A stretch of DNA of 64,000 nucleotides from Vicinamibacterales bacterium (GTDB taxonomy: Bacteria; Acidobacteriota; Vicinamibacteria; Vicinamibacterales; UBA2999): assembly GCA_035537775.1 (NCBI GenBank), contig DATLLQ010000259.1:5937-69936 (forward strand), read 5' to 3'. Every line of letters begins with the position of its first letter. Position 1 is the stretch's first letter. Both the position numbers and the translations under genes were made by a program. Below, piece by piece: positions 1 to 64,000 of the stretch. Below the pieces are notes generated by a model. The model worked only from the letters and a program-made list of their open reading frames with translations, did no database searches and was not told where the DNA came from.

Positions 1-28
1 GCGACGGCGCTGGCTCATCAACCATCAA

Positions 29-406
29 GTGATCATGTCGATCGTCTATCTGGCGCTGATCTATCCCGCCTGGATTGCACGCGCCTGGCTGCCGGCGCCG
101 TGGAACAGGGCCTTCTTGCTCGGCGTACTCGCGGCTGCCGCCGCAACGGTCAGCCTGCGGCTCCATCTGTGGTTTACCGCGTCGACGTTCGCGCCGTACT
201 TCGAGGAGCAGCAGTCGTCTACGCAGCGGTGGACGCGCCTCTGCGACGTCGTCTTCGCGGCGACGCTGATCGCCGCAGCGCTGGGAATCAGCGACGGCCA
301 TCCGGAGTTTGCGATGATCTTCATCGCGGCGGCGGTGGCGATCGTCGTCGCGGCTTTCGTCATCGAGCCGGCCACGGCGCGGGCCGCGTTTGGCGGCCGG
401 TCCTAG
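29..406 (+). CDS. hypothetical small integral membrane protein (125 aa)
   Basis: ORF with several hydrophobic segments (LALIYPAWIA, FLLGVLAAAAATV, VVFAATLIAAALGI, IFIAAAVAIVVAAFVI). No family recognised. Start uncertain (GTG 29 or ATG 35). Confidence 0.45.
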   Translation: MIMSIVYLALIYPAWIARAWLPAPWNRAFLLGVLAAAAATVSLRLHLWFTASTFAPYFEEQQSSTQRWTRLCDVVFAATLIAAALGISDGHPEFAMIFIAAAVAIVVAAFVIEPATARAAFGGRS

Positions 407-418
407 TACCCTAGTCAG

Positions 419-1879
419 GTGCCCCCTCGCCTCAGGTTCGCTCCATCGCCAACCGGTTATCTCCATGTCGGCGGCGCCAGGACGGCGCTTTTCAACTGGC
501 TGCTGGCGCGTCGCACCGGCGGCACATTCGTGCTGCGCATCGAAGACACGGATGCGGAACGATCCTCTGACGAGATGGTCACGGGAATCCTCGACGGCCT
601 GCGCTGGCTGGGGCTCGACTGGGACGAGGGGCCGGAGAAGGATGGTCCGCACGCACCGTATTTCCAGTCGCAGCGTTACGAGCGGCACCGCGCGGCCGCG
701 GATCGCCTGCTGGAATCCGGACACGCGTACCGTTGCTACTGCACGCCGGACAGGCTTCGCGAGGAGCGCGAGCGGGCGGAGCAACGCGGCGAAGCATGGC
801 AGTACGACCGCGCGTGCCTGAAGCTGTCGGCTGACGACCGCCGTTCGCGCGAGGCGTCAGGTGCGCCGTACGCCGTTCGCTTTCTCGTCCGCGAAGGACA
901 TACGAGTTTCATCGATGCCGTGCACGGACGGATCGAGTTCGACACGGCGCACGTGGAGGACTTCGTCATCCTGCGCTCGGATCGTCATCCGACCTATCAC
1001 CTGTCCGTGGTCGTCGACGACGTGGATATGGGGATCACGAACGTGATCAGGGGTGACGACCACATCTCGAATACGCCGAAGCACGTGCTGCTGTTTGAGG
1101 CGCTCGGCGCGGCGGTCCCGAGCTTCGCGCATGTTCCGCTCATTCTCGGCTCCGACAAGAAGCGACTGAGCAAGCGGCACGGCGCCACGTCGGTTATGGA
1201 GTACGCGCGGCAGGGCTATCTGCCCGACGCGATGGTCAACTTCCTGGCGCTACTGGGCTGGTCGCCTGGCGACGATCGGCAGGTGATGACGCGTGAAGAG
1301 CTGATCGCGGCCTTCTCGCTCGACGGCATCAGCGGCGGCAATGCCGTGTTCGACACCGACAAGCTCGATTGGATGAACGCGCAGTACGTGGCGCGGATGT
1401 CCGTGGAGGAGCTTGCCGCGCACGCACGGACGGTGCTCGAAGAGGCCGGCCTGACCGGAAGTCCCATCGTCCACGACACACTCCGGTTTCATCGGCTGCT
1501 CGAGCTCCTGCGGCCGCGTGTGAAGCGTCTCGGCGATTTCGTCGAGCAGGGGCGGCCGCTTCTTGCCCCAGCGGTCGAGTATGACCCTGCGGCAATTGAG
1601 AAAAACTTTTCCTCCGGCGATATGGCGGAGCATCTCGCCGCCCTCGCTCAGGCGCTCGAACGCCTGAGTCCGTTCGATGAATCACATGTGGAAGCCGTGG
1701 TGCGTGGAACGGCAACCGATCGGGCCATCAAGGCCGGACCGCTTATCCACGCGGTCAGGGTCGCCCTCACTGGCCGGACCGCGAGCCCGGGTCTCTTCGA
1801 GATGATGGCGCTCCTGGGACGAGACGAAACCACCGCGCGTTTACGCGCTCTTTTGGCGTTTCTCGCTGCCCGCTCCTAG
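419..1879 (+). CDS. gltX: glutamyl-tRNA synthetase
   Basis: Class I aaRS signatures: HIGH-type motif (PSPTGYLHVGGART) and KMSKS-type motif (RLSKRHG). Full-length collinear GluRS-like sequence of 486 aa. Confidence 0.95.
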   Translation: MPPRLRFAPSPTGYLHVGGARTALFNWLLARRTGGTFVLRIEDTDAERSSDEMVTGILDGLRWLGLDWDEGPEKDGPHAPYFQSQRYERHRAAADRLLESGHAYRCYCTPDRLREERERAEQRGEAWQYDRACLKLSADDRRSREASGAPYAVRFLVREGHTSFIDAVHGRIEFDTAHVEDFVILRSDRHPTYHLSVVVDDVDMGITNVIRGDDHISNTPKHVLLFEALGAAVPSFAHVPLILGSDKKRLSKRHGATSVMEYARQGYLPDAMVNFLALLGWSPGDDRQVMTREELIAAFSLDGISGGNAVFDTDKLDWMNAQYVARMSVEELAAHARTVLEEAGLTGSPIVHDTLRFHRLLELLRPRVKRLGDFVEQGRPLLAPAVEYDPAAIEKNFSSGDMAEHLAALAQALERLSPFDESHVEAVVRGTATDRAIKAGPLIHAVRVALTGRTASPGLFEMMALLGRDETTARLRALLAFLAARS

Positions 1880-1904
1880 TTACAGCACAGAACGCTGACG
1901 TCCC

Positions 1905-1935
1905 GGATGTGCCACTCCTGAGCCGTGGCACATCC
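1905..1935 (+). terminator. perfect 11-bp inverted repeat hairpin downstream of gltX (possible terminator or RNA element, no U-tract)
   Basis: GGATGTGCCAC (1905-1915) / GTGGCACATCC (1925-1935) with a 9-nt loop, 26 nt after the gltX stop. Confidence 0.3.
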
Positions 1936-2045
1936 GTTGCAGCCTGACCTTTGAACGGTCCGCCGAACCCTTTGGGAGAGGCGGAAAAGGACGGGCTTCT
2001 CCTGCGATCAATCTGTGGAGACCCGAGCGACTCAGGGAGGGAAGA

Positions 2046-2327
2046 GTGGCTAAAGAGGATCGCGGATTCGCCTCGATGGACCGCGCCAAGCAGCGCGAGA
2101 TTGCGAGCAAGGGCGGCAAGGCTGCCCATCAGAAGGGTACCGCTCACGAGTGGACCAGCGAAGAGGCGCGCGAGGCCGGTCGGAAAGGCGGCATGGCGAG
2201 CCATCGCCGGCGCAAGGAAATGGGGGACCAGCCTGACGGCAGCAGCGCGTCGTCTGCCATGGAAGCGCAGGCTCCGGAATCCCTGGAGCGCGCTGGCGGC
2301 GACGACATGAACGAGCAGACACGCTGA
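2046..2327 (+). CDS. KGG-repeat general stress protein (YciG/GsiB-like)
   Basis: Repeated KGG-type units (ASKGGKAAHQKG, GRKGGMASH). Small hydrophilic 93-aa protein. GGGAGGGAAGA RBS before the GTG start. Confidence 0.8.
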   Translation: MAKEDRGFASMDRAKQREIASKGGKAAHQKGTAHEWTSEEAREAGRKGGMASHRRRKEMGDQPDGSSASSAMEAQAPESLERAGGDDMNEQTR

Positions 2328-2350
2328 TCTGCGTTCAGGTTCTCATCTTT

Positions 2351-2388
2351 CGCGGCCCAGGCGCGAAGCGCCGGGCCGCGTTCTTTTG
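2351..2388 (+). terminator. intrinsic terminator of the KGG stress gene
   Basis: GC-rich hairpin CGCGGCCCAGGCGC-GAA-GCGCCGGGCCGCG followed by TTCTTTTG. Confidence 0.7.
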
Positions 2389-2523
2389 TACGCCGCGCAG
2401 TTTCTTCGTACGGCGGCGCCGCCCGTGTACGCAAATCCTTCAACGTGCGGAGGCCGACCCGCGCGATTTCGGCCTGTTTTCGCGGACGCGCATGAGGCAC
2501 ACCGGTTGCTCCACCTCAGGGCC

Positions 2524-3240
2524 ATGGAGATTCGCGACGGGTTCATTGTCGGCGTGCACAACTACTGCGATGCGTGGTGCGACCGGTGCACGCTCACCTC
2601 TCATTGCCGCGTCTTCGCGGACATGTGCGAACTGGAGGCGGCGGACGATCCCAATCTGAAGCCGGTCGTCGACGCGCCCCGGCATCCGGACGATGAGCCC
2701 GAACCAACGCCGTCGTGGCTGCAGGAGCTGCTGGACGAGATCAACATCGAGTCCGAACGTGCACCGAAAGCGGATTCCGCGAGGCGCCTGCCGCGCGTGG
2801 TGCCGGAGGGCGAAGCGATCGAGCAGCGCGCGGACGCCTACCTGCGGCGTACGAGAGCATGGCTTCAGCGCAGCGACTCCGAGCCGCATTCGAGTCCCGG
2901 TGAGCCGCTCGCGGTCATCTCCTGGTTCCACATGGTGATTCACGTGAAGGCGATGCGCGCACTGCACGGCCTTGCAGAAGACGATCGCTCGTGGCGCGAC
3001 TGGCCCGCCGATCATGACGGCTCGGCGAAGGTCGCCCTCATCGGCATCGACCAATCGCACCGCGCGTGGCGCGATCTCGTGGAAGTTGGCCGTGTCCCGC
3101 CCGCGGAGGCTGCACCGTTTCTCCACGATCTCGTCTGGCTGCGCAGCGCGCTCGAGCGCACATTTCCGAAGGCGCGCGCGTTCGTCCGGCCAGGGTTCGA
3201 CGAACCGGCTGAAGTAGCGAGGCTGTTACAGAGCACCTGA
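2524..3240 (+). CDS. hypothetical protein with N-terminal CX3CX2CX5C cysteine cluster
   Basis: ORF re-started at ATG 2524 (MEIRDGF...). Motif YCDAWCDRCTLTSHC lies near the N-terminus. No family recognised. Confidence 0.55.
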   Translation: MEIRDGFIVGVHNYCDAWCDRCTLTSHCRVFADMCELEAADDPNLKPVVDAPRHPDDEPEPTPSWLQELLDEINIESERAPKADSARRLPRVVPEGEAIEQRADAYLRRTRAWLQRSDSEPHSSPGEPLAVISWFHMVIHVKAMRALHGLAEDDRSWRDWPADHDGSAKVALIGIDQSHRAWRDLVEVGRVPPAEAAPFLHDLVWLRSALERTFPKARAFVRPGFDEPAEVARLLQST

Positions 3241-3263
3241 CGTCTTTCCTGCGAGCCAATCAG

Positions 3264-3280
3264 GGCGGCCATCGGCCGCC
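3264..3280 (+). terminator. short GC hairpin after the 2524-3240 CDS (weak terminator candidate)
   Basis: GGCGGCC-ATC-GGCCGCC followed by TTGCCCC. Confidence 0.25.
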
Positions 3281-3348
3281 TTGCCCCTGCCCCGAGCGTG
3301 CCGATACAATTAGAGGTTCCTGCCCCACGGATTATTGCGGCCTAGAAC

Positions 3349-3422
3349 TGGGAGGTCGTTCAACGGTAGGACACGGCGCTCTGGACGCCGTTATCGGGGT
3401 TCGAATCCCTGCCTCCCAGCCA
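3349..3422 (+). tRNA. tRNA-Gln (anticodon CTG), CCA encoded
   Basis: Hand-folded cloverleaf. Acceptor TGGGAGG/CCTCCCA, D-stem GTTC/GGAC, anticodon stem CGGCG/CGCCG with loop CTCTGGA, T-arm CGGGG-TTCGAAT-CCCTG, discriminator G plus CCA. U1-A72 and G73 are typical of tRNA-Gln. Confidence 0.9.
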
Positions 3423-3697
3423 GCCTCCGCTCACGCTTCGCGTGAGCTACGGCTAGTCAGGCTCTGTGACGCCCTGCCTAGCACTGGCGAACTCCAGAAC
3501 ACGCGGAGGCTGTCGCGCCGAAGCTCGCGAAGCGAGCGAAGGCGGACTGTCAGATTCTTCAATTCGACCTTCGGTGTGGCGCTGCAAAATTGCGCTGTTC
3601 CTCCACGACTCTGTCAAATTGTTAGGGATTCCTAGTGGCTCGAAGCCTGCCGTGGACCTCGGGATCGGGAGGCAGGACCCCATCGCTGCCTCCACGC

Positions 3698-5335
3698 TTA
3701 CGCGTGGACGCCAGGAGCTTCGCGCCCGGTGCGCGCGACGTACTCGACGTAGGAGCCTGGATACAAATGCGGCTCTCGCTCAACGCCGCTCTCGCCGCCC
3801 AGCTCCAGCACGCGATTGCTCAGCGCCCGGAGGAATGCCCGATCGTGCGACACGAACAGCATCGTCCCTTCGTAGTCCTTCAGCGCGTCGATGAGCATCT
3901 CCTTCGTGAAGAGATCGAGGTGGTTCGTCGGCTCGTCGAGGACGAGGAAGTTCGGCGGGTTGAGCAGCATCCGTGCGATGACGAGCCGCGTCTTCTCGCC
4001 GCCTGACAGCGCCCGGATCTTCTTGCCGACATCGTCGCCGGAAAACTGGAACGCGCCGGCGAGATTCCTGAGGGTGCCAATCGACTCGTTGGGAAAGTCG
4101 TGCTGCAGCTGCTCTTCGACGGTGAGGTCCGGCTTGAGCAGATCGAACGCCTGCTGCGCGAAGTAACCCATCTTCAGGCTCGCGCCCAGCGTGACGCTGC
4201 CGGCGTCGGGCTTCAGGACGCCGGCGACCATTCGCAGCAGCGTCGTCTTCCCCGCGCCGTTCTTGCCCATCACGCACCAGCGCTCGCCGCGGCGGATCGT
4301 CATATCGAAGCCGTCGTAGATCACCCGGCTCCCATACGCCTTCGAGACGTCCTCGACGACTACGACCTGGTCCCCCGAGCGCGGCGGCGTCCGGAAGTCG
4401 AACTTCACGGCCTGGCGCTTCTTCGGCAGCTCGATCTTCTCGATTTTCTCGAGCGCCTTCACGCGGCTCTGGACCTGGGCGGCCTTGGCCGCATGCGTCG
4501 AGAAGCGCTCGATGAAGCGCTGCTCCTTGGCCAGCATCGCCTGCTGACGGGCGTACGCGGCTTCACGGTTCGCCTCGCGGATCGCCCGCTCACGCTCGTA
4601 GAAGTCGTAGTTTCCCGAATAGACGGTGATTTCGCCGCCGTCGATTTCGGCGATCTTCGAGACGACGCGGTTCATGAACTCCCGGTCGTGCGACGTCATC
4701 AGCAGCGCGCCCGGCCGCGACTTCAGGAACCCTTCGAGCCAGATGATCGACTCGATGTCCAGATGGTTCGTCGGCTCGTCCATCAGCAGCACGTCCGGTT
4801 GCCCCAGCAGCACGCGCGCCATGGCCACGCGCATCTTCCAGCCGCCTGAAAGCAGACCGACGTCCCCATCAATCCGCTCATCGTCGAACCCCAGGCCGTG
4901 GAGGACTTCGCGGGCCTGCGCCTCGAGCCCGTAGCCGCCTGCATGGTCGTACTCTTCCTGGACCTCGCCGAAGCGCTCCAGGATGCGGTCCATGTCGCCG
5001 GCCCGTGCCGGGTCGCTCATCGCGTGCTCGAGCGCCTCGAGCTCGTGGTGCAGGTCGCCCAGGCGCCCGCTGCCGGCGATGGCCTCGTCCAGGACGGAAC
5101 GGCCGGACATCTCTTCGACGTCCTGGCGGAAATAGCCGATCGACATCTTCTTCGGCACCGACACCTCGCCCTCGTCGGGCGACTCCTCGCCAGTGATCAT
5201 CCGGAAGATGGTGGTCTTGCCGGCGCCGTTCGGGCCGACCAGCCCAACCTTTTCTCCGGGGTTCAGCTGGAAAGAGGTGTCAACGAAGAGCACCTGGCGG
5301 CCGTACTGCTTGCTGATGCGCGAAAGAGAGAGCAC
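3698..5335 (-). CDS. ABC-F family ATPase (two fused ABC domains, no TMD; YbiT/EttA-like translation factor class)
   Basis: Two Walker A motifs (GPNGAGKTT, GKNGAGKTT), two ABC signatures (LSGGWKMR, LSGGEKTR) and an inter-domain linker. 545 aa. Confidence 0.9.
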   Translation of the reverse strand: MLSLSRISKQYGRQVLFVDTSFQLNPGEKVGLVGPNGAGKTTIFRMITGEESPDEGEVSVPKKMSIGYFRQDVEEMSGRSVLDEAIAGSGRLGDLHHELEALEHAMSDPARAGDMDRILERFGEVQEEYDHAGGYGLEAQAREVLHGLGFDDERIDGDVGLLSGGWKMRVAMARVLLGQPDVLLMDEPTNHLDIESIIWLEGFLKSRPGALLMTSHDREFMNRVVSKIAEIDGGEITVYSGNYDFYERERAIREANREAAYARQQAMLAKEQRFIERFSTHAAKAAQVQSRVKALEKIEKIELPKKRQAVKFDFRTPPRSGDQVVVVEDVSKAYGSRVIYDGFDMTIRRGERWCVMGKNGAGKTTLLRMVAGVLKPDAGSVTLGASLKMGYFAQQAFDLLKPDLTVEEQLQHDFPNESIGTLRNLAGAFQFSGDDVGKKIRALSGGEKTRLVIARMLLNPPNFLVLDEPTNHLDLFTKEMLIDALKDYEGTMLFVSHDRAFLRALSNRVLELGGESGVEREPHLYPGSYVEYVARTGREAPGVHA

Positions 5336-5379
5336 AGTCTCGTATGATCGCAGATCGCCGTTGGTGGTGATCTCATGGA

Positions 5380-6825
5380 GTGGCAGTGAGCGAGCAGGAA
5401 GAAGATTTCGCCGCGATGTTCGAGGCGTCCGTCAAGGCGCGTCGAGTCGAACAGGGACAGACCATCGAGGGGACCATTGTGTCGATCGGGCCCGAGGTGG
5501 CCCTCGTCAGCATCGGCGGGAAGAGCGAGGCACAGATTGACGTTGCCGAGCTGAAGGACGAAGACGGCGACATCGAGGTCTCGATCGGCGATCGCCTTCA
5601 AGCCCGCGTCATCTCGACCAAAGGCGGAGTCATCCTGTCGCGCAAAGGCGTCCGAAGTGCCGCCACGCAGCGCGAGCTGGAGAACGCATTCGATGCCGGG
5701 TTCGCGGTGGAAGGCAGAGTCGAGAGCGTCAACAAGGGAGGGTACGAGGTCCGCATCGCTCGTGAGCGTGCCTTCTGTCCACTCTCGCAGATCGACATCG
5801 TCCGCACCGCAGATCCTGCCGTGCACGTCGGCAAGACCTATACGTTCCGCATCATCGAATACAAAGACAACGGCAAGTCCATCGTCGTCTCGCGGCGAAA
5901 GCAACTCGAGGAAGAACAGCAGGCGAGCGCTGACGCGGCACGCACGTCAATCGTGGCAGGCGCGGTGCTGACCGGCCGCGTCGTGTCGGTGCGCGACTTC
6001 GGTGCCTTCGTGGATCTGGGCGGCGGCATCCAGGGTCTTCTTCATGTCTCCGAAATGAGCTGGTCACGCGTCGCCACCCCTGGCGAGGTCGTCGCCGCCG
6101 GCGATCAGATTACCGTCAAGGTTCTGCGCGTTGACGAGGGCACGGGCAAGATTTCGCTCGGACTGAAGCAGCTGCAGGACGATCCCTGGAGCACGGTGGG
6201 CACGACGTACCAGGTGGGCCAGGTGCGGTCTGGCCGTGTGACACGGGTGGCGGAGTTCGGTGCCTTCGTCGAGCTGGAGCCTGGCATCGAGGGGCTGGCG
6301 CACGCCTCCACATTCCCTCCGACCGGTCGGCCTGGGAGCTGGGCCACGGCGGTTCCCGTCGGCACGACCGCGGCGTTCGAGATTCTCAGCATCGACCTCG
6401 CGCAGAAGCGCATCGGCATCGCGCTCGTCGAGGAAGGATCCTCGCGTGGCGCGCGTGTCGCAGAATCGCAGAGTGGCGGCGCACTCGCGCCCGGCACGAT
6501 CGTGACCGGTAAGGTCGAACGCCACGAACGATTCGGCGTGTTCGTGTTCCTCTCGCCAGGGCGAACCGGCCTGATGCCGTTCTCCGAAACCGGCCTGGAT
6601 CGCGACGCGGACCTGGCGAAAGCGTTTCCGGTCGGCAGCGAGGTCGAGGTGGCGGTGCTCGAGGCCGATGCCAGCGGCCGGCGTATTCGTCTCAGTCGGA
6701 AAGCGGTGTCGCAGCAGCGCGAGCAGGCCGAACTGCGCGAGTATGCCGCCAGGTCCGACGCTGCTCCCGCAGCGCCGATGGGGTCCATGGCCGACAAGCT
6801 GCGAGACGCCCTCAAGAAGCGCTGA
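5380..6825 (+). CDS. S1 RNA-binding domain protein (ribosomal protein S1-like, about 5 S1 repeats)
   Basis: N-terminus FAAMFEAS...GQTIEGTIVSIG resembles RpsA. Repeated S1 motifs (GRVVSVRDFGAFVDLGGGIQGLLHVSE, GRVTRVAEFGAFVELEPGIEGLAH, GKVERHERFGVFVFL). Confidence 0.8.
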   Translation: MAVSEQEEDFAAMFEASVKARRVEQGQTIEGTIVSIGPEVALVSIGGKSEAQIDVAELKDEDGDIEVSIGDRLQARVISTKGGVILSRKGVRSAATQRELENAFDAGFAVEGRVESVNKGGYEVRIARERAFCPLSQIDIVRTADPAVHVGKTYTFRIIEYKDNGKSIVVSRRKQLEEEQQASADAARTSIVAGAVLTGRVVSVRDFGAFVDLGGGIQGLLHVSEMSWSRVATPGEVVAAGDQITVKVLRVDEGTGKISLGLKQLQDDPWSTVGTTYQVGQVRSGRVTRVAEFGAFVELEPGIEGLAHASTFPPTGRPGSWATAVPVGTTAAFEILSIDLAQKRIGIALVEEGSSRGARVAESQSGGALAPGTIVTGKVERHERFGVFVFLSPGRTGLMPFSETGLDRDADLAKAFPVGSEVEVAVLEADASGRRIRLSRKAVSQQREQAELREYAARSDAAPAAPMGSMADKLRDALKKR

Positions 6826-6837
6826 GTCTGGTCGGGT

Positions 6838-7539
6838 ATGAACAGGTTCTGTCGCTACGAACTCCGTACGACCGATGTGGATGCGGCTCGAGCCTTTTAC
6901 AGAGACCTTCTCGGCGCTCGTTTCTGGGAAGACAGCATCAGCCTCGGAGAGCTCCCGGCGCAAGCCGCGGCCCGCGGGGCGCCGCCGCACTGGCTTGGCC
7001 ACATCGGCGTCCATGACGTCGTGGGAACGACACGTCGGTTCGTCCAAAGTGGCGCGACCCGGCTTGGCCCGGCCGTACACGCGGACAACAATGACGCCCC
7101 AATCATCCTGCGCGATCCATTCGGAGCCATCGTCGCGCTGACGCCTTCGAGCCCCGTCCCGATTGCGGATCGCGTGGTCTGGCATCTGCTCAGTGCGCGG
7201 GACGAAGCCGTTGCGTTCGGTGTGTACGCCGAGCTTTTCGGCTGGACGTCCCTCCAAGCGCTCGACCTCGGCCCCGAGAGGGGCCGCCACGTGACGTTTT
7301 CATGGGATGGGACCTCTGAGGCAGCAGGCAGCACTTCGAACGTCGCGCAACTGCCGAATGTTCATCCCCAGTGGCTCTTCTTCTTCCCAACGGAAAATCT
7401 GGACGAGTCGCTGGCGCAAGTGCGTACCAGTGGAGGACTGACGCTGCCAGTCGTCGTGACCGCCGGGCGCAATCTCGTCGCCGCATGTGACGACCCGCAA
7501 GGAGCGGCCTTCGGGCTCTATCAGGCTGTCAGCCGCTGA
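6838..7539 (+). CDS. VOC (glyoxalase/bleomycin-resistance fold) family protein, two-domain
   Basis: Two repeats of a glyoxalase-like pattern (YELRTTDVDAARAFYRDLLG...; WHLLSARDEAVAFGVYAELFGW...). Assignment by pattern only. Confidence 0.6.
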   Translation: MNRFCRYELRTTDVDAARAFYRDLLGARFWEDSISLGELPAQAAARGAPPHWLGHIGVHDVVGTTRRFVQSGATRLGPAVHADNNDAPIILRDPFGAIVALTPSSPVPIADRVVWHLLSARDEAVAFGVYAELFGWTSLQALDLGPERGRHVTFSWDGTSEAAGSTSNVAQLPNVHPQWLFFFPTENLDESLAQVRTSGGLTLPVVVTAGRNLVAACDDPQGAAFGLYQAVSR

Positions 7540-7595
7540 CGTCGCCTCACGCACGCCTGGCGAAGATTGCCGTCTGGTTTACGCCTTTGCTACAG

Positions 7596-7620
7596 ACTCT
7601 TTGCATTGTTTACAAAGAGT
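7596..7620. promoter_or_regulatory. AT-rich palindrome ACTCTTTG-N9-CAAAGAGT between the VOC gene and the 7670 gene
   Basis: Perfect 8-bp arms. Could be an operator, or a hairpin terminator (followed by TTGCTG). Confidence 0.3.
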
Positions 7621-7669
7621 TTGCTGTGGCTTGACGACAGTTCGCCGGGGGGCCCCGTCTAATAGGGGT

Positions 7670-8032
7670 ATGCGAATGAACAAGCTTGCTGCCGCCGTCC
7701 TCCTGGCCTCGTTTGCCGCGTTTCAGATTCCAGCGCTTGCGCAGAACGACCAACGCGCCCAGCTCCGGCTGACCGTCGTCGACGAGACGAACTCACCCGT
7801 TCCGAACGCGACCGTGACCATCTACACGATCCACGGCGCGCGCACCGTCAACGCCGATGCGAAGGGTGCCGTCGTGATGGCCGACCTTCCCACGGAGCTG
7901 ACGCAGGTGTGGGCGCGAACGCGGAATCTGTCCGGCGCCGAAGCGGCGAAACTGAATGCGGGCACGAACCAGCAGACGCTGACCGTTCACGCTGGGAAGC
8001 CGCTCACGGAAAGCTCCGAGAGCGGCTCGTAA
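7670..8032 (+). CDS. small secreted protein with carboxypeptidase-regulatory-like (Ig-like) domain
   Basis: Re-started at ATG 7670. Signal peptide MRMNKLAAAVLLASFAAFQIPALAQ. LRLTVVDETNSPVPNATVTIY is typical of the CarboxypepD_reg fold. Confidence 0.5.
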   Translation: MRMNKLAAAVLLASFAAFQIPALAQNDQRAQLRLTVVDETNSPVPNATVTIYTIHGARTVNADAKGAVVMADLPTELTQVWARTRNLSGAEAAKLNAGTNQQTLTVHAGKPLTESSESGS

Positions 8033-8085
8033 CGCTTCAGGCTCAGACGCCTGCGCCCGGAGTGAGTCGATTCAACCCAACAGGG

Positions 8086-9132
8086 CTATTTGCCGGGCAC
8101 GAATCGATCGAGGCACTCATAGGGGTGCACGCTGTTCTCGGGCTTCCACACGAAGTACCGCTTCAGCTCGAAGGGCTGGGTGAAGTTGACCGGGTCCGTC
8201 GTCGTTAACGTGTAGTCCAGACGCGTGTAGTCGGCGTTCGGGATGAACCGCTCGACCGTCTTGATCTGATCGCTCTGCGGCGTCCCCTCGTGGTCGAAGT
8301 AGCCAGCCGCAATGTGGTCGGTCTCGACCACCAGCGTCGTACCTTCCCAACGGCCGCGGGAAAATCCATACAACGTGTGCCGGGCCGGAGCCACGGCCTT
8401 CGGATTCATGTGGATCGTGCGCACCGTGTCGTACTCCTCGAGCCGCATGATGATCGTGTCGCCCTTCCTGCTGAAGTCCATAGGCAACGGAGAAATCATG
8501 ATTAACGGTGTGCCCTTCGTGCCGCACTTCAGCAGGCTGTTGTCGCGCGGATTCCATTTCGCGAGGCCGGCCTTGCCGGCGGCGGTCAGCGGATAACCGC
8601 CCTTGAACATCGGGAACGCGGCCGGGTCGCTCATGATCGTGGACCAGACGCGGAACAGACCCTCGGCTCTGGCTTTCGCGGCAGCGAGATCGGAAGTGTT
8701 CTTGACGGCTCCGAGCACCCTGCCGGCCTTCCCGGCCGGGAAGTACGCATTCGCCGATCCGAAATTGAACTCGTAGCCGTTGGGCAGCAGCAGGCTGCGG
8801 GCAAGAATCTCAGGCCGGTTGCGCATCGAGGGCGAGCCCGCGATGGTCACCCGATCGCCGACACGGACCGGGCTTCCATCCACACCGCGATTCCTCAGAA
8901 TGCTGATCGACGCGGTTTCTGCGTCCCACACAGTTTCCTTGCCTTTGTCGTCCTTCACGGCCAGGAGGATTTGTCCGTGCGGATTGCGCCATGACACGGC
9001 TTTGATGACCCCGCTGACTTCGATCGTCTTCCTCGAATCGAAGATACCGGCCTGACTGTGATGTGCGTGAGCAACGCTCACACACACGGTGAGGCCCAGG
9101 AACAGACTCACAAGCCGCACGGTGCGTTGCAT
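8086..9132 (-). CDS. secreted hypothetical protein (DUF6152-like N-terminal domain plus C-terminal extension)
   Basis: Re-started at ATG 9132 with a GGAG RBS. Signal peptide ends ...SVAHAHHSQAGIFD, followed by the WRNPHG motif typical of DUF6152-type proteins. 348 aa. Confidence 0.6.
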   Translation of the reverse strand: MQRTVRLVSLFLGLTVCVSVAHAHHSQAGIFDSRKTIEVSGVIKAVSWRNPHGQILLAVKDDKGKETVWDAETASISILRNRGVDGSPVRVGDRVTIAGSPSMRNRPEILARSLLLPNGYEFNFGSANAYFPAGKAGRVLGAVKNTSDLAAAKARAEGLFRVWSTIMSDPAAFPMFKGGYPLTAAGKAGLAKWNPRDNSLLKCGTKGTPLIMISPLPMDFSRKGDTIIMRLEEYDTVRTIHMNPKAVAPARHTLYGFSRGRWEGTTLVVETDHIAAGYFDHEGTPQSDQIKTVERFIPNADYTRLDYTLTTTDPVNFTQPFELKRYFVWKPENSVHPYECLDRFVPGK

Positions 9133-9257
9133 ATTCTCATCTCCTGAAACCGGTGGATCGTGGCGATGTTCGATGGTCAGAGTATAGGCGTTCACGAGCA
9201 TGGATGAGCTTTCGTTTGGGCTGATCGATGTCACGATCCCGGAGTGGGACGTGAGCG

Positions 9258-10781
9258 ATGAGCGAGACAAAGAAGCAAGCAGGCGTCGACCTGACGCAAG
9301 GGGTGGCGGCCTCGACACTCGTTGAGGGCGGCATGATTCTGGGGCGCGTCGGCAAGAAGGAGGTGGTGCTGGCGCGTTCGGGCGATGAGGTGTTCGCCGT
9401 TGGCGCGCACTGTGCGCACTACCGCGGCCCGCTCGTGGAGGGCCTCATCGTCGGCGACACGGTGCGCTGTCCGTGGCATCACGCCTGTTTCAGCCTCCGC
9501 ACGGGCGAGGCGCTCCGGGCGCCGGCGCTCGATCCGATTGCCTGCTGGCGCGTGGATCGCGAGGGGGACCAGATCTTCGTCCGCGAGAAACTGCCGGCGG
9601 CGCCAGCCGCCGACGCGACTTCTACCCGCGACATGCCCTCGTCCATCGTCATCATCGGCGGAGGTGCGGCGGGCGTGGCCGCCGCCGAGATGGTGAGACG
9701 CAACGGCTACGACGGTCCGGTCACGCTGATCAGCGCCGACGCCGACCCGCCGGTTGACCGTCCAAACCTGTCGAAGGATTACCTCGCCGGCGACGCGCAG
9801 GACGACTGGATTCCGCTCTGGCCGAATGACTTCTACGTCGAGCACCGCATAGACCTGGTTCTCAGCAGGCGGGTGGCGTCGATCGACACGGCGCAACGGA
9901 TCGTACGGCTGGAAGACGGATCGCAGCGGCAATACGGATCGCTGCTCCTCGCCACCGGCGCTGATCCCGTGCGACTGCCGATCCCTGGTGCTGATGACGA
10001 TCGAGTTCGATACTTGCGGTCCTTCGCCGACAGCCGCGCGATCATCGAACGCGCCGCAACAGCCAAACGTGTCGTCGTGGCCGGCGCCAGCTTCATCGGG
10101 CTGGAAGTCGCGGCCTCACTGCGGGCCCGGGGCATCGACGTCGATGTGGTCGCGCCGGAGAGCATGCCGCTCGAGCGTGTGCTCGGCAATGACGTGGGCC
10201 GGTTCATTCGATCGCTGCACGAGGCGCAGGGCGTCACATTCCACCTGGGTCAGACAGTGGCGCAGATCGATGGCCGCACCGTGACGTTGAGCGGCGGCAG
10301 TTCCATCGACTGCGATTTCGTTGTCATGGGCGTCGGCGTCAAACCGGTCGTGGCAATCGCGGAACAGGCCGAGCTCGCCATGGACCGCGGCATCTCGGTC
10401 AACGAATACCTGGAGACGAGCGCGCCCGGCGTGTACGCAGCCGGCGACGTTGCACGATGGCCGGACCCTCATACGGGTGAGCGCATCCGCGTGGAGCACT
10501 GGGTGGTCGCCGAACGCCAGGGGCAGACGGCTGCCCGCAACATGCTCGGCGCCCGCGAGCGGTTCGACGCGGTGCCGTTCTTCTGGAGCCGTCATTACGA
10601 CGTCACAATCAACTACGTCGGCCACGCCGAGAAGTGGGACGAGATTTCGATTGACGGTTCGCTCGAGGGGCTCGACTGCTCGGTGGAGTATCGGCACGGC
10701 GGCAAAACGCTGGCGGTCGCAACCATCGGGCGCGATCGAGCGAGCCTGGAGGCGGAAGCCCGGATGGAGCGGATCGGCTAG
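9258..10781 (+). CDS. Rieske [2Fe-2S] domain fused to FAD/NAD(P)-dependent pyridine nucleotide-disulfide oxidoreductase (AIF/ferredoxin-reductase-like)
   Basis: Rieske ligands CAHYRGPL...CPWHHACF. FAD fold IVIIGGGAAGVAAAE. NAD fold VVVAGASFIGLEVAA. AAGDVA motif. Confidence 0.85.
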   Translation: MSETKKQAGVDLTQGVAASTLVEGGMILGRVGKKEVVLARSGDEVFAVGAHCAHYRGPLVEGLIVGDTVRCPWHHACFSLRTGEALRAPALDPIACWRVDREGDQIFVREKLPAAPAADATSTRDMPSSIVIIGGGAAGVAAAEMVRRNGYDGPVTLISADADPPVDRPNLSKDYLAGDAQDDWIPLWPNDFYVEHRIDLVLSRRVASIDTAQRIVRLEDGSQRQYGSLLLATGADPVRLPIPGADDDRVRYLRSFADSRAIIERAATAKRVVVAGASFIGLEVAASLRARGIDVDVVAPESMPLERVLGNDVGRFIRSLHEAQGVTFHLGQTVAQIDGRTVTLSGGSSIDCDFVVMGVGVKPVVAIAEQAELAMDRGISVNEYLETSAPGVYAAGDVARWPDPHTGERIRVEHWVVAERQGQTAARNMLGARERFDAVPFFWSRHYDVTINYVGHAEKWDEISIDGSLEGLDCSVEYRHGGKTLAVATIGRDRASLEAEARMERIG

Positions 10782-10847
10782 AGTCAGAGCCCTTACTTCC
10801 TGCCCCGAGAGCTGCGGACACCGGGCGTGTATGGAAGGAAGGTGCCT

Positions 10848-12149
10848 ATGCCCCTCAGCCTCCCCGAGCGCGCGTCCTACGAGTTCCTGAAGAAGCTTGC
10901 GAAAGAGCGGCTTGCCGTATTGCGCGCGGCAGATCCCGCGGCCAGACTGTCGTCGGCACAGCTCGCGATCGCACGGGAGTATGGATTCTCCAGCTGGCGC
11001 GCGTTGAAGGCGGAGATCGACCGCCGCCGTGAGCCGCACATCGCAGAATTCATGCGCGCGTGCACGGCCGGTGATGTCAATGCCCTCGTGGAGCTGTTGA
11101 AGAAGGAGCCCGGTCTTGCTCGTGAGAAGGTTGCGGCTGGCAGCACGGGATTGCACCTTGCGGTGCGACATCCGGACGCGCTGCGCCTGCTGCTGCAACA
11201 CGGCGCGGATCCGAACATTCGTGACGAAGGCGACAACGCCAGCCCGCTGCATTTCGCGGCGGCGCGGAGGAACCTCGAGAGCGTCCGTCTGCTTCTGGAT
11301 GCGGGTGCTGACGTCCACGGTGCCGGCGACCTGCATCACGGCAACGTGATTGGATGGGCGGCAGCGAAAGGGAACGACGCTGTTGTGGATCTGCTGCTGG
11401 CGCACGGGGCGAAGCACCACATCTTTTCGGCAATGGCCCTTGGCGACCACGGCCTGGTTGAGCGGCTCGTCGAGGAGGATCCGGATTGCCTGTCGCAACG
11501 GCGCTCCCGGTTTGAATGCGGGCAGACTCCCCTGCACGCCGCGTTCGCGCCACCCGACGGTCTGGGCTTTCTGACCGGTGAGCCCGACTACACCCTGCTC
11601 GCGCTGTTGATCGACCTTGGCGCGGACGTCGAGGCAAAAGACGACAAAGGTCGGACGCCGCTCGACGTGGCGGTGCTCCGCGGCGACACCGAGGCGGCTC
11701 GTCTTCTCAGAGCAGCAGGCGCCATCGAACCCGAGCCTGCGGCACGATCGGGCGACGAGAAGGAGCTCGCGCGACTGGCGGATTCTGTGAGGAAAAGCGA
11801 TCCCATGTTCGCTGTTCAGGACATGAGGGCGACGTTGCAGTGGTACCGGGCGATCGGCTTCACCGTCACCGATGAGTACGAGGATTCCGGCGACGTCATC
11901 TTTGCAAGGGTGTCATTCGGCAAGTGCGAGTTCACGCTGAGCCCGGGCGCCACCACCGGACCGCGAGACGTGAGCCTGTGGTTCTACACGAACCGGGTCG
12001 AGGAGTTGTATCGACAGCTCAGGAACACCCCCGGGGTCCCGTTCGACGAAGACCTGTACACGCCGTTCTATGGAGGGCAGGAGTTCAGCATTCGGGACAT
12101 CAACGGCCTGAAACTGATCTTCCTGCAGCCGCCCTGGCTGGCGGCGTGA
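10848..12149 (+). CDS. ankyrin-repeat protein with C-terminal VOC/glyoxalase-like domain
   Basis: ATG 10848 preceded by GGAAGGAAGG. ANK units (GSTGLHLAVRHPDALRLLLQHGADPN, ASPLHFAAARRNLESVRLLLDAGADV, GRTPLDVAVLRGDTEAARLL). C-terminus MFAVQDMRATLQWYRAIGFTV...FARVSFGKCEFTL is glyoxalase-like. Confidence 0.75.
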   Translation: MPLSLPERASYEFLKKLAKERLAVLRAADPAARLSSAQLAIAREYGFSSWRALKAEIDRRREPHIAEFMRACTAGDVNALVELLKKEPGLAREKVAAGSTGLHLAVRHPDALRLLLQHGADPNIRDEGDNASPLHFAAARRNLESVRLLLDAGADVHGAGDLHHGNVIGWAAAKGNDAVVDLLLAHGAKHHIFSAMALGDHGLVERLVEEDPDCLSQRRSRFECGQTPLHAAFAPPDGLGFLTGEPDYTLLALLIDLGADVEAKDDKGRTPLDVAVLRGDTEAARLLRAAGAIEPEPAARSGDEKELARLADSVRKSDPMFAVQDMRATLQWYRAIGFTVTDEYEDSGDVIFARVSFGKCEFTLSPGATTGPRDVSLWFYTNRVEELYRQLRNTPGVPFDEDLYTPFYGGQEFSIRDINGLKLIFLQPPWLAA

Positions 12150-12159
12150 TCATGCCGGA

Positions 12160-13869
12160 GTGGATGGCAGCGTGACCCCGCTTGCCTGGCTGGCGCTTGC
12201 CGCCGCCGGTCTTCTTGTCCTCGTTGGTGCGGTCAGGGAGACCCGGCGACGACGCATGGACCAGCTGAATGCGACCTGGGGTGTCCAGTCACCGCGCGAG
12301 CACCGGATGGAAGAGATCGCTCGGTCGCATCGTTCACGTCTCGCGGCGCTCGGTGAGCCACTCGCACTCGATGACCGCACATGGAATGACCTCGTACTCG
12401 ACGACGTCTTCCGGCGCGTCGATCACACGGAGAGCACTCTTGGACGGCATGCCCTGTATCACCGGCTTCGAGTTGCGCATACCCTGGAATCGCTGCCTGC
12501 CTTCGAAGCGCTGGTGACCCGCGTGAGCTCGGATGTCGCGTTGCGTGTGCGTGCGCGGCTCGCACTCGGACGCCTCCGCGATCCGCACGGATACGATCTC
12601 TGGTGGCTCAGCCGGCCGGACGCCGTTCAGCTGCCTCGGTGGTACATCGCGTTTCCGATCCTCACGGTCGCGACGCTCGTGATGATTCCGCTGGTGGCCC
12701 TGCGCCCTGACCTGTTCCCGGCGCTGCTTGGACCGCTGGCCCTGAGCTTCCTGCTGAATCTGGCAACCGTAAAGACAATCAACAGCGTCTCGAACGCGTT
12801 CCGACAGATTGCGCCTCTCGTCGCCACGGCACAGGAGCTGGCGTTCGCTCACGGCGACGACATCGACGCGATCGTCGCGCCGATTCGACGCCACACCCGC
12901 GATCTGCTGTCGCTGAAAACGATCGCGCGCTGGATCTCGGCCGATCCGCTGATGCTGTCAGCACGGTCGAACATGCTTGCCGTGATGCTCGCGGACCTCG
13001 CGTCCAGCGTCTACGACTACGTCAACCTCGTCCTGCCGCTGAACGCGGCGGGCGTGTACCTGGGAGTCGATCGTCTTCGAAAGAACGCGACCGCCCTCCT
13101 GGACGTTGTGGCGGCGATCGGTGAGGTGGATGCCGCCCTGAGCGTCGCCTCCCTGCGCGCGGGCGCGACTGGCTGGAGTCGTCCGGTGTTCAGCCCCCTG
13201 CCGTCAGCGATGGCAATCACGGACGCCGTCCATCCACTGGTGACAGACGCCGTGCCCAACTCTCTGGTGATTCAACCGGCCGCTGGAATGCTGGTGACCG
13301 GCTCGAACATGTCAGGCAAGTCAACGTTCCTGCGGACGGTCGGCGTGACGACGGTCATGGCGCAGAGCCTGCACACGTGCTTCGCTGCCTCCTACGCTGC
13401 TCCATTGCTCACGGTGCGAAGCCGCATCGGGCGCGCCGACGATCTTCTCGCCGGCAAGAGTTACTACCTGGTCGAAGTGGAGGCGCTCCTTGCACTGGTT
13501 CGGGCGAGCACATCACCCACGCCGCACATGTTTCTGCTCGACGAAATGTTCCGAGGCACCAACGCCGTTGAGCGCATCGCGGCGGGACAATCGGTGCTCG
13601 TCGAGTTCATTCAGCATGGCCGGCCGCACGTCGTGATTGCAGCAACCCACGACACCGAGCTGGTGGACCTGCTGACCGGACTCTATGCCCCGTGTCACTT
13701 CGGCGATAACCTGACCGACGAGACGCTCACGTTCGACTATCGCCTGCGCTCCGGCCGCGCGACGAGCCGGAATGCCATCGCGCTGCTTCACCTCAATGGC
13801 GCGCCGTCCGCGCTCGTGGAACGGGCGCTGGCATCTGCTGCAGATCTGGATCGGCAGAAGGCTCGCTGA
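12160..13869 (+). CDS. membrane-anchored MutS-related ATPase (MutS domain V only)
   Basis: Hydrophobic N-terminal segments. Walker A GSNMSGKSTFLRTVG, Walker B FLLDEMFRGTN, ATHD motif. No mismatch-binding domain recognisable. Confidence 0.75.
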   Translation: MDGSVTPLAWLALAAAGLLVLVGAVRETRRRRMDQLNATWGVQSPREHRMEEIARSHRSRLAALGEPLALDDRTWNDLVLDDVFRRVDHTESTLGRHALYHRLRVAHTLESLPAFEALVTRVSSDVALRVRARLALGRLRDPHGYDLWWLSRPDAVQLPRWYIAFPILTVATLVMIPLVALRPDLFPALLGPLALSFLLNLATVKTINSVSNAFRQIAPLVATAQELAFAHGDDIDAIVAPIRRHTRDLLSLKTIARWISADPLMLSARSNMLAVMLADLASSVYDYVNLVLPLNAAGVYLGVDRLRKNATALLDVVAAIGEVDAALSVASLRAGATGWSRPVFSPLPSAMAITDAVHPLVTDAVPNSLVIQPAAGMLVTGSNMSGKSTFLRTVGVTTVMAQSLHTCFAASYAAPLLTVRSRIGRADDLLAGKSYYLVEVEALLALVRASTSPTPHMFLLDEMFRGTNAVERIAAGQSVLVEFIQHGRPHVVIAATHDTELVDLLTGLYAPCHFGDNLTDETLTFDYRLRSGRATSRNAIALLHLNGAPSALVERALASAADLDRQKAR

Positions 13870-15259
13870 TGCGAATCGGCACCTCCTGAATCGCGTTGTT
13901 ACCGTACCCCAGCCGGTTCCACTCGGCGCGGTCGGGCTGCGTCCGGCCGGCAAGATCGGTCGCCCGCGCCCGAAGCACCAGCGAACCCGGCGTTTCGACG
14001 CGCGTAATCAGCTCCCACCACTGCCAGCTGTGGCGATTGCGCTCGCTCACGAGCCTCGCCTCCTGCCAGTCGCCGCCGTTCACGCTCACGTCGACACGAG
14101 CAATCGGGCCTGCCCCCGACCAGGCGACGCCGCGGATGGCCAGATCACCCGGCGGCACGTCTGTCTGCGGCGAGGGCTCGGTGATCAGGGCACGGACCCG
14201 CTGCAGGGTCACCGGCTCGCTGACGATCCGGCCGTCGCGCTCCCACTCGTACCGGTACTTGTCGCCCTGATAGTGTCCGGTGAACGTCCGGTCGATCAGC
14301 TCGATCTGAGTCAACCACTTCACCGATGCGACGGCGTACCAGTTCGGGACGATGAGCCGCAGCGGATATCCGTGTTCGACAGGCAACGGCTCGCCATTCA
14401 TCGCGTACGCCAGCATCACATCGCTGTCGCGCGCATCGTCAATCCGGAGGCTGCGCTCGAAGCGCAGCGGTTCCGGACGGCCATCCGCCAGGCCGCCGTC
14501 GGCGCCGCGAAAGAGTACCTCCTTCGCCTCCGGCCGGATGCCGGCGCGGTCCAGGATCTCGATGAGTGGCACGCCGGTCCATTCGGCCGTGCTGACCGCG
14601 CCCACCCCCCACTGCTCACCCTCGGCTGGTGGATCGAACATCGCGCGACCGTTGCCGGCACACTCGAGAGTGACGACCTGCGTTTTCGATTTCATGTTGT
14701 GGAGATCACGGATGGTGACGCTCAACGGACGCTCAACCAGTCCGCCAATCGAGAGCCGGAAGGCTTCTGCGTCGAGTCTGGGCATCCGGAAGTTGTTGCG
14801 CATGTAGAAGCGCGCGTTCGGCATGACCACGCCGCCGACGAGCGCCGCGAGAGACGTCTCGCAGTTGAGCGGATGCGCGCGGTGCATGACCATGCCGGCG
14901 TCGATCGCGTGCTGGCAGGCCTCTTCCGGGTCCAGCGTCGGCACGTCCGACCGTGCGGGCGCAGGAGCCGCACAGCCACCGCTCGCGACCGCACGCACGC
15001 AGGTTGACGCGGGGAAGATGTCGAGACTGCCGGCCCTCTGGAACGGCCGCATGAACTCGCGCAAGTCCTGCTCATCGGCGGCTTCCACGATCAGGAACAT
15101 CGTGTGCTCGCCCTGCACGACGGCTTCGCCGTGAATCTGCAGTCCGAACTTCCTGACGTTCGGCGGGCTCAGGTGATTCAGCAGCGTGGCCCCCATGAAG
15201 GGGTCCTGCGCAGGACAGCCGTCAGCGGGATGCTGGTGCCGCACGATGAACAACGACAT
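13793..15259 (-). CDS. sulfite-oxidase-family molybdopterin oxidoreductase with unrelated ~110-aa N-terminal domain, no signal peptide
   Basis: Re-started at ATG 15259 (GAGGAG RBS). Moco-domain pattern HPLNCET...FYMRNNF...VTLECAGNGR...EWTGVPL...AYAMNGEPLPVEHGYPLRLIVPNWY plus a dimerisation domain. Confidence 0.8.
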   Translation of the reverse strand: MSLFIVRHQHPADGCPAQDPFMGATLLNHLSPPNVRKFGLQIHGEAVVQGEHTMFLIVEAADEQDLREFMRPFQRAGSLDIFPASTCVRAVASGGCAAPAPARSDVPTLDPEEACQHAIDAGMVMHRAHPLNCETSLAALVGGVVMPNARFYMRNNFRMPRLDAEAFRLSIGGLVERPLSVTIRDLHNMKSKTQVVTLECAGNGRAMFDPPAEGEQWGVGAVSTAEWTGVPLIEILDRAGIRPEAKEVLFRGADGGLADGRPEPLRFERSLRIDDARDSDVMLAYAMNGEPLPVEHGYPLRLIVPNWYAVASVKWLTQIELIDRTFTGHYQGDKYRYEWERDGRIVSEPVTLQRVRALITEPSPQTDVPPGDLAIRGVAWSGAGPIARVDVSVNGGDWQEARLVSERNRHSWQWWELITRVETPGSLVLRARATDLAGRTQPDRAEWNRLGYGNNAIQEVPIRISEPSADPDLQQMPAPVPRARTARH

Positions 15260-15316
15260 GGCGAACTCCTCGGGCGTCTTCGGTTCGTCGGGCACCCCTT
15301 CAGGGGGGCCGAAGAA

Positions 15317-16717
15317 TCAGGTTTCGAGCGGCAGCTTCGCAGCGTCCCAGGCGGCGATACCACCGGCAATCTCACTGACCTGCGTGAAGCCGTGACGCTG
15401 CAGCAGGCTCGCGGCAATCGACGAGCGATAGCCGCCGGCGCAGTGCACGAGGAGCTGGCGATCGGCCGGAAGCTCCTGCAGCCGCTCGACGAGGTGATTG
15501 AGCGGAATCCCGACGCTGCCGGGGATCCGTTTCTGCTGGCGCTCGCCGGGTGCTCGCACGTCAACGATCACTGGCGCTCTTTCAGGCGCCGCCGCCGCGA
15601 GGCGTTCGGCCGCAACCTGTGCGCTGAGACGCTCGGTGGTCATCGTCAGGTCGGGTCGCGACCGAACGCTGTGGAGGCCGTCCTGGAGATAGCCGACGAC
15701 CTGATCGAAGCCGATGCGGCCCAGTCGCATCGCTGCTTCGTGCTCGTGCCCGGGGTCGGCGATGATGACGATGGGGTGTTCGCGGTTCAACACCGTGCCA
15801 GCCCACGTCGCGTATTGGCCGCCGAGGCCGATGTTGATGCTCCCGGCCAGATGCGCAGCCGCGAACTCCGCCGGGTCGCGCGTATCCAGCACCTGCGCGC
15901 CAACTCCCTGCAACGCCAGAAGCTGTTCGAGTGTCAGCGCGCTGATTCGATCCAGCGTCTGCTCAAGCGTCGGGCGCTCCTGGCTGTTCAGCACGGCATC
16001 GTAGGTGAAGTACGACGGGGCGTCGGGTTGATCGGCCGTCACCATGTCGATGAATGCGTCCTTGCTCATCGGCTGCAGCGCGTAGTTCGAGCGTCGCTGT
16101 TCCCCAATCGTCGACACCGTTTCCTTGCTCAGAGCTTTGCCGCACAGCGAACCGGCGCCGTGAGCCGGATAGACGGCGGCGTTGTCCGGAAGCGTCATCA
16201 GCTTGTTGCGAAGCGACTCGTATAGGAGGCCGCCCAGATCGTTGGCCGACCATCCGAGCGCGACGCGCAGATCCGGACGGCCGACGTCACCGACAAACAG
16301 CGTGTCGCCGGTCAGGACCGCGTGCGGCTCAGTGGCGCTGCGATCGAGGTCGTAGATGACCAGAGAGATCGACTCGGGGGTGTGTCCCGGTGTCTCCAGC
16401 GCCTGCAGGCGCACCCGTCCAAGATCGACGGTGTCGCGGTCGTGCAAAGGGACAAAGGAGTACTCGGCTTTTGCCGCGGCACCCAGATAGATCTGTGCCC
16501 CGACGCGATCGCGCAGTTCGAGGTGGCCCGCAATGAAGTCCGCATGGAGATGCGTGAGGAAGACGTGCTCGATGCGCAGCCCATGTTCGTCAGCAAACGC
16601 GAGGTACTGATCGACGTCACGCTGCGGATCGACGACGGCAGCCGTGCGGGACTGCTCGTCGCCGATCAGATACGACGCGTGTGCGAGGCAATTCAGGTAG
16701 AACTGCTTCAGGATCAC
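15317..16717 (-). CDS. MBL-fold hydrolase fused to two rhodanese domains (persulfide-dioxygenase/sulfurtransferase, CstB-like architecture)
   Basis: Start re-picked at GTG 16717 (VILKQFYLNCLAHASYLIGD). Metal motif THLHADF, ETPGHTPES. Two rhodanese-like modules, the last with active-site-like HCAGGYRS. Confidence 0.85.
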   Translation of the reverse strand: MILKQFYLNCLAHASYLIGDEQSRTAAVVDPQRDVDQYLAFADEHGLRIEHVFLTHLHADFIAGHLELRDRVGAQIYLGAAAKAEYSFVPLHDRDTVDLGRVRLQALETPGHTPESISLVIYDLDRSATEPHAVLTGDTLFVGDVGRPDLRVALGWSANDLGGLLYESLRNKLMTLPDNAAVYPAHGAGSLCGKALSKETVSTIGEQRRSNYALQPMSKDAFIDMVTADQPDAPSYFTYDAVLNSQERPTLEQTLDRISALTLEQLLALQGVGAQVLDTRDPAEFAAAHLAGSINIGLGGQYATWAGTVLNREHPIVIIADPGHEHEAAMRLGRIGFDQVVGYLQDGLHSVRSRPDLTMTTERLSAQVAAERLAAAAPERAPVIVDVRAPGERQQKRIPGSVGIPLNHLVERLQELPADRQLLVHCAGGYRSSIAASLLQRHGFTQVSEIAGGIAAWDAAKLPLET

Positions 16718-16736
16718 GGCTCCAGCCTCTCTTGCC

Positions 16737-17399
16737 TCAGATGCCGGGTTGAGGGACGAAACGGAGATACGGCCTCGGCGCGCGCCATCCCTGAGGATAG
16801 GTCTTCTTCGCGTCCTCGTCCGAGACCGAACCGGCGATGATGACGTCCTCACCCGGCTCCCAGTTGGCTGGCGTCGCCACCTTGTAACTGGCAGTCAGCT
16901 GCAGCGAGTCGATCACCCGCAGCACCTCATGGAAGTTCCGGCCCGTCGTCATCGGGTAGGCGATCATCAGCTTGAGCCTCTTGTCGGGACCGATGACGAA
17001 GACTGTGCGGACAGTCTGGTTGTTCATCGCCGTGCGGCCTTCGGACGTGCCTTCCGTTGACGCCGGCAGCATGCCGTACAGCTTGGAGATCTCGAGGGTG
17101 GTGTCGCCGATCATCGGAAAGTTCGGCGCGTGCCCCTGCGACTCGAGGATGTCGTTCGACCAGCGTGCGTGCGCATCAACCGGGTCGACGCTCAGGCCGA
17201 TGATCTTCGTCTTACGTTTGTCGAACTCGGGCTTCAACCGCGCCATCGTGCCCAGCTCCGTGGTGCACACGGGCGTGAAGTCCTTGGGGTGCGAGAACAG
17301 CACGCCCCACGAGTCCCCGAGCCATTGATGCAGGGTGATCCGGCCCTCCGTGGTGTCCGCCGTGAAGTCGGGAACGATCTCGCCAAGCTGCAATGCCAT
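16737..17399 (-). CDS. 1-Cys peroxiredoxin (Prx6 type)
   Basis: MALQLGEIVPDFTADTT...WGVLFSHPKDFTPVCTTELG. GGAGGA RBS upstream. Confidence 0.92.
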   Translation of the reverse strand: MALQLGEIVPDFTADTTEGRITLHQWLGDSWGVLFSHPKDFTPVCTTELGTMARLKPEFDKRKTKIIGLSVDPVDAHARWSNDILESQGHAPNFPMIGDTTLEISKLYGMLPASTEGTSEGRTAMNNQTVRTVFVIGPDKRLKLMIAYPMTTGRNFHEVLRVIDSLQLTASYKVATPANWEPGEDVIIAGSVSDEDAKKTYPQGWRAPRPYLRFVPQPGI

Positions 17400-17411
17400 A
17401 GGTCCTCCGGG

Positions 17412-17466
17412 TCAGTCGTCAGTTGAGAGTTATCAGTTGGCAGCCGTCGGTTGCCAGCTGTCAGTT
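17412..17466. repeat. TCAGTY hexamer direct repeats in the prx / regulator divergent region
   Basis: TCAGTC at 17412 and TCAGTT at 17419, 17433 and 17461, giving offsets of 7, 14 and 28 nt. An imperfect hairpin GGCAGC-CGTCG-GTTGCC lies between the copies. Confidence 0.5.
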
Positions 17467-17539
17467 CTTCGGGCGTCCGGGGTGCCGGCGTCACTGCGGG
17501 CATAGTGCTACGCTTCGGACGGCCGTTCCATTGATGGGC

Positions 17540-17572
17540 GATGAGTTCGGGATGAGTTTTCGATGAGTAGCC
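17540..17572 (+). repeat. three tandem 11-nt direct repeats (GATGAGTW) overlapping the regulator start codon
   Basis: GATGAGTTCGG GATGAGTTTTC GATGAGTAGCC. The third copy contains ATG 17563. Confidence 0.6.
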
Positions 17573-19305
17573 GTCCGGTCCTGCGGTTTGCGGCGTTCGA
17601 ACTGCACCCGGCCACTGGGGAATTGCGGCAGGGGGGCGACGTCCTCAAGCTGGCGCCGCAACCGTTCAAGGTCCTCGAGCTTCTTGTCCGCCGCGGCGGC
17701 GAGGTCGTGACCCGCGCCGAGATTCGCGACCATGTGTGGAGCGGCGACACGTTCGTGGACTTCGATCAGGGGCTGAACTTCTGCATTCGCCAGATCCGCG
17801 AAGTGCTTGGCGATACGGCAGATGCGCCCCAATTCATCGAGACTCTTCCGCGGCGCGGCTACAGGTTCCTGAAGGCCGTGACGGACCCGGCACCAGCCGC
17901 CCCGGTTCGGGTGACACGGCTCATCGTGCTCCCGTTCCGCATGCTCCGGCCGGATGCCGAAACCGAGTTCCTCGCGTTCAGCCTGCCTGACGCGTTGACC
18001 AGCGCACTCAGTGGCCTTCAGTCGCTGGTCGTCCGATCGAGCATGACGGCGGCCCGATTCGCGGTGGATGCACTGCCGCCAAGCCAGATCGGGGCCGAGG
18101 CAGACGTGGACGCGATTGTGACCGGCACGCTGCTGCGGTCAGGCGCCGAGATTCGCGTCTCCACCCAGCTGACGGCAGCTGCGGACGGTGCCTTGCTCTG
18201 GTCGCAGACAGCCCAGATGCCCGTCGGCGATCTGTTTCGCGTGCAGGACGAAATGACGGGGCGGATCGTGTCTTCGCTATCGTTACCGCTGACCAACCGG
18301 GAGCAGCAGATGCTCCGGCGCGACGTTCCGTCGAACCCGGCGGCCTACGAGTACTTCCTGCGCGGCAATCAACTCAGCAACGATGCGACGCAGTGGAGCG
18401 TGGCGAGAGACCTGTACCTGCAAAGCGTCGAAGGAGACCCGGGCTACGCACCAGCCTGGGCGCGTCTCGGCCGGATCCATCACGTGATCGCCAAATACCG
18501 GCCCGGCGGGGCGCCGGAGAGTTTCGATCACGCGGAAACGGCGTTTCGACGAGCCCTCGATCTCAATCCCGATCTGGCGATCGCGCACAAGCTCTTCGCA
18601 CAGCTCGAAGTGGATCTCGGCCGGGCGCAGGACGCAATGACCCGGCTCATCGAGCGCGCACACACCGCAGACCCTGAACTGCTCGCCGGCCTGGTCAGCG
18701 CGTGCCGATATTGCGGCCTGCTCGACGCGTCGGAGGCTGCACATGCTCGCGCCCTCGAGCTCGAGCCAAAGATTCGCACCAGCGTGGGGCACACCTGGTT
18801 CCTGCAGGCGGACCACGCGCGCGTCGCGACGCTGAGGGTGTCCGACTACCCCTACATCGTTGCGATCTCGCTGGCCGAACTGGGCCGCGCGACAGAGATC
18901 CTGCCGGCGCTTCGCGAACTCGAGCAGAAGCTTCCAGGCCGGCTCCGCGACTTCCTCGTCGTCGCCCGCACGCTGCTCGAGGGCCACGCAGCCGAGAGCG
19001 TCGCCGCGGTTGAGCGGATCGTCAGCTCGGACTTCCGGGATCCGGAGGGACTGTTCTATCTATCGCGCCACCTGGCCCACTTGAACGAGCTCGATCCTGC
19101 GCTCGACCTCCTCGAACGCGTGGTCGCGAGCGGCTATTTCTGTTTTCCGACGATGGCGCGAGATCCGTGGCTCGACTCGCTGCGCAGGAAACCGGCCTTC
19201 AGCAGACTGCTTCGGCGAGCGGAGGCAAGGCACCAGGAGGCCGTGATGGCCTTCGAACGGCTTGGTGGCCCCGGAGTGTTCAGCAACGCGGCAGCGCTGG
19301 CGTGA
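17563..19305 (+). CDS. winged-helix (OmpR/CadC-type trans_reg_C) transcriptional regulator with TolB-like linker and TPR C-terminus
   Basis: FAAFELHPATGELRQGGDVLKLAPQPFKVLELLVRRGGEVVTRAEIRDHVW...LPRRGYRF. TPR-like C-terminal half. Confidence 0.8.
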   Translation: MSSRPVLRFAAFELHPATGELRQGGDVLKLAPQPFKVLELLVRRGGEVVTRAEIRDHVWSGDTFVDFDQGLNFCIRQIREVLGDTADAPQFIETLPRRGYRFLKAVTDPAPAAPVRVTRLIVLPFRMLRPDAETEFLAFSLPDALTSALSGLQSLVVRSSMTAARFAVDALPPSQIGAEADVDAIVTGTLLRSGAEIRVSTQLTAAADGALLWSQTAQMPVGDLFRVQDEMTGRIVSSLSLPLTNREQQMLRRDVPSNPAAYEYFLRGNQLSNDATQWSVARDLYLQSVEGDPGYAPAWARLGRIHHVIAKYRPGGAPESFDHAETAFRRALDLNPDLAIAHKLFAQLEVDLGRAQDAMTRLIERAHTADPELLAGLVSACRYCGLLDASEAAHARALELEPKIRTSVGHTWFLQADHARVATLRVSDYPYIVAISLAELGRATEILPALRELEQKLPGRLRDFLVVARTLLEGHAAESVAAVERIVSSDFRDPEGLFYLSRHLAHLNELDPALDLLERVVASGYFCFPTMARDPWLDSLRRKPAFSRLLRRAEARHQEAVMAFERLGGPGVFSNAAALA

Positions 19306-19352
19306 ATCCTGGCGTCCCTGAAGGGCGCCCCACCCACCACGGAGACACATAG

Positions 19353-19369
19353 ACTTTATGTTGTAAAGT
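19353..19369. promoter_or_regulatory. AT-rich palindrome ACTTTA-N5-TAAAGT upstream of the 19403 gene
   Basis: 6-bp arms followed by TTATTGG. Compare CAAAGTTATTTG at 41250. Confidence 0.3.
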
Positions 19370-19402
19370 TATTGGCGCCACCCTCGCGACGGAGACCTGT
19401 CC

Positions 19403-20752
19403 ATGACGAAAGCCACGATCGCGGCCGGAACGTTGATCACGGCGCTTGTCGTCATCGTCCTCGCCCTCGCCGTCCGCAACTTCGCCCCGGACCAGGGCGG
19501 CGAACGGGATGCGGCGGCCCAGACCCCAATCACACCATCGCCAGCGACGCCTGCCGCGCCGGAGACGTACCAAGGCTTCCTCTACGGCCGCGTCATCGAC
19601 GTTGACGGCGCGCGCTACGAAGGGCGGCTGCGCTGGGGTGGCGATCAGGAGGCGTTCTGGGGCGACCCCTTCAACGGTACCAAGGACGAGAACCCCTGGG
19701 CCGTCCACGTCGCGCAGCCCGAGGACCGTCGCGGGATCGAAATCTTTGGCTTCAGGCTTGGCGGCGAGGCTGACCGGAACAAACTTCGACGGCTGTTCAT
19801 GGCTCGTTTCGGCGACATCGCGCGAATCGAGGCGCACGTCAGGGACGTGCAGGTGACTCTCAAGAGCGGGAACGTGGTCAAGCTCGATCGCTTCGCCTCC
19901 GGGGACATCGACGACGGTGTGCGCGTGTGGGACGGCCAGCGCGGAGTCCTCGATCTCGATTCCCGGCGAGTTCGAACCATCGAGTTCCTCTCCACCGCAC
20001 CACTCGCCGCCATTCCGGCCCGCCTGCACGGCACGGTGCGCACGCAGCAGGGGGAGTTCACCGGCTTCATTCAGTGGGATCAGGAGGACTCGGTAGGCAC
20101 CGACACGCTTGACGGCCGTACGGCAGACGGTGAGCAGCGTCTGCGTTACGACACGATCCGCTCGATCGCACGCAACTCACGTGACAGCGCCCGGGTGACA
20201 CTGCTCGACGGGCACGAGCTCGCGATGTCCAAGAACCGCGACGTCAGCAGCGGCAACCGCGGCATCAACGTCGAGGACCCACGTTATGGCCGGGTGCAGA
20301 TCTCCTGGGACGCCTTCGAGCGGGTGGACTTCAGTCCCGGCGGCAGCGGCCCTGCGTTCAGCGATTTCCCGCCAGGTCGCGCGTTGACGGGCACGGTGAG
20401 GTTGCGCGACGGCCGCGGCCTTGCCGGCCGGCTCGTTTACGACTTCGACGAAAGCGAGACGACCGAGACACTCGACGCCGCAGTACCCGGGGTGGACTAC
20501 AACATTCCCTTCAGCCTGATTGCCTCGATCCAGGTCCACGGCCGCGAAGGGCGCACAGGCGGGCGCGCCACCGTGGTTCTGCACGACGGCAAAGAGTTGC
20601 AGCTCGAACGCACCGGCGACCTCGCCGAGGGAAACGCCGGCCTCCTGATCTTCGTCGATGGGCGCGAACGTCCCGAGTTCGTGACGTGGGCCGACGTCGA
20701 GCGGCTAGACCTGAAACGCCCACCAGATGAGCAGATCCTGTTGACGCGATGA
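19403..20752 (+). CDS. hypothetical membrane-anchored protein with three internal repeats
   Basis: N-terminal TM (IAAGTLITALVVIVLALAV). GGAGA RBS. Repeated G-x-V...[WY]D-acidic units. No family recognised. Confidence 0.55.
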   Translation: MTKATIAAGTLITALVVIVLALAVRNFAPDQGGERDAAAQTPITPSPATPAAPETYQGFLYGRVIDVDGARYEGRLRWGGDQEAFWGDPFNGTKDENPWAVHVAQPEDRRGIEIFGFRLGGEADRNKLRRLFMARFGDIARIEAHVRDVQVTLKSGNVVKLDRFASGDIDDGVRVWDGQRGVLDLDSRRVRTIEFLSTAPLAAIPARLHGTVRTQQGEFTGFIQWDQEDSVGTDTLDGRTADGEQRLRYDTIRSIARNSRDSARVTLLDGHELAMSKNRDVSSGNRGINVEDPRYGRVQISWDAFERVDFSPGGSGPAFSDFPPGRALTGTVRLRDGRGLAGRLVYDFDESETTETLDAAVPGVDYNIPFSLIASIQVHGREGRTGGRATVVLHDGKELQLERTGDLAEGNAGLLIFVDGRERPEFVTWADVERLDLKRPPDEQILLTR

Positions 20753-20760
20753 TTCATTGA

Positions 20761-21981
20761 TCAGGGCAGGCCGGCCACTCCGTTGGTGGTTCCACCAGCG
20801 TTGATGAACGCCTCGATCACCGGGCGATAGCTCGTAAAGCGTTGCACATCGGCGGCGGTGCGAGCGGTCGCAGGCCCAGTCGCCAGAATCCGCTCGACCT
20901 GCGCGAGACGCTGGAGCAGAACCACCTTGTCCCAGACCGGCTCGCGACCGACCCGCGACACCTCCGCCTCGAATGTCTTCGCCAGTTCCGGGATCGATTG
21001 CACGCGCCGCGCCAGCGCCGCGCGTGGCGGCTGAAACGGACTCCGCAGTTTGGTGATCCGTGCGATGGCCCAGAAGGACGAGTCCGCACCGTAGGGGATC
21101 ATGATCAACCGCCCGTCTCTCGGGTGCGCGTAGAGATATGCGTTGTTGACGTTGAACGAGAATCCGTCGTAGTTGCTCGTCGCGGCCTCCGCCGCATAGA
21201 AGGTGATGTAGCGGTCCAAATCGAGGTACTTCGAAACGGCGGCGGCGAACCCCTCGTCCGGTGCGCGCTGCACGGCCTCGGCCGCTCCACGCAGCTCGTT
21301 TCGAGTCCGCTGCTGTTCGACCTCGTCCTTCAGCGCGACCCTGTCCGGCGACATCATCGGGTCTGGCCCGTAGCTCAGCTCGTACAGATTCCCACCGGAG
21401 AACGGACGTCCGAAGTTCCTTGTCAGGAAATCCCTGTTGATTGGTTCACGGATGACGTAGATGCCGCTGTCGACGCCGTTGATCGTGACGTGGGCGTGCG
21501 CCGTGAGCGGTGCCGCGATGCCTGCGCGGCGGTAGACCTCATACGTCAGATGCTCCCCGACGAGACCGGTGTCCTGACGTCCGTCCTTGAGGATGATCTT
21601 TTCCAGGCCATGCAGCTCCTGACCCTCGATGAAGTCGTCGAACTTCACGCTGAGCGTCGGCTTCTGATCGATCGGCACGAAGGCATTGAACGTTCCGCCC
21701 GCCTGCCGGATGCCGACGTCCTTCAGGACGACCCCATCGAACGAAAACGTGCACCGCACACGTTCCGATTGCCGATTCAGGATCGTTCGTGCGTCGTCCG
21801 GGGCGATGACGATGTCGATGCGGTGGAGAACGGTGGTGTCATAGACGCGCGCCACCGCCACAGTGAGCCGCTCCTGCCGGCGATCGGCGGGCTGCATCGA
21901 CGCCGCGCCGGAGCCCACGGCTCCAGGCAGGCACGAAACGAGAAGTACCGCTGCAACGCCAATCCGGCGAGCTGGGCGCAT
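20761..21981 (-). CDS. CotH-family protein (atypical kinase fold), secreted
   Basis: Re-started at ATG 21981 with a signal peptide. CotH-like pattern ...KFDDFIEGQELHGLEKIILKDGRQD...VTINGVDSGIYVIREPINRDFL...NNAYLYAHPRDGRLIMIPYGADSSF. Confidence 0.65.
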   Translation of the reverse strand: MRPARRIGVAAVLLVSCLPGAVGSGAASMQPADRRQERLTVAVARVYDTTVLHRIDIVIAPDDARTILNRQSERVRCTFSFDGVVLKDVGIRQAGGTFNAFVPIDQKPTLSVKFDDFIEGQELHGLEKIILKDGRQDTGLVGEHLTYEVYRRAGIAAPLTAHAHVTINGVDSGIYVIREPINRDFLTRNFGRPFSGGNLYELSYGPDPMMSPDRVALKDEVEQQRTRNELRGAAEAVQRAPDEGFAAAVSKYLDLDRYITFYAAEAATSNYDGFSFNVNNAYLYAHPRDGRLIMIPYGADSSFWAIARITKLRSPFQPPRAALARRVQSIPELAKTFEAEVSRVGREPVWDKVVLLQRLAQVERILATGPATARTAADVQRFTSYRPVIEAFINAGGTTNGVAGLP

Positions 21982-21989
21982 GGTGCAGG

Positions 21990-22685
21990 CTACTCCGCCA
22001 GGAGTCTGAGATCTCCGATGGCGTGATGCACCTGCAGATCGACCGTCACAGGCGACGTGTCCGCGCGCGGATTGATCCAACGCCCGTCGCGTTTTTCGAG
22101 CCCGCTGACGTTGGTGTCACCGATGATGCCCGACGTCCTCGCGGAAATGCCGACCGTGGCAGGCAGGTGAATAGTCGTGTCGCCCGCGCCGGCCTTGACC
22201 GTGATGCTGTAGCTCTTCGCGGGCATTCCGCGCAGATCCACCACCTGGTCGCCGGCGCCCAGGTTGACCTCCACCTTCTCGAGGTTCAAGCGGCCGAGTA
22301 CCAGATTCGCGTCGCCAGCGCCCAGATTGATGTGGAGGTCGACGGGCGTCGTCTCATCGAGGCTCAGGCGCCAGGCGTTCTCATAGTTGCCTGATGCTGA
22401 ACTCTGCGAGACCTTCAGCGTGCCCATCGTGCCGTTCACGGAATAGTCGACGGCAGGCTTCAGCTCAGGGACATTGAAGTCGAAGTCGCCCGCGAACAAT
22501 GACTTCGCACCGGACTCCACCGACAGCTCTCCGGCGGTCATGTTGATCTCGACACGCGCCGCCGTTGCCGCGCCGCGCTCGACGCTGCGGTGCTCGTGAA
22601 CGACAGGTCCGCCGGAGCCGCCGCTTCCGATGACGCAGGCCGTTGCCGACAGTGCCGCGGCGGCTGCCACCGCGACCGCTCTCAT
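21990..22685 (-). CDS. toastrack/DUF4097-like putative lipoprotein
   Basis: Start ATG 22685 overlaps the upstream stop (ATGA). Signal MRAVAVAAAAALSATAC. Repetitive beta-strand units (INLGAGDANLVL, VNLGAGDQVVDL, VKAGAGDTTIHL). Confidence 0.6.
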   Translation of the reverse strand: MRAVAVAAAAALSATACVIGSGGSGGPVVHEHRSVERGAATAARVEINMTAGELSVESGAKSLFAGDFDFNVPELKPAVDYSVNGTMGTLKVSQSSASGNYENAWRLSLDETTPVDLHINLGAGDANLVLGRLNLEKVEVNLGAGDQVVDLRGMPAKSYSITVKAGAGDTTIHLPATVGISARTSGIIGDTNVSGLEKRDGRWINPRADTSPVTVDLQVHHAIGDLRLLAE

Positions 22686-23245
22686 CAGTCCATTCCGGTG
22701 CTGTGACATGGTCCGGCCTCCCAATCGCTCTTCCGGATTTCGAACACCACGGACTCTACGGACCTCCCGTGGAGCACGGTGGCGACACGCCGGGAGGTGA
22801 GCACGCCGCCAATCTTGAGCATCGCCCGTCGAGAGCGGACGTTGTCCGCGCCAACCACAAAGATGACCCGATCAACGGCCCTGAATGCGTGCTCCAGCAT
22901 GAGCCGTTTCATCTCCAGGTTGTAACGGCCGCCCCAGAGCGTTCTCGCCAGGAACGTCCAGCCGATCTCGAGCTCGTCACCATTCGGGCCGTTCCAGAAA
23001 TACCGTGACGCACCGACGATTCGGGTCGTCGACCGGTCGATTGCCACGAGGCCGCCGCCCGACTCGAGCCCTTCGCGAAAGTACTCGCGAAAGACCTGTT
23101 CCTGATAACGATCGAACGCCGGGTGCTGTTCCCAGATCAGCGGATCTGAGGCGACGGCAAACAGCTCGTCCCAGTCGCCGGCACGCATGGGGCGAAGCTC
23201 CAGCAGGTCTCCGTAGAGATGCGGTTGCCGGTCCAGCAACAGCAT
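22685..23245 (-). CDS. GNAT family N-acetyltransferase
   Basis: Re-started at ATG 23245. ELEIGWTFLARTLWGGRYNLEMKRLMLEHAF...NVRSRRAMLKIGG is typical of the RimJ/RimL-like GNAT fold. Confidence 0.75.
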   Translation of the reverse strand: MLLLDRQPHLYGDLLELRPMRAGDWDELFAVASDPLIWEQHPAFDRYQEQVFREYFREGLESGGGLVAIDRSTTRIVGASRYFWNGPNGDELEIGWTFLARTLWGGRYNLEMKRLMLEHAFRAVDRVIFVVGADNVRSRRAMLKIGGVLTSRRVATVLHGRSVESVVFEIRKSDWEAGPCHSTGMD

Positions 23246-23249
23246 GCCG

Positions 23250-24128
23250 TCACAGCCATCCCGCGGCCAGCTGCTTGAAATGTGCAGTGATCGCGTTGCG
23301 CATGAACATCGCGACGGTGACCGGACCGACGCCACCTGGCACCGGTGTCACCCAGCTGGCCACCTCCTTCACCGCGTCGGTGTCCACGTCGCCAACGATG
23401 CGGACCTCACCATTGGGTTCAGTGATCTGATTGATCCCGATGTCGATCACGGCCGCGCCGGGCTTGACCATGTCGTCGCGCAGGAACTTCGGCTTTCCCA
23501 CGGCAACCAGCACGGCGTCCGCGCGCCTCGAATGCGCCGCGACCGAACGTGTCAGGTGGTGACACACAGTGACCGTCGCGCCTTCGGCCATGAGCATGAA
23601 CGCCGCGGGCTTGCCGACGATTTCAGAATGGCCGACCATCACCACCTCCAGCCCGTGCAGTCCGAGACCCGTCGCCTTAATCAATTCGACCGATGCGGCA
23701 GCCGTGCAGGGCGCGAGGGCCAGATCGTTGTAGACGATGTTGCCGATGGAGGCGGGGTTCATGCCCTCGACGTCCTTCAGCGGATGGATGGCCGACGCCA
23801 GTGACCGTCCGTTGATATGCGGTGGCACCGGCCGCTGCAGGATGACGCCGAGAACGTCGCGATCGTCGTTCATCGCGAGGAGGCGCGCCTTGCATTCCTC
23901 CTGACTGAGCTCGCGCGGCCAGGTCTGCTCCTCGAATCGCAGGCCGACCTTCGTCGCCGCGCTGGCCTGGCTGCGCGTATAGACAGAGGCCGCCTTCTGC
24001 GGTCCAACGCTGACGGACACGAGCCGTCCGATCTGATGGGTCGCGGAGGCCTGGCGCACACGGTCCGCCACTTCCTGGAGAATCCGATCGCGGACGGGCC
24101 GGCCGTCCAGTAGCCGATTGTCTTTCAT
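23250..24128 (-). CDS. folD: bifunctional methylenetetrahydrofolate dehydrogenase/cyclohydrolase
   Basis: Re-started at ATG 24128 (ATGA overlap with the rluB-like stop). LDGRPVRDRIL..., VVMVGHSEIVGKPAAFML, TPVPGGVGPVTVAM. Confidence 0.92.
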   Translation of the reverse strand: MKDNRLLDGRPVRDRILQEVADRVRQASATHQIGRLVSVSVGPQKAASVYTRSQASAATKVGLRFEEQTWPRELSQEECKARLLAMNDDRDVLGVILQRPVPPHINGRSLASAIHPLKDVEGMNPASIGNIVYNDLALAPCTAAASVELIKATGLGLHGLEVVMVGHSEIVGKPAAFMLMAEGATVTVCHHLTRSVAAHSRRADAVLVAVGKPKFLRDDMVKPGAAVIDIGINQITEPNGEVRIVGDVDTDAVKEVASWVTPVPGGVGPVTVAMFMRNAITAHFKQLAAGWL

Positions 24129-24892
24129 CGCTGGGTCGTCACCACTCGCCTGAAAACATCGAGTGTACCGGAAGAAGATGCCAGCGTCCGAACTTCGGAA
24201 TCGGTGAGCATCCGCCACTTCCCGATCTGCAGTCCGCCGATGGCGATCGGGCCGATCTTCACGCGAACGAGCTTGAGCACCGTCGCGTCCAGCGCCTCGA
24301 TCATGCGGCGCACCTGACGGTTTCGACCCTCGGTGAGCGTGATCTCGAGGTGCGTGTATTTCTCGGAGTCCCGCACGCGGCGGACACGGGCCGGCCGCGT
24401 CGCACCGTCAGCCAGCATGACTCCGTCGCGAAGCTGCTTCAGCTGCGCGTCGGTCAACACCTTCGACGCCTTGACCAGGTAAGTCTTCGGAACATGCGAC
24501 GCGGGATTCGTCACGCGCTCAGCCAGCTGATTGTCGTTAGTCATCAGCAGGAGCCCGGACGTGTCGAGATCCAGACGCCCGACCGGTGACACGAACGTCC
24601 CCACGTCGGCAATCAGGTCATACACGGTTGGCCGCCCCTGAGGATCGCGGTACGTCGTGAGATAGCCCGTCGGCTTGTAGAGCAGCACATAGGTCCTCTG
24701 ACGCGCCTCCAGCGGCTTGCCGTCAAGACGCACGCGGTCCCGCTTCATGTCGACCCAGTGATCGGGGTCGCGTACGACCTGTCCATTGACCTTGACCCGG
24801 CCGTCGCGAATCCGGGCGCGCGCGTCAACACGCGAGCCGACTCCCGCCTTCGACAACACGCGGTCCAGCGTCTTGAGCGGTCGTTTCTCCAT
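24125..24892 (-). CDS. pseudouridine synthase, RsuA/RluB family
   Basis: Re-started at ATG 24892. S4 domain (LDRVLSKAGVGSRVDARARIRDGRVKVNG). Catalytic motif GRLDLDTSGLLLMTND. Confidence 0.88.
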   Translation of the reverse strand: MEKRPLKTLDRVLSKAGVGSRVDARARIRDGRVKVNGQVVRDPDHWVDMKRDRVRLDGKPLEARQRTYVLLYKPTGYLTTYRDPQGRPTVYDLIADVGTFVSPVGRLDLDTSGLLLMTNDNQLAERVTNPASHVPKTYLVKASKVLTDAQLKQLRDGVMLADGATRPARVRRVRDSEKYTHLEITLTEGRNRQVRRMIEALDATVLKLVRVKIGPIAIGGLQIGKWRMLTDSEVRTLASSSGTLDVFRRVVTTQR

Positions 24893-25084
24893 ACCGGACG
24901 CGCTAACGACGCCGGGGACGCCGATGCGGGTCCGGGAGCGCGACGCCGTACATAAAGTAGAGGTTGGCGCCGCGCGCCTGCCGGACCAGCCTGGCAATCC
25001 CCGGCTCGAACCGGTCGATGAAGGTGGCCAGCAGCCTGGCCGGGGTATCCGCGGCGGTGGTGTCGCTTCGTTTCATGCAAACTG

Positions 25085-25102
25085 GTCCGCCTGGAGGCGG
25101 AC
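25085..25102 (+). repeat. REP-like hairpin copy (GTCCGCC-TGGA-GGCGGAC)
   Basis: 7-bp stem plus tetraloop. Same stem as the copies at 26773, 62392 and 62915. Intergenic. Confidence 0.6.
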
Positions 25103-25147
25103 GCGGCGTCCGTGCGTCGGCCCCTACAATACCCCCTCGGTCCGCAT

Positions 25148-25153
25148 TACAAT
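25148..25153 (+). promoter_or_regulatory. -10-like TACAAT, 7 nt upstream of ATG 25161 (leaderless candidate)
   Basis: TACAAT-cccgcgc-ATG with no SD. A second TACAAT lies at 25125-25130. Confidence 0.4.
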
Positions 25154-25160
25154 CCCGCGC

Positions 25161-26711
25161 ATGAGAAAACTGGCTCTCGTTGCAATCTGCCTTGCGCTCG
25201 CATCCGGGAACGCAATGGCTCAGGACGCCAAAACGGTCATCGCCAGCGCGCAAAAGGCGCTCGGTGACGTGAAGGCGATCACATACTCCGGATCCGCAAA
25301 GGACGTGTCATTCCAGCAGTGCGGCGCCAACAAAGCCGACATGGTGTGCCGCGGCACGCACGACCCGATGCGGCCCATCGACAACTACGTCCGCGTGATC
25401 GATCTGTCCGCGCCTGCGTCGCGGGCGACCGGAACCACCAACAACATCGGCGCCGGCGGCTCGACGACCGTCGCGCCGGGAAACTTCAACCAGCAGATCG
25501 CCAACACGGACGTGTCTGCGCCCTGGAACACGACGCTCGAGTTCTATCTCACGCCGTGGGGTTTCCTGAAGGGTGCGTCGGAAAACGGCGCCACCGCGAG
25601 ACGTCAGGGCAACATGACGGTCCTCACCTGGAGCCCGAAGGTCATGGCGGCGTCCGGCAAGGCGTACACGATCAACGGCTACATCAACAACCAGAACCTC
25701 GTCGAGCGCGTCGAGACGTGGCTGGGCGACAACATCATGGGCGACATGCAGATCCTCGCCACCTACTCGGGCTGGAAGGATTTCGGCGGCGGCGCGATGG
25801 CGCCCGCGAAGATCGTGCAGACGCGCGGCGGGTGGCCGTTCTTCGAAGTCAGCGTGACGGCAGCACGCGCGAATCCCGCTGATCTCGCGACGATCGCTGT
25901 GCCTCCCGCACGCGGTGGCGGACCGGGCGGTCCCGGTGGCGGAGCGCCCGGCGGCGCGGCGCGCGGTGGCGGCGCTCCCGGCGGCGGAGCACCCGGCGGT
26001 GGCGCTCCTGGCGCAGGCAGGGGCGGACCGGGCGGCGCACCGGCGGCCATGACGGTGGAAACCGAGAAGCTGGGCGACGGCATCTACAGGTTCACCGCCG
26101 CCCCCGGCAGCTACGACGCGATCGTCGTCGACTTCCGCGACTACATCATGGTGCTCGAGGCGGGTGGAAACGAAGCGCGGTCGCTCGCGTACATCGCCGA
26201 AGCGAAGAAGCTGATCCCGAACAAGCAGATTCGCTACATCATGAATACGCATCCCCACTCAGACCACACCGGCGGACTCCCGACGTACATCGCCGAGGGT
26301 GCGACGCTCATCACGCATCGGAACAACCAGGCGTTCTTCGAGCGCGCGCTCAACACTCCGCGAACGCTGCTGACCGATACGCTCGCCAAGAGCCCGAAGA
26401 AAGCGCAGGTCGAAGCCGTCGGCGACAAGAAGGTCTACACCGACGGGACGCATACGGTGGAGTTCTACCATGTGCCCGGCGCGCCCCACTCCAACGGGCT
26501 GCTGATCGCGTACTTCCCGAAGGAGAAGGTGCTGTTCCAGGGTGACTTCTCGCTGCCTGGCAAGCCGGGCGAACCGGCCAACGATCACGTGAAGGCGCTG
26601 GGCCCGGTGGTAAAGAAGCTCAATCTCCCCTTCGAGCGCTACATCAACGTGCACGCGTCCGCGACGCCCCAGACCAGCAAGGACTTCTGGGATTCACTGG
26701 CGGTCAAGTAG
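25161..26711 (+). CDS. secreted MBL-fold metallo-hydrolase with N-terminal domain and Gly/Pro-rich linker
   Basis: Re-started at ATG 25161. Signal MRKLALVAICLALASGNAMAQ. MBL motif NTHPHSDHTGG. Low-complexity GGAPGG linker. Confidence 0.8.
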   Translation: MRKLALVAICLALASGNAMAQDAKTVIASAQKALGDVKAITYSGSAKDVSFQQCGANKADMVCRGTHDPMRPIDNYVRVIDLSAPASRATGTTNNIGAGGSTTVAPGNFNQQIANTDVSAPWNTTLEFYLTPWGFLKGASENGATARRQGNMTVLTWSPKVMAASGKAYTINGYINNQNLVERVETWLGDNIMGDMQILATYSGWKDFGGGAMAPAKIVQTRGGWPFFEVSVTAARANPADLATIAVPPARGGGPGGPGGGAPGGAARGGGAPGGGAPGGGAPGAGRGGPGGAPAAMTVETEKLGDGIYRFTAAPGSYDAIVVDFRDYIMVLEAGGNEARSLAYIAEAKKLIPNKQIRYIMNTHPHSDHTGGLPTYIAEGATLITHRNNQAFFERALNTPRTLLTDTLAKSPKKAQVEAVGDKKVYTDGTHTVEFYHVPGAPHSNGLLIAYFPKEKVLFQGDFSLPGKPGEPANDHVKALGPVVKKLNLPFERYINVHASATPQTSKDFWDSLAVK

Positions 26712-26772
26712 AAAAGCGCCTGCCTGACGACAACGGCGGCCGACGAGGCCGCCGTTGTTTCCCACACTCACT

Positions 26773-26797
26773 GGTCCGTCTGAAGGCGGACACTACG
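26773..26797 (+). repeat. REP-like element copy (GGTCCGTCTGAAGGCGGACACTACG)
   Basis: The stem has a T-G wobble that is only pairable on the + strand RNA. Ends 2 nt before ATG 26800. Confidence 0.65.
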
Positions 26798-26799
26798 CC

Positions 26800-28110
26800 A
26801 TGACTCAGATGCCTGCTCGCACGGCGCCTCCCCCATCCGTCCGCTGGCTGGTCCTGCTGTTCTCCAGCCTCGTGATGTTCGGGAACTACTACGTCTACGA
26901 CTCGATCGCGCCGCTCGCAGACATTCTGAGGACCGAACTCGGATTCAGCTCGACACAGGTCGGGACGCTCAACGCCATCTACAGCGCACCGAACATCGTG
27001 ATGGTCCTGATCGGCGGGGTGCTCGTCGATCGATTCGGCGCACGCAACGCCACGCTCGGGTTTACCGCTATCTGTTTCGTTGGCGCGTTGCTGCCGGCCA
27101 TGGCCGGGACGTTCGCCGCCCTCCTGCCGGCCGATAACGGGATGTTTGGCGTCATGGCCGCGGGACGCCTGCTCTTCGGGCTGGGTGCCGAGTCGATGAT
27201 CGTCGCCGTCACGGCGGCGCTCGGGCACTGGTTCAAGGGAAAGCAGCTCGGCTTCGCGTTCGGCCTGAACCTGAGCATTGCGCGCGCCGGTTCCTACGCA
27301 GCGGACATCTCACCCTCATGGGCCAGCGCCGCCTACGAGTCGGGATGGCGGGCACCGCTCTTTGTTGCGCTCGCGTTTGCCGCCATCTCGCTGATCGCCG
27401 CCTGCCTCTACTGGGCCGTCGATCGTGCCGCCGAACGGAACTACGCCCTCGGTCACGCGCAGCAGAGCGACCGCATCGTCTGGTCCGATCTCTGGCGATT
27501 CAACCGCTCCTACTGGTACATCGTCGGCCTCTGCGTCACCTTCTACTCAGTGATCTTTCCGTTCCGCAGCACCTTCGCGATTGAGTACTTTCAGAACGCG
27601 AGAGGCCTTTCGCTCGAAGCGGCCGGTCACATGAACGGCTACGTCTTTCTCGCCGCGATCTTCGCCACCCCATTATTCGGCTTCATCGTCGATCGAGTCG
27701 GCAGGCGCAGCGTCGCGATGGTCATCGGCTCGCTCCTCCTGCTGGCCGTCTTCCCGACGCTGCTCTTCACCACCTGGGACCTCTGGGTGACCACGGTGAT
27801 GATCGGCATCGCCTTCTCGCTCGTCCCCGCGGTGCTCTGGCCGTCCATTCCGTATCTGGTCGAGGAACAACGCCTCGGCACGGCACTCGGGCTGATGACG
27901 ATGCTGCAGAACGTCGGGTTGACCGTGATCAATGTCGCCGCCGGGGCATTGAACGATTTGGGAGGCGCCAGCGCCTCGAATCCAGACGGCTATCGACCCA
28001 TGCTGTTCATGTTTGCGGCACTGAGCCTGGCCGGGCTGGTCTTCTCCGCACTGCTGCGAAGGCGGGAAGCAGGCCCGCACGGCCACGGATTGGAGACGGT
28101 GCGCGCCTGA
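26800..28110 (+). CDS. MFS transporter
   Basis: Re-started at ATG 26800. About 12 hydrophobic helices with an MFS-type loop (GVLVDRFGARNA). Confidence 0.85.
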   Translation: MTQMPARTAPPPSVRWLVLLFSSLVMFGNYYVYDSIAPLADILRTELGFSSTQVGTLNAIYSAPNIVMVLIGGVLVDRFGARNATLGFTAICFVGALLPAMAGTFAALLPADNGMFGVMAAGRLLFGLGAESMIVAVTAALGHWFKGKQLGFAFGLNLSIARAGSYAADISPSWASAAYESGWRAPLFVALAFAAISLIAACLYWAVDRAAERNYALGHAQQSDRIVWSDLWRFNRSYWYIVGLCVTFYSVIFPFRSTFAIEYFQNARGLSLEAAGHMNGYVFLAAIFATPLFGFIVDRVGRRSVAMVIGSLLLLAVFPTLLFTTWDLWVTTVMIGIAFSLVPAVLWPSIPYLVEEQRLGTALGLMTMLQNVGLTVINVAAGALNDLGGASASNPDGYRPMLFMFAALSLAGLVFSALLRRREAGPHGHGLETVRA

Positions 28111-28255
28111 TCGCCGACTGAACGGCTACGGAACGTCCGGAGAGATCGGTGACGTCTCGCAGGCTGTCACAACCAACAGAATCGCCAGATCAATGAGGCG
28201 TCTGAGCGCCGATTGGCCACGGGCAACCTCCCGGCCCGTTGGAGCGCCGCAAGGT

Positions 28256-28657
28256 TTATGGCGTCAGCCGCCCGGGGGTGATCAGCGAACACACAAAAAA
28301 GTGATCGGCCACATCCTGAATCCCGTTGCGGTTGAGATCCTCAAAGAATCGACCGTTCAGGAAGCCCGGCTGCCCGGGACCGAACGCCGTTCGACCGGCG
28401 ATTAGCAGTTGAAACTCACCATGCATCGTCACTCGATCGGTGACGAGACGGGTGTCGAAGAACAGCCCCTGACTGATGACGAATATGACGCCGCAATTGC
28501 GGTCGCTTCTTGCGTTCAACGTCCATGTCGCCGAACGTATCTCGTCCGTTGTGCTGCCTTCCCCACCCGCGTCAGGAGAGGTTGGGGAGTCCGAGCACGC
28601 TGCTGCGATCAGGCACGCAGCGGCCAGAACTGTAAGTCGACGTGCGTTGAGAGCCAT
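28256..28657 (-). CDS. hypothetical secreted protein or lipoprotein (133 aa)
   Basis: Re-started at ATG 28657 with a GGAGG RBS. Signal MALNARRLTVLAAACLIAAAC. No family recognised. Confidence 0.5.
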   Translation of the reverse strand: MALNARRLTVLAAACLIAAACSDSPTSPDAGGEGSTTDEIRSATWTLNARSDRNCGVIFVISQGLFFDTRLVTDRVTMHGEFQLLIAGRTAFGPGQPGFLNGRFFEDLNRNGIQDVADHFFVCSLITPGRLTP

Positions 28658-28777
28658 CGGCGCCTCCTTGAAAGCGGCGATCGCTGCAAGGCACGTGCAC
28701 AACTTTTCTCGCTGTTTCACTATGGAACACGCAGCTCAACCAGCTGCAGTTCGAAACGGTCTCGTAACGACGCCGGG

Positions 28778-30280
28778 CTACGGTGCTGCCGGCCGCGCGG
28801 GACGCTGAGGACCAGGGCCTTCCTTGCCACCGGCTTTCTTCAGCAAGGCCACGGTGCTCTCATGCGGCACAGGAAGCTGGCCGACGATGGTCTTGCCGAG
28901 CGCGACGTCGAGAGGCGTGTAGCCCTGCTTGCTCGTCGCGTTGACGTCCATCTTCTGGTCGAGCAGGAACTGGACGATGGTGTCGGCGCCGCGCAGGGCC
29001 GCGCCGTGGAGCGCGTTTTCACCGCGTGTGTTGGTCTGGTTGATGTCGAGGCCCGCGGCCATCATCACCTTGAGCGCGTCGAGCGCGTCGCTCTCCGAGC
29101 CGCGCGTGTTCTTGTCGCGATAGCCGATTCCCGCCGCAAACATCAGCGCGTTCGTGCCGTCCTTCGTCGCCTGCTTGGGATCGACACCCTTTTCAAGAAG
29201 CAGGCGCATCACCGCGTGGTCGCCTGCCCGTGCGGCACGCATCATCGGCGTGGCGCCGGCGCCCAGCGTGTTGTCTCCGAAGTCCATCCCGCTGCGAACA
29301 GTGAGCGGACGATTCAGCGGAACGTCGAGCTTCGCGCCGTGATCGATGATGGCCTTCACAACTTCCAGCGACGGCAGCGGGTCCTCGAGCGGGCGATTCG
29401 GCATCGCCGTCCAGTCCTCGTTGCGGATGTCGATCGCCGCGTACAGCGCCGTCCGCCCACCGGCATCGACGATGTTGACGTCGGCGCCGCGTTCGATCAG
29501 GAACTTCGCCAGGGTGTACTGCTTGTTCATGAGCGCGGCGACGAGCGGAGAGACCTTGTCCACGTCACCGTGATTGATATCCACGCCGGCGTCGAGCATG
29601 ACGCGCGCCGACTCGAGGTCGCCTTCGCGCGCCGCGAACATCAGCGCCGTGAAGCCCCCTCGGGGAATTGGCGAGATCGACGAGGCGGCGCTCAGCCGAG
29701 GCGGACGCGTCTCGCGGTCGAATGAACGGATCTTCCAGTCAGCGCCGCGTTCGAGCAGCAGCTTGACGATCGGCGCATGACGCTCCGCCGCCGCCCACAT
29801 CAATGCCGTCTGGCCCTTGTACTTTTCGCGTGCGTTCACGTCGGCGCCGCGATCGAGGAGCATGCGCACGGAGTCGATGTTGCCGCTGCGGGCGGCGCTC
29901 ATGAGCACCGTCTCGCCGTCCAGCGTGGCCAGCGCTTTCGCATCAGCACCGGCGTCCAGGAGGAGCTTCAACAACTCGGCGTTGCCGGACAGCGCAGCCT
30001 CTGACAGCGGCGACGCGCCAAAACGGTTCGTCGCCGACGGGGTGGCGCCGGCCTTGAGCAGGAGCCTCGTCGTCTCGGCGTCGTTGTAATGCACCGCCCA
30101 GTGCAATGCCGTCGTGCCGTCCGCCTGCGGAGCGTTGACATTGACGCGCTTGGTCACCAGCGCGCGCAACGCCGGCGCGTCCTTCCGCTGCGCCGCGTCG
30201 GCGGCCTCCGATCCGGCGGCAAAAGCAAGCGTCGGCGCGGCGATGAGCACCGCGGTCAGAAAGCTCGTGAGTGATCGCAT
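28778..30280 (-). CDS. secreted ankyrin-repeat protein (500 aa), module copy 1
   Basis: Signal MRSLTSFLTAVLIAAPTLAFAAG. Ankyrin units throughout (GTTALHWAVHYNDAETTRLLLKAGA, ETVLMSAARSGNIDSVRMLLDRGADVN, etc.). Confidence 0.85.
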   Translation of the reverse strand: MRSLTSFLTAVLIAAPTLAFAAGSEAADAAQRKDAPALRALVTKRVNVNAPQADGTTALHWAVHYNDAETTRLLLKAGATPSATNRFGASPLSEAALSGNAELLKLLLDAGADAKALATLDGETVLMSAARSGNIDSVRMLLDRGADVNAREKYKGQTALMWAAAERHAPIVKLLLERGADWKIRSFDRETRPPRLSAASSISPIPRGGFTALMFAAREGDLESARVMLDAGVDINHGDVDKVSPLVAALMNKQYTLAKFLIERGADVNIVDAGGRTALYAAIDIRNEDWTAMPNRPLEDPLPSLEVVKAIIDHGAKLDVPLNRPLTVRSGMDFGDNTLGAGATPMMRAARAGDHAVMRLLLEKGVDPKQATKDGTNALMFAAGIGYRDKNTRGSESDALDALKVMMAAGLDINQTNTRGENALHGAALRGADTIVQFLLDQKMDVNATSKQGYTPLDVALGKTIVGQLPVPHESTVALLKKAGGKEGPGPQRPARPAAP

Positions 30281-30294
30281 GGCTGTCGTTTGCC

Positions 30295-31644
30295 TCAGAG
30301 TTCCGTCAGGAGCCCGGTACTGTCGCCGACCTTTTCCTGCTCGACGCCCGCCTTGTTCAGGATCGACACCAGCAGGTTCGACATCGGCGTGCCCTCCGGA
30401 TACATCAGGTGCCGTCCGCCCTTGAGCCGGCCGCTCGCGCCACCGGCCACCATCACCGGCAACGGTGCATGGTCGTGGACGTTGCTGTTGCTCATCGCGC
30501 TGCCGTAGAGCACGAGCGAGTGATCGAGCAGCGAGCCATCGCCGTCGGCCGTGCTCTTCAGCCGGTCGAGGAAGTGCGACACCAGGGACACGTGGTAGGT
30601 GTTGATCCTTGCCAGCGCCGCGAGACGCTGCTGGCTGTTCTGATGGTGAGACGCCGGATGGAAGGCTTCCGAGATACCGAGCTTCGGGAACGTCCGGTAG
30701 CTCACTTCGCGCGCCATCATGAACGTCGAGACGCGGGTGATGTCGGCCTGGAACGCGATGGCCATCAGGTCGAACATCAGCTTGGTGTGCTCTTCGAAGT
30801 CGTCGGGAATGCCTGTTGGCGACGCCGGAACGTCGAGGTTGGGATTGGCGGCCTGACGTTCCGAGATCTGGATGCGCCGCTCGATCTCACGGACGGAGTC
30901 GAGATACTCCGCCACGCGATTGCGATCCTTCGTGCCCAGATCGCCCTGGAGCCGGCGCACCTGGCCGGTGACGGCGTCGAGGATGCTGCGCTGCGTTTCG
31001 ATGCGCTGCATGCGCTCCTTCGCGGTGGCGCCGTCGCCAAACATGCGATCGAAGACCACGCGCGGGTTGATCTCCATCGGCATCGGCGAGGTCGGCGTCC
31101 GCCACGAGATCGTGTTCATGTAAGTGCAGCTGAACCCGACGTCGCACGAGCCGACGAGACCGCTGTAGTCCTCGATGGCGAGCTCGAGCGAAGGCAGCAG
31201 CGTGTCCTGACCGATCTTCTCCGCCGCCATCTGGTCGATGGTCGTACCTGCCTGGATGTCCGCGCCGTCGGTGCGCTTCGGATGCACGCCGTTCAGGAAC
31301 ACCGCCGGGCAACGCGTGTGGTCGCCGCCGTTGTCGCCGGGCCCCTGCGGGCCGGCCATCGCGTGGGCGAGGTTGCTGAGCACGACGACCTGATCCTTGT
31401 GCGCCGCCAGCGGCGACAGGATCGGCGACAGCTCCAGCGCGCCGGTCGCGGCCGGCGTCCACTGATTCATCACCGCGCCGTGCGGGATGAAGCAGAGCGC
31501 CAGGCGCGTGCGCGCCCGGGCAGCGGTCTGCGCAAGCGCGGTGCTTGCCGGCACCATCGCGTCCAACAGGGGCAGCGACATCGTCACGCCGACACCACGA
31601 AGGAATGTCCGCCGCGACAGATGCTTCTTGAAGATGATGCTCAT
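30295..31644 (-). CDS. DUF1552 family protein with twin-arginine signal, module copy 1
   Basis: Re-started at ATG 31644 (ATGA overlap with the upstream stop). MSIIFKKHLSRRTFLRGVGVTMSLPLLDAM. Collinear with the paralog at 51580-52917. Confidence 0.85.
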   Translation of the reverse strand: MSIIFKKHLSRRTFLRGVGVTMSLPLLDAMVPASTALAQTAARARTRLALCFIPHGAVMNQWTPAATGALELSPILSPLAAHKDQVVVLSNLAHAMAGPQGPGDNGGDHTRCPAVFLNGVHPKRTDGADIQAGTTIDQMAAEKIGQDTLLPSLELAIEDYSGLVGSCDVGFSCTYMNTISWRTPTSPMPMEINPRVVFDRMFGDGATAKERMQRIETQRSILDAVTGQVRRLQGDLGTKDRNRVAEYLDSVREIERRIQISERQAANPNLDVPASPTGIPDDFEEHTKLMFDLMAIAFQADITRVSTFMMAREVSYRTFPKLGISEAFHPASHHQNSQQRLAALARINTYHVSLVSHFLDRLKSTADGDGSLLDHSLVLYGSAMSNSNVHDHAPLPVMVAGGASGRLKGGRHLMYPEGTPMSNLLVSILNKAGVEQEKVGDSTGLLTEL

Positions 31645-34082
31645 CGACTCGCTCTCCTTGACGACTCGGTCACCGGCGTCCCGCTGATCTCCTTCATCTG
31701 GAACGGCACGCTGCGCGCCACTCCCAGGACGATCGACGAGAAACGGTAGTTCGTGGCGCGGGCGTCCTGGACGATCCTGCGGACGGCCGGCATGTCGTAG
31801 TGCTCGAGACCACGGCCCATGGCGTAGGTCAGCATCTTCTCGGTCAACACGCCGACGAAGACTTCCGGACGGCGGGCGATCTCGCGGCGCAGCGCAGCGG
31901 CGCCGTCGACGGCCGCGCCCGTAAAGAGAGTGCCCTTCGGATCGATCGGCTGGCCGTCTTCCTTGCTTCTCCACCGGCCGACGCCGTCGAAGTTCTCCAT
32001 GGCAAACCCGATCGGGTCCATCGCCCGGTGGCAGCCGGCGCAGACGGGATTCGTCCGGTGCTTCTCCATCCGCTCACGCAGCGACACCACCTTCCCCTCC
32101 GCTCCGCTCTCGGGAAGCGGCGGGATGTTCGGCGGCGGCGGATTCGGTGGAACGCCGAGGAGGTTCGTCAGGATCCACTTGCCGCGCTCGACGGGTGAGG
32201 TGCGGTTCGGGTACGACGTGACGGTCAGGATGCTGGCCTGGCCGAGGAGGCCGCGGCGGGTCTCCGGAAGCGGCACGCGACGGAATCGGCTGCCGTAAAT
32301 ATTCGGCATCCCGTAGTGACGCGCCAGGCGTTCGTTGACGAACGTGTAGTCCGCGTTCAGCAGGTCCATCACGCTGCGGTCCTCGCGCATGATGCTGTCG
32401 AAGAAGAGCTCCGTCTCCTGCTTCATCGACTGACGGAGGTTGTCATCGAAGTCCGGGAACGCCGCGAGATCGGGATTCGAGTTCTTCAGGTTGCGCAGAT
32501 GCAGCCACTGCTCGGCGAAGTTGTCGATCAGCGTTTTCGAGCGCGGATCGGCCAGCATCCGACGAACCTGCTGCTCGAGAACCGCCGGCTGCTTCAATCG
32601 GCCTTGCGCCGCCAGCGTGATGAGCTGTTCGTCCGGCAGGGTGCTCCAGAGAAAGAACGAGAGGCGCGAGGCGAGCTGGAGATCGCCGAGCCTGTAGACG
32701 TTGCCCGCCTTCGAGGCCGCCGCTCGCGCTGGTGCCGGGTCCGGCTCCACCCGGAACAGGAACTCCGGGCTCGCGAGAATGAACTGCAGTGCGGACTCGA
32801 TGCCGCGCTCGAAGCTCCCGCTGCTCTTCCGTCCGCGGCTGTAGAAGTCCATGAGGACGTCAATCGACGCGCGATCCACCGGACGGCGATATGCCTGCCG
32901 CGCGAGCGACGACAGAATCTGCCGCGCGCAGGCCGTCTCCTGCGAAGCCGCCGTCGGCCTGCAGGACAGGATCTTGCGGCGCGACGCGCTGTCGCCCGGC
33001 CCCGACGCGGCAAACGGTCCCTCGATCGTGATGCGATCGACCGACGGGTCGCCCATGATGTCGAGTCCGTCCACGGTCGTCCGGATGAACGGCTTGATCA
33101 GGTCGTCGCGCGGCGCATGGCTCTTGAGCACGGTGGTCGCCCAGATCTTGTGCGTGCCCGCCTTCACCTTCAGCCGGACGGTCAGCTTCTTGTCGAGCTC
33201 GGCGCCGAACGTCCCCGGGTTCTCGGCCATCCTGCCGAAATCCTCGCGGCCGCCGGCCGTGACGACCACGAGCCGCTCGCCATTCATTGCGACCTCGATG
33301 TCGTGCGGGTCTTCCATGCCGCGCATCAGGTCGAAGGTGTTGCGCCACAGGCGCAGCCTGATCACGTACTCGCCGTCCACCGGGAACGCGTGCTCGACCA
33401 GCATGCCGCCCCGCGTGCCCGGCGGCAGTCCCTCGATGTGCTGGTCCTGAGACAGGTCTGGCCGGACACGATAGGTGATCGTGCTCGGCTGGATGGCGAC
33501 GTTCCCCAGCGCCGCCCGGCTGATGTTCCAGGACGCGGAGAGATACCGCTCCATCAGCGACGCCGAGACGGTCAGCACGTCCGCAATGTTGTCGAACCCG
33601 CTGCTCTCATCGTCTGGCGGGAGAAGAGCCGTCGAATCGATCTCGAGCGATAGCAGATCGCGGATCGCGTTCGCGTACTCTGCCCGATTCAGACGATGGA
33701 GGGCCGTCCGGCCAGGGCGCGGATTCGCCGCCGCGGCACGATCGATAGACGACTCCAGGTAGCCGACGAAACCGTCGAGAGTGGGCGCGTCGGGACGCGG
33801 CATCCCGGCCGGCGGCATCATCCCCGCGCGCACCTTCCGGATCACCTTCTCCCACAACTCCGCGGATTTCGGAACGTCCGCGAGATCGACGTGTTCGAGG
33901 GTCAGTTCACCTGTGCGCGTCTTGTCGTTGTGACACGTAACGCAATAGGTCTTGACCAGGGCAGCGTGGGACGCCGGCGGCGCTGCTGCCGGGGCAGTCG
34001 TGCCCTGTGCCGACCCGGTCGGTCCGGTGAGGAAGAACGCGAGAAGAAAGGCGGCGCCCGCCGCAGAAAGTATGGTCCGCAC
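31641..34082 (-). CDS. DUF1592/DUF1588/DUF1587/DUF1585/DUF1595-type multidomain protein with N-terminal cytochrome-c motif, module copy 1
   Basis: Signal-like N-terminus. Heme-c site CVTCHNDK. Later CAGCH motif. Collinear with the paralog at 49265-51580. Confidence 0.85.
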   Translation of the reverse strand: MRTILSAAGAAFLLAFFLTGPTGSAQGTTAPAAAPPASHAALVKTYCVTCHNDKTRTGELTLEHVDLADVPKSAELWEKVIRKVRAGMMPPAGMPRPDAPTLDGFVGYLESSIDRAAAANPRPGRTALHRLNRAEYANAIRDLLSLEIDSTALLPPDDESSGFDNIADVLTVSASLMERYLSASWNISRAALGNVAIQPSTITYRVRPDLSQDQHIEGLPPGTRGGMLVEHAFPVDGEYVIRLRLWRNTFDLMRGMEDPHDIEVAMNGERLVVVTAGGREDFGRMAENPGTFGAELDKKLTVRLKVKAGTHKIWATTVLKSHAPRDDLIKPFIRTTVDGLDIMGDPSVDRITIEGPFAASGPGDSASRRKILSCRPTAASQETACARQILSSLARQAYRRPVDRASIDVLMDFYSRGRKSSGSFERGIESALQFILASPEFLFRVEPDPAPARAAASKAGNVYRLGDLQLASRLSFFLWSTLPDEQLITLAAQGRLKQPAVLEQQVRRMLADPRSKTLIDNFAEQWLHLRNLKNSNPDLAAFPDFDDNLRQSMKQETELFFDSIMREDRSVMDLLNADYTFVNERLARHYGMPNIYGSRFRRVPLPETRRGLLGQASILTVTSYPNRTSPVERGKWILTNLLGVPPNPPPPNIPPLPESGAEGKVVSLRERMEKHRTNPVCAGCHRAMDPIGFAMENFDGVGRWRSKEDGQPIDPKGTLFTGAAVDGAAALRREIARRPEVFVGVLTEKMLTYAMGRGLEHYDMPAVRRIVQDARATNYRFSSIVLGVARSVPFQMKEISGTPVTESSRRASR

Positions 34083-34213
34083 GTCAGCTCCGGGACGGAC
34101 ATTATCCCACCGAAGCCCCCGTGGTCCGGACCATTCAGCTTGGAGGCAGCGGCCGACGAGGTCGCCGGCTGCGCCTTTGATTTTGACGGCGATCTCGCGC
34201 CCTTCCGGGAGGC

Positions 34214-34243
34214 TTGACGTGCCGTGAGTTAATTGACTAGTTT
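34214..34243 (+). promoter_or_regulatory. putative promoter of the TetR-exporter operon (-35 TTGACG, 18-nt spacer, -10 TAGTTT) giving a leaderless transcript
   Basis: TTGACG at 34214-34219 and TAGTTT at 34238-34243. ATG 34250 lies 6 nt after the -10. No SD. Embedded in the AT-rich TTAAT-repeat region 34229-34259. Confidence 0.4.
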
Positions 34244-34249
34244 AATTAA

Positions 34250-34948
34250 ATGATTAATAAACGGGCCGGTCGGCGGGCCGTCGGCAAGCCAACGGCGCCG
34301 AAGCGTTCCGGACGACCAGTCACGCACGACGGCGACACGGAACGCCGGATTCTCGATGGCGCTCACGCCGTCTTCATGCGCCACGGCACCGCCGGAGCGC
34401 GAATGCAGGAAATCGCCCGCGAGGCCGGCGTCAATTCGGCGTTGCTTCACTACTACTTCCGCAGCAAGGAGCGGCTCGCCGACGCCGTGTTCCAGCGCGC
34501 GGCGACGCAACTGCTGCCCAATCTCGTTCGCATCCTGGTGTCCGATGCCGATCTCGAGGTGAAGGTCGCACAGGTCGTCGAGCTGGAGCTGACGCGCCTC
34601 TCCGAGACTCCCTATCTGCCCGGGTACGTCATCAGCGAACTCACACATCATCCGCAGCGCATTCAGCAACTCTTTGCCAGTGTGATCGGCATGGCGCCGG
34701 CTGACGTCGGCGCCCTCGTGCGAGAACGGCTCAGCGCGCAGATCGACGAGCGCGTTCGCGCCGGGCGCATGCAGCCGATCGCCGCCGAACAGTTCGTCGT
34801 CAACCTGCTGGCGCTCTGCATCTTTCCGTTTGCGGCCAGGCCGATGCTGATGGCGCTCCTCGGCCTGGACGAGGCGGGATTCGCGGCATTCATCGATCGG
34901 CGCCGGGCGGAACTGGCTCCGTTCTTCCTGAGGGCTCTCGAGCCATGA
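34250..34948 (+). CDS. TetR/AcrR family transcriptional regulator
   Basis: HTH region RRILDGAHAVFMRHGTAGARMQEIAREAGVNSALLHYYFRSKERL. Confidence 0.9.
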   Translation: MINKRAGRRAVGKPTAPKRSGRPVTHDGDTERRILDGAHAVFMRHGTAGARMQEIAREAGVNSALLHYYFRSKERLADAVFQRAATQLLPNLVRILVSDADLEVKVAQVVELELTRLSETPYLPGYVISELTHHPQRIQQLFASVIGMAPADVGALVRERLSAQIDERVRAGRMQPIAAEQFVVNLLALCIFPFAARPMLMALLGLDEAGFAAFIDRRRAELAPFFLRALEP

Positions 34949-36267
34949 CGACCAGAGCGATGTGGATTGTCCTCGCGGCATTGCTGGCCGCGCCTCGAGG
35001 CGCGGCGGCGCAGGCCCCGCTGCCACCCATACCGTCCAGATCGTTCGAGCTGGGCCCTCTGCAGCAGGCCGCCGTCGACACGGACCCGCGGATGCAGCAG
35101 CTTCAGTTGCTGCTGGCGCAGTCCGAGCTGAGGCTGCGCAACATCGGCGCGCAACGGCTGCCCACGCTCGTGGTGGACGGACAGGCTCAGTACCAGTCCG
35201 ACGTCGCCCATCTGGAGAGCGTGATCCCTGGTGTCGACGCGCTGATTCTGCCGCCCAAAGACACCTTCGACACCGGTGTCAACGTCGAGCAGCGGCTTCT
35301 CGATCCGTCGCTCGCTGCACAGAGCGCGCTCGAACGTGCGCAGCTTGCCGAAAATCAGGCGCGCGTTCGTTCGACGCTCTTTGCTTTGCGTCAGCAGGTC
35401 AACGACGCCTTCTTCACGGCCGCGGGGCTCGAGGCTCGAGCTGGAGCCCTCGAAGCCACGATCGCGGACCTGAACACGCGGCTCACCGAAACGAACGCCC
35501 GGGTACGCGAAGGCACCGCGCTTCCCGCTGAATCAGCGGCCATAGAAGCCACCCTGCTGCAGCGACAGCAGGACGCCGACGATCTGTGGTCCAGCCGCCG
35601 GGCAGCCCTCGATCGCCTGGAGACGCTGACCGGCCAGAGTGTCGCGAATACGGACTCGCTCAGGCTGCCAGACCTCGCGGCCGCCGTGGCTCGCGCGCGC
35701 CAGTCGGCCGTTCCACTTCGCGCGAGGCCCGAGTTCGACCAGTTCGCGCGCACACGCGACAGGATCGCGCGGCAGCAGGAACTGACGACGGCGCAGGAAC
35801 GGCCGCGGCTCTCCGCGTACGGGCGCGTCGGGTATGGCCAACCGGGGCTGAACTTCATCCAATCCGCGTTTCAGGCGTACGGCCTCGGCGGCGTCCGGCT
35901 CCAGTGGAACGCCTGGACATGGGACACCGGCACTCGGGAACGTGAGGCGCTCCGGATCCAGCAGCGCGTCGTCGAGACTGACGAGGCGGCGTTCGCAAAA
36001 CAACTCGTCACAACCACGCACAGCGATGAGGCCGCCATCGATCGCCTGGAACGAGCCCTCGCAACCGATGAGCGCATCGTCACGCTGAGAGAACAGGTCG
36101 AGCGCTCGGCGCAGATTCGACTTCAGGAGGGCGTCGTGACCGCGTCGGAGTATCTCGATCGCAACACCGAACTGTTGCAGGCGCGCTTCGCGCGTGCCGG
36201 CCACGAAGTCGAGCTCGCACAGGCGAGCGCGCGTTTCCTGACTACGCTCGGACTGGAGGTGCGGTGA
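34945..36267 (+). CDS. TolC-family outer membrane efflux protein
   Basis: ATGA overlap with the TetR stop. Signal peptide. Two-repeat coiled-coil/beta-barrel OEP pattern. Confidence 0.85.
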   Translation: MTTRAMWIVLAALLAAPRGAAAQAPLPPIPSRSFELGPLQQAAVDTDPRMQQLQLLLAQSELRLRNIGAQRLPTLVVDGQAQYQSDVAHLESVIPGVDALILPPKDTFDTGVNVEQRLLDPSLAAQSALERAQLAENQARVRSTLFALRQQVNDAFFTAAGLEARAGALEATIADLNTRLTETNARVREGTALPAESAAIEATLLQRQQDADDLWSSRRAALDRLETLTGQSVANTDSLRLPDLAAAVARARQSAVPLRARPEFDQFARTRDRIARQQELTTAQERPRLSAYGRVGYGQPGLNFIQSAFQAYGLGGVRLQWNAWTWDTGTREREALRIQQRVVETDEAAFAKQLVTTTHSDEAAIDRLERALATDERIVTLREQVERSAQIRLQEGVVTASEYLDRNTELLQARFARAGHEVELAQASARFLTTLGLEVR

Positions 36268-37280
36268 TGCGCGCGTCTGCCGCAGGTGTGCTCTGTGTGT
36301 CGCTGCTGACAGCCGGGTGCGGCCGAGAGCCGCAGCCTGATGCGTATGGCAACGTCGAAGCCACTGAAGTCGTGGTCTCGTCGGAGGTTGGCGGCCAATT
36401 GACGACGTTTGGCGTCGAGGAAGGTCAGTCGCTGACCGCAGGGCAGCAGATCGCGACCATCGATCCGACGCCGCTCACGCTGCAGCGTGACCAGGCGGTG
36501 GCCCAGCGCGAGGCCGCTTCGTCACGGGCCGGCGAAATCGTGAGGCAGGTGCAGGTGCTGAACGCGCAGCGCGAGGCCCTGCAGGCCCAGCGCGACGCGG
36601 CGGCCGCCCAGCGCAACGTGCTGCAGTCGCAGCAGGAGATCGCCCAGCGCAACCACGAACGGATCCGGCGGCTCTTTGCGCAGCAGGCCGCCACCGCGCA
36701 GCAGCTCGACCAGGCGGAGCGCGATGATCGCGTTCTCGCGGCGCAGATCAAGGCGCAGGACGAACAGATCCAGGCTCACGATCGTCAGGTCGCCGCGCAG
36801 AGCGCGCAGGTTGCAGCGGCGCAGCAGCAGGAGCGCACCGCGCAGGCGCAGATTGCCGCCGCCGGCGCGCAGGTGGCGCAGCTCGACGATCGGATCCGCC
36901 GGGCCGGCGTCACCAACCCCAGCGCCGGTACCGTTCTCGCGACGTACGTGGAAGCAGGGGAGGTGGTCCAGGCCGGGCAGCCGCTGTACCGGATCGCCGA
37001 CCTCGGAGTCGTGGACGTGCGCGCGTACATCAGCGAGCCGCAGCTGGCTCTCGTGATGGTCGGTCAGCAGGCGCGGGTCAACATCGATGCTGGAGAGTCG
37101 CAGCGTCAGACGCTTGTCGGCACCGTGTCATGGGTGTCGCCAAAGGCCGAGTTCACACCAACGCCGATTCAAACGCGCGACGAGCGTGCAGAGCTTGTCT
37201 ACGCCATCAAGATCCGCGTCTCCAATCCGGCCGGCACGTTGAAGATCGGCATGCCGGTGGACGTCGAGTTCGTCCGATGA
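36264..37280 (+). CDS. HlyD-family membrane fusion (periplasmic adaptor) protein
   Basis: Long Q/A-rich coiled coil flanked by lipoyl/beta-barrel segments (ATIDPTPL..., GTLKIGMPVDVEF). The start is either GTG 36264 or ATG 36267. Confidence 0.85.
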   Translation: MMRASAAGVLCVSLLTAGCGREPQPDAYGNVEATEVVVSSEVGGQLTTFGVEEGQSLTAGQQIATIDPTPLTLQRDQAVAQREAASSRAGEIVRQVQVLNAQREALQAQRDAAAAQRNVLQSQQEIAQRNHERIRRLFAQQAATAQQLDQAERDDRVLAAQIKAQDEQIQAHDRQVAAQSAQVAAAQQQERTAQAQIAAAGAQVAQLDDRIRRAGVTNPSAGTVLATYVEAGEVVQAGQPLYRIADLGVVDVRAYISEPQLALVMVGQQARVNIDAGESQRQTLVGTVSWVSPKAEFTPTPIQTRDERAELVYAIKIRVSNPAGTLKIGMPVDVEFVR

Positions 37281-38251
37281 GCGCCGCTCGGGAACAGTCG
37301 GGGCACGTATCAGGTTTCAACAAGGGGCCGGCGGTCGTCGCCGATTCGGTCGCGAAACGTTTCGGCCACACCGTGGCGCTCGACAACGTGTCGTTCTCGG
37401 TCGACGCAGGAGAGCTCTTTGGCTTCATCGGGCCCGACGGTGCAGGAAAGACGACGCTCTTTCGGATTCTGGTCTCGCTCCTGATCCCCGAGTCCGGGCG
37501 AGCCGCGGTTCTCGGTCTCGACGTCGTGCGCGACTACCGAACACTTCGGCGGCGCGTGGGATATATGGCCGGGCGTTTCTCGCTCTATCCGGACCTCAGC
37601 GTCGAAGAGAACCTGACGTTCTTTGCCGGCGTGTTCGGCACGACCATCGAGCGCGAGTACCAGCAGATCGAACCGATCTACGCGCAGCTCGAGCCGTTCA
37701 AGGACCGCCGCGCGGCGGCGCTCTCCGGCGGCATGAAACAGAAGCTCGCGCTCTGCTGCGCGCTCGTGCACCGGCCCGACATCCTGTTTCTCGACGAGCC
37801 GACCACCGGCGTGGACGCCGTGTCCAGGCGTGAGTTCTGGGATCTGCTCGCGCGGTTGAAAACCGGCGGCCTGACAACGATTGTCTCGACGCCGTACATG
37901 GACGAGGCGACTCGATGCGATCGGGTCGCGCTCATGCATCGCGGCCGCCTGCTGGACGTTGCCACGCCGGTAGCAATCACGGAGGCCTTCGGACGGCCCC
38001 TGCTGGCCGTGCGTGTCAGGGACCGTTACCGCGCGCTGCTGGCGCTCCGCACCTACGAGCACACCCACAGCGCGTATCCGTTCGGCGAAGTCATCCACGT
38101 TGCTGACAAGCGCGGCGACCTGCCCATCGGCAGGCTTTCAGCGGATCTCGAGAGCTTCCTGACCACGAGCGGGTTTGCGGGGGCCACCGTCGAGCCGGTT
38201 ACACCGACCGTCGAGGACTGCTTCATCGCGCGTACGGAGGATGCCGCATGA
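37277..38251 (+). CDS. ABC transporter ATP-binding protein (1 of 2)
   Basis: ATGA overlap. Walker A GPDGAGKTT, signature LSGGMKQKL, Walker B ILFLDEPTTGVD. Confidence 0.9.
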   Translation: MSAAREQSGHVSGFNKGPAVVADSVAKRFGHTVALDNVSFSVDAGELFGFIGPDGAGKTTLFRILVSLLIPESGRAAVLGLDVVRDYRTLRRRVGYMAGRFSLYPDLSVEENLTFFAGVFGTTIEREYQQIEPIYAQLEPFKDRRAAALSGGMKQKLALCCALVHRPDILFLDEPTTGVDAVSRREFWDLLARLKTGGLTTIVSTPYMDEATRCDRVALMHRGRLLDVATPVAITEAFGRPLLAVRVRDRYRALLALRTYEHTHSAYPFGEVIHVADKRGDLPIGRLSADLESFLTTSGFAGATVEPVTPTVEDCFIARTEDAA

Positions 38252-39006
38252 GCGAGGTGGCCATTGCCGTCAGTGAGCTGACGCGCACGTTCGGCGACTT
38301 CACGGCGGTCGATCACATCTCATTCGAGGTGACCGCGGGCGAGGTGTTCGGCTTTCTCGGCGCCAATGGTGCCGGGAAGACCACGGCGATCCGCATGCTG
38401 ATCGGCGTGCTCAGCCCGACAGGCGGATCCGCGCGAGTGGCGGGCGCCGACGTCTACACACAGAGCGAGATCATCAAGCGCAACATCGGTTACATGAGCC
38501 AGCGCTTCTCGCTGTACGAGGACCTGACGCCACGCGAGAACATCCGACTCTATGGCGGCATCTACGGGTTAACCCTGGCACAGATTCGCGCGCGCACGGA
38601 GCAGATGCTGACGCGGCTCGACCTCGCGCATGCGGCCGATCAGCCCGTGCGCAGCCTTCCGCTCGGCTGGCGGCAGAAGCTCGCATTCTCCGTGGCGCTG
38701 GTCCACCAGCCGCGCATCGTGTTTCTCGATGAGCCGACGAGCGGCGTGGACCCGGTCACGCGACGACAGTTCTGGGAGCTGATCTACGAAGCCGCGGCCA
38801 ACGGGACCACGGTGCTTGTCACGACCCACTACATGGACGAAGCGGAGTACTGCGATCGAATGTCGATCATGGTCGCGGGCCGCATCGCGGCCATTGGCGC
38901 GCCAGCGGAGCTGAAGCAGCAGCACGGCGTCGCGTCCATCGATGAACTCTTCGTCCAGCTGGCGCGGCCGCCGCGAACGGATCCGGTCACCCCCGATACA
39001 CCATGA
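38248..39006 (+). CDS. ABC transporter ATP-binding protein (2 of 2)
   Basis: ATGA overlap. Walker A GANGAGKTT. Walker B IVFLDEPTSGVD. Confidence 0.9.
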   Translation: MSEVAIAVSELTRTFGDFTAVDHISFEVTAGEVFGFLGANGAGKTTAIRMLIGVLSPTGGSARVAGADVYTQSEIIKRNIGYMSQRFSLYEDLTPRENIRLYGGIYGLTLAQIRARTEQMLTRLDLAHAADQPVRSLPLGWRQKLAFSVALVHQPRIVFLDEPTSGVDPVTRRQFWELIYEAAANGTTVLVTTHYMDEAEYCDRMSIMVAGRIAAIGAPAELKQQHGVASIDELFVQLARPPRTDPVTPDTP

Positions 39007-40106
39007 CCGCACTCTGGGGGCTCCTGCGCAAGGAGTTCTTTCACATCCGCCGCGATCGCCGTACCGCCATCGTCGTGATGGCGATTCCGGTCATTCAGGT
39101 GCTGATCTTCGGATACGCGATCCGCACGGATGTGAACAACGTCCGCCTGGCGATCGTCGACCCCTCCCCGAATCACGTCACCTTGTCACTGAGGAACCGG
39201 TTCGCGGCCAGCGATGTGTTTCAGATCGTCGCCGACGTGCGGCGCGTCGAGGATGTCGACCTGTTGTTTCAGAGCGGCGACGTCCAACAGGCGATCGTTT
39301 TCGGCCAGGGCTTTGCCGAGGACGCCGGACGGGGCGAGCCGGCGCAGCTGCTGCTGATCACCGACGCCACTGAACCGAACATCGGCAGCCTGCTTCAGGC
39401 CTACGCCGAGGCCGTCCTGCGGCAGTACGTGGCAGAGGAAATGGCGCCCGGCGGCGGTGTGCGCATCGCTCCGGTCGTCCGTCTCCGCTTCAACCCGACC
39501 GGCGAGAGCTCGAACCTGTTCGTGCCCGGCCTGATGGCGTTCGTCCTGACGATCATCTCCGCGCTGATGACGGCCATCTCCCTCACGCGCGAGAAAGAAA
39601 CGGGAACGATGGAGACACTCCTCGTGTCGCCGCTCCGCCCGGTCGAGATCATCGCCGGCAAGGTCTTCCCGTATCTCGTGATCGGCTTTCTCAGCGTGCT
39701 GCTCGTGCTCGGTGCCGCCCGGGCCGTCTTTCACGTCCCGCTTCGCGGCAGTGTTCCGCTGCTGCTGTTCGAAAGTGCGCTCTACATCCTCGTGTCGCTC
39801 GCCTTCGGCATCCTCATCTCGAGCCGGACGTCGTCGCAGCGGCTGGCGATGATGGCCACGTTCCTGACCACGCTTCTGCCCAACGTCCTGCTCTCGGGAT
39901 TCATCTTCCCGCTCGAAAGCATGCCGGCGCCGCTCCAGTTGATCTCTTTCGTGATCCCGGGCCGCTGGTTCGTCGTCATTGCCCGCGGAATCATGCTGAA
40001 GGGAATCGGTCTCGAGTACCTGTGGCGCGAAACCGCGTATCTGGCAGTGCTCGCCGTGTTCCTGCTCACCGTCAGCGTGCGATCGTTCCGGGAGCGACTG
40101 GAGTAG
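39003..40106 (+). CDS. ABC-2 type transporter permease (YbhS/YbhR-like)
   Basis: ATGA overlap. N-terminus LRKEFFHIRRDRRT followed by a large periplasmic loop and 5-6 TM helices. Confidence 0.85.
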   Translation: MTALWGLLRKEFFHIRRDRRTAIVVMAIPVIQVLIFGYAIRTDVNNVRLAIVDPSPNHVTLSLRNRFAASDVFQIVADVRRVEDVDLLFQSGDVQQAIVFGQGFAEDAGRGEPAQLLLITDATEPNIGSLLQAYAEAVLRQYVAEEMAPGGGVRIAPVVRLRFNPTGESSNLFVPGLMAFVLTIISALMTAISLTREKETGTMETLLVSPLRPVEIIAGKVFPYLVIGFLSVLLVLGAARAVFHVPLRGSVPLLLFESALYILVSLAFGILISSRTSSQRLAMMATFLTTLLPNVLLSGFIFPLESMPAPLQLISFVIPGRWFVVIARGIMLKGIGLEYLWRETAYLAVLAVFLLTVSVRSFRERLE

Positions 40107-40108
40107 GC

Positions 40109-41209
40109 ATGCGGCGCATCCTCTTTCTCGCCCATGCCGAGGTCCTGCACATCGTCCGCGACCGGATTCTGCTTGCGCAGACGCTGGTCGTGCCGATGGT
40201 ACAGCTGCTCGTCCTGGCGAATGCGGCCACTTTCGAGATCCGCAACTCGCCAATCCATGTCGTTGATTTCGACCGCTCGTCCTCATCGCGTGGGGTTATC
40301 AGCCGGCTGGCCGCCAGCGGACATTTCGATGTCGTGGACGACACGCCGTCGCTCGATCGGGTGAACGAGCGGATGCTCGACGGAACAATCACGATGGCGG
40401 TCATCATCCCCGCCGACTTCGAGCGCTCGCTGATCCGTACCCGAGTCGCGTCGGTGGAACTCTCGGTCAACGGTGAGAAAGGATCGGCGGCGGGCATCGT
40501 CCAGGCATACGCCACGCGGGTGCTGACCGACTTCGCCGCTTCGCTCACACCACAGCGGCCGATGCCGAGGATCGACGTGCGGACGCGCAGCCGGTACAAC
40601 CCAACGCTCAATTACAAGTTCTACATGGTGCCGGGAATTCTGGTGGCGCTGATGACCATCATCGGGTCGCTGCTCAGCGCCCAGAACATCGCGCGTGAGA
40701 AGGAGCTGGGTACGCTCGAGCAGCTCAACGTGACGCCGATCACGCGCGGACAATTCATCGTCGCGAAGCTGCTCCCGTTCTGGGTGCTCGGGCTGATCGA
40801 GCTGTCGCTCGGCCTGCTGATCGCCAGGCTGGTGTTCGGCGTACCGATGGTCGGCAGCCTGCCGCTGCTGTACGCCGTGGCCGCGGTCTACCTGACCGTC
40901 GCGGTCGGCGTCGGGCTGTGGGTCTCGTCACTCGTCGATACGCAGCAACAGGCCATGTTCGTGACGTTCTTCATCGTCAACATCTACCTGCTGATGAGCG
41001 GGCTGTTCACGCCGGTGGACAGCATGGCCCCGTGGGTCCAGACCGTGACGATGATCAACCCCGTGCGGCACTTCGTGGCGATCGCGCGGGCAATTCTCCT
41101 GAAAGGCGCGGGGCCAGCCGAGATCGCACAGCCGTTCCTGATCCTGGCCGTGTCCGCAGTCCTGGTCCTGGCCGTCTCCGTGCGCCAGTATCGAAAACGC
41201 GCCGCCTGA
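40109..41209 (+). CDS. ABC-2 type transporter permease (YbhS/YbhR-like)
   Basis: Re-started at ATG 40109. Paralogous architecture to the preceding permease. Confidence 0.85.
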   Translation: MRRILFLAHAEVLHIVRDRILLAQTLVVPMVQLLVLANAATFEIRNSPIHVVDFDRSSSSRGVISRLAASGHFDVVDDTPSLDRVNERMLDGTITMAVIIPADFERSLIRTRVASVELSVNGEKGSAAGIVQAYATRVLTDFAASLTPQRPMPRIDVRTRSRYNPTLNYKFYMVPGILVALMTIIGSLLSAQNIAREKELGTLEQLNVTPITRGQFIVAKLLPFWVLGLIELSLGLLIARLVFGVPMVGSLPLLYAVAAVYLTVAVGVGLWVSSLVDTQQQAMFVTFFIVNIYLLMSGLFTPVDSMAPWVQTVTMINPVRHFVAIARAILLKGAGPAEIAQPFLILAVSAVLVLAVSVRQYRKRAA

Positions 41210-41239
41210 AGCCAGTTCCGTATGTGTCCGGGCGGTGTT

Positions 41240-41254
41240 CTTTGTATTACAAAG
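41240..41254. promoter_or_regulatory. AT-rich palindrome CTTTGTA-T-TACAAAG upstream of the radical SAM gene
   Basis: Perfect 7-bp arms. Related palindromes at 7596-7620 and 19353-19369. Confidence 0.3.
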
Positions 41255-41264
41255 TTATTTGCAG

Positions 41265-41270
41265 TAACAT
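41265..41270 (+). promoter_or_regulatory. -10-like TAACAT, 6 nt upstream of GTG 41277
   Basis: GCAGTAACAT is shared with the promoter-like box of the gene at 46546. Confidence 0.35.
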
Positions 41271-41276
41271 GGCTGA

Positions 41277-42896
41277 GTGCGGACCGTGCGACGCGTGAAG
41301 CTGATCCTTCCCGCGCTGACCGAGGCGACCAGCCCCTACTGGCGGCCAATCAAGTACTCACTGTTTCCGCCCCTCGGGCTCGCGACCCTGGCGGCATACC
41401 TCGACCCGGACCTCGCCATCACGATCCAGGACGAGCACGTCGAACCGCTCGACCTCGAGGATCACCCCGATCTCGTCGTCATTCAGGTCTACATCACCAA
41501 TGCCTACCGGGCCTACCGCATCGCGGATCACTACCGCGCCCGCGGTGCCTACGTGGTGCTCGGGGGATTGCACGTCACGTCGCTTCCGGACGAGGCAGCC
41601 CCTCACGCGGACACGATCGTGCTCGGGCCCGGCGAAGACACCTTTCCCCGGTTCCTCGACGACCTGGCGGCTGGCCGGCCGGAGCGGCGGTACGTGTCGG
41701 CAATCCGCACGCTCGAGGGCATCCCGCCGATCCGCCGGGATCTGATTCAACGGCACCGCTACCTGGTGCCGAACTCGATCGTAGTGTCGCGCGGCTGCCC
41801 GCACCACTGCTCCTTCTGTTACAAGGACGCATTCTTCACAGGCGGCCGCGGCTTCTACACACAGCGGGTGGACGACGCCCTTGCCGAGATCGCGCGGCTG
41901 CCAGGTAAGCATCTGTACTTCCTGGACGACCATCTCCTCGGCCACGTGCGTTTCGCGCGCGAGCTGTTTCGCGGCATGCGCGGCATGGGACGGGTCTTTC
42001 AGGGCGCGGCCACCGTGGACTCGATCCTTCGTGACGACCTGATCGAGGACGCCGTGGCGGCCGGCCTGCGCAGCCTGTTCGTCGGCTTCGAAAGCCTCTC
42101 ACCGAGCAGCCTCAAGGACGCCAACAAACGGCAGAATCTCGGACGCGACTACCAGCGCGTGGTCCGCAGGCTCGACGACCTGGGCGTGATGATCAACGGC
42201 AGCTTCGTCTTCGGGCTCGACGGAGAACACGGCGACGTCTTCGCGCGTACCGTCGATTGGGCAGTCGAGAGCGGCATCACGACCGCGACCTTCCACATCC
42301 TGACGCCGTACCCGGGGACTGCGCTCCATGCGCGCATGGCCGCGGAGCATCGGCTGGTCACCGACAACTGGGATCTCTACGACACGCGTCACGTCGTCTA
42401 CCAGCCGGCCGGGCTGTCGGCGGAACAGCTGAAAACCGGATACGACTGGTCGTACCAGGCGTTCTATCGCTGGGGCAACATCATGAAGGCCGCGTCGGCG
42501 CATCGCACGGTCAGCCATCGAATGCGGCATGCGGTGTACAGCGCCGGCTGGAAGAAGTTCGAGCCAGCCTGGGACTTCGTGATTCGCGTCAAGCAGCTCG
42601 CGCAGATGCGGCCGCTCCTCGAATCGATTCTGTCGCCCGCCCGGCAGTCTCCAGCATCAGCGGCGGGTCATCGGGACGCCATCAACTCCCGCCAGTTGGT
42701 GACGACAGACAGCGAGGCGCTGTTGACGGTTCGTTCAAGCAGCAACACGCGCCCGTCGAACGTCACGTCGAATGGCGAGCGCGCCACGGGCATGACGGCA
42801 ATCTCGGAGAACACCTGCGGAGGATCGCTCTGGAATCCAGCGCCAGCCGCACGGATACCGGCCCGCATGATGCTGAGGTCATCCAGCGACACATAG
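41277..42896 (+). CDS. B12-binding-domain radical SAM protein
   Basis: N-terminal B12-binding-like region (KLILPALT...PPLGLATLAAYL). Radical SAM cluster motif CPHHCSFC. Start ambiguous (GTG 41277 or GTG 41295). The C-terminal ~80 aa is non-conserved-looking and antisense to the next gene. Confidence 0.8.
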   Translation: MRTVRRVKLILPALTEATSPYWRPIKYSLFPPLGLATLAAYLDPDLAITIQDEHVEPLDLEDHPDLVVIQVYITNAYRAYRIADHYRARGAYVVLGGLHVTSLPDEAAPHADTIVLGPGEDTFPRFLDDLAAGRPERRYVSAIRTLEGIPPIRRDLIQRHRYLVPNSIVVSRGCPHHCSFCYKDAFFTGGRGFYTQRVDDALAEIARLPGKHLYFLDDHLLGHVRFARELFRGMRGMGRVFQGAATVDSILRDDLIEDAVAAGLRSLFVGFESLSPSSLKDANKRQNLGRDYQRVVRRLDDLGVMINGSFVFGLDGEHGDVFARTVDWAVESGITTATFHILTPYPGTALHARMAAEHRLVTDNWDLYDTRHVVYQPAGLSAEQLKTGYDWSYQAFYRWGNIMKAASAHRTVSHRMRHAVYSAGWKKFEPAWDFVIRVKQLAQMRPLLESILSPARQSPASAAGHRDAINSRQLVTTDSEALLTVRSSSNTRPSNVTSNGERATGMTAISENTCGGSLWNPAPAARIPARMMLRSSSDT

Positions 42897-45346
42897 AGCA
42901 GCGAGCGGCCGTCTCCACTCCAGCGCGGCCGGCTGCCGCCCTGAGTCGAGACCTGCCAGCGCGGCGCGTTTGCGTCCACAGCGCTCGCAGTTTGGGGGAA
43001 TGGTGTGACCATGACTTCCGGCCGCCCTGTCTGAGAGGACTCGAACGCCAGCCACTTTCCGTCGGGCGACAGCGCGGGATTGGTTTCCACTGCAATGGTC
43101 TGCAGCACCGGAAACGGCTGCCGGTTCCCGTCGAGCGGCATGGCCCACACGTCCTCTGTCGTCGTCGCGCCGATCTGAATGAACACCAGATAGCGGCCAT
43201 CGCGGCTCCGGCTCGGTGAGAACTTGTCGCCGGGCCCGGTCGTGAGCTGCTCTTCCGGGCGCCCGCTCGTGACGTCCTTTCGAAAGACTTGCCAGACGCC
43301 CGTGCGCGGAGAGCTGAAGACCAGTTCGCGCCCGTCGGGCGACCACGACGGCGCGCGATCCGGTTTGGGATCGAACGTCTGACGCGTCTTCACCCGCCGT
43401 GCGACGTCCCAGGTCCAGACATCCACGTTGCCGGCAGCGTCGGCAAGCTCCATCGCGGCATGCGCGCCATCGGGCGAGACCCGCACATGGGTATAGAAGT
43501 CGTCGATGCCCGTCTCACTCTGCCGCTTGCCGTCGCCGTACACCCAGGTGATTCGCGGCCTGTCGGACGCCTCCGTACGGAATGCGAGCATGTTGCCCCT
43601 GGCTGACGACCAGAATGCGGCGTGAAAACCGGGCGGAAACACCGCGACGCTCGGAGCAACCGGCACGGGATCTCCACTGAGCCCGAGCGTGTCCCGGTCG
43701 ATTCGCCGCGCCAGCAGCGTTCGCTCCTGCAGATACAGCAGATATGCCGATTCACCTGTCTGGTTGGGGACGAAGACAGCCTTGCGCCGCGTCTCGAGCA
43801 GACGTGTCTTCTGCTCGGGGTGCGAAAGGGAGCTGACGTACAGACCCACACGTTCAGGCTTTTCACTGCGCACGTGCATCAGGAATCGATCACCGTCAGG
43901 CAGAAACTGCGGTGCTCCGTAGCCGGTCTCTCCTGCGTTCCGGTCCACGGGTGCGATGAGCTGCGGCTGCCCGCCGGACGCGCTGACGCGATACATACCC
44001 TCTGGCGCGCCGAAGAGGATCACGCCCTCCGCGTTCCACGAGCCGCCGGTCGTCGTGGTATCAGCGTCCGGCGCGTCACTGATGGCAATCGGCGTACTGC
44101 CGTTGACCTCAACGCGCTTGAGTTTGCCGACGGCAAAGAAGCCGATGGACGTGCCGTCGGAAGACCAGAACGGAAAGTCGGCACCGTCGGTCCCGGCGAT
44201 TCTTCTTGCGTTCAGCGAGTTCAGCGGCCGCAGCCAGAGCGCTGGAGCCTCTTTTGCGCTGGCAACACGAAACACGATGTATCGGCCGTCCGGTGAGACG
44301 GCCGTTGCGGTGTACGTGTAGTTGAACGCCGTCCCGTTCGGCGCATCCAGATAGAAGGTGGCAACATCCGCGGCGGACGCGGCAGGCCGGAAGGCCCACC
44401 AGGCAACCGCTGCTGTGATCGATGCGGCCCCGACTATCGCGGCCACGTGCATCCACGACCAGGTTCGCGACACACGTGCCGGTACCGAAACCGTCGCCGG
44501 CTCATCCACGATGGCCAGCGCGTCGCCGATGTGCCGCAAACGCTCCCGGGGATCGCGAACGAGGCAAAGCCGAATCAGACGCCGCAGCGAAGGCGGGACA
44601 CCGGTCAGATCCAGTTCACGAGTGAGAACCGCTGCGATGGTGTCGGAGATCGTTTCCCCGTCGAACAGCTTCCGGCCGGTCACCATCTCCGCGAGGACGA
44701 CGCCAAAGGCCCAGATGTCGCTGCGGTGATCCGCCCCCTTGCCTCGCGCCTGCTCGGGCGACATGTAGGCCGCGGTCCCGAGAATCATTCCGGCGCTCGT
44801 CATGTGTGCCGGCGAGGCGACCGTCGGCGACAGCGACAGCGCGACGGTCGACCCGTCGCTGGCAACTACATCGTCGGGGGCTTTCGCCAACCCGAAATCC
44901 AGTAGTTTCACCGTGCCGTCGGGCCGGATCTTGATGTTCGCGGGTTTGAGATCGCGATGCACAATGCCGCGCTCGTGGGCTGCTTCGAGCGCCGAGGCGA
45001 CGTGTTTCGCGATGTGCAGCGCTTCGTCGAGAGACAGTGGCCCACTCGCCATGCGCTCGGCAAGCGTCGAACCCTCGACGAGCTCCATGACGAGCGCCGA
45101 GATGCCGTCGGTGCGCTCGAGGCCGTAAATCGCCGCGATGTTGGGATGGTTCAGCGACGCAAGGACTTCGGCTTCGCGCTGAAACCTGGCGAGCCGCTCG
45201 GCGTCGGACGCCAGTGCGTTCGGCAGGACCTTGATCGCGACCTGCCGCTTCAGATTGGTATCGACCGCACGGTATACCTCGCCCATGCCGCCGGCGCCGA
45301 GCGAGCCGACGACTTCGAACGGCCCGAGGCGGGTGCCCGCATCCAT
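42668..45346 (-). CDS. Ser/Thr protein kinase with TM segment and TolB-like beta-propeller repeats
   Basis: GAGGMGEVYRA, VAIKVL, HRDLKPANI, DFGLA and SPEQ motifs. C-terminal WD40/TolB-type repeats (SPDGRY..., WSPDGREL..., LSPDGKWLAF). Confidence 0.88.
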   Translation of the reverse strand: MDAGTRLGPFEVVGSLGAGGMGEVYRAVDTNLKRQVAIKVLPNALASDAERLARFQREAEVLASLNHPNIAAIYGLERTDGISALVMELVEGSTLAERMASGPLSLDEALHIAKHVASALEAAHERGIVHRDLKPANIKIRPDGTVKLLDFGLAKAPDDVVASDGSTVALSLSPTVASPAHMTSAGMILGTAAYMSPEQARGKGADHRSDIWAFGVVLAEMVTGRKLFDGETISDTIAAVLTRELDLTGVPPSLRRLIRLCLVRDPRERLRHIGDALAIVDEPATVSVPARVSRTWSWMHVAAIVGAASITAAVAWWAFRPAASAADVATFYLDAPNGTAFNYTYTATAVSPDGRYIVFRVASAKEAPALWLRPLNSLNARRIAGTDGADFPFWSSDGTSIGFFAVGKLKRVEVNGSTPIAISDAPDADTTTTGGSWNAEGVILFGAPEGMYRVSASGGQPQLIAPVDRNAGETGYGAPQFLPDGDRFLMHVRSEKPERVGLYVSSLSHPEQKTRLLETRRKAVFVPNQTGESAYLLYLQERTLLARRIDRDTLGLSGDPVPVAPSVAVFPPGFHAAFWSSARGNMLAFRTEASDRPRITWVYGDGKRQSETGIDDFYTHVRVSPDGAHAAMELADAAGNVDVWTWDVARRVKTRQTFDPKPDRAPSWSPDGRELVFSSPRTGVWQVFRKDVTSGRPEEQLTTGPGDKFSPSRSRDGRYLVFIQIGATTTEDVWAMPLDGNRQPFPVLQTIAVETNPALSPDGKWLAFESSQTGRPEVMVTPFPQTASAVDANAPRWQVSTQGGSRPRWSGDGRSLLYVSLDDLSIMRAGIRAAGAGFQSDPPQVFSEIAVMPVARSPFDVTFDGRVLLLERTVNSASLSVVTNWRELMASR

Positions 45347-45355
45347 CGCTCGCGT

Positions 45356-45361
45356 ATGTTA
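45356..45361 (-). promoter_or_regulatory. -10-like TAACAT, 9 nt upstream of ATG 45346
   Basis: On the minus strand GTAACATACGCG-agcg-ATG. The same 12-mer recurs at 46551-46562. Confidence 0.35.
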
Positions 45362-45364
45362 CGA

Positions 45365-46546
45365 CTAAGCGGGCGCCGCGCCCTGGGTGTTCACGTACAC
45401 CGCATACAGCGACTGCCCCGCCGCCATGAACAGGCGATTGCGCTTCGGCCCGCCAAACGTGATGTTCGCGCAGACCTCCGGCAGGCGAATGCGGCCGATC
45501 AACCGGCCATCGGGCGCGTGCACGGTGACGCCGCTGTAGCCAACGTTGCTGCCGGCGTTGCTGCTGCACCACAGGTTGCCGGCCACGTCGGTGCGGATCC
45601 CGTCGGGGCCGCATCGAATGCCGTCCACGGTGAAGTTGCCGAACGGCGCCACGTTCGCCAGCGTGTTGTTCGTCGTGATGTCGCCAGAGACGACACCGCC
45701 GCGCGCCACGATGTACAGCTTCTTGTAGTCGGGAGAGAACGTGATGCCGTTGGGCGCCGAACCGAGCGCGTCCTGATCGATCACCAGCGCGACGCGGCCG
45801 CTTGCATCCACGCGATAAACGTTGAACGGCAGCTCGCGCTTGAGATCGCCGGCGCCCGCGCGTTGTCCGGCGCGCGCGTTGAGGCGGCCCTGCTGGTTGC
45901 TCGGCCCGCCCGGCGCGTCAACGACGCCTTCGTACAGCGATCCGCCAAACGGCGGATCGGTAAACCAGACGCTGCCGTCGCGATGAACGGCGACGTCGTT
46001 GGGCGAGTTGAGCCGCTTCCCGTTATACGAGTCGGCAATGACGGTGACCGAGCCGTCGTGCTCGTAACGCACGACACGGCGCTCACCATGCTCGCAGGAG
46101 ATCTGGCGGCCTTCGAAGTCGAACGTGTTGCCGTTGCTGTTGCCCGACGGACTCCGGAACACCGTCACGCGGCCATCGTCATCGAGATAGCGCAGCTGGC
46201 GGTTGTTGGGAATGTCGCTCCACACCAGATAGCGGCCCTGACCGCACCACGCCGGCCCCTCCATCCATAACCCGCCGGTCCAGAGGCGCTGGATCGGCGT
46301 GTTGCCGAGACGCAGCGCGTTGAACGCCGGATCGACCGTGACGAGATCGGGATCGGGATAGGTGACAGGCGACGCGCCGGGCGAGAAGTCGCGCGGCGGA
46401 TTCGAAACCACGGACGGCGGGCTGCTGCGCGCCGGCGGCGGAGTCGTCTGGGGCGGCGCCTGGGCGAGCGCAAAGCGAGGGGAAACGGCCGCCAGTCCCG
46501 CAGCCGCCCCGATCTTCAGCGTCAGTTCACGGCGAGTCATTCGCAT
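45365..46546 (-). CDS. SMP-30/gluconolactonase/LRE-family protein with Tat signal
   Basis: MRMTRRELTLKIGAAAGLAAV. Lactonase-type propeller motifs (EGPAW, WSDIPNN, NSPNDVAVHRDGSVWFTDP). Confidence 0.8.
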   Translation of the reverse strand: MRMTRRELTLKIGAAAGLAAVSPRFALAQAPPQTTPPPARSSPPSVVSNPPRDFSPGASPVTYPDPDLVTVDPAFNALRLGNTPIQRLWTGGLWMEGPAWCGQGRYLVWSDIPNNRQLRYLDDDGRVTVFRSPSGNSNGNTFDFEGRQISCEHGERRVVRYEHDGSVTVIADSYNGKRLNSPNDVAVHRDGSVWFTDPPFGGSLYEGVVDAPGGPSNQQGRLNARAGQRAGAGDLKRELPFNVYRVDASGRVALVIDQDALGSAPNGITFSPDYKKLYIVARGGVVSGDITTNNTLANVAPFGNFTVDGIRCGPDGIRTDVAGNLWCSSNAGSNVGYSGVTVHAPDGRLIGRIRLPEVCANITFGGPKRNRLFMAAGQSLYAVYVNTQGAAPA

Positions 46547-46555
46547 GGCGCGCGT

Positions 46556-46561
46556 ATGTTA
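46556..46561 (-). promoter_or_regulatory. -10-like TAACAT, 9 nt upstream of ATG 46546
   Basis: On the minus strand GCAGTAACATACGCG-cgcc-ATG. No SD. Confidence 0.35.
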
Positions 46562-46700
46562 CTGCGTCGTCCAGAGAGTACAGCTCGACACGCATGTGAC
46601 ACCGCGGGATCGCGAAACGGGGGCGACTTTCCCGGCGCCGATGCTGGCACTTCATTTGCCGGATTCACATTGCCAGCCACCTGCGACAGAGGACACGTCC

Positions 46701-47327
46701 ATGTCGCGCACACGCACGACTTTCTCCATCGCTGTCACGGCTTTGGTCGCGGCAGCGCTCGTCGGGCCATCGACGGCGTCGGCGCAGGATCGCACCGCCT
46801 CCGTCGTCGGCTTCGGCGGGATGGGGGTGAACACCTTCTCGACCACGCAGCTCGATTTTGGCGCGAACGTCGGCATGGAACTGACGCCGAGCGTTCAGGT
46901 GATCGGCGAGTTCGGACGCATCGGCGACACGCTGCCGACGCTCTCGGCGGGACTCCTGGACCTGACGTCGTACAACGTTCGCGTGTCGGCTCTGTACGGA
47001 GAAGGCGGGCTTCGCCTGCTGGCCGCACCCGACAGCGCCGTGAATCCGTACGTCGAGGCCACCGCCGGTATCGCGCGGCTGACGCCGCACGTCTCAGGCT
47101 TCGGCTCAGCGGACGTGCTCACCGCCGCCGGGCTCCAGTTTCTCCGCGGCACCGACCCGCTGATCGGGTTCGGCGGCGGAATCCTGCTCCGCGGCGGGCC
47201 GTTGGTTGCGGATGTCGGCTACCGCTACAAGCAGGTCGTCGGGGCCGACTCCCTCGCCAGCCTGCTGAGCGCGGGCCAGCCGCTTCGGTCACATCAAGTT
47301 CGATTCGGAATCGGTGTCCGTTTCTAA
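46701..47327 (+). CDS. outer-membrane beta-barrel protein (OmpA-like/porin-family barrel)
   Basis: Re-started at ATG 46701 (AGAGGA RBS). Signal ...GPSTASAQ. Alternating beta-strand pattern with C-terminal ...VRFGIGVRF ending in Phe. Confidence 0.65.
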   Translation: MSRTRTTFSIAVTALVAAALVGPSTASAQDRTASVVGFGGMGVNTFSTTQLDFGANVGMELTPSVQVIGEFGRIGDTLPTLSAGLLDLTSYNVRVSALYGEGGLRLLAAPDSAVNPYVEATAGIARLTPHVSGFGSADVLTAAGLQFLRGTDPLIGFGGGILLRGGPLVADVGYRYKQVVGADSLASLLSAGQPLRSHQVRFGIGVRF

Positions 47328-47346
47328 GAACAGGGAGCCGTCCCGA

Positions 47347-47616
47347 ATGACCCTGACCGAAGAATTCACCGAGATTGCCAATCGGCTCCGCCCGGCGTTC
47401 GACAACGTCCTCCAGGAAGGCACGAGCGAGTGGGGATTCGTCGTGGTGAAGGATGCGCGACGCATGGTCGAGATCTTCAAGACGCCCGATGGGAAGTGGC
47501 ACATGGACTTCTGGCAACTGGGCTTCAAGGCACACCACCACCCGGCCTGGGAGACCACAGTGGACACCATGGACGACGTGGTTTCAGCTGTGACGGAGTG
47601 GCTCAAACGGGCATAG
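47347..47616 (+). CDS. hypothetical small protein (89 aa)
   Basis: ATG 47347 with an AGGGAG RBS. No family recognised. Confidence 0.4.
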   Translation: MTLTEEFTEIANRLRPAFDNVLQEGTSEWGFVVVKDARRMVEIFKTPDGKWHMDFWQLGFKAHHHPAWETTVDTMDDVVSAVTEWLKRA

Positions 47617-47669
47617 ATGGGCTGATCCTTTCACCGGCTTCCCCTGATCCTGAGCGGCCCGTACGACGC

Positions 47670-47675
47670 TAAAAT
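47670..47675 (+). promoter_or_regulatory. -10-like TAAAAT, 6 nt upstream of ATG 47682 (leaderless candidate)
   Basis: TAAAAT-gcgccg-ATG. No SD. Confidence 0.4.
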
Positions 47676-47681
47676 GCGCCG

Positions 47682-49268
47682 ATGCAGCCGCTCAGGCACT
47701 TCCTCATCGCTGCCTCGGTCCTCGGTTGTTTGGTGCCGGCGCCGGCACGCGCTGCCGGGGCCGCTCCGCTCGTTGACGCTGCCGAACGGGGCAGCCTCAC
47801 CGAGGTTCGCGCGCTCCTCAAGCAGGGCACGGACGTCAACACCGCGCGTGTGGACGGGGTCACTCCGCTGCACGCGGCGGTTTACGCCGACCGCCTCGAG
47901 GTCACGGCCGCGCTCCTGACGGCCGGCGCAAAGGCGACGGCGGCCGATCGCTACGGCGTCACCCCTCTGTATCTCGCCGCCGTCAACGGCAACGCCGACA
48001 TCATCCGGCGGCTGCTCGATGCGGGCGCCGATCCCAACGGAGTCGATGCGGGCGGCGAAACGGTCCTGATGACGGCGGCGCGCAGCGGGCGTCCGGCGGC
48101 AGTGCGCGCGCTCATCGAACGAGGCGCGCGCGTGGACGCGCGCGAGCCGGAGTTTCAGCAGACGGCGTTGATGATCGCGGCGCGCGAAGATCGCGGCGAA
48201 GCGGTCGGCGTCCTGCTCGCGGCCGGAGCGTCGCCGAACGTTCAGACCCGCAAAGGACCGACTCCGGCATTCGTTCCGCCGTGCAAGGGCACGGGCTGCG
48301 GGTCGGAAGGCGTCGGCATCAATCGCGGCGGCCTTCCCGATCGCGGACGCCGCGCCGAAGCCAAAGGCGGCATGACCCCGCTGTTGTACGCGGCGCGCGA
48401 CGGACGGCTGGACACGGCGCGTCGTCTCCTCGAGGCGGGCGCGGACATCGAGCTCCCGGAAGCGAACGGCATTCGTCCGTTGCTGATGGCCGCGCTCAAC
48501 AACCAGCTCGATGTCGCGCGCCTGCTCGTCTCGAAGGGCGCGAGCATCAACGGCGACGACTTCTGGGGACGTACACCGCTCTGGGCCGCTGTCGAGTACC
48601 GCAATCTCGACATGAACAACGTCGAGCAGGACGACCCGAAAGACAACGGCGTCGATCGCGCACCGGTCCTCGAGTTCATCAAGGAGCTGATTGCCGCCGG
48701 CGCCAACGTCAACGCCCGCACCCGCGAGCTGCCGCCGGCCCGCCGCTGGCTCTACTCGCTCAACGACGTGTCGTGGGTCGACTTCACCGGACAGACGCCG
48801 TTCCTCCGCGCGGCGCTTTCGGGCGACACGACGACGATGAAGCTGCTGGTGCAGCATGGGGCGGACCCCAATCTGCCGACGCTGGCCGGCACGACGCCGC
48901 TGATGGCTGCCGCCGGCGTGAATTGGACGGTGCAGCAGACCTACACGGAGTCGCCGCAGGCGCGCATCGACGCCGTCAACCTGTGCCTCGAGCTAGGCGC
49001 TGAGGTGAACGCCGCGAATTCGATGGGGCTGACGGCGCTCCTCGGCGCAGCGAATCGCGGCTCCAACGAGATCATCGAGATCCTCGTGAAGCGCGGCGCG
49101 CGGCTCGACATCAAGGACAAGGAAGGACGGACCCCACTGCGCTGGGCGGAAGGCGTGTTTCTCGCCTCCGTTGGCGCCGAGAGCAAGCCGGCCACGATCG
49201 CGCTGCTCGAACGTCTCCTGGCTGAGAAGAATCAACTCCCAACGCCCAATTCCCAACTTCCAAAATGA
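47682..49268 (+). CDS. secreted ankyrin-repeat protein (528 aa), module copy 2
   Basis: Signal MQPLRHFLIAASVLGCLVPAPARAAG. Ankyrin units collinear with the protein at 28778-30280. Confidence 0.85.
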   Translation: MQPLRHFLIAASVLGCLVPAPARAAGAAPLVDAAERGSLTEVRALLKQGTDVNTARVDGVTPLHAAVYADRLEVTAALLTAGAKATAADRYGVTPLYLAAVNGNADIIRRLLDAGADPNGVDAGGETVLMTAARSGRPAAVRALIERGARVDAREPEFQQTALMIAAREDRGEAVGVLLAAGASPNVQTRKGPTPAFVPPCKGTGCGSEGVGINRGGLPDRGRRAEAKGGMTPLLYAARDGRLDTARRLLEAGADIELPEANGIRPLLMAALNNQLDVARLLVSKGASINGDDFWGRTPLWAAVEYRNLDMNNVEQDDPKDNGVDRAPVLEFIKELIAAGANVNARTRELPPARRWLYSLNDVSWVDFTGQTPFLRAALSGDTTTMKLLVQHGADPNLPTLAGTTPLMAAAGVNWTVQQTYTESPQARIDAVNLCLELGAEVNAANSMGLTALLGAANRGSNEIIEILVKRGARLDIKDKEGRTPLRWAEGVFLASVGAESKPATIALLERLLAEKNQLPTPNSQLPK

Positions 49269-51580
49269 AACCGGTAGCTCTCGCGACGTTTCTGCTGCTC
49301 GCAGTCGCGCTTGTCCGCGTGGACACTCAGACGGCGCAGTCTCCCGCGCCGCGTGCGGCGACCAGTGAGAAAGCAGTCATCGACCGCTACTGTGCGACGT
49401 GCCACAACCAGCGCATGCGCGCCGGCAATCTCGCACTGGACAGCCTCGACGTGAGCGCGGCGGGACGCGATCCGCAGACGTGGGAGAAAGTCGTGCGCAA
49501 GGTGCGCACCGGCATGATGCCGCCAAGCGGCGTCGCGCGGCCCGATCGCGCGACGCTCGACGGCTTCGCCGCCTCGATCGAGACGGCGATCGACCGCGCG
49601 ACCGCGAGCGCACCCAACCCTGGTGCGCCGGCGCTTCATCGTCTGAACCGCGCGGAGTACGGCAACGCCGTACGCGATCTGCTCGACCTGCCGATTGACG
49701 CCGCCAGGCTGCTGCCCGCGGACGACTCGAGCGGCGAAGGGTTCGACAACATGGCGAGCACGCTGAGCGTCTCGCCGGCGCTGATGCAGGCGTACGTGAC
49801 GGCCGCGGCAAGGATCAGCCGCCTCGCGATCGGCGATCCGACGATCAGCGCCGAGCTCACGACCTACACTCCGCCGCGTGGCCTGGCTCAGACGTCGCAC
49901 CGCGAAGGGATGCCCCTGGGCACGCGTGGCGGCCTGGTCGTGCAGCATGTCTTTCCGCTCGACGCCGAGTACGAATTCAGAATCGGCCGTGCGGGCGGCG
50001 GGCTCTTCGGACTCTCGCCAGTCGGCGGCGGCGACCCGGTCGAAGTCACCCTTAACGGCGAACGCCTCCGCGTTCTCGAAGGAAACGCACGCGGCGCGCT
50101 CCGCCTGAAGATTCCCGCCGGCCCACAGACGATCGGCGTCGCCGTCGTTCGCCGGTCGAATCCGCGCGGCGTGGACGACATGTACGCCGAGCTTGCCGGC
50201 ACAGCGGGCGTGAACAGTCTGGGGATCAACGGGCCGTTCAATCCGACCGGACCGGGCGACACGGCAACCCGTCGAAAGATCCTGGTGTGTCGACCACAGG
50301 CGGCAGCAGATGAGCCCGCCTGCGCTCGTCGAGTGCTTGCCGCGTTAGCAACACGGGCGTTCCGCCGGCCGATCGCGGAGAAGGACCCGGCGATCGACAC
50401 GCTGATGGGATTCTTCGAATCTGGCCGTAAGCTGCGTGGCTTCGAAACCGGCATCCAGTACGCGCTGGCCCGGGTGCTGGTCGACCCACAGTTCATCTTC
50501 CGCTTCGAACACGTGCCCGCCTCCGCCAAGGCTCCGGCGGGGCAAGCCCGGAGCGTCTACCGCATCAGCGGCCTCGAGCTCGCCTCGCGGCTCTCTTTCT
50601 TTCTCTGGAGCAGCATCCCGGACGACGAGCTCCTTCGCGTCGCGGCTTCGGGCAAGCTCGACGACCCGGCCGTGCTCGAACAGCAGGCGCGCCGGATGCT
50701 TGCCGACAAACGGGCCGACGCGCTGATCGACAACCTCGCCGGCCAGTGGCTGCTGCTGCGACAGCTTGACGACGTGAGACCCGGCACGAAGGAGTTCGAC
50801 GGCGCGCTGCGCTACGCCTTCCATCGCGAGACCGAGCTGCTCTTCGAAACGATCGTGCGAGAGGACCGCAGCATCCTCGACCTGATCGACGCCGACTACA
50901 CGTTCGTCGACGAACGGCTCGCACGCCACTACGGGATCCCCGACGTTCGCGGCAGCCTCTTCCGTCGCGTGACGCTGACCGACCCCGCACGGCGCGGGCT
51001 GCTTGGCCACGGCAGTTTCCTCACCGCGACGTCCGCGGCCAACCGTACATCGCCGGTCAAGCGCGGCAAGTGGGTGCTCGAGAACCTGCTGGGTGCCCCG
51101 GTGCCGCTGCCACCGCCTGGGGTGGAGACGAACCTGACCGAGACGACAACCGGCGCGGCGCCCACGTCGGTGCGGCAGCGGCTGGAGCGGCACCGCGCGA
51201 GCCCCAACTGCGCGTCGTGTCACGCGGTGATGGACCCGGTCGGGTTCTCGCTCGAACCGTTCGATTTGATCGGCAAGTGGCGCGAGTCCGACGGCGGCGT
51301 CCCGGTGAACGCCGCGGGCCGTCTGGCAGATGGAACCGCGCTCGACGGCCCGGCGAGCCTGCGAAAAGCCCTGCTGGACCGCCGGGACGCGGTTGCGGCG
51401 ACCGCCACGGAAAAGCTGCTAACCTACGCCCTGGGCCGGCGCGTTGAGTATTTCGACATGCCAGCCGTGCGCGCGGTCGTTCGCGACGCGGGCCGCACGA
51501 ACTACCGCTTCTCGTCGCTCGTCGCCGGCATCGTCAAGAGCGTGCCGTTCCAGATGAAGCGCTACGAGGGAGAGCCGTGA
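49265..51580 (+). CDS. DUF1592-type multidomain protein with cytochrome-c motif, module copy 2
   Basis: ATGA overlap with the ankyrin stop. Heme-c site CATCHNQR. Later CASCH. Collinear with 31641-34082. Confidence 0.85.
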   Translation: MKPVALATFLLLAVALVRVDTQTAQSPAPRAATSEKAVIDRYCATCHNQRMRAGNLALDSLDVSAAGRDPQTWEKVVRKVRTGMMPPSGVARPDRATLDGFAASIETAIDRATASAPNPGAPALHRLNRAEYGNAVRDLLDLPIDAARLLPADDSSGEGFDNMASTLSVSPALMQAYVTAAARISRLAIGDPTISAELTTYTPPRGLAQTSHREGMPLGTRGGLVVQHVFPLDAEYEFRIGRAGGGLFGLSPVGGGDPVEVTLNGERLRVLEGNARGALRLKIPAGPQTIGVAVVRRSNPRGVDDMYAELAGTAGVNSLGINGPFNPTGPGDTATRRKILVCRPQAAADEPACARRVLAALATRAFRRPIAEKDPAIDTLMGFFESGRKLRGFETGIQYALARVLVDPQFIFRFEHVPASAKAPAGQARSVYRISGLELASRLSFFLWSSIPDDELLRVAASGKLDDPAVLEQQARRMLADKRADALIDNLAGQWLLLRQLDDVRPGTKEFDGALRYAFHRETELLFETIVREDRSILDLIDADYTFVDERLARHYGIPDVRGSLFRRVTLTDPARRGLLGHGSFLTATSAANRTSPVKRGKWVLENLLGAPVPLPPPGVETNLTETTTGAAPTSVRQRLERHRASPNCASCHAVMDPVGFSLEPFDLIGKWRESDGGVPVNAAGRLADGTALDGPASLRKALLDRRDAVAATATEKLLTYALGRRVEYFDMPAVRAVVRDAGRTNYRFSSLVAGIVKSVPFQMKRYEGEP

Positions 51581-52917
51581 TGTTCATTACGAAAAAGCAT
51601 CTTTCGCGGCGGACCTTCCTGCACGGCGCCGGCGTCACCCTGGCGCTGCCGCTCCTCGAGTCGATGGTGCCCGCGGGCACCGCGCTCGCGCAGACCGCGG
51701 CCAATCCGAGGACCCGGCTGTGCGGCATCTACATCCCGCACGGCGCGACGATGGACAAGTGGACGCCGGCGGACGTTGGGACCGGGTTCCAGTTCTCGGA
51801 GATCCTGCAGCCGCTCGAGCCGTTCAGAAACTACGTCAACGTGATCAGCGACCTCGCCCACGCGCCGGTGGCGCCGTGGACCGGCGAGGACACCGGCGGC
51901 GCTGAAAACCACGTCAGGGCGGCGGCCGTGTTCCTGAGCGGCGCGCATCCGGTGAAGAAGAACGAGGCGTTCGCCGGCGCCAGCATCGATCAGATCGCGG
52001 CGCAGCACGTTGGACAGGACACACCGCTCCCGTCGATCGAGCTGTCAATGGAGCCGGTCAACCTCACCTGCGGCGACGCGGGATTCACCTGTGCCTATCG
52101 CAACACGCTGTCATGGAAGACGGCGACTGTCCCGCTGCCGATGGAGAACAATCCGCAGCTTGTCTTCGAGCGGCTGTTCGGCGACGGCAGCACCGATGCG
52201 CAGCGCCAGGAACGGCGCAGCCAGGCGCGCAGCCTGCTCGACTCGATCCGCGATCAGGTACCCTCGCTCGAAAAGAACCTCCCGGCAGGCGATCGCCGGC
52301 GGCTGCGCGAGTATCTCGACGAGGTCCGCGAGATCGAGCGGCGCGTAAAGCTGTTCGACGACACGCTGTCGCGCAATCTCGATCTGCCGGATGCGCCCAC
52401 AGGGGTCCCGACCGAGTTCGAAGCGCACATCAAGCTGATGTTCGACCTGCAGGTGCTTGCCTACAAGACGCAGATCACCCGCATCTCGACGCTGATGCTG
52501 GCACGGGAGAACAGCGGCGCCACCTATCCCGCGACCGGCATACGCGAGGGCTTCCACAACGCGTCGCATCACTCGAACGATCGCAAGAACATGGATCAGT
52601 TCGCGGTAATCAACCGCTATCACATCAAGATGCTGGGCTACTTCCTCGAACGGCTGCAGGCGACGCCGGACGGCGACGGCAGCCTGCTCGACCACTCGAT
52701 GGTGCTGTACGGCAGCAGCCTGAGCGACGGCAACGAGCACAACTTCGACCCGCTGCCGGTCGTGCTCGTGGGCGGCGGGTCTGGACGGCTGAAGGGCAAT
52801 CGACACCTGCGGCATGCGCCGCACACGCCGATGTCGAACCTGCTGCTCGCAGTTCTCCACAAGGTGGGAGCCCAGGTCGACAAGATCGGCGATAGCACCG
52901 AACCGCTCGCCATCTGA
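51580..52917 (+). CDS. DUF1552 family protein with twin-arginine signal, module copy 2
   Basis: ATG 51580 (TGATG junction, GGGAGAG RBS; GTG 51577 is an alternative). [29 protein letters not shown]. Confidence 0.85.
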   Translation: [445 protein letters not shown]

Positions 52918-52939
52918 CGGGCGAAGCTCGCTGAGGCCG

Positions 52940-52945
52940 TATAAT
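52940..52945 (+). promoter_or_regulatory. consensus -10 TATAAT, 14 nt upstream of ATG 52960
   Basis: Perfect TATAAT in GC-rich context. No SD in the short leader. Confidence 0.45.
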
Positions 52946-52959
52946 CCGCGCCTCTCGTC

Positions 52960-54603
52960 ATGAAGCCTGCGGCAGCTCCGGTTCGCGACGTCACCGTCGG
53001 CGCCCTGTTGTCACACCTGGCCAAGACGCTGCCGGACCTTGAGGCACTCGTCTACAGCCACGCTGGCAAACGCTGGACGTTCCGTGCGCTCGACGCGGAA
53101 GCGCGGCTCGTCGCGCGCGGCCTGGTCGGGCTCGGGGTGAAGCCGCACGACCGCGTCGCCGTCTGGGCGACGAACGTACCCGAGTGGATCATCCTGCAGT
53201 TCGCGCTGGCCAAGATCGGCGCGATCCTCGTCACCGTCAACACGGCATTGCGCGCGCAGGAGATCGAGTACCTACTTCGGCAGAGCGAGACGTCAACGCT
53301 CGTCACGATACGGGGGTTTCGAACCGTCGACTATCTGGCTGAGCTCCGGTTGATTGGCGCCATTGGCGACACCTCCAGTCGCAACGAGCGGCTCCCCCAC
53401 CTCCAGCGAGTGCTGTTCATAGGCGACGGGTGTCCTGACGGCCTGACACCGTACGAGACGCTTCGCGCTGCCGCGCGCGACGTATCCGACGGGGAGGTAG
53501 AGGCGCTCGAGGCGGCCGTGAGCCTCGACGACGTGATCAACATCCAGTACACGTCCGGCACCATGGGGTTCCCCAAGGGCGTCATGCTGTCGAGCCGCAA
53601 TATCGTCAACAACGGCTACTGGCTGGGACAGGGGCTCGGGCTGTCGAGCGACGATCGCCTCTGCCTGTGCGTCCCGTTGTTTCATTGCTTCGGGTGTGTC
53701 ATCGGCGTGCTCGGGGCCTACACGCATGGCGCGTGTCTCTGCGCGCTGGAAACGTTCGACGCGCGGCGGGTCCTCGAAACAGTTGAGCGTGAACGATGCA
53801 CCACGCTCTACGGCGTCCCGACCATGTTCGTCGCAGAGCTCGAGGATCCGGAGTTCGAGCGATTCGATCTGAGCACCCTGCGCACAGGCATCATGGCCGG
53901 CGCGCTCTGCCCCGAAACACTGATGCGCAAGGTCATCGATCGGATGCACCTCCCGGAGATGACGATCGCGTATGGGCTGACCGAAACATCGCCGGGCCTC
54001 ACTCAGACACCGCGCGACGCCAGCATCGAGGCGCGAACGCAGACCGTCGGCCAGATCCTTCCTGAAGTGGAACTGCGCATCGTCGATCCCGGAACCGGCG
54101 AGGACGTCGCGCCGGGCGCGAACGGCGAGCTCTGGACCCGCGGCTACATGGTCATGAAGGGCTACTACAACATGCCCGAGCAGACCGCGGCCGCCATCAC
54201 GCCGGACGGCTGGCTGCGGACCGGCGATCAGGCCTGCATCGGCGCCGATGGGAACGTCCGCATCACGGGCCGAATCAAGGATCTGATCATTCGCGGGGGC
54301 GAGAACATCGCTCCGAAGGAAGTGGAGGATGTCCTGCGGCTGCATCCCGCGGTGCTCGATGTCTCGGTCTACGGAATCCACAGCGAATTCTTCGGCGAAG
54401 AAGTCGCTGCGGCGATCCGGACGAAGCCCGGTGTCGCGACCGATGCCGTGGCGCTGATCGAGTTCTGCGAGCGCCAGCTCGCGAAATTCAAGGTGCCGCG
54501 GCACGTACGCTTCGTGGAGAGCTTCCCGATGACCGCCTCCGGCAAGATCCAGAAGTTCCGTCTGCGCGAGCTGCACGAAGGCGCGTCTCCTTTGCACCTA
54601 TAA
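52960..54603 (+). CDS. AMP-dependent acyl-CoA synthetase/ligase
   Basis: AMP-binding motif [15 protein letters not shown], plus TGD...[14 protein letters not shown] and a C-terminal GKIQK. Confidence 0.9.
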
Positions 54604-54675
54604 TTCGCCGACTCCTCCATGCCCCTGACCGCCGACTGGTTCAGCGAGTTGCGGCGCTCGGCTGCGGCCGCGAAG

Positions 54676-54681
54676 TAATCT
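54676..54681 (+). promoter_or_regulatory. -10-like TAATCT, 8 nt upstream of GTG 54690
   Basis: TAATCT-caggatcc-GTG. No SD. Confidence 0.35.
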
Positions 54682-54689
54682 CAGGATCC

Positions 54690-57392
54690 GTGTCGAACCA
54701 TCCCTATTCGCAGCTTTTTGATCTGAGCCCGTTCCCGGCGGTGGTCAGCCGCCTCGACGACTATCGTGTGCTCGCCGTCAATCTCAGCGCGGCCGAGCTG
54801 GTCGGCGTGTCGCCCGCGGACGTCATCGGCCAGCCAGTCAGCGGCTACTACGTCGATCCGGCGCAGCGGCTCGAACTGATCGAGCGAGTGCGGCGCGACG
54901 GCAGGGCGGACAACGTCCGGTTGCACATCAGGCGAGCCAAAGGCGAGCCGCTGTGGGTGCTGGCTGCGATCCGCGTGATCGACTGGAACGGCGTGCCCGC
55001 GGCGGTCACCGTGTTCCACGACATCAGCGAACAGCTGGCGGCGGAATCGTCGCTCCGGGCGAGCGAACGGCGCCTGGCGGCGCAGAGCGATGCGTTGACG
55101 GATCTCACGACACGCTATACCAGCCCGGGTGAGGGCTTCGACGCGCGGTTGCGGGGCATCCTGCCGCTGGCGGCTGGCGCGCTGCGGGTGGAGCGGCTGA
55201 GCCTGTGGCGATTCGCAGACCAGGGTTCGACGATCCGGTGCGACGGGCTCTATCGCGCGAGCACCAACAGCCACGACTCCGGGAGCGTTCTGCACCGGCT
55301 CGACGCGCCAGCCTACTTCGCCGCTATCGAACGCGAACGGGTCGTGGAGGCGCACGACGCACAGAACGATCCGCGAACGTCCGGGTTTACCGCCGGCTAC
55401 CTGATCCCGAACCGTATCGGCGCGATGCTCGACGTGCCGCTCCAGCACGACAACGCCACCATCGGGGTCTTGTGCGCCGAGCATGTCGGCGGCCCACGCG
55501 CCTGGACGATCGACGAGCAGAACTTCGCCGTGGCGGTCAGCAACCTGATCGTCGTGGCGCTCGTGGAAGAGGAGCGCCGTCACGCGCTCGCGCGTCTGGC
55601 CGAGAGCGAAGCGCGCGCACGGTTGATCGTCGACACGGCGCACGATGCCTTCATCGGGATCGATTCGGACGGCAGGGTCGTCGCGTGGAACGCGCAGGCT
55701 GAGGCGACCTTCGGCTGGGCGAGCGGAGAGGTCGTCGGCCGCAGCCTGGCCGAGACGATCGTGCCGCCGGCCTTCCGGGATGCGCATAACGCCGGCATGC
55801 GCCGTTTCCACGAAACGGGCGAGGCGCCAGTCGTCAACCAGCGCCTCGAACTGACCGCGCTGCATCGATCCGGGCGCGAGTTTCCGATCGAGCTCACGAT
55901 TACGTCGCCGATCAGCGTCGAAGATGGCTATTTCTTTGCGGCGTTTCTGAGGGACATTTCCGACCGGCGCGAACGAGATGAGGAGCTGCGCACTGCCCGT
56001 GATACCGCGGAAGCGGCAACCCGCGCGAAGAGCGAGTTTCTGGCGAACATGAGCCACGAGCTGAGAACGCCGTTGAACGGCGTGCTCGGCTACGCCCAGC
56101 TCCTGCAGCGCGATCGGACGATGAACGCGGCGCAACGGGAAGCCCTGGACGCCATCGGCCGATGCGGGTCGCAACTGCTGGACCTGATCAACGACGTCCT
56201 CGACCTGTCGAAGATCGAGGCCGGTCGTCTCGACATCGACGAGGGACCGACCGATCTCACGCAGCTGCTGACCGACCTGAGGTACGTGGTTGCCGAAACC
56301 GCGGCGCACAAAGGCCTGACACTGACGATGACGCTGGATGCAGATGTCCCCCGTGCGGTCATCGTCGACGGACGGCATCTTCGCCAGGTGCTCCTGAATC
56401 TCCTCGGCAATGCCGTCAAGTTCACGAGGGCGGGCGACGTGCGCCTGCGCGTCGGTGCCGCCGGCGGACGCCTGGTGTTCGAGGTCGTCGACACCGGCCC
56501 GGGCATCGAGCCCGAGGCGATTACGGAGATCTTCGCGGCATTCTCGCAAACAAAAACCGGCGCCGAGGCGGGCGGCACGGGGCTCGGGCTGACCATCTCA
56601 GATCACCTCATCACGAAGATGGGCGGAGCGCTGAAGGTCGAGAGCGCGCTCGGCAGCGGCAGCCGCTTTTCGTTCAGCCTGCCGCTCGTCGAGACGCGAA
56701 TCGACACCGCGGGTCAAAGCACCGACCCTGCCCTGCCGGCGCTCGATGCCCGGCTCGCACCAGGCCAGATGCTGACCGCGCTGGTCGTGGACGACAGCGC
56801 GGCGAACAGGCGGATTCTCGCGAGCCTCCTCGAGAGCGCGGGCGCGCAGGTCACCGCCGCAACGGGCGGGCTCGAGGCCATCGAGCTGGCACGCACGCAT
56901 CAGCCGCAGATCATCTTCATGGACCTGAAGATGCCGGATGTCGACGGGCTCGAGGCCACGCGACGGCTGGCGCAGGATCCCGCGACGTCGGCAATCCCAG
57001 TGGTTGCCGTCACGGCCAGCGCTCTGGGGGACGCGCGTGCGAAGGCCCGCGCCGCGGGCTGTATCGACTATCTGTCAAAGCCCATTCGCGCCCAGGAGCT
57101 GTTCGGCGTGCTCAGAACGCACCTTGGCGCGCGATTCGTCGGCGGCACCGATCTGCCGGCCGCCGATACACCCGGCCTTGCCGTCGTCCGCCGGCTGGAC
57201 GTCGCCGCGACGCTGCGGAACGCCGTCGCCGTCGGCGATGTCACCGAGATTCATGCCCTGGCTGAATCGCTGATGCGCGGTGGTCCCGCGGAGTCGGCAC
57301 TGGGTGAGCGCATCAACAGGCTGGTCGTTGAATTCGACTTCGCAGGGCTCGCACAGCTTGGTGATTCGCTCGCCGGATCAGGTCAGCCGTGA
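54690..57392 (+). CDS. hybrid sensor histidine kinase (PAS-GAF-PAS-HisKA-HATPase-REC plus ~90-aa C-terminal tail)
   Basis: H-box FLANMSHELRTPLNG. N/G boxes (LLGNAVKFT, DTGPGI, GTGLGLTIS). REC domain (VVDDSAANRR...FMDLKMPDVDG...YLSKP). PAS and GAF regions recognisable. Confidence 0.88.
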   Translation: MSNHPYSQLFDLSPFPAVVSRLDDYRVLAVNLSAAELVGVSPADVIGQPVSGYYVDPAQRLELIERVRRDGRADNVRLHIRRAKGEPLWVLAAIRVIDWNGVPAAVTVFHDISEQLAAESSLRASERRLAAQSDALTDLTTRYTSPGEGFDARLRGILPLAAGALRVERLSLWRFADQGSTIRCDGLYRASTNSHDSGSVLHRLDAPAYFAAIERERVVEAHDAQNDPRTSGFTAGYLIPNRIGAMLDVPLQHDNATIGVLCAEHVGGPRAWTIDEQNFAVAVSNLIVVALVEEERRHALARLAESEARARLIVDTAHDAFIGIDSDGRVVAWNAQAEATFGWASGEVVGRSLAETIVPPAFRDAHNAGMRRFHETGEAPVVNQRLELTALHRSGREFPIELTITSPISVEDGYFFAAFLRDISDRRERDEELRTARDTAEAATRAKSEFLANMSHELRTPLNGVLGYAQLLQRDRTMNAAQREALDAIGRCGSQLLDLINDVLDLSKIEAGRLDIDEGPTDLTQLLTDLRYVVAETAAHKGLTLTMTLDADVPRAVIVDGRHLRQVLLNLLGNAVKFTRAGDVRLRVGAAGGRLVFEVVDTGPGIEPEAITEIFAAFSQTKTGAEAGGTGLGLTISDHLITKMGGALKVESALGSGSRFSFSLPLVETRIDTAGQSTDPALPALDARLAPGQMLTALVVDDSAANRRILASLLESAGAQVTAATGGLEAIELARTHQPQIIFMDLKMPDVDGLEATRRLAQDPATSAIPVVAVTASALGDARAKARAAGCIDYLSKPIRAQELFGVLRTHLGARFVGGTDLPAADTPGLAVVRRLDVAATLRNAVAVGDVTEIHALAESLMRGGPAESALGERINRLVVEFDFAGLAQLGDSLAGSGQP

Positions 57393-59497
57393 ACACCGCC
57401 CGCGCGGATGATCCGCAGATCCTGCTGGTCGACGACAACCCCACGAACCTGCAAGTGCTCTATCAGACGCTTGCGGGCGGCGGCTACCGTCTGCTGGCGG
57501 CACGAAGCGGAAAAGACGCCATCACGATCGCCCAACGCGTCGTTCCGGATCTGATTCTTCTCGACGTCATGATGCCGGGAATGGATGGGTTCGAAACGTG
57601 TGCGCACCTGAAGGCCGATCCGCGCACGCGCGATTCGGCCATCGTCTTTCTCTCGGCGCTGACCGCCGCGGACGACAAGGTGCGTGGCCTCGAGCTCGGC
57701 GCGGTCGATTTCGTGAACAAGCCGTTCCAGGCGGAGGAAGTGCTGGCGCGCGTCAGGACACACCTGACGATCCGCACGCTGCAGAAAGAGCTGCGGCGGC
57801 GCAACGAAGAACTCGAGCTCGAGCTGCTCGTCGCGCAGGAGCTGCTGCGTGAGGCGCGCGACCGGACTGAGGGTGTGCTGGCCGGCGACAGCCCCGTCGC
57901 CGCCCGCCTTCGCCGAGACATCGACGAGGCAGCAGCGAGCGACGAGCCGCTCCTCATCAGCGGCCCGACGGGCAGCGATCATGAAGCGGTGGCGCGAGCC
58001 GTTCACCACCAGTCCGCCCGCGGGTCGCGCGCGATGATCAGCGCGAATTGCCTCGCCGTGGTCCCCGACGCGTCGCCTTCCTCGCGCGTCACAGGCTCGG
58101 GATCCGACATCTTCGAAAAGCTCCGCCTGGCCCACTCGGGCACCTTGTACCTGGATGGCGTTCAGCATCTCCCGCATGATGTGCAACAGACGCTCGCCGC
58201 GCGTCTCGCGCCGGCCGACGGACCGCGTGGAGACGACGCGCTCGACGTGCGTGTGATCGTGGCAACGACGCGGGACGTGGATGAGGAAGTGGCCGCCGGG
58301 CGACTGGCGCCCGCTCTCCGCCGCGCCTTCCGCCGGACGATTGACCTGCCGCCGCTGCGCACCAGGCTCGAGGACCTGCCCGCCGTTGCGCCACTCATTC
58401 TCCGACGCCAGGCCGAACAGGCGGGACGCACGGTTCCGATCATCTCGGACGAATCGCTGCAGCGCATGCAGCGCTACCGCTGGCCCGGCAATCTGCGGGA
58501 GCTGCGCAATGTGATCGGCTCAGCGCTGGCCGTGAGCGCCGGTCCGGTTCTGGAGATCGGCGAGCACCTGCTGAACAACGAAGTGCGCGTCGGCAGCTAC
58601 AACCTGATCGAGCGCATCGGCGCCGGGGGCATGGGTGAAGTCTGGCTCGCGCGGCACCAGCTGCTGGCGCGGCCGGCAGCCGTCAAGATCGTCCACGAAG
58701 CGGCGCTCGGCGTCGCCGAGAGCCCCTCGGCAGCGCGGCAGCGGTTCGCCCGCGAAGCCCATGTGACGGCCGAGCTGCAGTCGCCGCACACGGTGCAGCT
58801 GTACGACTTCGGCATCACCGATGCCGGCAGCTTCTACTACGTCATGGAGCGCCTGCGCGGCATCGATTTGCAGCGCATGGTGGAAAGCCATGGCCCGCTC
58901 CCGGCGGAGCGCGTGGTCTTTCTGTTGAAGCAGGCGTGTCTATCGCTCGCGGAAGCCCATTCACTGGGGCTCGTCCACCGCGACATCAAGCCTGGCAACC
59001 TGTTCGTCTGCCGGCTCGGCCAGCAGTTCGACTTCCTGAAGGTGCTCGATTTCGGCGTCGTATCGCGGCGAGGGCGCGGCGCGCGGGCGCCGCTCACCGA
59101 AGCCGGCCTCCTGCTGGGCACACCTGCCTATCTGGCGCCGGAGCTCGTGGGCCAGGACGCCTTCGATGCCCGGGTGGACATCTACTCGCTCGGCTGCGTC
59201 GCCTACTGGCTGCTGACCGGGCGGCCGCCCTTTGAGGGCGGCGACGCGATGTCAGTGCTGATGCAGCACTCGAGTGCAACGCCGCTCGCGCCGTCAGAGC
59301 TGGCGGAGAAGCCGGTTCCGAAAGATCTCGACGCCCTGGTTGTCGCCTGCCTCGGCAAGGACCCTCGAGAGCGGCCCGCGGACGCGGAGCAGCTCGCCGC
59401 CCGCCTCGACAGCCTGTCGGTGGCCGGCTGGTGGACGCAGCAGAAGGCGCGTGCCTGGTGGGCGCTGCACGTGCCCGAGCTCCTTGATCCGGCATGA
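57389..59497 (+). CDS. response-regulator receiver / degenerate sigma54-type AAA+ domain / Ser-Thr protein kinase fusion
   Basis: REC (LLVDDNPTNL...LLDVMMPGMDG...FVNKPF). NtrC-like AAA+ body with WPGNLRELRN, but Walker A is GPTGSDHE and there is no GAFTGA. Kinase domain GAGGMGEVW, AAVKIV, HRDIKPGNL, DFGVV, YLAPE. Confidence 0.85.
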   Translation: MNTARADDPQILLVDDNPTNLQVLYQTLAGGGYRLLAARSGKDAITIAQRVVPDLILLDVMMPGMDGFETCAHLKADPRTRDSAIVFLSALTAADDKVRGLELGAVDFVNKPFQAEEVLARVRTHLTIRTLQKELRRRNEELELELLVAQELLREARDRTEGVLAGDSPVAARLRRDIDEAAASDEPLLISGPTGSDHEAVARAVHHQSARGSRAMISANCLAVVPDASPSSRVTGSGSDIFEKLRLAHSGTLYLDGVQHLPHDVQQTLAARLAPADGPRGDDALDVRVIVATTRDVDEEVAAGRLAPALRRAFRRTIDLPPLRTRLEDLPAVAPLILRRQAEQAGRTVPIISDESLQRMQRYRWPGNLRELRNVIGSALAVSAGPVLEIGEHLLNNEVRVGSYNLIERIGAGGMGEVWLARHQLLARPAAVKIVHEAALGVAESPSAARQRFAREAHVTAELQSPHTVQLYDFGITDAGSFYYVMERLRGIDLQRMVESHGPLPAERVVFLLKQACLSLAEAHSLGLVHRDIKPGNLFVCRLGQQFDFLKVLDFGVVSRRGRGARAPLTEAGLLLGTPAYLAPELVGQDAFDARVDIYSLGCVAYWLLTGRPPFEGGDAMSVLMQHSSATPLAPSELAEKPVPKDLDALVVACLGKDPRERPADAEQLAARLDSLSVAGWWTQQKARAWWALHVPELLDPA

Positions 59498-60753
59498 CGC
59501 GCGAGCTCGAGCCGCCTCTCTCGTACACACTCACCCGCCGGCGGCTTCTCCAGGCGGGCGGCCTTCTGCTGGTCTCGCCGTTTCTCGCCCTGCGGGAAGC
59601 CAGCGCGGGCGCACCGGCGCCTCGCCTCACGAGGTTCGAGCTGATCCCGATACGCGCGACCTCGCGGACGGTCTGGCTCGTCGTTCGTCTTCACACCGAC
59701 GCCGGCCTCACGGGACTCGGCGAGGCATCCGACGCGTTCGGTTTTGCCAACACGACAGCAGCAAACGCCGACACGATGCGCGCACGGCTGCAGACATTCT
59801 TCGAGCTCGTCCGCGGCGGCTCGCCGCTTGACGTCGAACGCTATCGTCAGCGCGGAATCCCGATGGTGAAAGGCGATCTCGTCTCGGCAACAGCCTTCTC
59901 CGCCATCGAACAGGCGATGTGGGATCTCGCCGGCAAGGCGCTCAATGTGCCGACGCATGTGCTGTTCGGCGGCAAGGTGCGCGCCGTGCTGCCCGTGTAC
60001 GCCAACATCAACCGCGCCACGAATCCGAGGACGCCGGAGGGATTCGCGGGCGCCGCGCGGCGCGCGGTGAAGGACGGCTTCCGTTCCATCAAGGCCGCTC
60101 CCTGGGACGGTTTTCCGGCTACGGGGTCACCGGCGAAGGTCATCGACGCGGCGGTTGACGCTGGAATCGCCGCGGTCGTGGCGATGCGTGAGGCAGCCGG
60201 AACGGACATCGACATCATGGTGGACTGCCACAGCTTCTTCGATGTCGAACGCGCAGTCGCTGTCGCCCGTCGTCTCGAACCGCAGCGCCTGCGATGGTAC
60301 GAAGAACCGGTCGCGCCGGAGCGCGTGGACGAGACGGTCGCCATCAAGGGGCGGATCCAGCAGCCGATGGCCGGCGGAGAGGTGCTCTTCGGCGTCGCCG
60401 GCTTCGCGCCGCTCTATCAGCGTCGCGCCGTTGACGTCATCATGCCGGACGTGAAGCACTGCGGCGGACTGCTCGAGCTCACTCGCATCGCCGCCGCAGC
60501 AGAGGCAGCGGGCGTGATGGTCTCCCCGCACAATCCGAGCGGCCCCGTCTCGACGGCTGCGAGTGTGCAGGTCGCAGCTGGGATGGGGAACTTCAACTAT
60601 CTCGAGCTGCAATACGGCGAGGTCGACTGGCGCGGCGAGCTGCTCGCGCCCATCGAGCGATTCGTCAACGGCCAGATTGCCGTTCCGGATCGTCCCGGGT
60701 TCGGCATCGCGCTGAATGAACAGGCCATTCGACGTCGCGCGCTCGCCCTCTGA
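59494..60753 (+). CDS. enolase-superfamily (mandelate racemase/muconate lactonizing, dehydratase-like) protein with twin-arginine signal
   Basis: ATGA overlap. TRRRLLQAGGLLLVSPFLAL. MR/MLE pattern (GLGEASD..., IMVDCHS, RWYEEP, DVIMPDVKHCGG). Confidence 0.82.
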   Translation: MTRELEPPLSYTLTRRRLLQAGGLLLVSPFLALREASAGAPAPRLTRFELIPIRATSRTVWLVVRLHTDAGLTGLGEASDAFGFANTTAANADTMRARLQTFFELVRGGSPLDVERYRQRGIPMVKGDLVSATAFSAIEQAMWDLAGKALNVPTHVLFGGKVRAVLPVYANINRATNPRTPEGFAGAARRAVKDGFRSIKAAPWDGFPATGSPAKVIDAAVDAGIAAVVAMREAAGTDIDIMVDCHSFFDVERAVAVARRLEPQRLRWYEEPVAPERVDETVAIKGRIQQPMAGGEVLFGVAGFAPLYQRRAVDVIMPDVKHCGGLLELTRIAAAAEAAGVMVSPHNPSGPVSTAASVQVAAGMGNFNYLELQYGEVDWRGELLAPIERFVNGQIAVPDRPGFGIALNEQAIRRRALAL

Positions 60754-60772
60754 GGGGGCGTTGTGAACGTCT

Positions 60773-61828
60773 CTACGGCGCTCCAGCCGATTTGCCACCG
60801 GATTCGACAATCCGGCGAGCAAGGTAGTTCACGACATCCGCGTCGGCGCGTACCGTCGTGAGATAGGCCGCACGGAGCACCTGCTCCCTGCCCTGGCGCA
60901 GCGCCTCGGTAATCCGCTCGCGCACGCCAGGCGTCGAAAGGTCACGCTGACCGGCCGGCTCCTTCGACACGACGTAGACGATCGTGAGCACGCCGCCCTC
61001 GTTCACGACGCGCGCGGAGCCTGTCGTCGTGCTCAACACCGCCTTCTGCAGCAGTGGCGGCGCCTGCTTGATCCTCGACAACGGCACGAGACCCAGATCG
61101 CCGCCGCGCGGGGCCGTTTCCGGATCCTCGGAGAAGTCCCTGGCGAGATCGGCGAACGGCGTCCCCGCCTTCAGCTTTTCCATCAGCATGGACACCTTCG
61201 CCGCCGCCGCCTGCGGCGTGGTGGCGTCGTCACCAGTGCGGTTGGCGACCTGCGCGCCGCGAACCGGAGTCACGATGATCTGCGCGAGGCGGAAGGCCTC
61301 TTCAGGAAGGTTGAACTGCGACCGGTTCGCGTTGAAGAAGTCGGTCACTTCCTGATCGGTCACCGTCACTTTCGAGCTGACCTCGCGCTCGAGGATCTTG
61401 CGTCCCAGCAGCTCACGCCGGAGGCCGTCGCGCATGTCGGCGGTCGTCAGATTGCGCTTCGCCAGCTCCTCTTGAAAGGCCTGCTCGTTCGGAATGTTCT
61501 TCTTCGCCTCGGCGAACGCGGCCTCGACCTCACTGTCGGGAAGCTCGATCTTCAGCGCCGCGCCTTTGGCGAACAGGATCTCCTCGACGATCAGGTCTTC
61601 GATGACGGCGAGCTTGGCCATCAGGGCTTCCTGATCGGACAGCGACTGCGAGCCGTCGCGCACGCGCCGGAACTCCTTCTCGACGCGGTCCCTCGTAATC
61701 GTGCGACCGTCGACGACGGCCCAGGTGTCGGCAGGTACTGCCGCCGGCGCCGGGGACGAACCCGAACGGCAGGCCGGAGCCAGCCACAACGTCGCCAGGG
61801 CGACGGCAACAAAGCGATATCGATGCAT
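60773..61828 (-). CDS. SurA-like periplasmic chaperone / parvulin-type peptidyl-prolyl isomerase
   Basis: Signal or lipoprotein N-terminus (LWLAPAC). SurA_N-like helical region. Parvulin-like segment ...FADLARDFSEDPETAPRGGDLGLV. Confidence 0.75.
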   Translation of the reverse strand: MHRYRFVAVALATLWLAPACRSGSSPAPAAVPADTWAVVDGRTITRDRVEKEFRRVRDGSQSLSDQEALMAKLAVIEDLIVEEILFAKGAALKIELPDSEVEAAFAEAKKNIPNEQAFQEELAKRNLTTADMRDGLRRELLGRKILEREVSSKVTVTDQEVTDFFNANRSQFNLPEEAFRLAQIIVTPVRGAQVANRTGDDATTPQAAAAKVSMLMEKLKAGTPFADLARDFSEDPETAPRGGDLGLVPLSRIKQAPPLLQKAVLSTTTGSARVVNEGGVLTIVYVVSKEPAGQRDLSTPGVRERITEALRQGREQVLRAAYLTTVRADADVVNYLARRIVESGGKSAGAP

Positions 61829-61834
61829 GTCAGT

Positions 61835-61840
61835 AGAATA
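61835..61840 (-). promoter_or_regulatory. -10-like TATTCT, 6 nt upstream of ATG 61828 (leaderless candidate)
   Basis: On the minus strand TATTCT-actgac-ATG. No SD. Confidence 0.35.
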
Positions 61841-61880
61841 TCGCCCCTATGCCGTTCACGGCCGGCATTCCTCCACGGAT

Positions 61881-62384
61881 ATGAACGCACGGGTGGTCGT
61901 CAACGATCGGATGCAGCGGAACTACGTCTACGTCCGCACCGAGCCGGCCGGCCGCAACTTCGCGCCCCAGTTTCAGCCGCAGTTGACGCCACGCGAGATG
62001 TTGGCGCTCGGCGTGTTCGGTGGAAAGTACATGACCGACTGCCGAAAGGAGTTCCCGGCAAGCTGGTACACGCGCGCGAAGCTCTGCTCGACCCATCACG
62101 ATCCGAAGCTGAACTACTTCGGCGTGAATGCATCCCAGTCGCTGGACACCTGGTGGCACAAGGGCTGGATCCGGCCGCAGGATCCGCGCGGGTGGTTTCA
62201 GTGGTACTGCCGCTACTACATGGGCCGACGCTCATCGGACGACGAGCGCCAGATTCGACGATGGCGGGCGATCGCGAGGCACGTCGCGCAGATCATCAGC
62301 CATTGCGAGCGGGGCGACCTCGACTGCAGGCGTCGGCAGCGTCAGGCCGTGCTGCACTGGGCGTATGACAGCCGCAAGATCTAA
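61881..62384 (+). CDS. conserved hypothetical protein (W/R/Y-rich motif GWFQWYCRYYMGRR)
   Basis: Clear coding-looking ORF. Family not recognised. Start uncertain (ATG 61881 preferred; ATG 61827 would overlap the divergent start codon). Confidence 0.5.
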   Translation: MNARVVVNDRMQRNYVYVRTEPAGRNFAPQFQPQLTPREMLALGVFGGKYMTDCRKEFPASWYTRAKLCSTHHDPKLNYFGVNASQSLDTWWHKGWIRPQDPRGWFQWYCRYYMGRRSSDDERQIRRWRAIARHVAQIISHCERGDLDCRRRQRQAVLHWAYDSRKI

Positions 62385-62391
62385 TGCTGAC

Positions 62392-62416
62392 GGTCCGCCT
62401 GAAGGCGGACACTACG
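62392..62416 (+). repeat. REP-like element, consensus copy (GGTCCGCCTGAAGGCGGACACTACG)
   Basis: 7-bp stem GTCCGCC/GGCGGAC with TGAA loop and an ACTACG tail. The last G is the first base of GTG 62416. Confidence 0.7.
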
Positions 62417-62925
62417 TGCGTGTCGGGATCTCCACATGCCTGCTCGGCGAAGAGGTCCGCTATGACGGCGGCCACAAGCGCACGCAGTACCTCATCGATG
62501 CGTTCGGTAGTTCGGTGGAATGGGTGCCGGTGTGTCCGGAGGTCGAGGCAGGGTTTGGCACACCGCGCGAGGCGATGCAGCTGTCGCGCGTCAACGGTGT
62601 CATCAGGCTCGTCACGGTGACGACCGCGCGCGACGTGACAGATCAGATGGGCGAACTCATTCGACGGCGCATGCAGGAGCTGCAGTTGAAGGGCCTGAGC
62701 GGCTACATCCTGAAGGCGAACTCACCGAGCTGCGGCCTTGCCGTCAAGGCCTTCGACGACCGCGGCATCGCCAGCGAACCTGGAAGAGGCGTGTTCGCCG
62801 AGGCGCTGACCCGCGAGTTTCCGGATCTGCCAATCGAAGACGAGGGCCGGCTGTCCGACCCTCGCCTGCTTGCTGAATTCGTGGAGCGCGTGTTCGCGTA
62901 TCGGCGGCGCAGTGGGTCCGCCTGA
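62416..62925 (+). CDS. DUF523 family protein (YbbK/TudS-like Cys-rich)
   Basis: Start GTG 62416. VRVGISTCLLGEEVRYDGGHKR...VPVCPEVEAGFGTPRE is typical of DUF523. Confidence 0.7.
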   Translation: MRVGISTCLLGEEVRYDGGHKRTQYLIDAFGSSVEWVPVCPEVEAGFGTPREAMQLSRVNGVIRLVTVTTARDVTDQMGELIRRRMQELQLKGLSGYILKANSPSCGLAVKAFDDRGIASEPGRGVFAEALTREFPDLPIEDEGRLSDPRLLAEFVERVFAYRRRSGSA

Positions 62926-62939
62926 GGGCGGACACGACG
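62915..62939 (+). repeat. REP-like element copy (GGTCCGCCTGAGGGCGGACACGACG) containing the DUF523 stop codon in its loop
   Basis: Stem 62916-62922 / 62927-62933. The loop TGAG carries TGA 62923-62925. Lies between convergent genes. Confidence 0.65.
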
Positions 62940-62940
62940 A

Positions 62941-63525
62941 CTACTTCTTCGGGGGAGGAGCGATCTCGATGCCGGCAAGATATGCGTTGCGAATGGGCTT
63001 GAGAGTGGCGAGGTACGCCCAGATCGCCCGCAGGTCGTCGTCGGTCAGGTTCTGATAGACGTCGATCGGCATCGGCGGCATCACCGCCGTACCGTTCGGC
63101 TTCTTGCCGGTTCTCATCGTCTGCACGAACGTCTTCTCGTTGTAGCCGCGCGCGGGGAGTCCGGTCGCGGTGTCGGGTGTCAGGTTGGAGGCGACCGTCT
63201 GTCCCCACGGGCCGTACCACGCAGTGAGGTCAAGCGAGGCGTGGATTTCGCCGTCCGCCTTCGTCGGCATTTTCGTTGTCTGGGGCCGGCCTGACAGCAG
63301 GCGCGCTGGATCGGGAGTCATGCCCTGGCTCTTCGGCGAATGGCAGTCATGGCAGCCGGTGATGTTGACCAGGTACTTGCCGCGCTCGACGGGATTCGTC
63401 GCGCCGGCTGCGGTGCCGCGCTGCTGAGCCTGTCCGCTCGTCGCCGCGATCAGCAAGAGTGCAATGACGCCCGCGGCCGAACCCAACAGCCAGCGGCGTC
63501 CGAAAGCTTGACGATCGTGTCTCAT
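62941..63525 (-). CDS. c-type cytochrome (single CXXCH), membrane-anchored or secreted
   Basis: Start re-picked at ATG 63525 (AGGAGG 6 nt upstream). Hydrophobic N-terminus. Heme site GCHDCHSP. Distal Met region (GTAVMPPMP). Confidence 0.7.
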   Translation of the reverse strand: MRHDRQAFGRRWLLGSAAGVIALLLIAATSGQAQQRGTAAGATNPVERGKYLVNITGCHDCHSPKSQGMTPDPARLLSGRPQTTKMPTKADGEIHASLDLTAWYGPWGQTVASNLTPDTATGLPARGYNEKTFVQTMRTGKKPNGTAVMPPMPIDVYQNLTDDDLRAIWAYLATLKPIRNAYLAGIEIAPPPKK

Positions 63526-63607
63526 CAACTTCCTCCTCATGATGGTGCGTTACCTTACATTGATCCGGCACGAAGCCTGAAATCCGGTCAGGCCATCCGA
63601 CTGCCCA

Positions 63608-64000
63608 TCAGGGCACAGCCGGCGCGTGGGCCCTCCGCTCTCGCAGGACCTCGGCGTGCGGCATGAGCAGCAGGATGCCGGCAATGGAGACGAACGTCGC
63701 CGCGATCTGATACCACGCCGGCACCATCGGATCCCCCGTGACCTTGATCAGCCAGGCGACGACGAACTGTGTGGTGCCGCCAAACACCGCCACACCGGTC
63801 GCGTAGAGGATCGAAAGACCGCTCGAGCGGACGCTCTGGGGAAACGCTTCCGCCATGAACGCGTACACCGCACCGATGCCGACGGCATACACGAGGTTGC
63901 CAAGCATGTTCGCGGCGAATATCGCGGCGGTTGACGCGCCTGCGAACGTGAGCACCTGATACAGCGGATACAGCATCAGCAGGAAGAGGACGCGGGATGC
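63608..64000 (-). CDS. MFS transporter, metabolite:H+ symporter (MHS) type, C-terminal part only (runs off the window)
   Basis: TM-rich C-terminus ...AEAFPQSVRSSGLSILYATGVAVFGGTTQFVVAWLIKVTGDPMVPAWY. The ORF is open to the window end. Confidence 0.7.
   Translation of the reverse strand, partial: ASRVLFLLMLYPLYQVLTFAGASTAAIFAANMLGNLVYAVGIGAVYAFMAEAFPQSVRSSGLSILYATGVAVFGGTTQFVVAWLIKVTGDPMVPAWYQIAATFVSIAGILLLMPHAEVLRERRAHAPAVP

Follow-up and report, generated by a model that had tools for sequence, protein, structure and literature searches.

A fusion of receiver, degenerate sigma-54-type AAA+ module and Ser/Thr kinase in Vicinamibacterales, a candidate response regulator with Ser/Thr phosphorylation as output

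Bacterial enhancer-binding proteins (EBPs) such as NtrC1, DctD, NtrC4 and ZraR combine a receiver (REC), an AAA+ module and a C-terminal helix-turn-helix (HTH) domain. PknB, a Hanks-type kinase, is activated by dimerisation and undergoes trans-autophosphorylation. Where two-component systems and Hanks kinases interact, the usual account is of kinases that phosphorylate response regulators. AAA+ modules and kinases also occur within one polypeptide. PrkA/YeaG is a bacterial AAA+ module joined to a protein-kinase-like domain, both of families unrelated to those of the protein described here, with neither a receiver nor Sigma54_activat homology, and Sorangium has kinase-EBP fusions that end in HTH_8. 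Among sigma-54-independent EBP homologues, VpsR, NtrX and the NtrC proteins of Caulobacter and Rhodobacter lack the GAFTGA motif, and the AAA+ domain of VpsR also lacks residues required for ATPase-driven activation (PMC6158489; bioRxiv 10.1101/2023.06.06.543975). All of them keep the C-terminal HTH and are still transcription factors.

Here we describe a fusion gene in a 64,000-nucleotide stretch of contig DATLLQ010000259.1 from a Vicinamibacterales bacterium (hereafter the window), the product of which has lost the sigma-54 contact loop as these regulators have, but has a kinase as its output. The gene (57389..59497, forward strand like all features below) starts with GTG and encodes 702 aa. 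Pfam assigns Response_reg, Sigma54_activat with AAA_lid_14, and Pkinase in this order, all with E-values far beyond chance, and the AF2 model has a pLDDT of 91.5. Pkinase fills aa 404-668, and Pfam reveals no HTH family in the protein (E up to 0.1) and no HTH_8 remnant between lid and kinase. An earlier note, made from the sequence alone, had read a single three-part ORF in which a complete Hanks kinase takes the place of the HTH, and the ORF, its Pfam domains and the full set of kinase motifs agree with that reading. The note had also taken the architecture to be undescribed. This stands for the literature searched, kinase and kinome surveys included, where we found no description of REC/Sigma54_activat/Pkinase proteins, although an earlier mention is possible. 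Undescribed does not mean rare here, since such proteins are common in metagenomes under the generic names 'NtrC family response regulator', 'DNA-binding NtrC family response regulator' and 'protein kinase'. The family is uncharacterised, not rare, and the second of these names is wrong because its proteins have no DNA-binding domain.

The receiver domain (aa 11-123, 57419..57757; Response_reg PF00072, E 9.6e-27) has the receiver fold and an acidic pocket with the pair D15/D16, together with the acceptor D59 (nt 57563-57565, correctly placed by the note at about nt 57563), S89 and K111. These five residues are invariant or nearly so in an alignment of 40 orthologues of 69-90% identity. NtrC1, DctD, NtrC4 and ZraR share the phospho-acceptor residues, and also a helical linker between REC and AAA+. 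In the AF2 model this linker is a continuous 47-residue helix (aa 115-161, 57731..57871; pLDDT above 86) that runs from REC alpha5 into the AAA+ module. Its column conservation among the orthologues is 0.90; the heptad pattern is weak by simple scoring, with 7 of 15 a/d positions.

Directly upstream lies the gene of a 900-aa hybrid sensor histidine kinase (54690..57392), in which Pfam finds PAS, GAF, PAS, HisKA, HATPase_c and REC domains, followed by an 85-aa four-helix tail. Its stop codon overlaps the start of the fusion gene (GTGA), the stop of which in turn overlaps the ATG of the following gene (ATGA). A histidine kinase gene adjoins the fusion gene in seven of the eight REC-type loci examined (the window, L081, L082, L083, L163, L166 and a JGI contig); in the eighth, L167, on a 7-kb contig, no adjacent one was found. 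It is located directly upstream in the orthologous and related loci and downstream elsewhere, and the overlap amounts to 4 nt in L163, as in the window, and to 8 nt in the JGI contig. The translationally coupled upstream hybrid histidine kinase is the putative cognate partner of the fusion protein, and an adjacent sensor histidine kinase is likewise found with NtrC1, DctD, NtrC4 and ZraR. The other neighbours vary among loci. No conserved substrate or phosphatase gene was found beside the kinase, and the histidine kinase is its sole conserved neighbour. Two distant loci have a protoglobin-STAS partner-switching cluster upstream. An HPt domain in the 85-aa tail was considered and rejected: the tail has no Pfam Hpt match at E up to 10 and no PDB profile match, its AF2 model of four short helices has no significant Foldseek match, and conservation of its His breaks down in distant orthologues, where Gln takes its place. 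An HPt domain with a conserved phospho-His may be encoded elsewhere in the genome.

The earlier note had aligned the middle region with NtrC-type AAA+ modules and had named a profile HMM search as the check. The alpha/beta subdomain (aa 165-307, 57881..58309) matches Sigma54_activat (PF00158, E 1.5e-17) with 64 bits against a Pfam cutoff of 20.2 bits. In the PDB, phmmer matches it to ZraR, CapR, NtrX and NtrC4 (E 1e-25 to 2e-29), ZraR 1ojl being the closest (E 2e-29). Foldseek places the N-terminal 400 aa of the model nearest to the inactive REC+AAA+ dimer of NtrC1 (1ny5, E 7e-25), NtrX and NtrC4. The homology is borne out by all three approaches. The lid (aa 324-390, 58358..58558; AAA_lid_14, PF25601, E 6.6e-15, 55 bits) keeps the LRxRxxD and WPGNLRELRN motifs. 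The protein resembles NtrC1, DctD, NtrC4 and ZraR in the Sigma54_activat fold and in AAA_lid_14, but lacks their Walker A Lys, Walker B Glu, GAFTGA loop and C-terminal HTH_8/Fis domain, and ends in a Hanks kinase.

Residue-level alignment to ZraR (1ojl) locates these losses. GDSGTGKE of ZraR aligns with GPTGSDHE (57962..57985), in which the third Gly of the canonical GxxGxGKE is changed to Asp and the catalytic Lys to His; the note had recognised this motif and the loss of Lys, but its position for them (57959-57982) was 3 nt off. LFLDEI aligns with LYLDGV, giving a degenerate Walker B LYLDG (58145..58159) with Gly for the catalytic Glu, exactly where the note had seen it. The L1-loop region (aa 223-245, 58055..58123), the expected GAFTGA site, is shortened and variable. 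Here the alignment has a 6-residue gap, pLDDT falls to 56-69 and conservation among orthologues is 0.55, the lowest of all segments. No GAFTGA-like string occurs in the 373 family proteins scanned, in keeping with the missing loop reported in the note. In the 40 orthologues G192, P193, G195, S196, D197, H198 and E199 are invariant, as is G257 at the position of the Walker B Glu. The two halves of the AAA+ alpha/beta subdomain show conservation of 0.83 and 0.74, the lid 0.84 and the kinase 0.83. This near equality with the kinase, with variation confined to the former GAFTGA region, indicates from the alignment that the non-catalytic AAA+ is under purifying selection.

The kinase domain (aa 404-668, 58598..59392; Pkinase PF00069, E 2.5e-43) contains the motifs GAGGMGEVW (411), AAVK (K433), HRDIKPGN (530), DFG (554) and TPAYLAPE (578), all orthologue-invariant. 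The catalytic core is complete, with Gly-rich loop, beta3 Lys (K433), alphaC Glu (E456), H530-R531-D532, the catalytic-loop Asn (N537), D554-F555-G556, APE585 and the alphaF Asp; neither alignment shows any variation at K433, E456, H530, R531, D532, N537, D554, G556, E585 or D597. T570 (nt 59096-59098) is the candidate activation-loop Thr. PknB matches the domain both in sequence (E 2e-49) and in fold (1o6y, TM 0.88, rmsd 2.3). Both are RD kinases with a complete catalytic core, an activation-loop Thr and the GT motif; unlike PknB, the window protein has neither a transmembrane helix nor PASTA domains, its input is a cytoplasmic REC-AAA+ part, and it ends in a W..ARxWW tail. This tail (aa 671-702, 59399..59494), helical in the AF2 model, is a clade marker common to same-clade kinases with membrane N-termini.

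Our preferred reading, held with moderate confidence, is that the protein is a response regulator with Ser/Thr phosphorylation instead of transcription as its output, and that the dead AAA+ is an assembly scaffold. In the sequence of events we infer, from phosphotransfer to substrates, the adjacent hybrid histidine kinase with its PAS-GAF-PAS sensor would phosphorylate D59, and the long conserved helix would couple the receiver to the NtrC1/DctD-like AAA+ module. Since this module keeps its fold and lid, appears no longer to hydrolyse ATP (the Walker A Lys and the Walker B Glu are lost) and has no sigma-54 contact loop, it may act as a passive scaffold, the dimeric or oligomeric state of which would be altered by receiver phosphorylation. 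Assembly would pair the kinase domains for trans-autophosphorylation, probably on T570, and thereby activate them towards substrates. The biology of NtrC1/DctD and PknB and the 47-residue linker helix make it reasonable to suppose that REC phosphorylation would gate dead-AAA+ oligomerisation so as to switch the kinase on. Several findings count against the preferred reading: the partner histidine kinase carries an intact receiver of its own and no HPt domain was found, the heptad pattern of the linker is weak, L167 has no adjacent histidine kinase, and the motifs kept by a sister paralogue group (below) leave room for nucleotide binding in some members.

The AAA+ module could instead be a rigid spacer or a constitutive dimeriser, with the receiver signalling directly through the helix and the oligomeric state unchanged. 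A REC-linker-Pkinase protein without AAA+ does exist (L024), and same-clade kinases work with very different N-termini, including multi-TM domains. The AAA+/lid/kinase core, however, stays intact behind five kinds of input domain, AAA+ conservation is about equal to that of the kinase, and the lid-to-kinase junction, only about 10 residues long, is conserved. These three observations suggest that the AAA+ is integral to the output, and we regard a mere spacer as unlikely.

The wider family bears on the question whether the AAA+ is dead at all. Clustered at 50% identity it gives 64 or more clusters, and Sigma54_activat, lid and Pkinase are present in 64 of 64. The input domains of these members are REC in 38, PAS in 11, GAF in 7 and MHYT and protoglobin in one each, the usual sensory domains of EBPs. 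Among 81 representatives at 50% identity, 9 have kept the Walker A Lys, 5 the Walker B Glu, 32 the sensor II Arg and none GAFTGA, while R326, D329, W365 and E371 are found in all 81. Judged by these alignments, degeneration of the AAA+ motifs extends across the family. G.G.GHE and LYLEE persist in a sister group of paralogues from Vicinamibacterales, so that the His-for-Lys P-loop might still bind nucleotide in some members. On this alternative the AAA+ would bind ATP, ADP or a different nucleotide, for instance c-di-GMP, without hydrolysis and serve as a second, ligand-sensing input which gates assembly. FleQ and VpsR are precedents for c-di-GMP binding, and the fold matches of the model include VpsR (7v2b). 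The glycines of the P-loop are kept family-wide (G192 in 64/81, G195 in 70/81, the third Gly in 73/81), His recurs at the Lys position in clades of Vicinamibacterales and is accompanied by LYLEE in the sister group, and the strict invariance of the degenerate Walker A among orthologues points to selection for a function rather than to drift. Against ligand sensing, P-loop chemistry predicts that D197 puts a negative side chain at the beta-phosphate site in the window clade, the residue at the Lys position varies (E 18, Q 14, A 9, K 9, H 8 of 81), and the sensor II Arg is missing in 49 of the 81. A ligand-sensing AAA+ is, to our judgement, rather improbable.

A retained role in transcription, with RNA polymerase or sigma-54 as the docking partner of the AAA+ and the transcription machinery as the substrate of the kinase, has homology to EBPs as its sole support. 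It is very improbable given that the GAFTGA loop, the DNA-binding domain and the ATPase motifs are all missing and that no segment of the protein is less conserved than the L1 region. That the genes of an NtrC-type regulator and of a kinase were merged by a frameshift error, the possible refutation named in the earlier note, or by misassembly can be dismissed on one uninterrupted ORF, the same domain set in at least 120 independent clusters, the AAA+/lid/kinase core in 64 of 64 diverse representatives and the lack of an HTH_8 remnant between lid and kinase. These clusters, drawn from ENA, JGI, NCBI and Logan assemblies, are of orthologues of about 700 aa from Vicinamibacterales with 69-100% identity, and the 40 aligned orthologues keep all catalytic residues of REC and kinase as well as GP.GSDHE and the Gly that stands for the Walker B Glu.

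The architecture is found in hundreds to thousands of metagenome clusters from at least three phyla. Family members abound in soil Acidobacteriota (Vicinamibacterales) and are also present in Planctomycetota and Myxococcota. We put forward as a tentative generalisation that proteins made of a sensor, a dead AAA+ and a Hanks kinase may form a widespread, unrecognised signalling class, in which an EBP-derived AAA+ ring without ATPase activity would be a signal-gated platform for kinases activated by induced proximity, the gate being REC phosphorylation or ligand binding by PAS or GAF domains. If true, this would connect His-Asp phosphorelay directly with Ser/Thr phosphorylation and provide a bacterial counterpart of the oligomerisation-driven kinase activation of eukaryotic signalling complexes. 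The usual wiring would be reversed within one polypeptide, with a receiver controlling a Ser/Thr kinase. An AAA+ module retained despite the loss of every catalytic and sigma-54-contact motif is also a case provided by nature in which to ask what such a pseudo-ATPase contributes, be it assembly, allostery or ligand sensing.

Within Myxococcota, two giant relatives (P0161, P0146) carry Pkinase, AAA_16, GAF, Sigma54_activat and lid, followed by a C-terminal kinase of the same clade. In these myxobacterial proteins the AAA+ keeps GxxGTGKE and the first kinase is N-terminal; compared with such multidomain kinases and EBPs, the window protein is compact, of the REC type and degenerate in its P-loop. 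Scans of GTDB genomes were dominated by generic receivers or kinases, and the true family loci among the matches listed are L001/L084, L005, L011 and L083. Three further loci scored over long stretches. Of these, L024 was rejected as a family member on full reading of its domains, and L103 and L135 on a seemingly different architecture, going by ORF lengths and ends alone. The copies in L005 and L011, from nanopore-derived MAGs, are broken by frameshifts in the opposite sense, one gene being split.

The fusion gene is a single ORF on the forward strand (57389..59497) with a GTG start and encodes 702 aa. The stop codon of the preceding gene and the start codon of the fusion gene overlap in the sequence GTGA. 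Scanning the protein against Pfam reveals four domains, each above the curated cut-off: Response_reg (aa 11-123, E 9.6e-27), Sigma54_activat (aa 165-307, E 1.5e-17, 64 bits vs cutoff 20.2), AAA_lid_14 (aa 324-390, E 6.6e-15) and Pkinase (aa 404-668, E 2.5e-43); the protein shows no hit to any HTH family. This bears out the three-part receiver (REC) / Sigma54_activat AAA+ / kinase ORF claimed in the earlier note, including the nature of its middle region. With NCBIfam, aa 10-390 match NtrX, AtoC, NtrC and ZraR models, far below the equivalog cut-offs, and aa 403-677 match PknB-type kinases. In a residue-level alignment to ZraR (1ojl, E 2e-29), Walker A GDSGTGKE is changed to GPTGSDHE, Walker B LFLDEI to LYLDGV, and the GAFTGA position corresponds to a 6-residue gap, confirming the suspected loss of the Walker A Lys, the Walker B Glu and GAFTGA. 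By direct translation, the degenerate motifs lie at nt 57962-57985 (+) and nt 58145-58159 (+), respectively. The earlier note had read the Walker A motif correctly and placed it 3 nt off; its other details match what was found.

An AlphaFold2 model built from a 64-sequence alignment (pLDDT 91.5, pTM 0.75) predicts that aa 115-161 form one helix, which leads from REC alpha5 to within the AAA+ module. Model confidence is low only at the L1 region (aa 225-240), where GAFTGA would be, and at the activation loop (aa 560-575). In Foldseek comparisons, the inactive REC+AAA+ dimer of NtrC1 (1ny5, E 7e-25), NtrX, NtrC4 and VpsR share the fold of the N-terminal 400 aa, and PknB that of the kinase domain (TM 0.88, rmsd 2.3); none of the solved chains spans the whole protein. 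Judged by homology, the N-terminal 400 aa represent an NtrC1-type enhancer-binding-protein (EBP) module, yet the protein lacks four hallmarks of the EBP family: the Lys of Walker A, the Glu of Walker B, GAFTGA and the HTH. Neither sigma-54 activator nor DNA-binding regulator is an appropriate class or annotation for it. Like the 'unorthodox' EBP homologues VpsR, NtrX and alphaproteobacterial NtrC (PMC6158489; bioRxiv 10.1101/2023.06.06.543975), it is without GAFTGA, but it goes beyond them in carrying an enzyme in place of the DNA-binding output.

A protein search over 5.8 billion sequences yielded at least 120 orthologue clusters at 69-100% identity, all with the same Pfam set and stemming from four independent sources. 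They are 688-723 aa long, save two of 637 and 670 aa, which are truncated, and the few named ones are Vicinamibacterales, with the exception of one partial entry labelled Burkholderiaceae. An assembly artefact, such as a frameshift joining two genes, is therefore rejected. Among 40 orthologues aligned from these clusters, invariant or nearly invariant residues comprise D15, D16, D59, S89 and K111 of the receiver, K433, E456, H530, R531, D532, N537, D554, G556, T570, T578, E585, D597 and R662 of the kinase, and also G192, P193, G195, S196, D197, H198 and E199 of the degenerate P-loop and G257, which takes the place of the Walker B Glu. By domain, conservation is 0.90 in both REC and linker helix, 0.83 / 0.74 in the AAA+ alpha/beta part, 0.84 in the lid and 0.83 in the kinase, and falls to 0.55 in the former GAFTGA region. 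From these values it follows that the AAA+ module is under purifying selection, except precisely in the stretch that would touch sigma-54. That this module is a spacer only, a main rival to the scaffold role we propose, is unlikely. In two MFD long-read MAG loci (L005, L011) the orthologous genes are broken up by several frameshifts, most likely assembly consensus errors and not pseudogenes.

The architecture extends to a wide family. In an exhaustive HMMER scan over 1.84 billion representatives at 50% identity, about 30 listed clusters align with the query over its full length (about 35-52% identity) and about 50 further clusters match only from about aa 113-150 on; the AAA+ module is present in 97 of the best 150 matches. 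Of 8000 clusters scored in a profile search, at least 2109 reach an E of 1e-50 or better, and the top 120 all carry the REC / Sigma54_activat / lid / Pkinase set. Sigma54_activat, AAA_lid_14 and Pkinase occur together in 64/64 diverse full-length members, whose N-terminal inputs (REC 38, PAS 11, GAF 7, MHYT 1, protoglobin 1) are the usual sensory repertoire of EBPs. Across 81 representatives, the Walker A Lys is kept in 9 (otherwise E 18, Q 14, A 9, H 8, and others), the Walker B Glu in 5 and the sensor II Arg in 32, and lid R326, D329, W365 and E371 are found in all. A GAFTGA-like motif occurs in 0/373 family proteins scanned. The second main rival, that the AAA+ module still binds nucleotide, as a ligand, is slightly more doubtful than the spacer. 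A second Vicinamibacterales paralogue group (~49% identity) carries GPQGAGHE and LYLEE. Few members are named (Acidobacteriota, Planctomycetota, Myxococcota), under generic titles such as 'protein kinase' or 'DNA-binding NtrC family response regulator'.

Some members are longer. By Pfam, P0122 (~1100 aa) carries another kinase domain after its REC-AAA+-kinase part, a layout probably shared by P0287-P0289 (P0289 named Planctomycetota), since length and Pfam set are equal. P0161 (named Myxococcota) and P0146, giants of ~2000 aa, contain, by Pfam, an N-terminal Pkinase, AAA_16, GAF, Sigma54_activat, lid and a C-terminal Pkinase, the latter of the same clade as the fusion-protein kinase; their Walker A is intact (GxxGTGKE), and they are in effect EBP-type proteins with a kinase in place of the HTH. 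P0148 and P0157 resemble them in length and AAA+ motifs. The kinase clade, marked by a W..ARxWW tail, also includes kinases with multi-TM N-termini, from Gemmatimonadota, Bryobacterales and Planctomycetota. The full-text literature searched held no description of the REC / Sigma54_activat / Pkinase architecture, in agreement with the earlier note, although an earlier mention may still exist. The domains and the logic are already known; the widespread wiring and the family-wide pseudo-ATPase are new.

Directly upstream lies a hybrid histidine kinase (54690-57392; PAS, GAF, PAS, HisKA, HATPase_c, REC). The same domain series precedes the 81% and 71% orthologues, where the remaining neighbours differ. 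A histidine kinase also adjoins the family gene in L083 (47% identity), L163 (48% identity, 4-nt overlap), a JGI contig (sample 3300072015) and, downstream, L166; none is next to the family gene on the short contig L167. The GAF-type members examined have none next door, as expected for one-component versions. In the distantly related L163 (2693-7004) and JGI contig, a protoglobin-STAS / STAS / RsbW-like kinase / SpoIIE-PP2C phosphatase cluster precedes the pair, apparently a partner-switching module coupled to it. The histidine kinase ends, after its own receiver, in a conserved tail of 85-89 aa (57123-57389), which AF2 models as four short helices, with a pLDDT of about 90 across aa 21-85. 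An HPt identity was rejected: neither Pfam nor PDB sequences nor fold comparison gave a match to the tail, and distant orthologues have Gln in place of its only His.

In NtrC1 and DctD, receiver and linker helix govern the AAA+ assembly state, and PknB-type kinases undergo trans-autophosphorylation. By analogy, we propose that the histidine kinase phosphorylates D59, upon which receiver and linker helix would control how the AAA+ module assembles. This module would serve as a scaffold only, since neither ATP hydrolysis nor sigma-54 contact should be possible. Assembly could bring the kinase domains, each tethered to the lid by a junction of ~10 residues, side by side and so permit trans-autophosphorylation, probably on the activation-loop candidate T570. 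The phosphoryl route to D59 is one weak point: the histidine kinase is of hybrid type, and none of the searches, conservation checks or models run on its 85-aa tail pointed to an HPt.

Downstream, an enolase-superfamily (MR_MLE) gene (59494-60753, +) overlaps the fusion-gene stop with its ATG (ATGA). It is closest to galactonate/gluconate dehydratase models, far below cut-offs, and its product has an N-terminus resembling a twin-arginine signal (TRRRLLQAGG...). The orthologous loci L081 and L082 lack this gene, and it is not conserved in the other loci examined. Further on, a Trp- and Arg-rich ORF of 227 aa (61701-62384, +; …GWFQWYCRYYMGRR…) falls into no Pfam or NCBIfam family and immediately precedes a 2-thiouracil-desulfurase-like gene, the domain of which sits in the ORF at 62128-62925. 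At 49265-52917 (+), a 771-aa ORF is followed, with a 4-nt overlap, by a gene of the DUF1552 (HXXSHH) family whose product has a Tat-like signal; in L081 the counterpart of the gene upstream of DUF1552 carries PSCyt/PSD (planctomycete cytochrome-like) domains.
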